This document shows, piece after piece, positions 1-63,510 of a stretch of DNA of 63,510 nucleotides (within the stretch, counting starts at the first letter, position 1; each line of letters starts with the position of its first letter). The position numbers were made by a program, and so were the translations under genes. Below the pieces are notes generated by a model that saw only the letters and a program-made list of their open reading frames with translations, was not told where the DNA came from and made no database searches. This stretch comes from Malacoraja senta (taxonomy: Eukaryota), in the NCBI GenBank assembly GCA_038087875.1, contig JAXLNO010001532.1:1-63510 (forward strand). The letters are read 5' to 3'.

Positions 1-297
1 CCGGTTCGAATCCCGCTTGGAGTGCATACTGTCGTTGTGTCCTTGGGCAAGACACTTCACCCACCTTTGCCTGCGTGTGAATGTGTGTGAATGTGTGTGA
101 GTGATTGGTGGTGGTCGGAGGGGCCGTAGGCGCAAATTAGCAGCCACGCTTCCGTCAGTCTGCCCCAGGGCAGCTGTGGCTACAGAAGTAGCTTATCACC
201 ACCGAGTGTGACTGAGGAGTGAATGAATAATGCGATGTAAAGCGCCTTGGGTATTAGAAAGGCGCTATATAAATCCAATCCATTATTATTATTATTA
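1..297 (+). mobile_element. tRNA-derived SINE (AFC/CORE-SINE-like), 5' end cut by the window edge
   Basis: B-box GGTTCGAATCC at the start; gtccttgggcaagacactt core; L2-type tail tgtaaagcgcc...aggcgctatataaat followed by (ATT)n. Confidence 0.75.
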
Positions 298-1958
298 AGT
301 CTATCCAGTCTTTCTTCATATGAAAGTCCTGACATCCCAGGAATCAGTCTGGTGAACCTTCTCTGCACTCCCTCTATGGCTATAATGTCCTTCCTCAGAT
401 TTGGAGACCAAAACTGTACGCAATACTCCAGGTGTGGTCTCACCAAGACCCTGTACAACTGCAGTAGAACCTCCCTGCTCCTATACTCAAATCCTCTTGC
501 TATGAAGGCCAACATACCATTCGCTTTCTTCACTGCCTGCTGCACCTGCATGCCTACTTTCAATGACTGGTGTACCATGACACCCAGGTCTCGCTGCATC
601 TCCCCATTTCCTAATCGGCCACCATTTAGATAATAGTCTGCCTTCCCGTTTTTGCCACCAAAGTGGATAACCTCACATTTATCCACATTATACTGCATCT
701 GCCAAACATTTGCCCACTCACCCAGCCTATCCAAGTCACCTTGCAGTCTCCTAGCATCCTCCTCACAGCTAACACTGCCCCCCAGCTTAGTGTCATCCGC
801 AAACTTGGAGATGTTGCTTTCAATTCCCTCGTCCAGATCATTAATATAAATTGTAAATAGCTGGGGTCCCAGCACTGAGCCTTGCGGTACCCCACTAGTC
901 ACTGCCTGCCATTGTGAAAAGGACCCGTTTACTCCTACTCTTTGCTTCCTGTTTGCCAGCCAGTTCTCTATCCACATCAATACTGAACCCCCAATACCGT
1001 GTGATTTAAGTTTGTATCCTAATCTCTTATGTGGTACCTTGTCGAAAGCCTTCTGAAAGTCCAGATACAACACATCCACTGGTTCTCCCCTATCCACTCT
1101 ACTAGTTACATCCTCGAAAAATTCTATAAGATTCGTCAGACACGATTTACCTTTCGTAAATCCATGCTGACTTTGTCCAATGATTTCACCACTTTCCAAA
1201 TGTGCTGCTATCCCATCTTTAATAACTGACTCTAGCAGTTTCCCCACTACCGATGTTAGACTAACTGGTCTGTAATTCCCCGTTTTCTCTCTCCCTCGCT
1301 TCTTAAAAAGTGGGGTTACGTTTGCTACCCTCCAATCCTCAGGAACTACTCCAGAATCTAAAGAGTTTTGAAAAATTATCACTAATGCATCCACTATTTC
1401 TGGAGCTACTTCCTTAAGTACTCTGGGATGCAGCCTATCTGGCCTGGTGATTTATCGTCCTTTAATCCATTCAATTTACCCAACACCACTTCCCGACTAA
1501 CCTGGATTTCACTCAGTTCCTCCATCTCCTTTGACCCGCGGCCCCCTGCTATTTCCGGCAGATTATTTATGTCTTCCTTAGTGAAGACGGAACCAAAGTA
1601 GTTATTCAATTGGTCCGCCATATCCTTGTTCCCCATGATCAATTCACCTGTTTCTGACTGCAAGGGACCTACATTTGTTTTAACTAATCTCTTTCTCTTC
1701 ACATATCTATAAAAACTTTTGCAGTCAGTTTTTATGTTCCCTGCCAGTTTCCTTTCATAATCTATTTTCCCTTTCCTAATTAAGCACTTTGTCCTCCTCT
1801 GCTGGTCTCTGATTTTCTCCCAGTCCTCTGGTATGCTGCTTTTTCTGGCTAATTTGTATGCATCATCTTTTGCTTTGATACTATCCCTGATTTCCCTTGT
1901 TATCCACGGATGCACTACCTTCCCTGATTTATTCTTTTGCCAAACTGGAATGAACAAT
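298..1958 (-). mobile_element. CR1-type LINE ORF2 fragment (reverse transcriptase)
   Basis: ORFs 180..1394 and 1406..2155 with [35 protein letters not shown]; frameshifted and truncated. Confidence 0.93.
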
Positions 1959-2160
1959 GGTGTATGGAACAAACTGCCAGAGGAGGTAGTTGAGGCAGGA
2001 ACTATCCTAACATTTAAGAGACAGTTAGACTGATACATGGGTAGGACGTTTGGAGGGATATGGACCAAATGCTGGCAGGTGGGACTAGTGTAGCTGGGAC
2101 ATGTTGGCCGGTGTAGGCAAGTTAGGCCGAAGGGCCTGTTTCCACACTGTATCACTCTAT
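1958..2160 (+). mobile_element. CR1-type LINE 3' end (second subfamily)
   Basis: GVWNKLPEEVVEAGT tail plus 3'UTR shared with 10695-11148 and 31010-32125. Confidence 0.8.
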
Positions 2161-3239
2161 AATAGGTAAAAAAAGCTATTTAGCATAACGTAGAGAATTA
2201 TCTCAATAATAGTAAATGCCAGTGAAATGATTGGTGCACCTTGATGGAACAGAACAGCTAGTCGCCACAGTTCATTTAAAACTTACTTTTGGGATTCCTG
2301 CATTATTGGCAAGGCCAGCTTCAATTGCCTGTCCCTGAATGTCCTGGAGAAGGTGGCACCATTGAACCATTGCACTCCTTCTGGTGAAGCTGCCCTTGTG
2401 GTCGCGTAGAGGAGGGAGTTCCAGGATTTCAATCCAGCAATGGAGAAATTGTGACATATTTTCAAGTTAGAGAGCAAGTTACCCTGTGCCTGGCTGCCCT
2501 TTTACATAGGACGTGGAATAGCCTGGGTGAGTATCTGCAGTGGTTTTTGCAGATTATGCACTTCAGCCACTGCACACCGATGGTGGAGGAAATAACTCTT
2601 TAGGTTGATGGATAGATCGCTAATAAAGTCTGGATGGTATTGAATCTCTTGAGTGTTATTGGAGCTGCACACATCCAGGTCAATGAAGAGTATTTTATTA
2701 CACTCCTGCCTTGGGCCTTGTTGATATTGGAAAAGCTTGGGGCGTCAGGAAGCAAGACAGCCCCATCCAAAATCCTCAGTCTCTGGCCTACTTTTGTAAC
2801 CACATATTTAGTAACGATCCTCAGGCTAATGCTGGTGAATGACTCAATGACAAATGTCATTGAATGACATTGGTGTGTAGTTAGACACTTGTCGGCAATA
2901 GTTGGCTGGAGGAACTTAGCAGGTCAGGCAGCCAGAGCAGACGGAATGGATAGACCAAATTTCAGATTGTAACTCTTCTTCGGACTCCCTTGGAGTTGTG
3001 CCTTGAACAGAGCGTATTGCTGTGGCTGTTTGTCAGACATTCATTGGCAAATGCAATGTGTTAGCAATGTCAATTACACTTCATATCTCATTATTGACGA
3101 TGGAGCGTAAATTGAATGGCTAGTAATTAGGTGGGTTAATGGCAATGCATGAGGTTGACATTAGGTCTGGGCTAGCTCATAGGAGAACAATTAGTAAATC
3201 TTATTCACCCCTCATTTCCATACTCCTGCAGCTTATTCA

Positions 3240-3410
3240 TGCATGTCAGTTCCCTTTTCGATTACGTTTGCCATTAACCTACACTAACAGGTAATTAGTC
3301 TATCAGCACACCTTCAGAATTTGGGAGGAAACCGGAAGAAACCCATGCAATCACAGAAGGAAAGTGCAAACTCTACACAAAAAACACCCAAGGTCAGGTT
3401 CACACTCAGC
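3240..3410 (-). mobile_element. V-SINE/HE1-like SINE remnant
   Basis: gggaggaaaccgga...acccatgcaatcacag...tgcaaactctacaca resembles the reverse complement of the V-domain. Confidence 0.55.
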
Positions 3411-3433
3411 AGGTACATTGATCTGTTAGCACA

Positions 3434-4610
3434 ATCAGTACCCCGTTCCTGCCTTCTTCCCATATCCCCTGACTTCACTATCTTTAAGAGCCCTATCTAG
3501 TTCTCTCTTGAAAGTATCCAGAGAACCGGTCTCCACCACCCACTGAAGCAGAGAATTCCACAAACTCACAACTCTCTGTGTGAAAAAGTGTTTCCTAATC
3601 TCCATTCTAAATGGCTTACCCCTTATTCTTAAACTGTGGCCCCTGGTTCTGGACTCCCCCAACATTGGGAACATGTTTCCTGCCTCTAACGTGTCCAAAC
3701 CCTTAATAATCTTATATGTTTCAATAAGATCCTCTCTCATCCTTCTAAATTCCAGAGCATACAAGCCCAGTCACTCCATTCTCTCAGCATTTGACAGTTC
3801 CGTTATCCCAGGAATTAACCTTGTGAACCTACGCTGCACTCCCTCAATAGCAAGAATGTCCTTTCTCAAATTTGGAGACCAAAACTGCACACAATACTCC
3901 AGGTATGGTCTCACTAGGGCCCTATACAATTGCATAAGGACCTCTTTGCTCCTATACTCAACTCCTCTTGTTATAAAGGCCAACATGCCATTCGCTTTCT
4001 TCACTGCCTGCTGTACCTGCATGCTTACTTTCATTGACTGATGTACAAGGTTGTGATTGTGTCATCTGCAAATTTGCTAATGTTACTTTGAATCCCTTCA
4101 TCTAAATCATTAATGTATATTGTAAATAGCTGCGGTCCCAGCACCGAGCCTTGCGGTGCCCCACTAGTCACTGCCTGCCATTCTGAAAGGGACCCGTTAA
4201 TCCCTACTCTTTGTTTCCTGTCTGCCAACCAATTTTCTATCCATGTCAGCACTCTACCCCAATACCATGTGCCCTAATGGTGCCCACTAATCTACTATGT
4301 GGGACCTTATCAAATGCTTTCTGAAAGTCCAGGTACACTACATCCACTGGCTCTCCCTTGTCCATTTTCCTGGTTACATCCTCAAAAAATTCCAGAAGAT
4401 TAGTCAAGCATGATTTCCCCTTTCCACAGGAACTGATCCTAACTCTATAGAACATTGGAAAATGATCATTAATGCATCCACGATTTCTAGAGCCACTTCC
4501 TTAAGTACCCTGGGATGCAGACCATCAGGCCCTGGGGTTTATCAGACCAGTCCCATCAGTCTACCCAACACCATTTCCTGCCTAATGCGGATTTCCTTCA
4601 GTTCCTCCAT
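3434..4610 (-). mobile_element. CR1-type LINE ORF2 fragment, internally deleted
   Basis: ORFs 3435..4455 contain RT and C-terminal CR1 motifs. Confidence 0.9.
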
Positions 4611-5907
4611 CACTATTGTAATTGCTTACATTAGCTATGCAAGACAAACTAGCCTCATTCATAATGGCTTCAATCTTTACCAAAGCTCAATTTTGATTGA
4701 ATGTGGTTCAAATACATTCTATAGTACAAAGGGTCTCGACCCGAAACATGACCAATTCCTTCTCTCCAGAGATGCTGCCTGTCCCGCTGAGTTACTCCAG
4801 CATTTTGTTTCTACCTATAAAACTAATCGTTGGGATGTTTGTATCTTAATTTTATTGCGACATTCTCCCACACAGTTATGTTGCCATAGTAAAAGTCATA
4901 ACAAAGATGACCAACACCAGTTACCTTCAGAAATATTTAGAAAAAGATTGTAGACAGAGTGAGTCATCAGACATACTCAATTGCAGGTTTAGGTGGATGT
5001 CGTAAACCACTAAATCAAAGTTTACGAACGCTATCTGTCATTTCCACAATTATTACTCCAGGCTAAATCTGAACTAGGTCAGAGTTTAAAAGTGATCTCA
5101 CATTTAAAGAGACAGTCTGAAGAAAAGTCTCGACCCAAAACGTCACCCACTTCTTCTCTTCAGAGATGCTGCCTGCCCCGCTGGGTTACTCCAGCATTTT
5201 GTGCCCATCTTTGAAATAGATTTATTTTATAATAATATGGTTTACTGCTGAACAGAAACCAAAAAGGGGTTGGAAATACATTTGTTGTGTCAAATAACTG
5301 CGACATGCTTCATACAAAATACAACAGGAACCCGTTTGAACTCTCGGCTGCATGGAAGTGTCTAGAACCTGCGGGCACAGCCTCAGGATAAAAGGACCAG
5401 GCACGTGTCGTCAGGGTAGGCAAGGTAGGCACTGCCTACCCTGACTAAAATTATGAAATGGCAATTATCATCATATCATATCTATATACTTTTAAAACTC
5501 TGTGTGTGTGTGGGTGTATGTCATATTTTTGGCCTTTGATTCGTTACTCCGCCAAAACCAGACGCAAAAACACAGAGATTTTTTACCATTTAGCTAGCCA
5601 TTTCACTTTTACACTCGCTCATCCACTCCTCATTAAATGTAGCCATTTTACATTACACATTTTTAATAAAATCCTTCCCCCCCCACTCTTTTTTTCGCCT
5701 CACGCTGGGCACCTTCTCATCGCGTGCCCCGCGCAACCATAATGGCTTCTGCCGCCCTGCTCTCTTCCACTCCCCCCCCCCGCCCTGGCTCTGTCACGCT
5801 GTCGGAAGCCAAAGATCGGCTGTTCCCCCGCTGCTTTTCGCCGTCCTCGTTGGCAGCCCGCATGCTTGCACTGTCTGAAAATCCCGCGCGTCAACGGCCT
5901 GTTGAGG

Positions 5908-6002
5908 GCGTACGCAGCGTCTCGACGGGCGTACGCAGCGTCTTGACATCGTACGCAGCGTCTTGACATCGTACGCAGCGTCTTGACGTCGTACGCAGCG
6001 TA
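5908..6002 (+). repeat. CpG-rich 20-bp tandem repeat
   Basis: About 4.5 copies of CGTACGCAGCGTCTTGACAT. Confidence 0.9.
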
Positions 6003-6390
6003 CACCGAGCCTTGCGGTACCCCACTAGTCACTGCCTGCCATGCTGAAAGGGACCCGTTAATCCCTACTCTTTGTTTCCTGTCTGCCAACCAATTTTCTA
6101 TCCATGTCAGCACACTACCCCCAATACCATGTGCCCTAATGGTGCCCACTAATCTACTATGTGGGACTTTATCAAATGCTTTCTAAAAGTCTAGATACAC
6201 GACATCTACTGGCTCTCCCTTGTCCATTTTCCTAGTTACATCCTCAAAAGATTCCAGAAGATTAGTCAAGCATGATTTCCCCTTTCCACAGGAACTGATC
6301 CTGACTCTATAGAACATTGGAAAATGATCATTAATGCATCCACGATTTCTAGAGCCACTTCCTTAAGTACCTTGGGATGCAGACCATCAG
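6001..6390 (-). mobile_element. CR1 RT fragment inside the Helitron-like element
   Basis: Near-identical to 4141-4530, including the same internal deletion junction. Confidence 0.88.
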
Positions 6391-9300
6391 GTGGGGGGAA
6401 GGGAGATGGAGGGGGAGGGAGGGTGGGGAGGGGATGGGGTGAAGGGGAGGGGTGGAGGGAAGGGGGTAGGGGAGGGGTGGGGTGGAGGGAAGGGGGTAGG
6501 GGAGGGGCGGAGGGGAGGGGGTTTAGGGGAGGGAGGGTGGGGGAGGGCAGGGGGGTTGGGGGAGAGGAATGGGGGAGAGAGAGGGAGGGGGGGAGAGAGA
6601 GAGAGAGAGAGAGGGGGGAGAGAGAGAGAGAGGGGGAGAGCGAGAGAGGGGGAGAGAGAGAGATGGGGAGAGCAAGAGAGGGGGAGAGACAGAGAGAGCG
6701 AAATGCAACCATGCGTCACGCGTTCAGAATGTTCTGGAAATGAAACGTCCGTGTCTCATGCACGAAAGCTGTCGGCAGCTCCATGGAATACAGGGGAGGA
6801 CCCCCCCCCCCCCCGGGGAGGACCCCCCCCTACACACACACAGCGGGTCCGATTTAAGCTGTCAATGAAGACAGCAAATTTTTTTTAACTGTCTTTGAAA
6901 TTAAAAGTTAACGTTAAGGCAGGCTGGGGGGCCAGGTGCAAAGGCATTGTGAGGTCAGCGGGCGGGGCCGGGAAGCAGTTGGGCGATAAATTGTTGTCAA
7001 TAGCTCTGGAAATAATCGACCAAATTGATAGAGGATTGGATTTTTCANNNNNNNNNNNNNNNNNNNNNNNNNNNNNNNNNNNNNNNNNNNNNNNNNNNNN
7101 NNNNNNNNNNNNNNNNNNNNNNNNNNNNNNNNNNNNNNNNNNNNNNNNNNNNNNNNNNNNNNNNNNNNNNNNNNNNNNNNNNNNNNNNNNNNNNNNNNNN
7201 NNNNNNNNNNNNNNNNNNNNNNNNNNNNNNNNNNNNNNNNNNNNCTCCTCAAAAACCAGACGCAAACACGTGGAGATTTTTACAATTATGGTAGGGATTT
7301 AACTTATGATTTCATAAATCCACTCCTCGCAAAATTCAGTCGATTATTTCCCCAGATTTTGAATAAAATTGTTCACAAAACATAAAAAAATATTAAAATC
7401 GAACTGCTGCATGAGTCACAGTGCCAACTCACGCCACCGCTGCCCAGCTGCTGACGTTACAATAACAGAGACATTTTTACATCTTCTGGTAGAAATTTTC
7501 CTTATGATTTCAAATATCCAATCCTCTATACATTTGGTCGATTATTTCCCGAGATATTTACAAAAATTTATAACCAAACTGATATTTTAAAGAAATATTA
7601 AGGTTGCCCAGCTGCTGACCTCACAATGCCTTTGCACCTGGCCCAACTGCTTCCTGGCCCCGCCCGGCCCTGCCCCCCCAGCCTGCCTTGGTGTCCCCGC
7701 CCACTGACCTCACAATGCCTTTTCACCTGGCCCAACTGCTTCTTGGCCAGCCCGGCCTGGCCCCCCAGCCTGCCAGGTTGTTGATTCCATTGTTTTTCAT
7801 TGAATTGAATTGAATTATTTCTCAATTAACATAATTAATTCTTAACATTAATTTTTTATTTCAGAGTAAAAAAAAATAAAATGTGCTGTCTTCATTGACA
7901 GCTTAGATCGGACCCGCTGTGTGTGTGGGGGGGTGGGGTTGTGAGGGGGGGGGGGGTTCCTCCCCTGAATTCCATAGAGCTGCCGACAGCTATCGTGCAT
8001 GAGACGCAGACGCTTCATTTCCAGAACATTCTGAATGCGTGACGCACGNNNNNNNNNNNNNNNNNNNNNNNNNNNNNNNNNNNNNNNNNNNNNNNNNNNN
8101 NNNNNNNNNNNNNNNNNNNNNNNNNNNNNNNNNNNNNNNNNNNNNNNNNNNNNNNNNNNNNNNNNNNNNNNNNNNNNNNNNNNNNNNNNNNNNNNNNNNN
8201 NNNNNCCCCCACCCTCCCTCCCCTAAACCCCCTTCCCCCCCTTCCACCCCTCCCTCCACCCTATCCCCTCCCCACCCTCCCCCTNNNNNNNNNNNNNNNN
8301 NNNNNNNNNNNNNNNNNNNNNNNNNNNNNNNNNNNNNNNNNNNNNNNNNNNNNNNNNNNNNNNNNNNNNNNNNNNNNNNNNNNNNNNNNNNNNNNNNNNN
8401 NNNNNNNNNNNNCCCCACCCTCCCCCCCTCACCCTCCCTCTCCTCCTCCCCTCCACCCCCTCTCCCTCTGTCTCTTGCCCTTCTGTCTCTGCCCCTTTCT
8501 CTCTGTCTCTCCCCATTCTCTTTCTGCCCTCACTCTCTACCCCCCCCCCTCTCTAGATGTGCCTGCGAGTTGGGGCTATGCGTCAGTGGATAGGGCGGTT
8601 ATGGGGTAAAAGGAGGAAAATAATAATATTAATACATCAAGGGGAATAGTTAGCGTGTGTGCGGGGGGGTAGATAGTGTGTGTGACCCCGCATGCCACCG
8701 CCCCTCCCCCCAGCACCCCCCGTCCCCCGCAACCACACGTTGGGGGAACAGACCCAATGGGTCTGCACTTGATTTAGTTAAATATAAATAGTAAAGGCAT
8801 GGGAGAATTATGCCTATCTAAGAGATCGATCCCTTAGGTAGGCATAATTCTCCGTGCCTTTCATCCACAGTACTTGCAACACGCGAAGGTCTGTGCAGGC
8901 CACGTGCCGTCGGCGCTGCTTCAAGCCGTCAATGACAAGCGGGGCTGAAGGCAGCTGAAATTCTGCCTTTGCAGTACTGCGCATGCGCAGCAGCCTACTG
9001 CGCATGCGCAGCGCGAGTTTCTTGCTGGATTTTTAAAATATGGATTGTCATTATTTTAAGAGTATCTTAGGAAACAAAGAGAGAAGAATGGAGTTCGTGT
9101 ACCAATAATGTGGTAAGTACATTTCATGGTGCTTTATATTTTTAAATACCGTATTTCCCGGGGTGGGGGGAGAGCTCCTTTCACAGTGTTTGAGGAGTCT
9201 GGCCCAGGGTAAAGTTGCGGGGAGGGCAGGAGCGTTGTGAAGGAGGGGATCGGGGCCAGTAATCCACTTGCGACGCTCCGGGCACGGACCCACTGCATTG

Positions 9301-10694
9301 TGGCCGGGGAGTGAGTTAGCTCGGGTGGTTGCGAGTGGCCGCCGGGACCGGACAGCCCCTTCTGCTGGTCCCCGCTCACCCTCTGGCAGTGCTCTCCATC
9401 TGAAAACCTCTCTCCTGCCACTCGCCAGCCTCACTAATGTCAGCCATTTCCCGCAAATCCTTAAATTCCGACAGCACGATCAAGGGACCGATTGAGGTTA
9501 CTTGGCTGTGGGAATTTAAGAATTTGCAGGAAGCGGCTGACATGAGCGAAGCCGGCGAGCGGCAGGTGAGAGGTGTTCAGACGGAGAGCACTGCCAGAGG
9601 TGAGCGGGCCGGCAGGTGAGAGGTGTTCAGACGGAGAGCACTGCCAGAGGCGAGCGGGCTGGCAGAAGGCGCTGAAATGGCAGCCAGTTCTGCTGTCCAT
9701 GCCCGGAGTGCTGCTGCAGCAGTGAGTGAGTCTGACATGATCTACGACCCCCTCCTTCTCAACACTCCTGCCCTCCCCGCATCTTTAACCCCTGGCACAG
9801 ACTCTCCACACGCTGTGAAAGGAACTCTCCCTCCAATTGGTCCCTTGAATTAGTATTGTCATTCAATAAGATGACAACTGATTCATGTTGTCCCGGTGTG
9901 CTCCCGTTTTTCCCACCATCTCTCCACCTGCCTTCATCCTCCATCCCCCACCCATTCAGTAATTAAAAAATGAAGGAGATTTAGAAGCCTTGGGAAAATT
10001 GAATTGTTACTTATTTTTATTTTTTTACGGAGAGATCCGTCTGCGCATGCGCGGTTTAAGATTTTTTTTTAAAGCCGACTGACTGCCTACCTCGAGTAAG
10101 TACTCACGCACGTGCCTGAAAAGGACGTACCTTTAGAATGGATACGAGGAAGAATTTCTGTAGCCAGAGGATAGTGAATCTGTGGAATTCATTGCCACAG
10201 TTGGCTGTGGAGGCCAAGTCATTGGGTATTTTTAAAGTGGACATTGATAGGTTGATTAGTAAGGGCATCAAAGGTTACAGGGAGAAATCAGGAGAATGGG
10301 GTTGAAAAGAAACAATAGATCAGCTATGAACAAATGGTGCAGACTGGATGGGCTGAATGGCCGAATTCTGCTCCTGTCATATGATCTTATGTTAGAATTT
10401 AAATATACAACGTTTCTATGCATGCATACAATTTACCAAAACATGCTGAAAAGCCGAGTATAATTGCAGTGGCAGGAAATTTTGCTGAAGAGAATGAAAG
10501 AAAGCAAGGATTTGTTGAAAGCCCACACTCCATAATGGCACATGTTTCCACACTTCTTGCACAATGGGAAATATGCAGATACAATATGTTGCCAATGTTT
10601 TAAAATTCTCACCAAGATCGGTGATGCCAGTGAGGTGAAAAGACTTACTTTCAGAACCATTCTCAGGATAATATATGCAAGAACTGTTGATAAT

Positions 10695-11148
10695 CTGGAA
10701 AGGGTGCAGAAAAGATTTACAAGGATGTTGCAGGATTCGAGGGCCTGAGCCACAGGGAGAGGTTGAGCAGGCTAGGACTTTATTCCTGGGTGCACAGGAG
10801 GATGAGGGGTGATCTTACCTGGGTGTACAAGATCATGAGAGGAATAGATTGGGTAAAAGACTCTGCATTTACCCTGCGTAGGGGAATTGGGAACCAGGGG
10901 ACATAGTTATTAGGCGAATAGGGAACGATTTAATGGGAACCTGAGGGGCAACTTTTTTTTACACAAAGGGTGGTAGGTATACGGAATGAGCTGCCGGAAA
11001 CATTTAGACAGGTACATGGATAGGATAGGCTTAGAGGGATATGGGCCAAATGCAGGCAGGTGGGACTAGTGTAGATTGGGTATGTTTGTCACCATAGGTG
11101 AGTTGGGCTGAAGAGCCTGTTTCCACACTCTATGACTATGACACTATA
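10695..11148 (+). mobile_element. CR1-type LINE 3' fragment
   Basis: LERVQKRFTRML motif and (CTATGA)n-type tail. Confidence 0.8.
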
Positions 11149-11280
11149 ACTCCGTCCAATAACACAACTTCAAAAACAATTACAATACTCCATCCTATAG
11201 TTCTCTGGACATGTTTGTCATCGTGTGCCACTTTAGAAAATTCATTTCTTTTGACGAGACTCCATTAAATACTGAATTAA

Positions 11281-12850
11281 TAGAAACATAGAAAATAGGT
11301 GCAGGAGGCTATTCGGCCCTTCGAGCCAGCACCGCCATTCATTGTGATCATGGCTGATCGTCCCCTATCAATAACCCGTGCCTGCCTTCTCCCCATATCC
11401 CTTGACTCCACTAGCCCCTAGAGCTCTATCTAACACTCTCTTAAATCCATCCAGTGATTTGGCCTCCACTGCCCTCTGTGGCAGGGAATTCCATAAATTC
11501 ACAACTCTCTGGGTGAAAATGTTTTTTTCTCACCTCAGTCTTAAATGATCTCCCCTTTATTCTAAGACTGTGGCCCCTGGTTCTGGACTCGCCCAACATT
11601 GGGAACATTTTTCCTGCATCTAGCTTGTCCAGTCCTTTTATAATTTTATATGTTTCTATAAGATCCCTCCTCATCCTTCTAAACTCCAGTGAATACAAGC
11701 CTAGTCTTTTCAATCTTTCCTCATATGACAGTCCCGCCATCCCAGGGATCAATCTCGTGAACCTACGCTGCACTGCCTCAATCACAAGGATGTCCTTCCT
11801 CAAATTAGGAGACCAAAACTGTACACAATACTCCAGATGTGGTCTCACCAGAGCCCCATTCAACTGCAGAAGAACCTCTTTACTCCTATACTGAAATCCT
11901 CTTGTTATGAAGGCCAACATTCCATTAGCTTTCTTCACTGCCTGCTGTACCTGCACGCCAACTTTCAGTGACCGGTGTACACCCAGGTCTCGCTGTACCT
12001 CCCCCTTACCTAACCTAACCCCATTGAGATAATAATCTGCCCCCTTGTTTTTGCCGCCAAAGTGGATAACCTCACATTTATCTATATTATACTGCATCTG
12101 CCACGCATCTGCCCACTCACTCAACCTGTCCAGGTCACCCTGCAACCTCCTAACATCCTCTTCACAGTTCACACTGCCACCCAGCTTTGTGTCATCCGCA
12201 AACTTGCTAGTGTTGCTCCTAATTCCCTCTTCCCAAATCATTAATATATATGGTAAACAGTTGCGGCCCCAACACCGAGCCTTGCGGCACTCCACTCGCC
12301 ACTGCCTTCCATTCTGAAAAGGACCCGTTCACTCCTACTCTTTGCTTCCGGTCTGCCAACCAATTTCTATCCATGTCAACACCCTACCCCCAATAACATG
12401 TGCTCTAATTTTAGTCACCAGTCTCCCGTGCGGGACCTTATCAAAGGCTTTCTGAAAGTCTAGATACACTACATCCACTGGCACCCCTTCATCCATTTTA
12501 CTTGTCACATCCTCAAAAAATTCCAGAAGATTAGTCTAGCATGATTTCCCTTTTGATAAATCCATGTTGACTTGGACTAATCCTTTTGCTGCTATCCAAA
12601 TGCCCCATTATTACCTCTTTAATAATTGACTCCAGCATCTTTCCCACCACCGAAGTCAGGCTAACTGGTCTGTAATTCTCCTTTTTCTCTCTTGCTCCTT
12701 TCTTGAAAAGTGGGATAACATTAGCTATCCTCCAATCCACAGGAACTGATCCTGAATCTATTGAACATTGGAAAATGATCACCAATGCATCCACTATTTC
12801 TAGAGCCACCTCCCTGAGGACCCTGGGATGCAGACCATCAGACCCAGGGC
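11281..12850 (-). mobile_element. CR1-type LINE ORF2 3' half
   Basis: ORFs 11441..12295 and 12531..12809; ctatgtttcta tail. Confidence 0.92.
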
Positions 12851-13087
12851 CTGATTACTATATAGTGTCATATGAACCAACCTTGAATCCTGCATTAATG
12901 TCCCTAATCTTAGTTTCCAACAATCACTTTTTAAATAATTGTTAATGCAGTGCAGCAGAGGAACTAGCCCTGCAGGCTAGAACTACAGAAACTTGTCCTG
13001 CAGCCACAATCTCAGTGATGAACATATGCCACGTTATTTTCTCTACCTCCATTTGATCCATGTCTCTACGCTTATACTAGCCTCCCA

Positions 13088-15332
13088 CAGTACCCTCCAT
13101 AATGTTTGGGACAAAGACCCATCATTTATTTATTTGCCTCTGTACTCCACAATTTGAGATTTGTAATAGAAAACCAAAATCACATGTGGTTAAAATGCAC
13201 ATTGTCAGATTTTAATAAGGCTATTTTTATACATTTTGGTTTCACCATGTAGAAATTACAGCAGTATTTTTCTATAGCCTCCCCATTTCAGGGCACCATA
13301 ATGTTTAGGACACAACAATGTCATGTAAATGAAAGTAATCATGTTTAGTATTTTGTTGCATATCCTATGCATGCAATGACTGCTTGAAGTCTGCAATTCA
13401 TGGACATCACCAGTTGCTGGGTGTCTTCTCTGATGATGCTCAGCCAAGCCTGTATTGCAGCCATCGTTAGCCTATGGTTGTTTTAGAAACATAGAAACAT
13501 AGAAAATAGGTGCAGGAGTAGGCCATTCGGCCCTTCGAGCCTGCACCGCTATTTAATATGACCATGGCTGATCATCCAACTCAGTATCCTGTACCTACCT
13601 TCTCTCCATACCCCCTGATCCCTTTAGCCACAAGGACCACATCTAACTCCCTCTTAAATATAGCCAATGAACTGGCCTCAACGACCTTCTGTGGCAGAGA
13701 ATTCCAGAGATTCACCACTCTCTGTGTGACATTTTTTTTTCTCATCTCGGTCATAAAAGATTTCCCCTTTATCCTTAAACTGTGACCCCTTGTCCTGGAC
13801 TTCCCCAACATCGGGAACAATCTTCCTGCATCTAGCCTGTCCAACCTCTTAAGAATTTTGTAAGTTTCTATAAGATCCCCCCTCAATCTTCTAAATTCTA
13901 GCGAGTACAAGCCGAGTCTATCCAGTCTTTCTTCATATGAAAGTCCTGACATCCCAGGAATCAGTCTGGTGAACCTTTTCTGTACTCCCTCTATGGCAAG
14001 AATGTCTTTCCTCAGATTTGGAGACCAAAACTGTACGCAATACTCCAGGTGTGGTCTCACCAAGACCCTGTACAACTGCAGTAGAACCTCCCTGCTCCTA
14101 TACTCAAATCCATTTGCTATGATCCTTTTGGGGGATAGTCCCCTTCAGTTTTCTCTTTAGCATATAAAAGGCATGCTCAATTGGGTTCAGAACGGGTATT
14201 GACTTGGCCACAAGAATTTACCATTTTTTAGCTTTGAAAAACTCCTTTGGTGCTTTTGTATGTTTGGGATCATTGTCTTGCTGTAGAATGAACCGCCGGC
14301 CAATGAGTTTTGAGGCATTTGTTTGAACTTGAGCAGTTAGGATGTGTCTATACACTTCAGAATTCATCATGCTACTACCATCAGCAGTTGTATCATCGTT
14401 GAAGATAAGTGAGCCATAACTTCAGCAGCCATACATGCCCAGGCCATAACACCCCCACCACCATGTTTCACAGATGAGGTGGTATGCTTTGGATCTTGGG
14501 CAGTTCCTTCTCTCCTCCATACTTTGCTCTTGTCATCACTCTGATATAAGTTAATCTTCATCTCATCTGTCCACAAAACCTTTTTCCAGAACTGTGGTTG
14601 CTCTTTTAAGCACTTCTTTTTGTCAAACTGCAACCTGGCCATCCTATTTTTACGGCTAACCAATGTTTTGCATCTTGCAGTGTAGCCTCTGTATTTCTGT
14701 TTATGAAGTCTTCAGCGGACAGTGGACATTGATAAATCCACACCTGACTCCTGAAGAGTGTTTCGGATCTGTCGGACAGATTTTTCTTAACTATAGAGAG
14801 AATTTACTATAGAGAGAATCATCAGCTGTGGAGGTCTTCCTTGGCCTGCCAGTCCTTTTGCGATTAGTAAGCTCTTTCTTAATGATATTCAAAACAATTT
14901 TATTCTTGTTTATCAGTCTCATAATGGCTTCTTTGACTTTCATTGGCACAGCTTTGGTCCTCATGTTGATAAACAGCAATAAAAGTTTATTGCTGTTTAT
15001 CAAGGATGTGATGGAAAGACTGGAGGAAAGACTAGGTGCTGAGAGCTCCCTTATACCTGCATTAAGGAGGCATTTAAACACATCTGGGCAATTACAAACA
15101 CCTGTGAAGCCATGTGTCCCAAACATTATGGTGCCCTGAAATTTGGGGACTATGCATAAACATATTTCTGTAACATGGTGAAACCAAAATGTATAAAAAT
15201 GGCCTTTAATAAAATCTGACAATATGCACTTTAACCACATGTGATTTTTTCTATTACAAATCTCAAATTGTGGAGTACAGAGGCAAATAAATAAATGATG
15301 GGTCTTTGTCCCAATCATTATGGAGGGTACTG
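13088..15332 (-). mobile_element. Tc1-like DNA transposon (decayed), interrupted by CR1
   Basis: Long TIRs (about 230 bp) CAGTACCCTCCATAATG...CATTATGGAGGGTACTG, TA on the right; transposase remnants MRTKAVPMKVKEAI, TGRPRKT, WKKVLWTDE, SVKHGGGGVMAWACM. Confidence 0.9.
13485..14121 (-). mobile_element. CR1 3' fragment nested in Tc1
   Basis: ORF 13581..14075 and ctatgttt tail. Confidence 0.9.
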
Positions 15333-17695
15333 TACATGCCACTTTTGTATCTACCTCCACCACCACCATTGGCAGCTTGTACCAGGCACCCACCACTGTG
15401 TTAAAAAAAGTCACCCCTCACACCTCCTTTTAACTTTGCCACTTTCATCTTAAAGCTATGCTTTCTAGTCTGATATTTTCATTCTGGGTACAAAGGTTCT
15501 GTCTACCCTATCTATGCCCCTCATAATTTTATGTACTTCTCTGCATCCATCAGCATTTGCTGTTTTTATCATTATCCCAATCGCTAATCTATAAAGCCCT
15601 GTAAAAATGTTGAATGTTTCTGTGAGATTATCTCTCGCTGATGAACAGTCTGGAGAGTAAATGGATGCAGAGATCAAAGCCGTAATAACTTAATGAAATA
15701 CCATGTATTTCTATAGCAATTCGTAGAACAGTACAGCTCAAGAATAGGTCCTTCAGCCCACAATGCATGTGCTGAACATGATGCCAAGACCAACTCTTAT
15801 CTGCCTGAACGTAATCCATATCCCTCCAATTCCTGCATATCCTTTGCCAATCCTAAAGTTTCTTAAATGTCACTTTCATATCTGCCTCAATGCGTTCCAG
15901 GAACTCATTACACTCCATGTAAAACAAATCTTGCCCCGCACGGCTCCTTTAAACTTTGCCCGTGTGATCTCAGGACCATGGTTGTAAAGTGCTTTATACT
16001 GCAGTGTACGAGTGCAAATACACTCATTGTTTGTGCACAGCAAGACCCCACAATTGTAATCAGTGATTTGACATTTTGGTGATGCTGAATGAAGGATTGT
16101 TATTTGGCACAATGCTTGGGAGTGAGAATATGTAGAATTGGGGATACTTTAGGACTAAGGTTTAAGTATTCTGAGTTAAGTTTTAATTTCTTTATTTTGA
16201 CATCATTTAGTTAAGTTTCATTATCCTTGCTGTGACATAATTTTTCCTGGAAAACATGTGATGTTTATGTGATATTTAATGCTATTGTAATTGGATAAGA
16301 TGTATTATGCTGTGCATGATTGTAATTGGGTCAAAAGATTGTCCCGACCTTTATAACCATGTGATACTGTAGTTATTGATCTAGATTCACCACCCTTTGT
16401 AAGTTATCTCCTACTGTATCAACCATATATATATGCTAATTCCTTTGTTTGAGCACATGTGTTACTCCATGATCCACTGGGAGAGCTTCCCAGGGCAGTA
16501 CAGAGAAACCTGGCCACCATGGTGAAATAAAGGATGATTTAAAGTATTCTAGTCAGTGTTTTCACTGAACGGACTAAGGGATATACATACCGGAATTATC
16601 ATTTGGGGGTGTCATTCGCGATCTCAGAGGAGGCCCTTGCAGGTTTGCGGTAAAAGGGTTGTGTGTTGGGTCAGGGAATCTAGGAATTGGGCCCCCAATG
16701 AGTGATTTTACTCCATCGGTTTTCCTCTGATTCGCTGATCCAGCTGCTCGGCAATTCGCTGGCCTTCGAGAGGCTTCCCGAAGAGACTGAGGTTAGTAGT
16801 CCGGAGAATACTGATATTGGGTCAGTTATATTGATAAAAGGGTTTAACTGAGGGAACATTTCAGTATTGAGGTAACTGGAAATACGTTTCGGGCTGACGT
16901 AATAATTTGACAAATTACTTTAAAATCAGCTTTGAGGTAGAAAGTCAGGATAAGTTGATAAATTACTTTGAGAGCCTGTACTGTGTAAAAGGTTGGGAAG
17001 GGGTTTCGGGCTGAAGTAAAAATTGACATATTAGTTCACCGCTGAGGTGGGAAGGGGTGTCTGTGGTATTTCAGGACTGTGATCAAAAAAGTTCTGCTCG
17101 AAATTCTGTTGTCAAAGTGTTTTATTGAATGTTTTTGTTTAAGTTTGTGTGGTTTAATTTTGTATATAGTGACTTATTTTTGCTTAAGTTTGCTTATATT
17201 CTTGCTTAAATTTGCTTATGCTTTCGTTTAAGTTTGTATAATTTTGCTTTAAAATTGAAGTAGTAAGGAGGATATCACATTTTTCTGATAACAGCATTCT
17301 TCTGCTGATAATAATTCTGCTCGGTCCAGTGCTTTCACAAAGCGCTACTCAGATTCTTCAGATTTACTATTGAAATCAAATACTTTCTTCATTGTTAACT
17401 TTTGTCGTTCTAAAATACTCCGAGTTTTGTGGAGGGGTATTGTGGAATTTATTTTATTGTGGAATTTATTTTGATGTATAAATTTTGTGTTGTGGGATTC
17501 TAATTGTTTTGTGTGAAATTTTTGGCCAAAATGAATCACAAGTCATGAAAGAGCAAATTGCTATTGCATTGCTTGCTGAGATACTTCACAAGATCATGTG
17601 GCTTGTATTTCTCTCAGACAGGCTTTCTCTAGTGGAGCAGATAAGAGAACCCCGGGAAGGGTATAACCTGCAGAAAAGGGAGAACCTCCTTACCC

Positions 17696-18400
17696 ATGGG
17701 TCCCTTTGAGACCCACCAGATGGACTACATTGAGTTGGAAAGATGTCAGTGTTATAAATATGTATTGGTTATTGTAGATGTCTTCAGAAAATGGATTGAA
17801 GCTTATCCTACCGTGGCCAACAAAGCTTCTACGGTTGTTAAAGTACTTATGAAAGAAATTATATCCAGGTATGGAATCCCAACTGGGCTGAATTCGGATA
17901 ATGGCCCTCATTTTGTGGGAAAGGTGACCAAAGAATTCTGTGTTCAGATGGGCATCCAACAGTAATTACATTGTGCCTATCGGCCATAGGCTGCTGGACT
18001 CGTTGAACGAGCCAATCAAACATTGAAAAATAAACTTGCCAAATTAGATTGAAACAGGGGCCAATTGGCTTAAACTACTCCCTGTGGCGCTATTCCGGAT
18101 GTGTACCACCCCTGCAGGGAAGGCTCGGTTGAGTCCAGCAGAGATTGTATATGGCCGTCCACTAAGAACACCATGGAACCAGAATACTCCGAAGGCTGTT
18201 CACTTTCATCACATGACAATGGAAATGACTAACTATATTTTATCATTAACCAGGGCATTGAGAGATCTACACTAGAACCACTCCGTCTAAAATTGCACCT
18301 GGTACTTATGTAATTATCAGGAATTGGACGAGGAAGAGACTGGACATTCAGTGTGAAGGGCATTACCAGGTCCTTCTAACAACCCTTACCGCAGCCACTT
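17696..18400 (+). pseudogene. Retroviral integrase remnant
   Basis: GPFETHQMDYI...VDVFRKWIEAYP...IISRYGIP..LNSDNGPHF...GLVERANQTLK (DDE core) with in-frame stops. Confidence 0.9.
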
Positions 18401-18491
18401 TCGCCACTGTAAGATTGTCAGTATGGTGCCTAAGACATAAAACGCTAAGCTTTTCTTTCTTTTAAGAAATCCCTTTCTAGGATAAATCACA

Positions 18492-19500
18492 ATGGACATA
18501 CCACTGTTGTTCGCCTATCTTGGGACATTGATAGCCATCGGGTCTGCAAAAAACAGAGTATGCTGATGTAATCTATCACCTATGTGAAGGAGATGCACTG
18601 CAATGTGATGGCGATAGCAAGGATGGAGAATCATAATTATGGAGTATTGCCATGTTACCATGCTCCTTGTAGATTTGATTATGCCTGTCAAAAGGAGGGA
18701 GTAAAAGTCCTTGTGCCTATTTAGATGAAGGGATTACAAGTAATATTAGCAGATGAGACAAAGCTGGGTGGCAGTGAGAACTGTGAGGAGGATGCTATGA
18801 GAATGCAGGGGGACTTGGATAGGTTGGGTGAATGAGCAGATGCATGGCAGATACAGTATAATGTAGATAAATGTGAGGTTATTCACTTTGGTGGCAAGAA
18901 CAGGAAGGCAGATTATTATCTGAATGGTGTCAGATTGGGAAAAGGGGAGGTGCAACGAGACCTGGGTGTGCTTGTACATCAGTCACTGAAAGTAAGCATG
19001 CAGGTACAGCAGGCAATAAAGAAAGCTAGTGGCATGTTGGCCTTAATTGTGAGAGGATTTGAGTTTAGGAGCAATGAGATCCTTCTGCAGTTTTACAGGG
19101 ACCTGGTGAGACCACACCTGGAATATTGTGTGCAGTTTTGGAGAGATGGACTTGGAGTTTGGAAGGATGAGAGGGAATCTTATTGAAACGTATAGGATTG
19201 TTAAGGGTTTAGACACGTTAGAAGCAGGAACGGGGTACTGATTGTGGATGATTAGCTATGATGACATTTAATGGCGGTGCAAATAAGAGAACAGTTGGAT
19301 AACATGAAGGAAGCAAGTGACTGGGGCAATTGGGGCTTCGGAAGCTGGTCAGACTGGCTAATCAACATGGCTATCACCTAGCTATTGCGATTATTTGTAT
19401 TTTTGTAGGATTAGCAGTTGTAAAATGTGTATTGGGGAGGACGCAGACAGCACTGGAAGCAAAGGTGCTCCGAGAATGTTATTGGTGAGACAGGATGAAG
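18492..19500 (+). pseudogene. env-like remnant, split by a CR1 fragment (about 18716-19280)
   Basis: Signal-peptide-like MDIPLLFAYLGTLIAIGSA after a polypyrimidine/AG acceptor (18480); Trp-rich DWGNWGFGSWSDWL then hydrophobic LAIAIICIFVGLAVVKC upstream of the PPT. Confidence 0.6.
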
Positions 19501-20187
19501 TATGTGATGAAGCAAAGACTGAGTATGTTGATAAGGTGAAGGACGAGTTTGAATGACTGGGAAGGATAGATATAGGTAGGAACATGGGGAGTTATCATGG
19601 AATGATAAAAGGGAGGAATGAGAATATGTAGAATTGGATATACTTTAGGACTAAGGTTTAAGTATTCTGAGTTAAGTTTTATTTTCTTTATTTTGAAATC
19701 ATTTAGTTAAGTTTCATTATCCTTGCTGTGACATAATTTTTCCTGGAAAATATGTGATGTTCATGTGATGTTTAATGCTATTGTAATTGGCTAAGATGTA
19801 TTATGCTGTGCATGATTGTAATTGGGTAGAAAGATTGTCCCGACCTGTATAACCATGCGATACTGTAGTTATTGGTCTAGAATCACCATCCTTTGTATGT
19901 TACCTCCCACTGTATCAACCATATATATATATATTAATTCCTTTGTTTGAGCACATGTGTTTCTCCATGATCCACTGGGAGAGCTTTCCAGGGCGGCACA
20001 GAGACACCTGGTCACCATGGTGAAATAAAGGATGATTTAAAGTATTCTTGTCTGTGTTTTCACTGAACGGACTAAAGGATATAAATATCGGAATTATCAG
20101 GAGAAGTTCCCTTTCCTTCTTCAATCGGTATAAACCTTTAAACCTAGAACTGTACAGCATAGGAACAGGCCCTTTCATTCAAAATTA

Positions 20188-20193
20188 TTTATT
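20188..20193 (-). terminator. Candidate RIOK1 polyadenylation signal AATAAA
   Basis: tttatt on + strand, about 125 nt after the stop codon. Confidence 0.55.
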
Positions 20194-20316
20194 ATTTTAA
20201 ACTTTACAATCTCCTTGGACAGATGAGCCAAGTTATGGGAATTCCTCATTTCATAATCTTGTGATGGCTGTCAATGAACAAACACCAGCTGACTCAAAAC
20301 ACAGTCGTTCAAACAT

Positions 20317-20430
20317 CTAAGACCTCCCTTTCTTCATTTTAGCAACCTTTTCTTTTCTTTTCTTGACATGTTTAGGCACTTTGTTTTTTCGTTTTTCTCG
20401 CTGGGCTTCTTTAACAAATCGTTTTTTATC
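20317..20430 (-). CDS. RIOK1: RIOK1 exon 17 (last coding exon)
   Basis: [37 protein letters not shown] then TAG; conserved basic C-terminus. Confidence 0.94.
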
Positions 20431-23400
20431 CTAAGGACAAACAAAGAGCATTGTTCAGAGACCTAATAAGCATCAATGACAATATTATTTTTCATTTTAT
20501 ATAGCTTGCCAATTAATTACATTAATTCTGTCCGCAGTGCAAATAATGCAATTAACAATTATAACTATGGAAGCAATTTATGCAAGAATTTAAGTTCACT
20601 GCCAAAAAACACTGTGCGCACATTGTAGCTCCAAATACATTTTCCTCCCTATCAAAATAAACACAAGTGATGTGTCGGAAGGAACTGCAGATGTTGGTTT
20701 ACACCAAAGATGGACACAAAATGCTGGAGTAACTCAGCGGGACAGCCAGCATCATGTCTGGAGAGAAGGAATGGGTGACGTTTTGCGTCCCATTCTTCAG
20801 AGGTGATTGAAGACTATTTAATAAACTTTGAATGCAGACAAAGAGAAGTAATCACGTCCATCAGTCAGTGATGCAACCTCATATTTCAACTACCCTTCCC
20901 TAACAACACACACACACACACGCAACACCCTCCAGCCTGATCCTGATGCAACATCACAAGTTTTTTTGTCCTTGGATAGATAGAGGGAATGTTTTGGCAC
21001 AATCCATTATACTCTGGTCACTTTTGTTTCCTGTGAAAATCCCCCACTACTTTCTCCCATTTGGCATTTAGTCTCCTTGAACATATCCTGCCTTAAAAAA
21101 CGTTTGAAAGCTGCATTTAATCTTCACTCATCAGTCACAGAGTATTATAAATACTGAATATATGTTCAAGTTTTCTAATTTATTAAATTGTAGCAATTCA
21201 TTTTACACAGAGGCACTACAAAGTGCTTAACTTTTAAAATGATCATACAGAATTGCATTATTAATTGCTAGAAAAAATAGGTTTGACCTTTGTGAACTAA
21301 CCTTTCTGTTAGTTTCATCTTCCTCAACGTGTTTTTTAGGATGGTTCTTTTCTCCTTCTTCAGAATTAAGCTCCGAATCAGAGTCATCTTGTTCAGAATT
21401 AGATTTTTCATCACTTTCTTCTGAATTCTCAAGAAGAGCAGGTACCTGATACAAATAATTAATTAAATTATGGATTAATGAACAATAACCTGCCATCCAA
21501 AATGCATTAAATAAATTAAAAAGTAGATCAACAATCACTGAGAGATTCATTATCAAGTGTTAAAGCATCATTCAAATACGGAAACAAAATTAGTTTTAAA
21601 CCACTGTAAAACACAACATCTTCCATCACTTGTGTAGGAAGGATCTGCAAATGCTGGTTTAAACCAAAGATAGACACAAAATGCTGGAGTAACACAGCGG
21701 GACAGGCGACATCTCTGGAGAGAAGGAATGCCTGTCCCGCTGAGTTACTCCAGCATTTTGTGTCTACCTTCCATCACTTCCTGTTTAATCTCAAACCACC
21801 TATTTCATATATTCTCAAGTAGCTTGACTTGTTGAATTGCTCAATTTGCCTTGATTTATGTAATGGCCTTGTTCAAAAGTAGGCCCTCATCTTCTAAAAA
21901 AGTTCATTTTATTTCTCTTTGTTTTCATCTTAATGTTTTTGTTTTTAAGTTTACACCCGATTCCAGGTCCTCAAGAAAGGAATACTGGATATACGGAACT
22001 CTTCACATTTGAACAAATTTTCCAAAACAGAACCACAAATCTTACCCGTTGTACACCCGTCAAGTCCTTCTTCATTCCTGTCACTGTTTGGTACAGAATC
22101 TAAGCAAAACCACAAATCAGACTGGTTGAAATATGTTATTTTATAACATGCAAAAATTGCTATTCAATGGCATATTTAGAAAAGGCAGAAATATAATTTT
22201 GCTGCTGTATGTTATAAACATTTTAATTGTTAAGCATCTCAAAGACTCGATATGCATTAAATAATTTATAATGAGTGCATTTGGCTCTTTTATTTCCCCC
22301 CCCCTCAGGTAGTCCTTGGGGTCAAGGACAACTTGCATCTATTCCATTTTTGTGAGCACCAAGGTGTCGAATGAGCCCCATGCGCCTTCTAGGAGGAATA
22401 ATGAGCCCCATGCGCCTTCTAGGAGGAATAGGTGGGGCAGGTGGGTGGGTAGTTGGATTGTGTGCTCTTTTAGTTTATTCCACGTAGCCTCTGGGGTCAT
22501 TTTGTAGAGACAGTAGTTTCTCATCGTCTTCCCAATTGCTGCTTCTCCATTTTGAATCTTTGGGAGTGAGGAATTCGTATTGGTCAGAAGGATGTGAATT
22601 TTTAGACAGAAAGGCTTGGAGAATAAACTTAAATCCTTCCTTTGTGCTCATGGGAAAACATTTTATGTGACTGATATCAGAGTTGAGCGCGTGTTTTGGA
22701 AATCTGATGTCAGGCATTCAGATGATGTAGCCTGCTAACTACAGAGCCTTAAGGCAGGGATATTGCCCCCAAAGAGGACATTGCGATTACTTCATCTCTC
22801 TTAACAATGGATTTTATGGATATTTTGGAGGCAGAGATGTACCTCTCCAGCGCTCCGAAGTATCCACTATAGGCTGTCGATGTCTCTGAAACAAAGTCGG
22901 GTAAAACATCACTGCTGCTCAGTAGACCGTGAGCTTTGCACTGATGTTCATGAGAGAGGTGGCTCACACAATATGGGAAAAGAAATGAAGGGGGTTCTAG
23001 GTAAGGTACATGTTAGTTGCATCAATCTTGAATAGTTAACACTGATTAGAAAAGGGAACCAAATGTATTTGTTAACCCATGAAATGAATGTATTAATACT
23101 GGCAACACTGATAAATTATATTTAAATTATACCAGAAATGAAATAAAGACTGGGTTATGCTGATAGGATTGAAGGAGAAATGTAAAGGAGGACAATCAGT
23201 AAAATTAAATGCATTGTTTATAATAGTTTATTTTCCTTTGAAGGAATGTTAACATATTTTTGCAGTTAATTGTACTGGGTCTGAAAGTTGCTCAATTGAA
23301 TTATTGCTCATTATACTGTTAATCACTCATATTTGCATAAACTAAACCTAACATTTGCATCTGTCTTTAGCATTAAACGTGGATAAATTTGTACCATTGA

Positions 23401-26400
23401 AGTGATTACAAAACCAGATCTGTTCGTGAAATCTGCAACTATCACCATTGTAAAGCAGCCGGAGTTCGTGACAGCAACTTATGGTTTTCTGCCTTTTGGA
23501 GTCAATTGTCGTATGTATCAGAAATAGAATAAAGCAATTCTTACTTGCTGCAGCTTTACAAGCCTATTAGCTCAATAGCACGCAGATATACAATGATCAA
23601 CAATACATAAATAAATAAATAATCAGCCAGTAATACCAGTTAACCAGACTGGACTATTTACAGAATTGTGTATAACCAAAATACGTCGTGTAACCTAAAA
23701 CAAAGTCTACAGTATATTGTTGCAGAGGTAGGTTTGTTATTAGTGTTGTGCAATGTGGTTCAAGAGCTTAATAGTTTCTGGAAAGAAGCCATTTTGAATC
23801 TGGAGGTCAGAGTTCTAAGACTCCTGTACCTTCTTCCTGATGGTTGTAATGAAATGAAAACGAGACCAGGGTGGCGTGGGTAATTAATTATATTGACTGT
23901 CTTTTTGAGACAGCACCTCCAATAGTTCCGTGTGATGGTGGAGGGGGGCAGGGGAGGGGGAATATTCATGATGGGTCAAGCAAGGTCAACCACTCTGCAG
24001 CCTCCTCTCTTGGGCATTCGAGTTACCGAGCCAGGCCATAATACAATGAGTATGATCTCTACTACTGCACAACTGTACAGGTTCAATAGAGTATTCGGTG
24101 ACATATCGGATCTCCTCAATCTTCTAAGAAAGTAGAGGCGTTGCTTTATTGCATCAATGTGCTAAGGAGATCATCGGTGATATGCACGCTCAGGAACGTG
24201 AAGCTATTGACTCTTTCCAGAGATGCAGATACCAGAAGAGCCTGTTAGATATATCCTATAACAGTGGTGACTTCTAATTGCTTTGTTATTTTTAATATCA
24301 AAATAAAGTTTAGTGTATTGGTATTCACAGCTAAGCAAAGTGTCAGTGTTCAGCTGAATTATAATTTTTAACTGAAAGAATTGCTGCTTTGGGGAATTAT
24401 TAAAAATTATTGTACAGATTTTCAGAAATTCTATAAAATGAGGCAAATGTCTTGCTGGAGATTATCCTTTCAATAAGCAGTAAAACAACAATATCTTCAT
24501 ACAATAGATTTTTTTTCTAAAGCAGATCACAAAGACTATCACTTACATTGTCATGCTGTCTATCTAAAATATTCTCCTCCTTAAACTTTGTCATGATATC
24601 AACATCTCGTTCATAATCTTTCACTTCATTTAGCGTCCTGGGAATGTAGGCCCTTTTGAACACCTAAAGAGAGAAAAACAAATGAAACCAACAATCATTT
24701 TTGCCTCACCTTCCACATCAGCCGTCGCATACAACATATAATCCTCCGACATTTTCGCCACCTCCAACGGGATCCCACCGCTGGCCACATCTTCACATCT
24801 CCTCCCCTTTCTGCATTCCGCAGAGACCGTTTCCTCCGTAACTCCCTTGTCAATTTGTCCCTTCCCACCCAAACCACCCCCTCCCCATGTACTTTCCCTT
24901 ACAACCGCAGGAAATGCTACACATGTCGCTTTACCTCCACTCTCGACCCCATCCAACGACCCAAGCAGTCTTTACAGGTGAGGCAGAGATTCACTAGTAC
25001 CTCCTCCAACCTCATCTATTGCATCCGCTGTTCTAGGTGTCAACTGCTCTACATCGGTGAGACCAAGCGCAGGCTTAGCGATCGCTTCGCCCAACACCTC
25101 TGCTCAGTTCGCAATAACCAACCTGATCTCCCGGTGGCTCAGCACTTCAACTCCCCCGCCCATTCCGAACCCGACCTTTCTGTCCTGGGCCTCCTCCATG
25201 GCCAGAGTGAGTCCCATCGCAAATTGGAGGAACAGCACTTCATATTTTGCTTGGGTAGTTTACACCCCAGCGGTATGAACATTGACCTCTCCAATTTCAG
25301 GTAGTCCTTGTTTTCTCCCTCCTTCTCTCTCCCCTTCCCAGCTCTCCCACAGCCTACTGTCTTCACCTCTTCCTTTCTTTTTCCCACCCTCCCCCCCCGA
25401 CATCAGTCTGAAGAAGGGTCTCGACCCGAAACGTCGCCTATTCCTTCGCTCCATAGATGCTGCCTCACCTGCTGAGTTTCTCCAGCTTTTTTGTCTACCT
25501 GCAACTTTTATATATAATCAGTAACACTGAACAGCACACTAATATGTATAACATAAATATATAGAAGTAGATAATATGCTCAAGGCAAAACTGCAACAGA
25601 AATACATCTGGAGAGCTTAGGAAGGTGAAAATACAATCAAATTCCACGACAAGATACACACCTCTTCATCTACTTTGTCTTGGTTGGATCGTTCCTCCTC
25701 TGTTCTATTTGCAGATAATTCCATTGCCTAATAACATAAGTAAAGCATCAGTTCTGTTAGACACACAACAAACAAGCAATTTCCTTCATTGCATATTTGT
25801 TTATGATGATAAATGATTATTTTGCAATACTCTTGTTCATTAAAGTTATTTGCAACAGAGGAGATTTCACACCAATTATCAAAAAGCTGAACACTTTTAA
25901 TCAATCGTACTTCTTTGGAAAGAGTCACAAGTAATTATAAATAATCCAAGAGCCACAAGGCTAAAAAATGCATTGACCAGAAAAGATAGTATTAGGAAAG
26001 ATGTGCAAATATAAAGACCTTAGGATTCACGTAGAAACCAAGTTAATAAATAAATGGCTTTATAACACGAGGCATGTAATACAAAGATACTATCCTGAAA
26101 GTCTTTAATAAATCATAGATTAAACACTTTGGTTATCAATATATAATTAAACCAATTATTTCAATTCAGGGAATGGCATGATATAAAAGACCCGTGAGAA
26201 TTTTAACGAGCCAGAAAAAAATTATTTGAATGAACCTAGGCACAAACAAATTTCAGATATTTACGAAGATATTAGTAAAATACTGGTGGGCAAAGTTAAC
26301 CCATAATGGGGCTATTCAAAAAGATGAGGAGTTTTGATAGGAAAATCCATTTAAATTGGCAGTAAGCAGTGGAGAATAATGGACGAAGGGTTCATGTCTT

Positions 26401-29400
26401 AATAACTCAACATTAGAAGTGCAAGAACTAAAAACAAATTCCTCGATATAAAGCAGGACAGACAGGTTCTGTTGAGAAATAGCAGTCACAGGTTTTAGAT
26501 CAAATATCTTTCATCAGAACTGGAAAGTGAGAAAACAAGTTAGTTTTTTAGCTCAGAGGAGCACGGAAGAATGGATAAAACTAATGGAATATTTCTGTAA
26601 TAGCGAAGTGTGTGTTGCCAAGGTGATTCCACTGTTTACAGAGCCATCTATTTGATATATTAATGAGAGCAGTTAGAGAAAGAGAAAACAATGGACATGT
26701 AAAAGTTGTGAAATGCTCATCTGAGCTGTTGCTAAAAGACAAAACCAAATGTAAATGCCAAGCAGATCAGACAGTGAAAAAAACTGATGTAATATTGCAG
26801 ATGGATATATTTTACATCAGAACTGGTCAATTCAGACACAACAAAAAAAGGTATCTGAAGTTGTTGAATTCAGAGACCACAACACCTGGATGTAAGATAA
26901 TGTTCTGTTCCTTAAGTTTACATTGCATTTCATTCAAACCGCACAGAAGGCCATTGACATATAGGTCAAAATGAGAGTGATGCGGAAAATTAGAGAGAGA
27001 TAACTGGTTGTCCTTGCAGACTGAATGCAGGTGCTCTGATCAGCAGTCAGCCAATCTGCATTTAAAGAAACTCTTTTGCTACAATCGGAACTATGGTTTT
27101 TAGCACATTTAAAAAATATAATTCTGGATATAGTTTCACAACCATTCTCATTCCTTTCATACCAAAAACCATTAAAAAAAATATCCTAAATTCTTTATGA
27201 TATAGTGGGGTATTTTGGCCATCAATGTAAGAAAAGACTGGATTTAATATCTTTCTCTTACATACATGACAATGGAAAAGGTGAAAATATCCATTATCAG
27301 ACCACTTACAAAAATGCTTGCACTTTATTTAAAATAGAGATGCGCCTTCATCTGTGTTGTTCAGTTAAAAACATCCAATTGCAAGCTTGTTTGAAAATTA
27401 AGGTTGAAATTTAAGTTAAATTATTAAAAGACAAAACATTAATGGATAAATAAATGTATTATGAGGACATGATCTAGTGTAGCCTTCGGGTGTAGTGTAC
27501 TAGGGATTATTGGAACAGAATAGTCAAGTCAAGTCACATTTATTTATATAGCACATTTAAAAAACAACTCTCGTTGGCCAAAGTGCTTTACATTTGTTAT
27601 AAGAATAGCATAAACAAAACAAACTACATACATATATACATGTAGCCCTCACTCAGAGGACGTCAGGAAAGGCTTGGGAGTATAGACATAAATTAAGCCA
27701 CAATTCTAAGAGACAAACATTGTTTTATATTTATCACACGTTTTTATAATGTTATAATCAAACAGTAAAATGCAGAGATTCAGAAAGTTGTGTTGCTAAG
27801 AATACAATAATTTTGTAGGGCTAATACTGCGAGATGAAGGTGGATACTACAGCTCCAGCAGAAGTGTGCAGGCGTAATTACAGTACGACAAACTTATGCT
27901 TGCAATTTGTATTCTCAGTATCTATAGGATTGTAATATGAGAAAAAATCAAAATGTGCAGCATTTTTGTAGCATATGAAGAAGTCATCTTGGTCAGGTAA
28001 TGTAATAATTTATTCCAAGTAGTGAATGAAAAATCACATCAAATTATTACTTGCTGATTGGAGCTACTATATAAATTAACCATACAATATCAGAGAGATG
28101 GGATATACAGTGGCTTGCAAAAGTTTTCATACCCCATGAACTTTTCCACATTTTGTCTCGTTACAACCACAAACGTAAAAGTATTTTATTGGGATTTTAT
28201 GTGATAGACCAACACAAAGTGGTGCATAATTGTGAAGTGGAAGGAAAATGATACATGGTTTTCAAATTTTTTTACAAATAAAAAACTGAAAAGTGTCGCG
28301 TGCAAAAGTATTCAGCCCCCCTAAGTCAATACTTTGTAGAACCACCTTTCGCTGCAATCACAGAGCTGCAAGTCTTTAGGGGTATGTCTCTACCAGCTTT
28401 GCACATCTAGAGACTGAAATTTTTGCCCATTCTTCTTTGCAAAATAGCTCAAGCTCAGTCAGATTGAATGGAGAGCGTCTGTGAAAGGCAATTTTCAAGT
28501 CTTGCCAGAGATTCTCAATTGGATTTAGGTCTGGACTTTGACTGGGCCATTCTAACACATGAATATGCTTTGATCTAAACCATTCCATTGTAGCTCTGGC
28601 TGTAGGTTTAGGGTCGTTGTCCTGCTGGAAGGTGAACCTCCGCCCCAGTCTCAAGTCTTTTGCAGACTCTAACAGGTTTTCTTCCAAGATTGCCCTGTAT
28701 CTTCCCATCAACTCTGACCAGCTTCCCTGTCCCTGCTGAAGAAAAGCATCCCCACAGCATGATGCTGCCACCACCATGTTTCACAGTGGGGATGGTGTGT
28801 TCAGGGTGATGTGCAGTGTTTGGTTTCCGCCACACATAGCGTTTTGCATTTAAGCCAAAAACTTCAATTTTGGTCTCATCTGACCAGAGCACCTTCCTCC
28901 ACATGTTTGCTGTGTCCCCCACATGGCTTGTGGCAAACTGCAAACGGGACTTCTTATGGCTTTTTTTCAACAATGGCTTTCTTCTTGCCACTCTTCCATA
29001 AAGGCACGATTTGTGGAGTGCACGACTAATAGTTGTCCTGTGGACAGATTCTCCCACCTGAGCAGTGGATCTCTGCAGCTCCTCCAGAGTTACCATGGGC
29101 CTCTTGGCTGCTTCTCTGATCAATGCTCTCCTTGCCCGGCCGGTCAGTTTAGGTGGACGGCCATGTCTTGGTAGGTTGCAATTGTGCCATACTCTTTCCA
29201 TTTTTGGATGATGGATTGAACAGTGCTCCGTGAGATGTTCAGCTTGGGATATTTGTTTATAACCTAACCCTGCTTTAAACTTCTCCACAACTTTATCCCT
29301 GACCTGTCTGGTGTGTTCCTTGGGCTTCATGATGCTGTTTGTTCACTAATGTTCTCTAACAAACCTCTGAGGCCTTCACAGAACAGCTGTATTTATACTG

Positions 29401-32400
29401 AGATTAGATTACACACAAGCGGACTCTATTTACTAATTAGGTGACTTCTGAAGGCAATTGGTTGCACTGGATTTTATTTAGGGGTATCAGAGTAAAGGGG
29501 GCTGAATACTTTTGCACGCGACACTTTTCAGTTTTTTATTTGTAAAAAAATTTGAAAACCATGTATCATTTTCCTTCCACTTCACAATTATGCGCCACTT
29601 TGTGTTGGTCTATCACATAAAATCAAAATAAAATACATTTACGTTTGTGGTTGTAACGTGACAAAATGTGGAAAAGTTCAAGGGGTATGAATACTTTTGC
29701 AAGCCACTGTATATGAAGTCCCCAGATTATGATAGGGTTACGTTCCTGAGAATTGTCCATGTCAGAAATTAACAAAAATATTACAAGGTAGAAGCTCACA
29801 GAAACAGCTATGATGGAAGAGTGAGCAGGTATGGGGAAGAGCAGCCATCAGCCAGCCTCACTAACACGGTGAGTCTGCTCAGAGCTCCCAGCTCTGCTTG
29901 TTGCAACCCAGCTCCCAATTATTGTAGCTCAGGTGGAGATAAAGAAAAGGCATGCGGAAACAGCCCCGCTCCCACTGGCAGACGATGCCTGCCTGCAGCC
30001 TTGCAGGAGCCAGCAAATCAATTCCACCAGTCTTCCAAACACTCATATATTTGGGGTGTCCATAAGTCAACTGTTCATATGCAGGGGACGACATGTACAA
30101 TATTTTATTGCAAGGCCACCACTGATTAAACCTAAACATAACATAATTAAAAATCAATATATCTTTCTGCATCTTGCTGCTTTAAGAAAACTAGATTTTT
30201 TTTTCAGGAATGTACTGTAAAGTCTTACCTTTTCTAGGTAAGCATCAAGGTTATCTTCTGCAATTGAAGGATCTGTGACAAATTCAAAGAGCTCTCGAAC
30301 AGTCATCACAGCAACGTCGTGTTTACGGAAAAATTCTACCACAAAAATATAGCATCAGTTTGTGATTTAAATCAAAATAATGGAAATAATGCAAACATTC
30401 TCTAAACCTTATGCAATTAGAAAGTCAAGCATGTAATTTTCAGAAATTTACAAACGTAGATGCATATGAAATGTCATGTGTTCATTCTCTGCAGCTCTGG
30501 CAATAAGTTGGAAACTCATCCATAACTAATAATATATTAAAAACTATTAGATAAGAAATTACCAAGCAGTAAAATTTGAAGATAAGTGTTCACTGAATAC
30601 ATATGAAATATATAAATGTTACATTTTTTCATAATTGCCCAAAAGTAAAACTGAAATGGATTAAAGAATATGCCTAATTATAGCCTAGAAGAACAAATAA
30701 AAATACCAATAATTAAACAATAATGAGCAGCCATGCATACTAAGAGACTATCCTGGTTATGAACAAATAAAAACACGAATTCATTAAATACTCTGGTTAA
30801 ATTGATTATTTTGAAAGAATCCCATTCCACCCTAATGCCATTCCATAAATAATCCTCAGAAAACGTAATTTTCCACATTAAACCACCGAATATGAGATTA
30901 AGAATATACCAGAGACAATATGTTTAATTTTATAGATACTGTTAAAAACAAGATTAATAATTTAGCATCCTGGACATGGCATTATGTATCAACTTTCGTA
31001 TCGAGGTTCCGCAGGTTAGATCGCATGGGATCCATGGAGAGATAGCTGAATGGATAGTAAATTGGCTTCATGGAAGGAAGCAGAGGGTGATGCTGGAAGG
31101 TTGCTTCTCGGACTGGAGGCCTTTGACTAGTGGTGTGCCTCAGGGTTCAGTGCTAGGCCTGTTACTGTTTGTCATCGACATCAATGATTTGGATGAGAAC
31201 ATACAGGGCAAAATTAGCAAGTTTGCTGATGATACAAAAGTGGGTGGTTTTGCAGATAGTGCAGATAGTTGTGAAAGATTGCAGCAGGATCTGGATCGAT
31301 TGGCCAGATGGGCTGAGGAATGGTTGATGGAATTTAATACAGAGAAGTGTGAGGTATTGCATTTTGGGATGTCTATCAAGGGCAGGACCTACACAGTGAA
31401 TGGTAGGCCTCTGGGGAGTGTTGTAGAGCAGTGGGATCTCGGAGTGCAGGTGCATGGTTCCTTGAAGGTCGAGTCGCAGGAACATAAGGTGGTCAAAAAG
31501 GCTTTTGGCACATTGCCGTTCATCAGTCAGAATATTGAGTATAGAAGTTGGAAGGTCATGTTGCAGTTGTATAAGACGTTGGTGAGACCGCATTTAGAAT
31601 ATTGTGTTCAGTTCTGGGCACCATGTTATAGGAAAGATATTGTCAAGCTTGAAAGGGTTCAGCGAAGATTTACGAGGATGTTGCCAGGACTAGAGGGTGT
31701 GAGCTATAGGGAGGTTGAGTAAACTGGGTCTCTATTCCTTGGAGCGCAGGAGGATGTGGGGTAATCTTATAGAGGTGTATGAAATCATGAGAGGAATAGA
31801 TAGGGTAGATGCGCAGTCTCTTGCCCAGAGTAGGGGAATTGAGGACCAGAGGAAATAAGTTCAAGGTGAAGGGGAAAAGATTTAATAGGAATCTGAGGGG
31901 TAACTTTTTCACACAAAAGGTGGTGGGTGTACAGAACAAGCTGCTAGAGGATGTAGTTGAGGCTGGGACTATCCCAACGTTTAAGAAACAGTTAGACAGA
32001 TACATGGATAGGACAGGTTTTGTGGGATATGGACCAAGTGCAGGCAGGTGGGACTAGTGTAGCTGGCTAGTGCGGGCAAGTTGGGCCGAAGGGCCTGTTT
32101 CCTCACTATCACTCTATGATTCTATCTATGGGGGCAACCTGTCCATTCAATGAAGACTCGAGGAGATTAACGTAGCATCTTTCTGCATATTCAATACTTA
32201 AGATTAAATTTAACAGAGTTATTATATAACAATTAATCATAGTCTCCAACAAATCAAAAGGAAAAATCTGAACAGGAACAAAAATATTTGTGGTTTTGAC
32301 CCACCACTAATATTGAGACAGTCTTTTCGGAGAAACTCCAAAGCACATGGATGATCGTGTTCCACTGACTGGGATACATCAATTATATAAATTCCCCCAT

Positions 32401-35400
32401 TGTGGTACCTACGTAATGACAAAAACAATATGTACATAAATTACCTAGTTGCTCATTCGTGAATAGATAGGAAAGGTTTGAAGGGATATGGGCCAGATGC
32501 AGGCAGGTAGAACTAGCTAGGTTGAGCAACTTGGTTGGCATAGACAAATTAGGCCAAAGGGCTCGTTTACATGCTGAATCGCTTAATGACTATGAATTCC
32601 ATTAAGTAAAAAAGCCTGGGCAATACATACAATTACATTAAAATAACATATTTTCAAATGAGAGTCAAAGGACAAACACAATTCAAAAATGAATTTCCCA
32701 TTTTCAGCAATATTAGGCAAATGTGCGCTTTAATATAATCATTTGATACAAATAACAAAATATAGAAATAATTATACTTATTAATTGCTTGATAATGTGA
32801 AATCCATGGCCTACCAGCTTTTAAGAATTGTGTACAGATTCAGTTTCCTTATTGTAAATAGCTATAGAGGTTCTGGTGAAAGTAAACAAAATATTTAACA
32901 ATAATACTAGCAATGAATTACTGTAATTTCATGGAAAACTGAAGAGGCCGCATCATTTCAGTAAAGATAAAGGTTGAGGAAAGGTCTGATGGAGGTCTTT
33001 AAGGAATATGAGAAGTAACACAGGATAGATGTTTTTCTTAAATAGCGGAGTGGGTTAAACTCGAAAACCAGGAGTCATAATTAAGATAGTAACAAACAAA
33101 TTCTCTTTTCTGAAAAAATGTTATCATCCAGATAATGGTTAGAACTTTGTTGGATACAGTATGCAAGGCAAACAGCAATGACACAGGAAAAGGAAAGCCA
33201 GGTTGAAAAAAGAAAAGGGTATGCAGTAAAAAATTAGATACAGGTGGATGCAACTAAGGAAAGTATTACAATCTATTATTAAGGAACTGGTAAAGGGGCA
33301 ATATGAAAATAACAGAATTGGACAGAGTCAACATGGTTTATGAAAGAGCATATTTGACAAACCTTTTGTAAAATTTTGAATGTACTTAGCAGAATAGATA
33401 AACATGAACCAGTCGATGTGAATTTGAGCTTTCAAAAGAGTTTTTAGCAAGATACCAGTCTAGATATTATTAAACAAAATTTGAGGGCATAGTATTGAGG
33501 ATAATACACTGGTATGAATTGGCAGAAAATAGTCAGAACAAATGGCTTATTTTTGTGTTGAGTTCAAAGGGTTTGTTGGATTTATTGCAAGAGGATTTGA
33601 ATAGAAAAGTAGAGACAAGTGATTCCAATTACACAAATCCTGGTGACTACACCTGGGGTGCAGTTCAGGTTTGATCTCTCTACCCAAGGAAAAACATACT
33701 TCAGGGTTTGCGAGATTGGTTCCAGGGATGATCGGTTTGTCATATGATGACAGGTTTAGTCGGGCTCAAGTTTTAGGAGAGTGAATTCATTGATTTCACC
33801 TCATCTTCCAGAGTTCTAGAGAAAACAATCCAAGTTTGCCCAACCTCTCCTTGTGGCTAATACCACCTAATCCAGGCAGCATTCTGATAAATCTGATCAG
33901 TCTGAAGGGTCTCGAACCGAAACGTCACCAATGCCTTCTCTCCAGAGATGCTGCCTGTCCCGCTGAGTTACTCCAGCATTTTGTGTCTACCTAGCATTCT
34001 GATAAACCTCTTCTGCACCCTCTTCAAAGCCTTCTTGTAATGAGCCAACAACAGTACTCCAAATACAGCCTCATCAAACTCTTATGGAGTTGCATCATCA
34101 ATGAATGGACCAATGGCCATCATCCCATACAACTTCAAAACTTCATACGAACAACAAAAGGTATGATGAATAGATTCATTGTAAATCCTAAATACAGATA
34201 AGTCAGACAGAAAATATTAGAAAAATAACTCACAACAGATTAAATTCACTGAGATCAGCATGAACCAGCCTGGCGTCCTTGTACATTCTTCGCATATATT
34301 GAATTAGAATAAAATAAAGCTCCCTGGCCTTGGATTCAGACAAATGAGCATTCTTCAACAGTGGTGCTGGCCTAGAGAATAAAAGATGATAAATAAGTAC
34401 AACTGTTTGATAAAGATAAATTACAAGTTTTTTGTAAATCAGCAGCTGCAGTTTCTTGTTTCTACGATAAATTAGTAGTTTGTTAATTCCTTTATATTGA
34501 AATAGATATAACAGATGTTTATAACAGAAATGGAGCTGTGAAAATACAGCTTCTGCAATTTATTTTTAAGATACAAGAATTTTAAAGTTTTAAAACAAGG
34601 CTGATTCCAATGAACCCACTTGTACATTGGCAGCCTTGTGACTCTGATTTAACTAAATAAAAGTACTCATCTAGACCAGCATTTTTCAAAATACCACAGT
34701 TTCTAACATATTTTAATGAAAGAATTAAGCAATAATTTTCCTCAAAGATAGACACAAAGCTGGAGTAACTCAGCAGGACCGGCAGCATCTCTGGAGAGAA
34801 GGAATGGGTGACGTTTCGGGTCGAGACCTTTCTTCAGACTGAAGTCTCAACGCAAAACGTCACCCATTCCTTCTCTTCAGAGATGTTGCCTGACCCGCTG
34901 AGTTACTCCAGCATTTTGTGTCTATCTTCGATTTAAACCAGCATCTGCAGTTCCTTCCTACACTTAATAATTTTCCTCATATGCAGTAAAAGTAATAAAT
35001 TAATTATCAAATAATAGGTGAGATCACTGGATACAGCAAAGGCAATGGGACCAGACAACATCCCAATGTTAGTATTGAAGATGTGCACACCATAACTAGG
35101 TGTGCCTCATGACAAACTATTCCATTATTATTGTGGAGAAGTGCACATGTATATTGCCTTCACAAAATATAGGACAATTTATTCTGGTTAATTACTACCC
35201 AATCATTCTCCCCTCGTCACTGATGACCTAATGGAGATTGTCATCAACAGTGCTATCCAGTGGCACTTATTTACCAATAATCTTTTCACTGATGCCTGGT
35301 TTGGGTTTTGCCTTGACCATTCAGCTGCAGACCTCATCACAGCCTTGATCCAACATGGAATGGAGCTAAATTCCAGAAGCTAGGTGTCTTCCAGAAGCAG

Positions 35401-38400
35401 GCCAGAGTGTCTGTCCTTGACAATGACAACAAGGTAATATTTGACTAAGTGTACCATCAAGATGCCTCAGCAAACGTAAAGCTAATAATTCCCAAACATT
35501 CAAGTGAGTGGTGTGATACCTCAACCAAAGGAAGACTGTTGTGCTTATTGGCATACAGTAATCTCAGCCTAGACATATCTCAAGAGGTTCCTCAGGACAG
35601 CTTAGTGATGGTTGCACAATGTTCGATTTTATTGGCAATTCCTCAGCAATTGAAGCAATCTCTCGTTTGCATGCAGCAAAACTGTGACAAAATTCAGGCA
35701 ATGGCTAACAAGGAGTACACAAAATTCACGTCATAAATGTGCCAGGTGACAATATTCAAAGAGAGAGAACTACCTGCCTCTGATATTCAATGGCACTACC
35801 GATGACAAATCTATCATCAACACATTGAGGGTCACCATCAATCAGAAACTCAAATGGCCAAGCCACAAGCACCATTACTGCAAAGGTAGACCAGAGGACA
35901 GATGCCTTTCTACCAAGCATAAACATGGAGCGCGATGAAATACACTGCACGTCTGATGAATGCAGTATCTACCTCTCACACAAAGGACAAAAGCAACAGG
36001 CCCATAAGAAATGAAGAATTTTCCACATTGTCAGGTAGATGCTGGTGTATAATTGCACTGAAACAGCTTGGTCAGAGGCCCAGCTAGTTCTTGAGCATAT
36101 ATCTTGAGTGTTCCGGCTGGGATTTTGTTTGACCTGTTTATGCTTTATGCTTTATCCAGTAATACTTATGCTTTATCCTTAGTACTCCTGACATACAAAA
36201 AAATCATCACAATGACAGTGAATTGTCTAATGAATGCTGCAATGAGGCTCTTAAATATATGATCTTTTACAATAAAATAAGAGTTTGAATTCTACAAGAG
36301 ACTCACATGTCATCTTTACCAATAAAACCCATAACAAGCACATGACTCCTGAGCATAATTGGCTCTGGGCAAGGTATTTTTGCTGTCCGCAACCTATGTT
36401 AGAAATGAACAGCATTAATTTTTACAGATAAATACACAGTAATGCGCTGAATACAAACATTCAGTAAGTCATATGGAATACTCCCTGCTGCTTAATTAAC
36501 AGCCATTAAATATTGCTGTTTTAAAGAGTTCATTAATAAAGTGGATATCTTGTATGTTCATGTCCAGGTGTTAGCATTTTTTAATTACATGGTCAATAGA
36601 ATATTTATTGTGCCAATAATGTGCATAATCATACAGATTTACCATCAATTTTATTGATGCCCAACAGAATATTGATGCATCAAATTATTAGTTTTTAATA
36701 AAAGTTTAGACATGCATTAATTTTTTAGAGCAAATAACGGAAAATTATAGACTACGTCCAAATGAAAAAACCCAAAACACATGATGAGATCCAAAACAAT
36801 TATTCAACTCGAATCTTTATCTGTTTCTCTCCCCACAAATGTGGTCTGACCCTCTGAATATTTCCATTATTTTCTGTTTATATTTCAGATGTCCAGCATT
36901 GCAGATTTTTCTTTTGATTTTCAATTGAAACAATTAGTTGGTCTAATTGAACGCAGTATCCAAAGAAGTCAAATCAGGAAATTCAGACACCTTTTAGTTT
37001 AGATGGGCATCTTGGTTGGCATTGACGAGTTGGGCAGAAGGGCTGTTTCTGCCCTCTCTGACACTATGACTCTTTCTTGAAGTTTTTGAAGATTTATAGC
37101 TATTTTAAGATGTTTATCAGATTCTTTCCAATATCAAGAACTTTGTATCTGAGGTGTTAATCAAGCCGCTAAATTTCTATAATTTAGGTTATAGTAAAAG
37201 TATTTTTACGTAAGATGTACTTAGATTACAATTTTGCTTTCTGATGTCACCGAAGATCACAAAGGGGGATATGAAAAAACGAATGGGCAAAATAAATATT
37301 AATATATTCAGTTTTATTCATCGACAAACATTCACCTCCACATCTGGAAAGTATGAAATAAGACATTAAAATGTCAAAAATAAACATGATTTAAAAGAAA
37401 TTAAAGGATCAAATTCAAATAATGGTTGCAAGCATGTCCGCTTTAAACTATTTCAGGAGGATGAATGATTCATAAAGATTAAATCTCATACCAAGAAAGA
37501 AAAACAATGGGGATAAACTATCAGCAGGAATAACAAGTCGGGACAATTTTCTGTTTATCATTGAGATTTCTGTATACCATTTAGAAAACTAGGGACCCTA
37601 TAGATGTTTACCACCCAATCAGATTTATCCTATGCAATCCATGGAAATATGTTGACTACAATAGTAAATGTCTTGATGTAGATTTAAAAATGCAAAAACG
37701 AGAAATGCATTGTGCAACATGAAGAGTGAAGTGAAAAAAAGTTGTGTGCATTTTATTGCTTTCCTTACACAACAGTGACATAGAAACATAGAAAATAGGT
37801 GCAGGAGTAGGCCATTCGGCCCTTCGAGCCTGCACCATCATTCAATATGATCATGGCTGATCATCCAACTCAGTATCCTGTACCTGCCTTCTCTCCTTAC
37901 CCCCTGATCCCTTTAGCCACAAGGGCCACATCTAACTCCCTCTTAAATATAGCCAATGAACTGGCCTCAACTACTTTCTGTGGCAGAGAATTCCACAGAT
38001 TCAACACCCTCTGTGTGATATTTTTTTCTCTCATCTCGGTCCTAAAAGACTTCCCCCTTATCCTTAAATTGTGACCCCTTGTTCTGGACTTCCCCAACAT
38101 CGGGAACAATCTTCATGCATCTAGCCTGTCCAACCCCTTAAGAGTTTTGTAAGTTTCTATAAGATCCCCCCTCAATCTTCTAAATTCCAGCGAGTACAAG
38201 CCGAGTCTATCCAGTCTTTCTTCATATGAAAATCCTGCCATCCCAGGAATCAGTCTGGTGAACCTTCTCTGTACTCTATGGCAAGAATGTCTTTCCTCAG
38301 ATTAGGAGACCAAAACTGTACGCAATACTCCAGGTGTGGTCTCACCAAGGCCCTGTACAACTGCAGTAGAACCTCCCTGCTCCTATACTCAAATCCTTTT

Positions 38401-41400
38401 GCTATGAATGCTAACATACCATTCGCTTTCTTCACTGCCTGCTGCACCTGCATGCCTACTTTCAATGACTGGTGTACCATGACACCCAGGTCTTGTTGCA
38501 TCTCCCCTTTTCCTAATCGGCCGCCATACAGATAATAGTCTACTTTCCTGTTCTTGCCACCAAAGTGGATAACCTCACATTTATCCACATTATACTGCAT
38601 CTGCCATGCATTTGCCCACTCACCCAACCTCTCCAAGTCACCTTGCAGCCTCCAAGCATCCTCCTCACAGCTAACACTGCCCCCCAGCTTCGTGTCATCC
38701 GCAAACTTGAAGATGTTGCATTCAATTCCCTCGTCCAAATCATTAATATATATTGTAAATAGCTGGGGTCCCAGCACTGAGCCTTGCGGTACCCCACTAG
38801 TCACTGCCTGCCATTCTGAAAAGGACCCGTTTACACCTACTCTTTGCTTCCTGCCTGCCAGCCAGTTCGCTATCCACATCAATACTGAACCCCAATAACG
38901 TGTGCTTTAAGTTTGCATACTAATCTCTTATGTGACCCTGTATGGGAGATGTCAATAGTCAGCTGTCTAGTGCTCAGAGGAAACAAAATTAATGGTAGAA
39001 AATTTCCAAAGTTGCCATTAATTAGATAGTTACAAACTATGCATCTGCAATTGGGACAGTATATAAATATAGCAAGACTGCCTCAAGTTCCAACAAATTA
39101 TTGTTTTCAGTACCTGATCAAATTTCTCATTTCCTTTTCTGCCCAGGTTCTCACCATTTTTCTTGGATTTCCCTTGCAGTAGCCATGGCGAAATCTAAAA
39201 AATAGATTTGCTCCTGTCAAACGTGCTTGGTTTATAAAGTACAACTTTAAATGCACATATATTTATATTCTATACTACTTAATGCCCATTTTTCTTTTAA
39301 TAACAATAGTCTGTTGTAGTTGCTACATCATGAAAATGAGTATTTAATAGCATTATTACAGAATCATAGGAAATAAATATTACATAAGTACTGTCTGTAA
39401 TATCAGTACCTTGAATACTGAATATGCTTTTCATATACAGGTTATTGTAAGTAGCTTCAAGAAATGCTTCAGATTCTTGGATGGCATTTAAGTTATCCTG
39501 GCAGTGAGAGGATATTTGCCTCGATCACATGACAATTACTACATTAATGCCAATCTACAAACATCATTGGAAAATGTAATGATTATCTGCAATGTTTCCC
39601 AAATATAATTTCACAGATAATTTCCATTACGTTATGCATATCCGCTCTCTTAATTCACAGTCCATACGAAGTTGTGCAATGATCGTTGATTGTCCTATCT
39701 GGGACACATGACAATAAAACTCTCTTGACTTGATTCCTTCATTTTAGTTCTTTGGATGCATGGCAAACACATAGATAAATACAAGTTACGGGGGTGGCTA
39801 CAATATTAAATAGTAACAAGATATAAAAAAGAAAAAATCAAGATGAGTGAGGTACAGAATGCATCCTTTATATTGCTTATAAATTAAATCCAAAACAGGT
39901 GAATTATTAAAAAATATATATAAAGCACATTTCATAAATCATACCTGAATTCACCACTAACATATTTATCACGATCTTTAAATATTAGGATTGAAGTTTT
40001 GTAGATCTTTATAGCTCTGCTTTCTCCACTGTTTGCAGTTGCATGATATACATTTGCCTGTGGGTTAATAGGATGAAAATTAGATCAATGAAGGAGGCTT
40101 GAAGCAATCATGCAAAAAACAAATAAGTTAAATGTAATTTAAAAAAATCAGATTAAAAAAAAAATACATGCAGAGGATAATGATTTCCCATGTTAGCTTT
40201 TGTGAGCATTATGACATGCTATCTTGTGTAAGGGAATCCAATTGTAAAAATAATCTATTTAGCTGTCTAAATCTGCCACATTTTAAGAAGTATACATTTG
40301 GTTAAAAAATGAAGTTGAGACATTAACCACTTATTTCTGCAAATGCTGACTGTCTTGCTAAGCATTTCAAGAATTTACTTAAGATTTTTAGCAATCACAA
40401 TAGACAAATCAAAAAGCTGATGACTGTACCAACAATTGTCACATTCTTTTGAAATCACCACCGTATACTGGCATCTACCAAGCATGTCCTGCTTAAATTC
40501 ATCTCATTCACATTTATCATCTTGAAGTGAATCGCAACATCCTCAGTGAAAATTACCTCTTTGCCTGTGCTGATACATCCATGGATTTGAGAGATCACTC
40601 CTCTGCTCAGCATTTTAAACAGAATCATTCGAGTTCTTGGATCCAAAACCTAGAGAATGACATGACTGTGAAACCAAGTTTCATAAAATATGTAAAGATT
40701 GATCAGTCTGAAGAAGGGTCTCGACTCGAAATGTCAACTATTCCTTTGCTCAGCCGCTGAGCTTCCCCAGCATTTTTGTCTACCTTGTAAAGATTGATCA
40801 GTATGTTTGGGCAATGTGATATGCAAACCTGGGCCTTGATAAGGCAAAATGAAATGCCCTTATTTTCACTATTTTCACAATTTTCAACTGAATCATATAC
40901 CCATCACAAATAAATTTACATCTTTGCCTAAGAGATTAGATTAATGCGTTGGTGAGATCATTATTCCATTTGATATTTTAAATAAAATGTTGCTTAATTA
41001 ATTGTTTTACCTCATGGATTGCCACTTTAAGTGATTTCTGCAAACCATATTCTCTCTACAATATGTATTATGCGGAGAGTGTATAAATACAATGGAGATA
41101 AGTCTGGGAGCTGAAAAGAATTCATTCAAAAAGCAAAGTGCAGAATGATACTGTGCCAATGCTCAAAAGTCATTTAGAAACATATACAATTCTTAAGGGA
41201 TTAGACAGGCTAGATGCAGGTAAAATATTTGCGATGTTGGGGTGGAGGGGAGGTGTCCAGAACCAGGGGTCTCAGTTTAAGAATAAGGGGTGAGATGAAG
41301 ACAGAGATGAGGAAAAACCTTTTCACCCAGAGAGTTGTTAATCTATGGAATTCTCTGCCATCAATTCACTGGATGTATTCAAGAGAGTTAGATGTACTGT

Positions 41401-44400
41401 AGTTCTTCGGGCTAACGGAATCAAGGGATATGGGGAGAAAGCAGGAACGAGGTACTGATTTTGGATGATCAGCCATGATCTCAAAGGGCCGAATAACCTA
41501 CCCCTGCACCTATTTTCTATGTTTCTATTTTTGGGGGGGTTGGAGGCCTCCAAAGACATAATCCATTGCATCCATCATGAAGCGTCTTAGAACGGTTTCA
41601 GAAACTACAAAGCAAGTCCCTGCAGCACTGCATGTTATAACTGTTAAAATATAACAAGAAGAATATGTAGTCTACTTCAGCGATACTTTGGTTTATCTAT
41701 TACAAACAAAGAGTAATCTAATTATAAAATTAAAAAAACAAAATTCAGGCTACATGGAATTTGGTTGATCACATTTAGAAAAGATTTCTTCATTTTGCTG
41801 CTTTGTCCTTTAAAATTAACATACTTTTTTCAACAGATAGAAAAATTGTATGTAGCAGATTATGAACAAATGGCAAAGTAGATAGGTTTTATTTGATCAT
41901 TGTAGGTTTAGTTTTTATTATTGTCACATGTACCTTGGTACTGTGAAAAGTTTTTGTTGCATGCTATCCAGTCAAAGACTATACATGATTACAATCAAAC
42001 TATCCACAGTGTACAAATAAAGGATAAATAGTAAGATATTCCATTACATTAACATTTCCAATAGGAGCCTGCACACATTATAGATTGTGTGCAATATTTT
42101 AAAAGACAATGTAAAAGATTATAAATATAAATTGTATATGTTTGACATAAGTTTACATTTTCTCTAAGTTATTGAAACCAAACAATATCCTAATTAAAAG
42201 CAACATTGCAATGCACAATATTTCTTGAGCTTCACAAATACTTTATTTGTATTATTAATTAATACAACTATTACCTGTTCCACTGTAGCTCGGTCAGATT
42301 TATCTTTAACTCGATACCTAAAAAAACATGGCCGATAAAGAATACTAATGTAATTTATATCTTTCAGATTACATGGGTTCAAAGATATATTTAAAGTACA
42401 ATAACAATAAAAAAACTGCATGGAACTCAAAATTACAGATGGAATAATGATTTTTTAAAAATATTATCGTTTCACAATTCACTGGGTACGTGACCCGTGC
42501 TATATTTTGCTGGCAATTTGTACTTTATAAATAGTAGGTTTCTATATTCAGCACAATATCAGCTTTTATCCTATCTCAATAAAAACTAAAACTAAAATGC
42601 TGAAAGGAATGGTGGCATTGCAAGCCTAAGGCATAATCACCAGGACCAAAACATTCAAGAGAAAGGCCATTCATTATCTACTTGGAGGGTAAAAGGTAAC
42701 AGGAATGGCTATATGTCATGAAAACTGAATTGACATGGACGAGTCTTGCTGTCACTTTTCTATCTTCTGTAATCTCTCTTCCTTCAAAAAGTTCTTTGTG
42801 TGTTCAGTTCCATGACCTTTATAGTCAAGTTCATCCAAGTCTCCCCAACATCTATATATTTGCACCTCTGAAAGAAGTCAATAAACAGCATATGTAGGAG
42901 AAGGAAACCCAACTAGCAGTGAGGTTAAGCCAACACAAACAACACCATGAATCTGCTCTCTATATAAACCAAATCAAATGCTGAGGGAATCCAATATCCT
43001 TTAAGTATAGGATACGAGGAGCCTATGTACTGTTAAATGATGTTCATTAATTGCATCGATAAAAGCTGCCCAAATTGTAGTAATGCTTAGTTTTATTCTA
43101 TCAATATGAATTTTACTTACATATTTGTCTGTTTCTGCCTCGACTTCTCAGTTACTCTGTTTATCACAGAATCAGGAAAATTTAGTTTATCTGTCAAAAG
43201 AAAAGGAAAAGTCACATGTAATGGAAAGCCATTCCCTAAAAACTATTATTTTGATGATGGAACATTATAGCTTTTAAACATTTCATTCTCGCTCAACAAT
43301 CCCAGACTGAAAAAGCAATGATCTGTCCACTTTATTGACCTTTGACAAAACTACTCTGCATTTGATCAGCATTCACAATATAGTAGCTCAAGTTAATTCA
43401 GCCTATTTCTCTCCATCCCCCTGACAAAAACACATCATTTTCTGATTAGATGTTCAGTTTTTCTTTTGGAAACACAGTAGTATCTGACCAATTTAATGCA
43501 TAATAATTAAACTACATAAACAAACAAATTTAGTGAGATGTTTGATTTTTGGCCGGAAATCATCCCGTGGGCCAGATCAGACTCCTTCGCGGATCGGTTG
43601 CGGCCCGCGAGTTTGACACCCCTGGCCTATAGGAAGCGTTTCAGTACAAAACGGCAATCCAATCAGAAGCGACATGCATTCGCAAGGGGATTTTTGCCAT
43701 TTCAAACACCTAGTATAGGTAGGAGCTGTGTAAATTCTGTTTAAGTTGTTTAACTCTGTTAATTGTCAAACAGCAGTGATGACCTTGATGAATTACCGGT
43801 ATTATGCTTTGAAGATTCAGATAGTAGTGAATTTTTCAGATTTGAAGATTGGAATGCTTTCCTTTTTTGTAATCTGTAATCTTTGTTCCGTGCACACTTA
43901 AATGTTATTTTATTCTGAACGCTGTATTTATTTTATTACCGGAGTATACATTATCTGTTTTGCACTGGAAATGGCCGCGAATGGAAATGGCCACCACCAC
44001 GGCGAATGGAAATGGCCGCCACCACGGCACATGGAAATGACTGCCACCACGGCGAATGGAAATGACCGCCACCACGGCGAATGGAAATGACCGCCACCAC
44101 GGCGAATGGAAATGACCGCCACCACGGGGCATGGAAATGACCGCCACCACAGCGCATGGAAATGACCGCCACCACAGCGAATGTCTGTTTTTTATCTTTC
44201 AAAATTTCGCGACTCAAAATGGGGGTGCGTCTTCAACGCAGGTGCGTCTTCATTGCCGGGAAGTACGGCATATGAAGCAAATCAAACAGCTTACTGCTTG
44301 CAATATTAATAGAATTTGCAAGCCCACCATATAACAGGGGTTAAGATAGTCGTAAATTGTTCCCTATCAAACACTGAGAGGAGTTTTAATTGAGGTATTT

Positions 44401-47400
44401 TAAATTAAGAAGCTTTACAGAAAGATTTACTCATGCTAACAGAAAGATCTATAGGGAGTGGGTGCAGGGAGTAGATTCAAGTCAATTGATAGAAAGCTCA
44501 AAGAGGAGCAAAATATTAGTTCAGATTATAGTAGGAGTCTGGAACTCACTAGCTCACTTAGCACTAAATGTGGGACTTGCTAAAATGGCTGTGGCTTACT
44601 CCCAATGTTAGTTTGGGAGATAACATAATACAAATTTATACATTAAAAAAAAAGGCAATATATTTATTACTTGCTTACACATGTAAACATTTCTGAATTT
44701 AAAAAAACGTGAATAAAGCAATTTAAAAGTCATAATCTACAGGGGCAATGACAAAGAATTCGGGGTTGGGAACCCAAAGTCTATTTTTGATGTGCATTGC
44801 AAAGAAACAATTAGCCAAATGGCCTCCTTCCATACTTCAATTTACACAATTCTAAATAATATTTCAAATTAAAACTCACCAAGATTAATTTTATGTTCAA
44901 ATTTTCTCAAAGCCTTGTCTGGAGGTGCGTACATCTTTACTGAATTAAAGGAAGCTTGTCTATTTGCCTGAATGAAATAAATTGCAGCAGAAACTAGGAG
45001 TCACAATTTTTGGCACAAATTACAAGTAATCAAAATATGTACATTAGTAATAGATGTCCAATCTAATACTTGGACCATAAATGTATAACATTAATATAGT
45101 CTATGGAAATGTTCTATTAAAGCAAAGTATTAATCCACAAGAATATTTCAAACAAATATTAAAATGAAATAAAGACAGCCTAGGTTAGAATACATGTTGA
45201 CTTATCCAAAGTAGCTAGAAAATGCATTCTTTATTAACATGATGATCAACTTTATATCCTAAAGATATTTGTAAATCATGATCCAACATTGTTATTTAAG
45301 ATTTCTACATTTAGGATGTAAGTGCAAGCATTCTATAATATTTGAAGACGGTTACTAGCAAAATCTCTATTTTTTTTTAAATTGTAAGTGACTTGTGTTA
45401 GTTGTTTTAAATATAAAGTCCACATCTAATTTATTCTGTTTCTCACTATAAACAACCTAATACCCAGATTTACCACCAAGAGAGCATTGTGGCGGCCCCT
45501 GGTGGCTAGCTGATCGTGGTGCGAACCCTTGGCTCTGGGGGTTGGGTCATGTGACTTGGTTTGGCGGGGAGAGCAGGTCACGGGTCTCCCCTGGGGTATA
45601 TATACTGCTGGTAACTCCTTTGCCCCTTGTTGTGGTTCTGATAGCTGTTCTGTGATAACCTAATAAAGATCACTTTGTTTGACAACACGTGTCTCGCTAT
45701 ATTGGTGACCCCGACGATCCAAAAGAGTTATTTTGGATTTCAAAGATGAACGCTGCCAACGCTCAACCCGCCGTTGCCCCCGATCCAGCCCAACAAAACG
45801 CTGTTGCACTTAAGCTGCCGGTTTTCTGGACCTCGCAGCCCCAGGTGCAGTTCCAGCAGACCGAGGCCCAGTTCCACATCCTTCGAATCAAAGATCCTAT
45901 AGCAAGCAAGATAGTGCACTCCTGCTAAAACCAATGGGCTGACGTGTAGTACGCAACAAAGACGCAACGGAGCGGAACGTCAGCCTTTTCGTCGGCCATT
46001 TCAGTAAACCCGACCTGACGTTGTATATCCCTCGCAGTGTAATCAGCGTTGCGGGGGAACAGTTTGTGTGTGTGATGTAGTGTTAGATTCATGATTCATA
46101 ATTCTGTTACTTTTTGTTAATGATTAATATGATAATAAATTATAATTCTGTTAATTTTCTTTTTTAATGATTTGGATTCAAAGCCCCGGGATTGGGATCG
46201 GACTGTGCAAGGGTGGAGGGGGCACTGAGGGCAAAGAGGCTGTGCCCACACGGCAGTGTAAAAGGGGAGACCTTTCCAATCCACGCTTCCCTCTTTCTGT
46301 CTCCACTGTGCCTTTTCAAAATTGGTTGTTTATTTTTTCCGCAAAAAGAGAAAGGCGGAGTGAGCGAGAGTGAGGGGCCGAGGCTTGCACCGACCGACCG
46401 AGTGAGCGAGCGAATGTAGCCCAAGGAAAGTCCACCTGCTCCCCACCCCTTCTGCCCCAACAAATAACAAATGTAGCTTGCAAGATGCTGAGACCTGCGA
46501 ACAGGGAGCAGCTGCACGTTGTGAACTATGTGGAGGACTATTTGGATTCAGTCTCTGCCTTTCGATCTCCAGAGGAACGTTTCTCCGAGGGAAATCGATG
46601 CTCAATACCAAGGTAAGAACTGGGGTACGAGCCCGACCCCCACCAAACTGCTGCAGCACTGGGGCGGGCCTAACAAAAGAGCCGTTCCAGCACTCAGCCA
46701 TTTTGGCAGAAAGAGGAATAAATGTCCTACAGTCAGCGACGCAGAGGAGTAGTGAAGAGCAGACCGGTCCGGAGTTTGGGAGCCGGGCAGCGAGCGTAAT
46801 GGGAGGAAGAAATCGAAGGGCCGTCTGTTCTCAGCTTCGGATCTCATGCCCGCCAACTTTCCCCCGTCAGTGAGTCTCTTTAACGGGGCAGAGAGAAAAT
46901 GAGGAGAAGATTTTTACCAAAGATCTTTGATTTTTACGAGGATGTTTCCGTAACCGGCTTCCGTCTCCGTACTAGTATCATTGCTCAGCTATGACGGACA
47001 AAGATGTCGGAGATGGAAGCCGGATATGGAAATGGGGCCGAAGATTACCCATGAATCTGCCCATGACCCTACTACGTCTTTATCGTGGAGTGGGCTATCT
47101 TGCTTGCTATAGGATCTTTGCTTCGAATCACAGCCGATGACACCGCTACTATTACGTGGTCGGCGCGCTCTATCAGGAGACGGCCGGTCGCTTGGTTCCT
47201 TACCAACGTGAGCCGCCAGCTGCCGATAAGTATGAGGGTCCCTTTCGGGTGCTGCAGCATGGACCTACTACTTTTGTTTTGGACATGGGGGGTCGGCGTG
47301 AGACTGTGTCTGTGACTCGTTTGAAGCTGGCCCATTTGGACCTTAGCGAGCCAGTACAGGTGGCCCAGCCTCGTCGTCGGGGGTGTCTGCTGTCCCGGGT

Positions 47401-50400
47401 GCTCCCTAGCTCGTCTGTACCGGGCTGGTCCACTGTGCGTGGGGATGTGTGCACGAGGTCCGGCCGCCTCGTTCGTCTTCCCTTTCGGTTCCGTGCCTCC
47501 GGTTCTTTGGGGGGGGATCCTGTAGCGGCTCCTGGTGGTTAGCCACTCGTAGTGGGAACCCTCGGCTCTGGGGGTTGGGTCATGTGACTTGGTTTGACCG
47601 GAAGAGCGGGTCACGGGTCTCCCCTGGGGTATATATACTGCTGGTAACTCCTTTACCCCTCGTTGTGGTTCTGAGAGCTGTTCTGTGTTAACCTAATAAA
47701 GATCACTTTGTTTGACAACACGTGTCTCGCTATAGCATCTTTATTGTTTTGCATCACCTGTTGGCTGTTGTTCTTTGAGGCATTATAACGTTTGGTGAGG
47801 TCTCCATCACAAGACTCCCAGTCCCAATCTTCACCATCATCACTCTCAATAAGAAATTCCTCTTCATCTGAGTTATTCAGTTTCGGAATCTCAATCTTCT
47901 TCTCTGTCTTTCCAACTTCCTCTAGTGTTTTCTCAGCACAGCCACCATCACTAAAAAAAAACAAATTGCATTTGGTGTCTTTAAAATAAAACAAAATTGT
48001 CACATGAGGAGGCTGTAGGACATTTGATTTAAAACTTTATCACAGCAGTTGGGTTTTCAGGAACTAATAAAGAGGAAAATTGCAAGGAGGTACCATGGCA
48101 ATGGTAGGAGATGCCAGCGGCACAGCCAGTTAAACTGCTGCCTTCTAGCTCCAACATCCCAAGTTCAAATCTGACTTCTGGTGCTGTGTCTGTGGAGTTT
48201 AAATGTTCTCTCTTTGACCATGCGAAAATGCGCAGGTTAGCAAGTTAATCAGTCACTCCAATTGCCCCAAGTGTGTAGCTGTGTGCATTATAAGTACCTG
48301 AAGGGAAATAAGGTGACTAGAGAGAGAATAGGGGCCAACAGAATCCTAAGTGGAGCCGCACGAGATACGCATAATCCGCAATGCGTATTTCTCCATTATT
48401 GCCATAGAGGGAGTGCAGAGAAGGTTCACCAGACTGATTCCTGGGATGTCAGGACTGTCTTATGAAGAAAGACTGGATAGACTTGGTTTATACTCACTAG
48501 AATTTAGGAGATTGAGAGGGGATCTTATAGAAACTTACAAAATTCTTAAGGGGTTGGACAGGCTAGATGCAGGAAGATTGCTCCCGATGTTGGGGAAGTC
48601 CAGGACAAGGGGTCACAGCTTAAGGATAAGGGGGAAATCCTTTAAAACCGAGATGAGAAGAACTTTTTTCACACAGAGAGTGGTGAATCTCTGGAACTCT
48701 CTGCCACAGAGGGTAGTCGAGGCCAGTTCATTGGCTATATTTAAGAGGGAGCTAGATGTGGCCCTTGTGGCTAAAGGGATCAGAGGGTATGGAGAGAAGG
48801 CAGGTACGGGATACTGAGTTGGATGATCAGCCATGATCATATTGAATGGCGGTGCAGGCTCGAAGGGCCGAATGGCCTACTCCTGCACCTAATTTCTATG
48901 TTTCTATGTTTCTATGTTTTAACCGTGGAGAAAAACATGAAGGCGAGGGAACTTGGAACAGTTAAGATATATTAAGGTAGATATCCAAGGGCTGATCTCA
49001 TATATCCATGGACACTGGAAAACTAGAGAAGAAACTGCAGGTGGGCTGGCTGAGATATACGAATCGTCATTAAGCACAGGCAAGGTGCTGCAATGTTGGA
49101 GGGTAACTAATACTGTGCTTCTGCTTAAGTGGTTTGGCAAGGAAAAACCTGGGAACTATAGACTGGCAATGCTAATATCTGTGGTACTGCTTAGGGATAG
49201 TCAGAATGGTTTGGCTGTGGGCAATCGTGTATTATGAATTTGATCGAGTTTTATGAAGTAACAAAGAGGTTGGCAAAGGCAAGGGCGTAGACATTGTCTA
49301 CATGGATTTCAGCACGACCTTTGATATGATTTCATATGTTAGGCTGCTCTAGAAGGTTACATCACGTGGGATCCAGGGAGAGTTGGATACACAATTGGCT
49401 TAATGGAAGTAAGTAGATGGCGGTGGTGGTGGAAGGTTGTTTATCTGACTGGAGGCTTGTGATTATGAGTGTGCCTCAGGGATTAGTGCTGAGTCCATTG
49501 GTGTTTGCAGGGCTCTCACTTAACTTTTTTTCCCTGTTGCCAGCCGGGCAACCTTGGCAGCTTTTTAGGTTGCCAAATGACAGTTTAGGTGGTCATTTAA
49601 GATGGTTTGCATGACACGTGCGACAATGTGCTCGGACAAAGTGCGTAGTTACCAGTCGGAATTGTGCTCAATGAAGCATTCACATATTATTTCTGCTTCA
49701 AATAAAGCCACAAATTAAACATATTCACCAATCAAGACATGATATATACCACAAAACATGCAGCAAAATTATAATACAGTATCTCAACTTTTTACACATT
49801 GCAATTAATGCAATTTCTATTAGTTCTTTCCACTTCCAAACAAAATTGTGGTTGGATTATTCAGCGTATGATCAACCTGTGTCAATAAATCCAGGACCAT
49901 GGTAACATATATGCTTAACCATGCACACTAGATTGATGCAAGCATGTTTTCTGTGAAGGACCGAAAATTACCATGACATGGCCATAGCATGGGTGGTTAT
50001 TGCTATTGGCACAGAAACACTCTCGCTTCCCACATAATTTATCCATAACAAACTATACAGGTTGCATGGAAATTTCTAAAGGCATTTTATGATAATAGCT
50101 GTTAAAACCGACTATATCCATCTGACAGGTTAAACATTACACTAACTGACAAGAGATGGCCAAAGGACATAACTGCAGCAAATGTTCTTTTGGTAATATG
50201 TTTAAAGGTGTCAAAACGCCACATTACCGGACATTCAGATTAGATGTACGTGATGTGAACAGCAATGAAGATACCCAGTTTGTACGCGCCAGATTTAAAA
50301 ATATATAATTGATAAACGCTGTTTCCATCATTCCCACTTCAGAATTAACGTTAAAATTTCAACTGAAATATCTCCTGACCAAATTTGTGATGTATATAAC

Positions 50401-53400
50401 CGACTGTAGAAGTAAAACCTGGATAAATCCAACGTACAGTTGTGAATGTTGCTCATTAAATAACTACAGTACTGATACTCCATATTAAGAGCATTGATTT
50501 GCCGTTGAAATGAATTCTGTAATAACGTGTCAACGGTAGCACGCGTTTAATGTTTCACGTGTTCACAATTTAATTAATCCATCTTTATGGACTAAAACAA
50601 ATAATAACATTGGGAATTAAAACGCATTTGATTGCATTGCGTTATCAAGCATAGTCAATGTTCGCTCTGAAGACATTTCCAGCACAATGGGGTCAGGGAG
50701 GTGGGGGGGGGTGTGTGTGAATCAGTGCGGGGTTGATAGATGGCGGGGGGGGGGGGGGGTTGAGAAGGCAATCGGTGCGGAATGGATGGATTGAGGCAGG
50801 TGAATCAGTACGTGTTGGTTGGAGTATGTAAAATTGTGAGGGGAGAGCACGGGGGATGTCAGTGGTGTTGAATGGGGGGATCAGTACGGGATGGATGGAA
50901 GGGATCAGTACAGGATGAATGGGGGGGATCAGTACAGGATGAATGGGCGGGATCAGTACAGGATGAATGGGGGTAGACAAAAATGCTGGAGAAACTCAGC
51001 GGGTGAGGCAGCATCTATGGAGCGAAGGAAATAGGCAACGTTTCGGGTCGAGACCCTTCTTCAGACTGTTCCCCCCATTTTTCGGAGGGTCTGTGCAGGA
51101 TGAATGGGAGATCAGTACAGGATGAATGGGAGGATCAGTACAGGATGAATGGGGGGGATCAGTAAAAGATGAATGGGAGATCAGTACAGGATGAATGAGC
51201 GGATCAGCATAGGATGAATGGGGGTCCTTCTACCGTGGAGCGAGGTAGAGGGGGTTCTGGACAGGACCCCACCACCTCATTACCCAATCAAACATACCGG
51301 GGGTGGTGTCCCAGAACAGTCAGGTGGCGAATCTGTGGAATTCATCGCCACAGAAGGCTGTGGAGGTCGTCAATGGATAATTTAAAGGCAGAGTTTGACA
51401 GATTCTTAATTAGTACTAATGTCAGGGGTTATGGAGGGAAGACAAGAGAATAGGGTTGAGAGGGAGAGATAGATCAGCCATGATTGATGTCTTGAAGCCT
51501 TACCTTCAAGGTCGGCAGAGGAGCGGCAGGTGAAGGAGTGAGTGCAGGGATTGACTGAAAAGGTAATCTCTTGGGGAGTTTTTCCGTGTTTTCTCAGGAG
51601 CCGGTGATTTAAAAAACGGTCGGGGCCAGCCTGCAACACATACCTTCAAGATCGGCAGAGGAGCGGCAGGTGAAGGAGTGGGTGCGGGGATAGACTGAGG
51701 AATTTAATTAGCAAATCGGTAAGAGCGAATTTGTCAATTTATCAGGTAATACAAGCAAGGTTTGCTCTAGGGGAGGGGCCTGTCGGGGAGCGTCCTTGTT
51801 GAGGGAAGTTTCTTGTGAGAAAAGTGCGAGTGTTTGGCTCGAGAGTCTTCGGCGAGGAGGCTGAGGGAGGAGACTACGGCAAAAGTTGGAGAGGGTGAGA
51901 CGCCGTGTAGAAATGACAGGTAAGCTGATTCAGTGTGATGCTTGCAGGATGTGGGAGGTCAGGGACACTGATGGTGCCTCTGGCTGCTATGACTGTGGAA
52001 AGTGTGTCTAGGTTCAGCTCCTGAAAGACCGTGGAGAGGCAACTGGATGACCTCAGGATCATCCGGGGTTCTCTGGATACTTTCAAGAGAGAGCTTGATA
52101 GGGCTCTTGAAGATAGCGGAGTCAGGGAATATGGGGAGAAGGCAGGAACGGGGTACTGATTGTGGATGATCAGCCATGATCACATTGAATGGCGGTGCTT
52201 GCTCGAAGGGCCGAATGGCCTACTACTGCACCTATTGTCTATTGTCTATTGTAAGACGAGTTTCCTGGACAGGACCTACAGCGAGATCATTACACCGAAG
52301 ATACCGGAAAAGAGAATGTGGGTGACAATGAGGAAGGGAAGGAAGCTTTGAATACAGGTACACCCTGGGGGATGTACCTCTTGAAAACAGGTTCACCCTC
52401 TTGGAAGCTGTCGGGACAGAAGACACTGCCATTCTGAGCGGCGGACAGGTCTGCGAGTCAAAACGTGGCGCTGAAGCAAAGCCGAAGAGACAGACGTCAG
52501 GCAGAGCTGTGATAGTAGGGAGCTCCATAGTGAGAGGTACAGACGGGATTCAAGGATGGTGTGTTGCCTCCCTGGTGCCAGGATTCAGGACGTCGCAAAA
52601 CCGATTGCAGGGCATCCTCAAGGGTGAAGGTTAAATCAGAAGTGTCAGTGTTGCAGTTGAACAAAGAGGACTATGAAGGCATGAGAGAGGAGCTGACCAT
52701 GGTCGACTGGAAAAGGATACTTACAGGAATGATGGTGGAACAGCAATGGCAGAAATTTCTGGGCATAATCCAGAAGATCCAGGATCATTGTATTCCAAAG
52801 AGGAAGAATGATTCTAAGGGGGACAAAAATGCTGGAGAAATACTTTTTTTCCCCAGCATCTGCAGTTCTTTCTTAAAGATTTTAAGGGGAGTAAGAGGCA
52901 ACCGTGGCTGACAAGGGAAGTTAGGGATGGAATAAATAAGGAAAAGGTGTATAACATAGCAAAGAGTAGCGGGAAGCCAGAGGATTGGAAAACTTTCAAA
53001 GCACAACAGAAGGTAACAAAAAGGGCAATACGGGGTGAAAAGATGAAGTACGAGGGTAAGCTGGTCAAGAATATAAAGAAGGATAGTAAAAGCTTCTTTA
53101 GGTATGTTAAGAGAAAAATATTAGTAAATGTGGGTCCCTTGAAGGCAGAAACAGGTGAAATTATTATGGGCAGAAGAGTTGAACAGGTAATTTGGTTCTG
53201 TCTTCACTAAGGAAGACACAAACAATCTCCCAGATGTACTAAAGGACAGAGGATCTAGGGAGATAGAGGAACTGAAATAAATTTGCATTAGGCGAGAAAC
53301 AGTATTGCGTGGACTGATGGGACTGAAGGCTGATAAATCCCCATGGCCCGATGGTCTGCATCCCAGGGTACGCAAGGAGGTGGCTCTAGAAATCGTGGAC

Positions 53401-63510: not shown

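Follow-up and report, generated by a model that had tools for sequence, protein, structure and literature searches.

A decayed Pack-TIR-type DNA transposon in a skate carrying the 5' end of ING1

The 1232-bp element at positions 45889-47120 of the window (the whole stretch of 63,510 nucleotides of Malacoraja senta DNA analysed here) is very probably, at a rough probability of 0.92, a non-autonomous Pack-TIR-type DNA transposon whose interior was replaced once by a 718-bp DNA-level copy of the 5' part of the host gene ING1, and which was mobilised afterwards. It belongs to a known but rare kind of gene-capturing transposon, of which it is a clear, though decayed, vertebrate case. The case is a clean one, since the parent locus is known in three species, the junctions are exact, the target-site duplications of the two copies differ, and a relative date can be given.

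Structure of the element and its insertion site

The element is bounded by terminal inverted repeats (TIRs) and has a target-site duplication (TSD) on both sides. The left TIR (45889-45922, forward strand), which is 34 nt long and begins CAAAGATCC, and the right TIR (47087-47120, reverse strand) are identical at 32 of 34 positions, and their outermost 26 nt are the same throughout; the 26-mer core is found at only two places in the window, both of them ends of the element, while 0 occurrences are expected from 100 shuffles. The TSD, CTTCGAAT, stands at 45881-45888 and at 47121-47128 with 8/8 positions identical. No transposase is present in the element, where the longest open reading frame (ORF) is at most 131 amino acids and no ORF has a Pfam match. 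The structure described in the initial annotation, which was that of a 1232-bp element with 34-bp TIRs, a perfect 8-bp TSD and no transposase, is thus borne out.

The transposon backbone consists of two arms on the forward strand. The left arm (45889-46171, 283 bp), whose inner part is AT-rich, has no similarity to ING1 loci, and its CpG observed/expected ratio is about 1.1-1.3, compared to 0.43 for the window. The right arm (46890-47120, 231 bp) begins where similarity to the ING1 locus ends, this similarity being absent past 46889. It contains a subterminal inverted repeat with 25-nt arms (46945-47032), which are 88% complementary and for which a DNA fold of -25.3 kcal/mol (z -5.4) was computed. 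A short CG-containing subterminal motif, TCCGT/ACGGA, occurs 5 times in the arms against 0.25 expected, an enrichment that is inflated by the CpG-poor background. A second, shared subterminal motif, ATGGGC(T/A)G, which had been picked out by eye, was not significant and was dropped, and an Rfam search gave only sub-threshold chance matches. No further copies of the arms were found in the rest of the window, and the TIR was found neither there nor in the loci examined, with the exception of L017-L019, which are discussed below.

The right arm also contains a nested 12-bp palindrome, CAAAGATCTTTG (46918-46929), which was detected by a script scan and which, with a TSD-like duplication of its own, occupies 46910-46937. 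The palindrome is equal to two TIR tips overlapping at GATC, so that 8 + 8 nt of TIR tips are held between the two copies of a perfect 8-bp duplication, ATTTTTAC. A scan of the window for an 8-bp repeat, CAAAG, CTTTG and the same 8-bp repeat in succession had no match other than this site and the complete element, and 0 matches in 20 shuffles. The palindrome with its own duplication looks like an excision-type remnant, although abortive gap repair could also yield such a structure: an element with the same termini would have entered the ancestral element and would later have been lost by excision or abortive repair, leaving the palindrome of TIR tips.

The element is nested inside a deleted LTR retroelement. 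LTR-like direct repeats of 214 nt, which are 92% identical, lie upstream (45488-45701) and downstream (47521-47734) on the forward strand, and a gag-like ORF fragment (45746-45886, forward strand), which has a weak match to DUF7041 (profile positions 1-21, E 0.01), is interrupted by the insertion. If the element and one copy of the TSD are ignored, the gag-like frame resumes across the insertion site, where FHILRI is continued by TADDT and, after one frameshift, by YYYVVGAL. The host LTRs are 8% apart while the element's own branch amounts to 3.4%, which is consistent with the insertion of the element into an older retroelement. No empty paralogous site of the retroelement occurs elsewhere in the window. 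An autonomous partner of the transposon was looked for and not found, the domains detected in those window ORFs that were scanned being RT, Tc1 HTH and GIY-YIG alone.

The captured ING1 segment and its parent locus

The parent ING1 locus was taken from the public assemblies of three skates. Window positions 46172-46889 (718 bp) are 93.8% identical over 728 columns to ING1 of Leucoraja erinacea (L001:2693-3414), 94.0% identical to that of Amblyraja radiata and 90.9% identical to that of Rhinoraja longicauda. The match runs unbroken on the forward strand through 313 bp of 5'UTR (46172-46484, aligned to L001:2693-3000), the first coding exon (46485-46612, aligned to L001:3001-3136) and the first 277 bp of intron 1 (46613-46889, aligned to L001:3137-3414), and no other ING1 exon is present in the window. 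The continuity of the homology through 5'UTR, exon and intron shows that the capture took place at the DNA level and not by retrocopying. The initial annotation had reached the same view from the apparent retention of an intron, and the flanks that it had called 5'UTR-like and intron-like align as real ING1 5'UTR and intron 1, so that similarity to the locus passes the exon edge on both sides.

The captured exon is degraded. Positions 46485-46550 encode 22 amino acids, of which 19/22 are identical to the ING1 N-terminus by BLASTP, and positions 46552-46611, in a frame shifted by one, encode 20 amino acids with 18/21 identity to ING1; the alignment to the parent exon places a 5-bp deletion, which causes the frameshift, after 46550 and a 3-bp deletion near 46586. 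The earlier reading of 46485-46612 as a 42-residue piece of the ING1 N-terminus holds with respect to its identity, since the best protein matches are ING1, with the correction that the exon has lost its integrity. The orthologues are named ING1 by NCBI, a phmmer search of 1.8 billion proteins gave a borderline match (E 9e-4) to an ING1 exon-1 read-through protein, and proteins of this exon-1-only read-through kind bear a precomputed PF12998 (ING) label. Pfam and PDB searches with the pieces of 20-22 amino acids and with a 43-amino acid ORF, all of them very short queries, returned no matches. The splice donor follows the coding piece directly, as G/GTAAGA at 46612/46613 (the slash marks the boundary). 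In skate mRNA contigs exon 1 ends at CCAAG/, where the mRNA has CCAAG/ACATCC and the genome CCAAG/GTAAGA, which agrees with the earlier placement of the donor at the end of the first coding exon of ING1.

Two contigs that carry a cap-switch oligo (L005 and L009) map the ING1 transcription starts to points 38-47 nt before the left capture junction. Because the captured piece has its beginning about 40-50 bp past these mapped starts, it has no promoter. Any microhomology at the left junction would amount to 0-2 nt (TT), and no TIR was found in the ING1 loci of the skates examined. One further locus that had been considered as a transposon copy (P0144/L014) was rejected, because it is the parent locus in another sample.

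A second copy and the age of the capture

A second copy, L017:942-1713, is present in an independent assembly, and its locus was recovered in two further samples, making three independent sample assemblies in all; L018 and L019, which had been considered as additional copies, were rejected as the same insertion. This copy has the same TIRs (33-34 bp in the two copies) and the same left and right capture junctions as the window copy, and it retains the left and right arms, the subterminal inverted repeat, and the palindrome with its duplication. It differs in having a 404-bp internal deletion and nothing left of the exon, and in its TSD, which is GTGACACC. The TIR/TSD structure, whose reproduction in long reads had been named as a check, recurs in this independent assembly with a different target site. 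The combination of shared TIRs and junctions with different TSDs points to a single capture of ING1, which was followed by transposition to at least one more site.

The pattern of substitutions provides a relative date. At 6 sites (4 in the five-sequence set), a change is common to Leucoraja and Amblyraja but missing from both transposon copies and from Rhinoraja, and 2 sites are common to the two transposon copies alone. These site patterns indicate a capture older than the split between Leucoraja and Amblyraja. The element branch evolves about 3 times faster than the parent.

Transcript contigs

Arm sequences occur in the RNA-seq assemblies of several samples, in some of which contigs join a transposon arm to spliced ING1 mRNA; the left arm is found at the 5' ends of contigs L002, L004, L007, L008, L015 and L016. 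Such contigs link at least 3 variants of the left arm to one and the same junction, and over the first 104 nt past it the parent and the copy do not differ. Assembly chimeras suffice as an explanation given this identity and these variants, and the contigs are probably de Bruijn chimeras, which attest the junction in the reads but not how the copies are transcribed. The alternative placement of the transposon within the real ING1 5'UTR of some individuals was rejected as unnecessary on the same grounds. No spliced product of a transposon copy was seen, every spliced contig having the parent's sequence. The practical warning that follows is that short-read transcript assemblies can fuse a transposon arm to a genuine ING1 mRNA.

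The window copy appears to be a passenger without function, because the promoter and the transcription start are missing and the exon is frameshifted. That the element might instead be functional, either as a mobile first exon whose splice donor makes chimeric transcripts or as the source of an ING1 N-terminal peptide, is very unlikely. The ancestral capture did have an ATG, 45 codons and a consensus donor, arm sequences do occur in RNA-seq assemblies, and an ATG in the arm opens a 74-amino acid ORF across the junction in parent-like copies; but the exon has been lost from the second copy as well as frameshifted in the first, the captured piece has neither promoter nor transcription start, the element branch is the faster one, and the spliced contigs are all parental.

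Superfamily of the transposon

An 8-bp TSD, a TIR in the class of about 31 bp and subterminal inverted repeats are compatible with the P superfamily, but are not exclusive to it. Membership of this superfamily, with THAP9-like mobilisation, has just under an even chance of being correct, and the nested palindrome would then be a classic P-type donor-site footprint, produced by 17-nt staggered cuts and the joining of TIR tips at the self-complementary GATC (TIR positions 5-8). Such an assignment accommodates the 8-bp TSDs of all three insertions. It is also favoured by the TIR of 33-34 bp, which comes close to that of the Drosophila P element (31 bp) and exceeds the 10-25 bp customary in hAT (PMC3942097), by the retention in the footprint of 8 nt per TIR, which lies inside the 17-nt stagger (PMC7776569, PMC10983969), and by the concentration of P insertions at promoters, which would place elements beside first exons (PMC7776569). 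On the other side, no THAP or P transposase is linked to these TIRs, a deletion by abortive gap repair could give the same palindrome in any superfamily, and the TIR of the zebrafish P-like element Pdre2 (13 bp, CATACCTGTCAAC) is unlike the TIR found here.

The hAT superfamily has the tip pattern Y-A-R-N-G and the TSD pattern nTnnnnAn. The terminal CAAAG, which we take to fit the first of these, was counted for hAT and stands against P, and two of the three TSDs (CTTCGAAT and ATTTTTAC), which we take to fit the second, were likewise counted for hAT, while the third (GTGACACC) does not match. Membership of hAT is a substantial possibility that nevertheless falls somewhat below even odds. The 8-bp TSDs are in keeping with it, as is the resemblance of the repeated TCCGT/ACGGA to Ac-type subterminal repeats, subject to the background inflation of the k-mer enrichment described above, and hAT makes up 208/370 of the animal Pack-TIRs (PMC8277862). 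The TIR, however, exceeds the usual hAT length of 10-25 bp (PMC3942097), and since excision in hAT produces hairpins on the DNA at either side, with no transposon ends remaining at the site (PMC5499845), the remnant of TIR tips would need another origin.

Discussion

In the reading that we favour, the transposon interior was replaced once by 718 bp of the ING1 5' end, which include the larger part of the 5'UTR, coding exon 1 and the opening 277 bp of intron 1. The route may have been repair of a double-strand break or gap, during which synthesis switched template into the 5' region of ING1. The chimera would then have been mobilised in trans by a transposase that recognises the TIRs of 33-34 bp and makes 8-bp TSDs. 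Several copies arose in this way; the one in the window inserted into an LTR retroelement that had already suffered a deletion, and another inserted elsewhere. It is improbable that the captured segment was acquired instead by macrotransposition, in which two transposon copies about 720 bp apart, placed just downstream of the transcription start and within intron 1 respectively, would have flanked ING1 exon 1 and moved by joint use of their outer ends. The span of the captured piece, from about 40-50 bp after the transcription start to early intron 1, covers an open 5' region of the kind favoured by P-like elements (PMC7776569), and an element with the same termini did enter this element at least once; yet the inner junctions (46171/46172 and 46889/46890) bear no TIR or TSD remnant, and the segment has no flanking transposon remnant in the present ING1 loci of the three skates. 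Less probable by far, to the point of being negligible, are retrocopying, given the retained intron and the presence of exon 1 alone; a chance origin of the inverted repeats, given that the TIR core is expected 0 times; and a faulty assembly, given that the second copy, whose TSD is different, appears in the assemblies of three independent samples.

Replacement of a transposon interior by a host gene segment has precedents in vertebrates. The initial annotation had described such capture as much less documented in vertebrates than in plants; its rarity stands, but Pack-type TIR capture has already been described, a study of 100 animal genomes having yielded 370 Pack-TIRs (Tan et al. 2021, Nat Commun; PMC8277862), including a rare multicopy example, Pack-hAT-N8_XT of Xenopus tropicalis, which carries the CAPSL 5'UTR, and movement after capture being known for 4/370 cases (PMC8277862). 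Like these animal Pack-TIRs, the ING1 element is a TIR transposon with TSDs and no transposase that contains a copy of a host fragment whose parent can be identified, and like the multicopy cases it combines several copies having different TSDs with the capture of a GC-rich gene 5' region, in copies that may likewise be transcribed. It differs from them (PMC8277862) in having a cartilaginous fish as host, in a captured length of 718 bp as against a median of 224 bp, in covering the complete first coding exon together with its splice donor and some of the intron, and in belonging to a family older than a genus split, whereas the published cases were chosen as young. Skates are not named among the species of that study, from which the word 'shark' is also absent (PMC8277862).

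The element resembles plant Pack-MULEs in the DNA-level capture of a gene fragment between TIRs (transduplication) with amplification after it, and differs from them in superfamily, its 8-bp TSD and TIRs of 33-34 bp contrasting with the 9-bp TSDs and long TIRs of MULEs, and in that a single captured fragment is seen. Capture by plant Pack-MULEs is biased to gene 5' ends. Their acquisition is also biased toward GC-rich sequence (PMC8277862). The element shares with the Drosophila P element and zebrafish Pdre2 an 8-bp TSD, subterminal inverted repeats and the existence of non-autonomous copies with internal deletions, and with Drosophila P a TIR near 31 bp; its putative donor-site remnant, in which TIR tips are retained within the 17-nt stagger, would be a further parallel. 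Unlike in these two, the tip looks like that of hAT, and the TIRs have no sequence similarity to theirs.

The ING1 element extends the phenomenon of gene capture by TIR transposons to cartilaginous fishes. A broader proposal, which is speculative and for the present rather doubtful, is that a skate transposon lineage, P-like or hAT, repeatedly takes segments just past the transcription starts of different genes, made up of 5'UTR, first exon, splice donor and the beginning of intron 1, and spreads them as mobile first exons. If this were true, it would constitute a vertebrate counterpart to the 5'-biased capture of plant Pack-MULEs, and it would link capture either with targeting close to promoters or with template switching into 5' regions that are open. 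Should the capture of first exons recur with the same TIRs, skates would provide a natural system in which to study why gene 5' ends are captured and whether first exons are shuffled.

Element structure and insertion site

The element (45889-47120) is a non-autonomous transposon that was moved by cut-and-paste with an 8-bp target duplication and carries a fragment of ING1 as a passenger. The initial annotation described a 1232-bp element with terminal inverted repeats (TIRs), a perfect 8-bp target-site duplication (TSD) and no transposase, and all of this was confirmed by direct reading, repeat finding and an ORF and Pfam scan. The TIRs extend 34 nt from the element ends; 32 positions match, and identity is complete over the first 26 nt. 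Repeat finding places the inverted arms at 45882-45922 and 47087-47127, because the partly palindromic TSD is counted in with them. The 26-mer TIR core occurs only at the two element ends in the 63.5-kb window, even when 3 mismatches are allowed, and none is expected from shuffles. The TSD, CTTCGAAT, is perfect over its 8 bp (45881-45888 and 47121-47128). No transposase is encoded by the element, whose longest ORFs (117-131 aa) have no Pfam matches.

Two features of the arms may be noted. The right arm contains a hairpin with 25-nt arms (46945-47032) which folds much more strongly than shuffles (z -5.4) and has a sub-threshold miRNA-precursor-like match in Rfam (mir-74, 23.6 bits, gathering score 57); a subterminal repeat bound by transposase is a more probable reading than an RNA gene. 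In the AT-rich inner left arm (46098-46172), a stretch of about 47 bp occurs as a diverged tandem duplication (ATAATTCTGTTA...TTAATGATT, twice), which is also present in the second copy on contig L017.

The element is inserted in a small LTR retroelement with an internal deletion, whose LTR-like direct repeats (45488-45701 and 47521-47734, 214 nt) are 92% identical; this 8% LTR divergence agrees with the nesting order. The left flank encodes the beginning of a gag-like DUF7041 domain (a weak match, E 0.01), and the host reading frame is continuous over the insertion point once the element and one TSD copy are removed. The rest of the window is repeat-rich, with no host genes detected. It contains several LINE reverse transcriptase ORFs or fragments, a Tc1/Sleeping-Beauty-like HTH transposase fragment and a GIY-YIG (Penelope-like) ORF, which together account for 180-1394, 24855-25304, 28608-29330 and 55364-55903, as well as short interspersed repeats common to the window and skate genomic loci at up to 96% identity, which make a skate the most likely source of the window. 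Runs of N occupy 7048-7244, 8049-8205 and 8285-8412. Some 1.7 kb upstream of the element is a minisatellite (43952-44201) with at least seven tandem 25-nt GCGAATGGAAATGRCCGCCACCACG-like units.

The captured ING1 sequence and its parent locus

The captured piece (46172-46889) was compared with skate transcript contigs and with the genuine ING1 loci of Leucoraja erinacea (L001:2693-3414, GCA_028641065.1; 93.8% identity over 728 columns with 7 gaps), Amblyraja radiata (L012; 94.0%, 728 columns) and Rhinoraja longicauda (L013; 90.9%, 739 columns). The match contains the whole of coding exon 1, with the start codon at L001:3001. Upstream of it, 308 bp of 5'UTR in the parent correspond to 313 bp in the element, and downstream 278 bp of intron 1 correspond to 277 bp. 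ING1 similarity thus passes the exon edge in both directions, as the proposal of DNA-level capture had implied. Where skate mRNA contigs pass into exon 2 (CCAAG|ACATCC), genome and element alike have CCAAG|GTAAGA, so that the donor in the element is the true ING1 exon 1 donor, at the position originally proposed, and the intron is retained. A retrocopy is ruled out by this retention of the start of intron 1.

Pfam and PDB searches need longer queries than the two coding pieces, but the proposed match to the ING1 N-terminus holds at the protein level. An exhaustive phmmer search of 1.84 billion representatives with the 43-aa ORF found P0002 (E 9e-4), a predicted protein in which the ING1 N-terminus is followed by intron read-through, and pairwise BLASTP against ING1 gave 19/22 identities for 46485-46550 and 18/21 for 46552-46611. 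When residues 1-45 of P0002 were used as the query in a word-indexed search, 121 proteins were found, the best of which carry the NCBI name inhibitor of growth protein 1 and come from mammals, birds, frogs, and ray-finned and cartilaginous fishes; many sharks, rays and skates are cluster members of the ING1 matches. Many read-through predictions have “...YQG” where true ING1 has “...YQ(E/D)”, a divergence which places the exon 1 boundary at the donor position of the element. The exon copy has lost 5 bp after 46550 (parental AATCG), which causes the frameshift already marked in the initial annotation, and 3 bp in the Leu-Met codons. A tblastn search of the window with skate ING1 found no further ING1 exons.

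In two transcript contigs (L005 and L009) a cap-switch oligo is followed directly by genomic ING1; the first genomic base lies 47 and 38 nt ahead of the capture junction, which puts the left end of the captured piece about 40-50 bp after the transcription starts. The ING1 promoter lies outside it; just upstream in L001, CRE-, octamer- and NRF1-like motifs can be seen by eye. As read from L001:1-857 and gene tables, the neighbour of ING1 in little skate, catshark, white shark, basking shark and stingray is a cysteinyl-tRNA-synthetase-like gene (Pfam tRNA-synt_1e) in head-to-head orientation, an order that is conserved across elasmobranchs; the window shows no sign of this gene.

Further copies and transcript contigs

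Six Logan RNA-seq contigs with intact ING1 (L002, L004, L007, L008, L015 and L016) open with 36-190 nt of the transposon left arm in place of the genomic 5'UTR, joined to genuine, spliced ING1 mRNA at exactly the junction seen in the window. At least three left-arm variants exist (the L004 type, the L007 type and the window), the first two differing at about 10% of positions. Because all six contigs have parental sequence downstream of the junction, and the first 104 nt there are identical in the parent and even the window copy, they are most likely chimeras of short-read (de Bruijn) assembly, formed through the approximately 100 nt common to parent and copies. They nevertheless prove that the same junction is spanned by reads from several independent samples.

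From an ATG that lies in the arm 5-6 nt ahead of the junction, an ORF runs through the captured 5'UTR (46167-46373; L004:145-369); it is 68 aa long in the window copy and 74 aa in parent-like copies, and no function is implied. The 74-aa version, used as a query, led to protein P0146 on contig L017 and so to a second complete copy (L017:942-1713), which reproduces the TIR/TSD structure with the same TIRs and both capture junctions but a different perfect TSD, GTGACACC. A 404-bp internal deletion has removed its ATG, exon and donor. The same insertion is found in two more samples (L018 and L019). Common junctions with different TSDs imply a single capture, after which the chimera transposed, and transposition after capture is the defining property of a multicopy gene-capturing TIR transposon (Pack-TIR).

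Age of the capture

Measured on 712 ungapped columns, divergence is 4.5-4.6% between the element and the Leucoraja and Amblyraja parents, 0.42% between these two parents, and 2.5-2.7% between them and Rhinoraja. The element alone differs at 24 sites and Rhinoraja alone at 10; Leucoraja and Amblyraja are set against element and Rhinoraja at 6 sites, and neither other grouping occurs. With L017 included (289 columns), Leucoraja and Amblyraja again stand apart from Rhinoraja and the two transposon copies at 4 sites, and 2 sites are common only to the copies. These site patterns place the capture before the Leucoraja/Amblyraja split, and since then the copies have evolved at about three times the rate of the parent. 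The window copy shows no sign of function, given its absent promoter, frameshifted exon and fast evolution, and the loss of the exon in L017.

Superfamily and mechanism of capture

The right arm contains a perfect 12-bp palindrome, CAAAGATCTTTG (46918-46929), between perfect 8-bp repeats, ATTTTTAC. It is made up of the two TIR tips, 8 nt from each, which overlap at the self-complementary GATC. In a script scan of the window for an 8-bp repeat, CAAAG...CTTTG and the same repeat, only this site and the whole element were found, with none in 20 shuffles. The palindrome is read as the leftover of a same-terminus element that was inserted into the ancestral element and then lost, and its presence in L017 makes it older than the spread of the family. 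A staggered cut of the P type leaves TIR tips at the donor site, and the joining of such ends fits the palindrome. P transposase cuts inside the TIR with a 17-nt stagger (PMC7776569, PMC10983969). Abortive gap repair with annealing at a microhomology fits also. In hAT-type excision, the hairpins form on the flanking DNA and no transposon ends stay behind (PMC5499845).

Membership of the P superfamily, with a probability of about 45%, is favoured by the 8-bp TSDs, the subterminal inverted repeats, the TIR-tip remnant and TIRs of 33-34 bp, as against the 10-25 bp usual in hAT (PMC3942097). The hAT superfamily, with which 8-bp TSDs agree equally, is a close second candidate. Its elements have the tip pattern Y-A-R-N-G and the TSD pattern nTnnnnAn, and the CAAAG tip and two of the three TSDs presumably fit these patterns and are counted for hAT. 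So are repeated CG-containing subterminal 5-mers (TCCGT/ACGGA, 5 against 0.25 expected, a ratio inflated by the CpG-poor background) and the status of hAT as the commonest carrier of animal Pack-TIRs (PMC8277862). Other superfamilies take the remainder.

The fragment may have been acquired when a break inside a progenitor element was repaired by template switching into the ING1 5' region, following gap-filling or fork-switching-plus-transposition models (PMC8277862); the left capture junction allows 0-2 nt of microhomology (TT). Capture as a macrotransposon, between two flanking insertions, has the lower probability: neither the junctions nor the present-day ING1 loci examined show remnants of an inner TIR or TSD.

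Relation to known Pack-TIRs

A survey of 100 animal genomes found 370 Pack-TIRs, mostly hAT and Tc/mariner, with a median captured size of 224 bp and exonic sequence over-represented; multicopy cases, which favour GC-rich regions, numbered only four (three frog, one alligator), to which one fly family is added (PMC8277862). The ING1-carrying family belongs to this category and does not define a new one. It comes from a cartilaginous fish, is multicopy and old, and has as its cargo a 718-bp 5' module in which the first coding exon is complete and keeps its donor. For ING1 itself, the probably chimeric public transcript contigs could mislead annotation of the 5'UTR.
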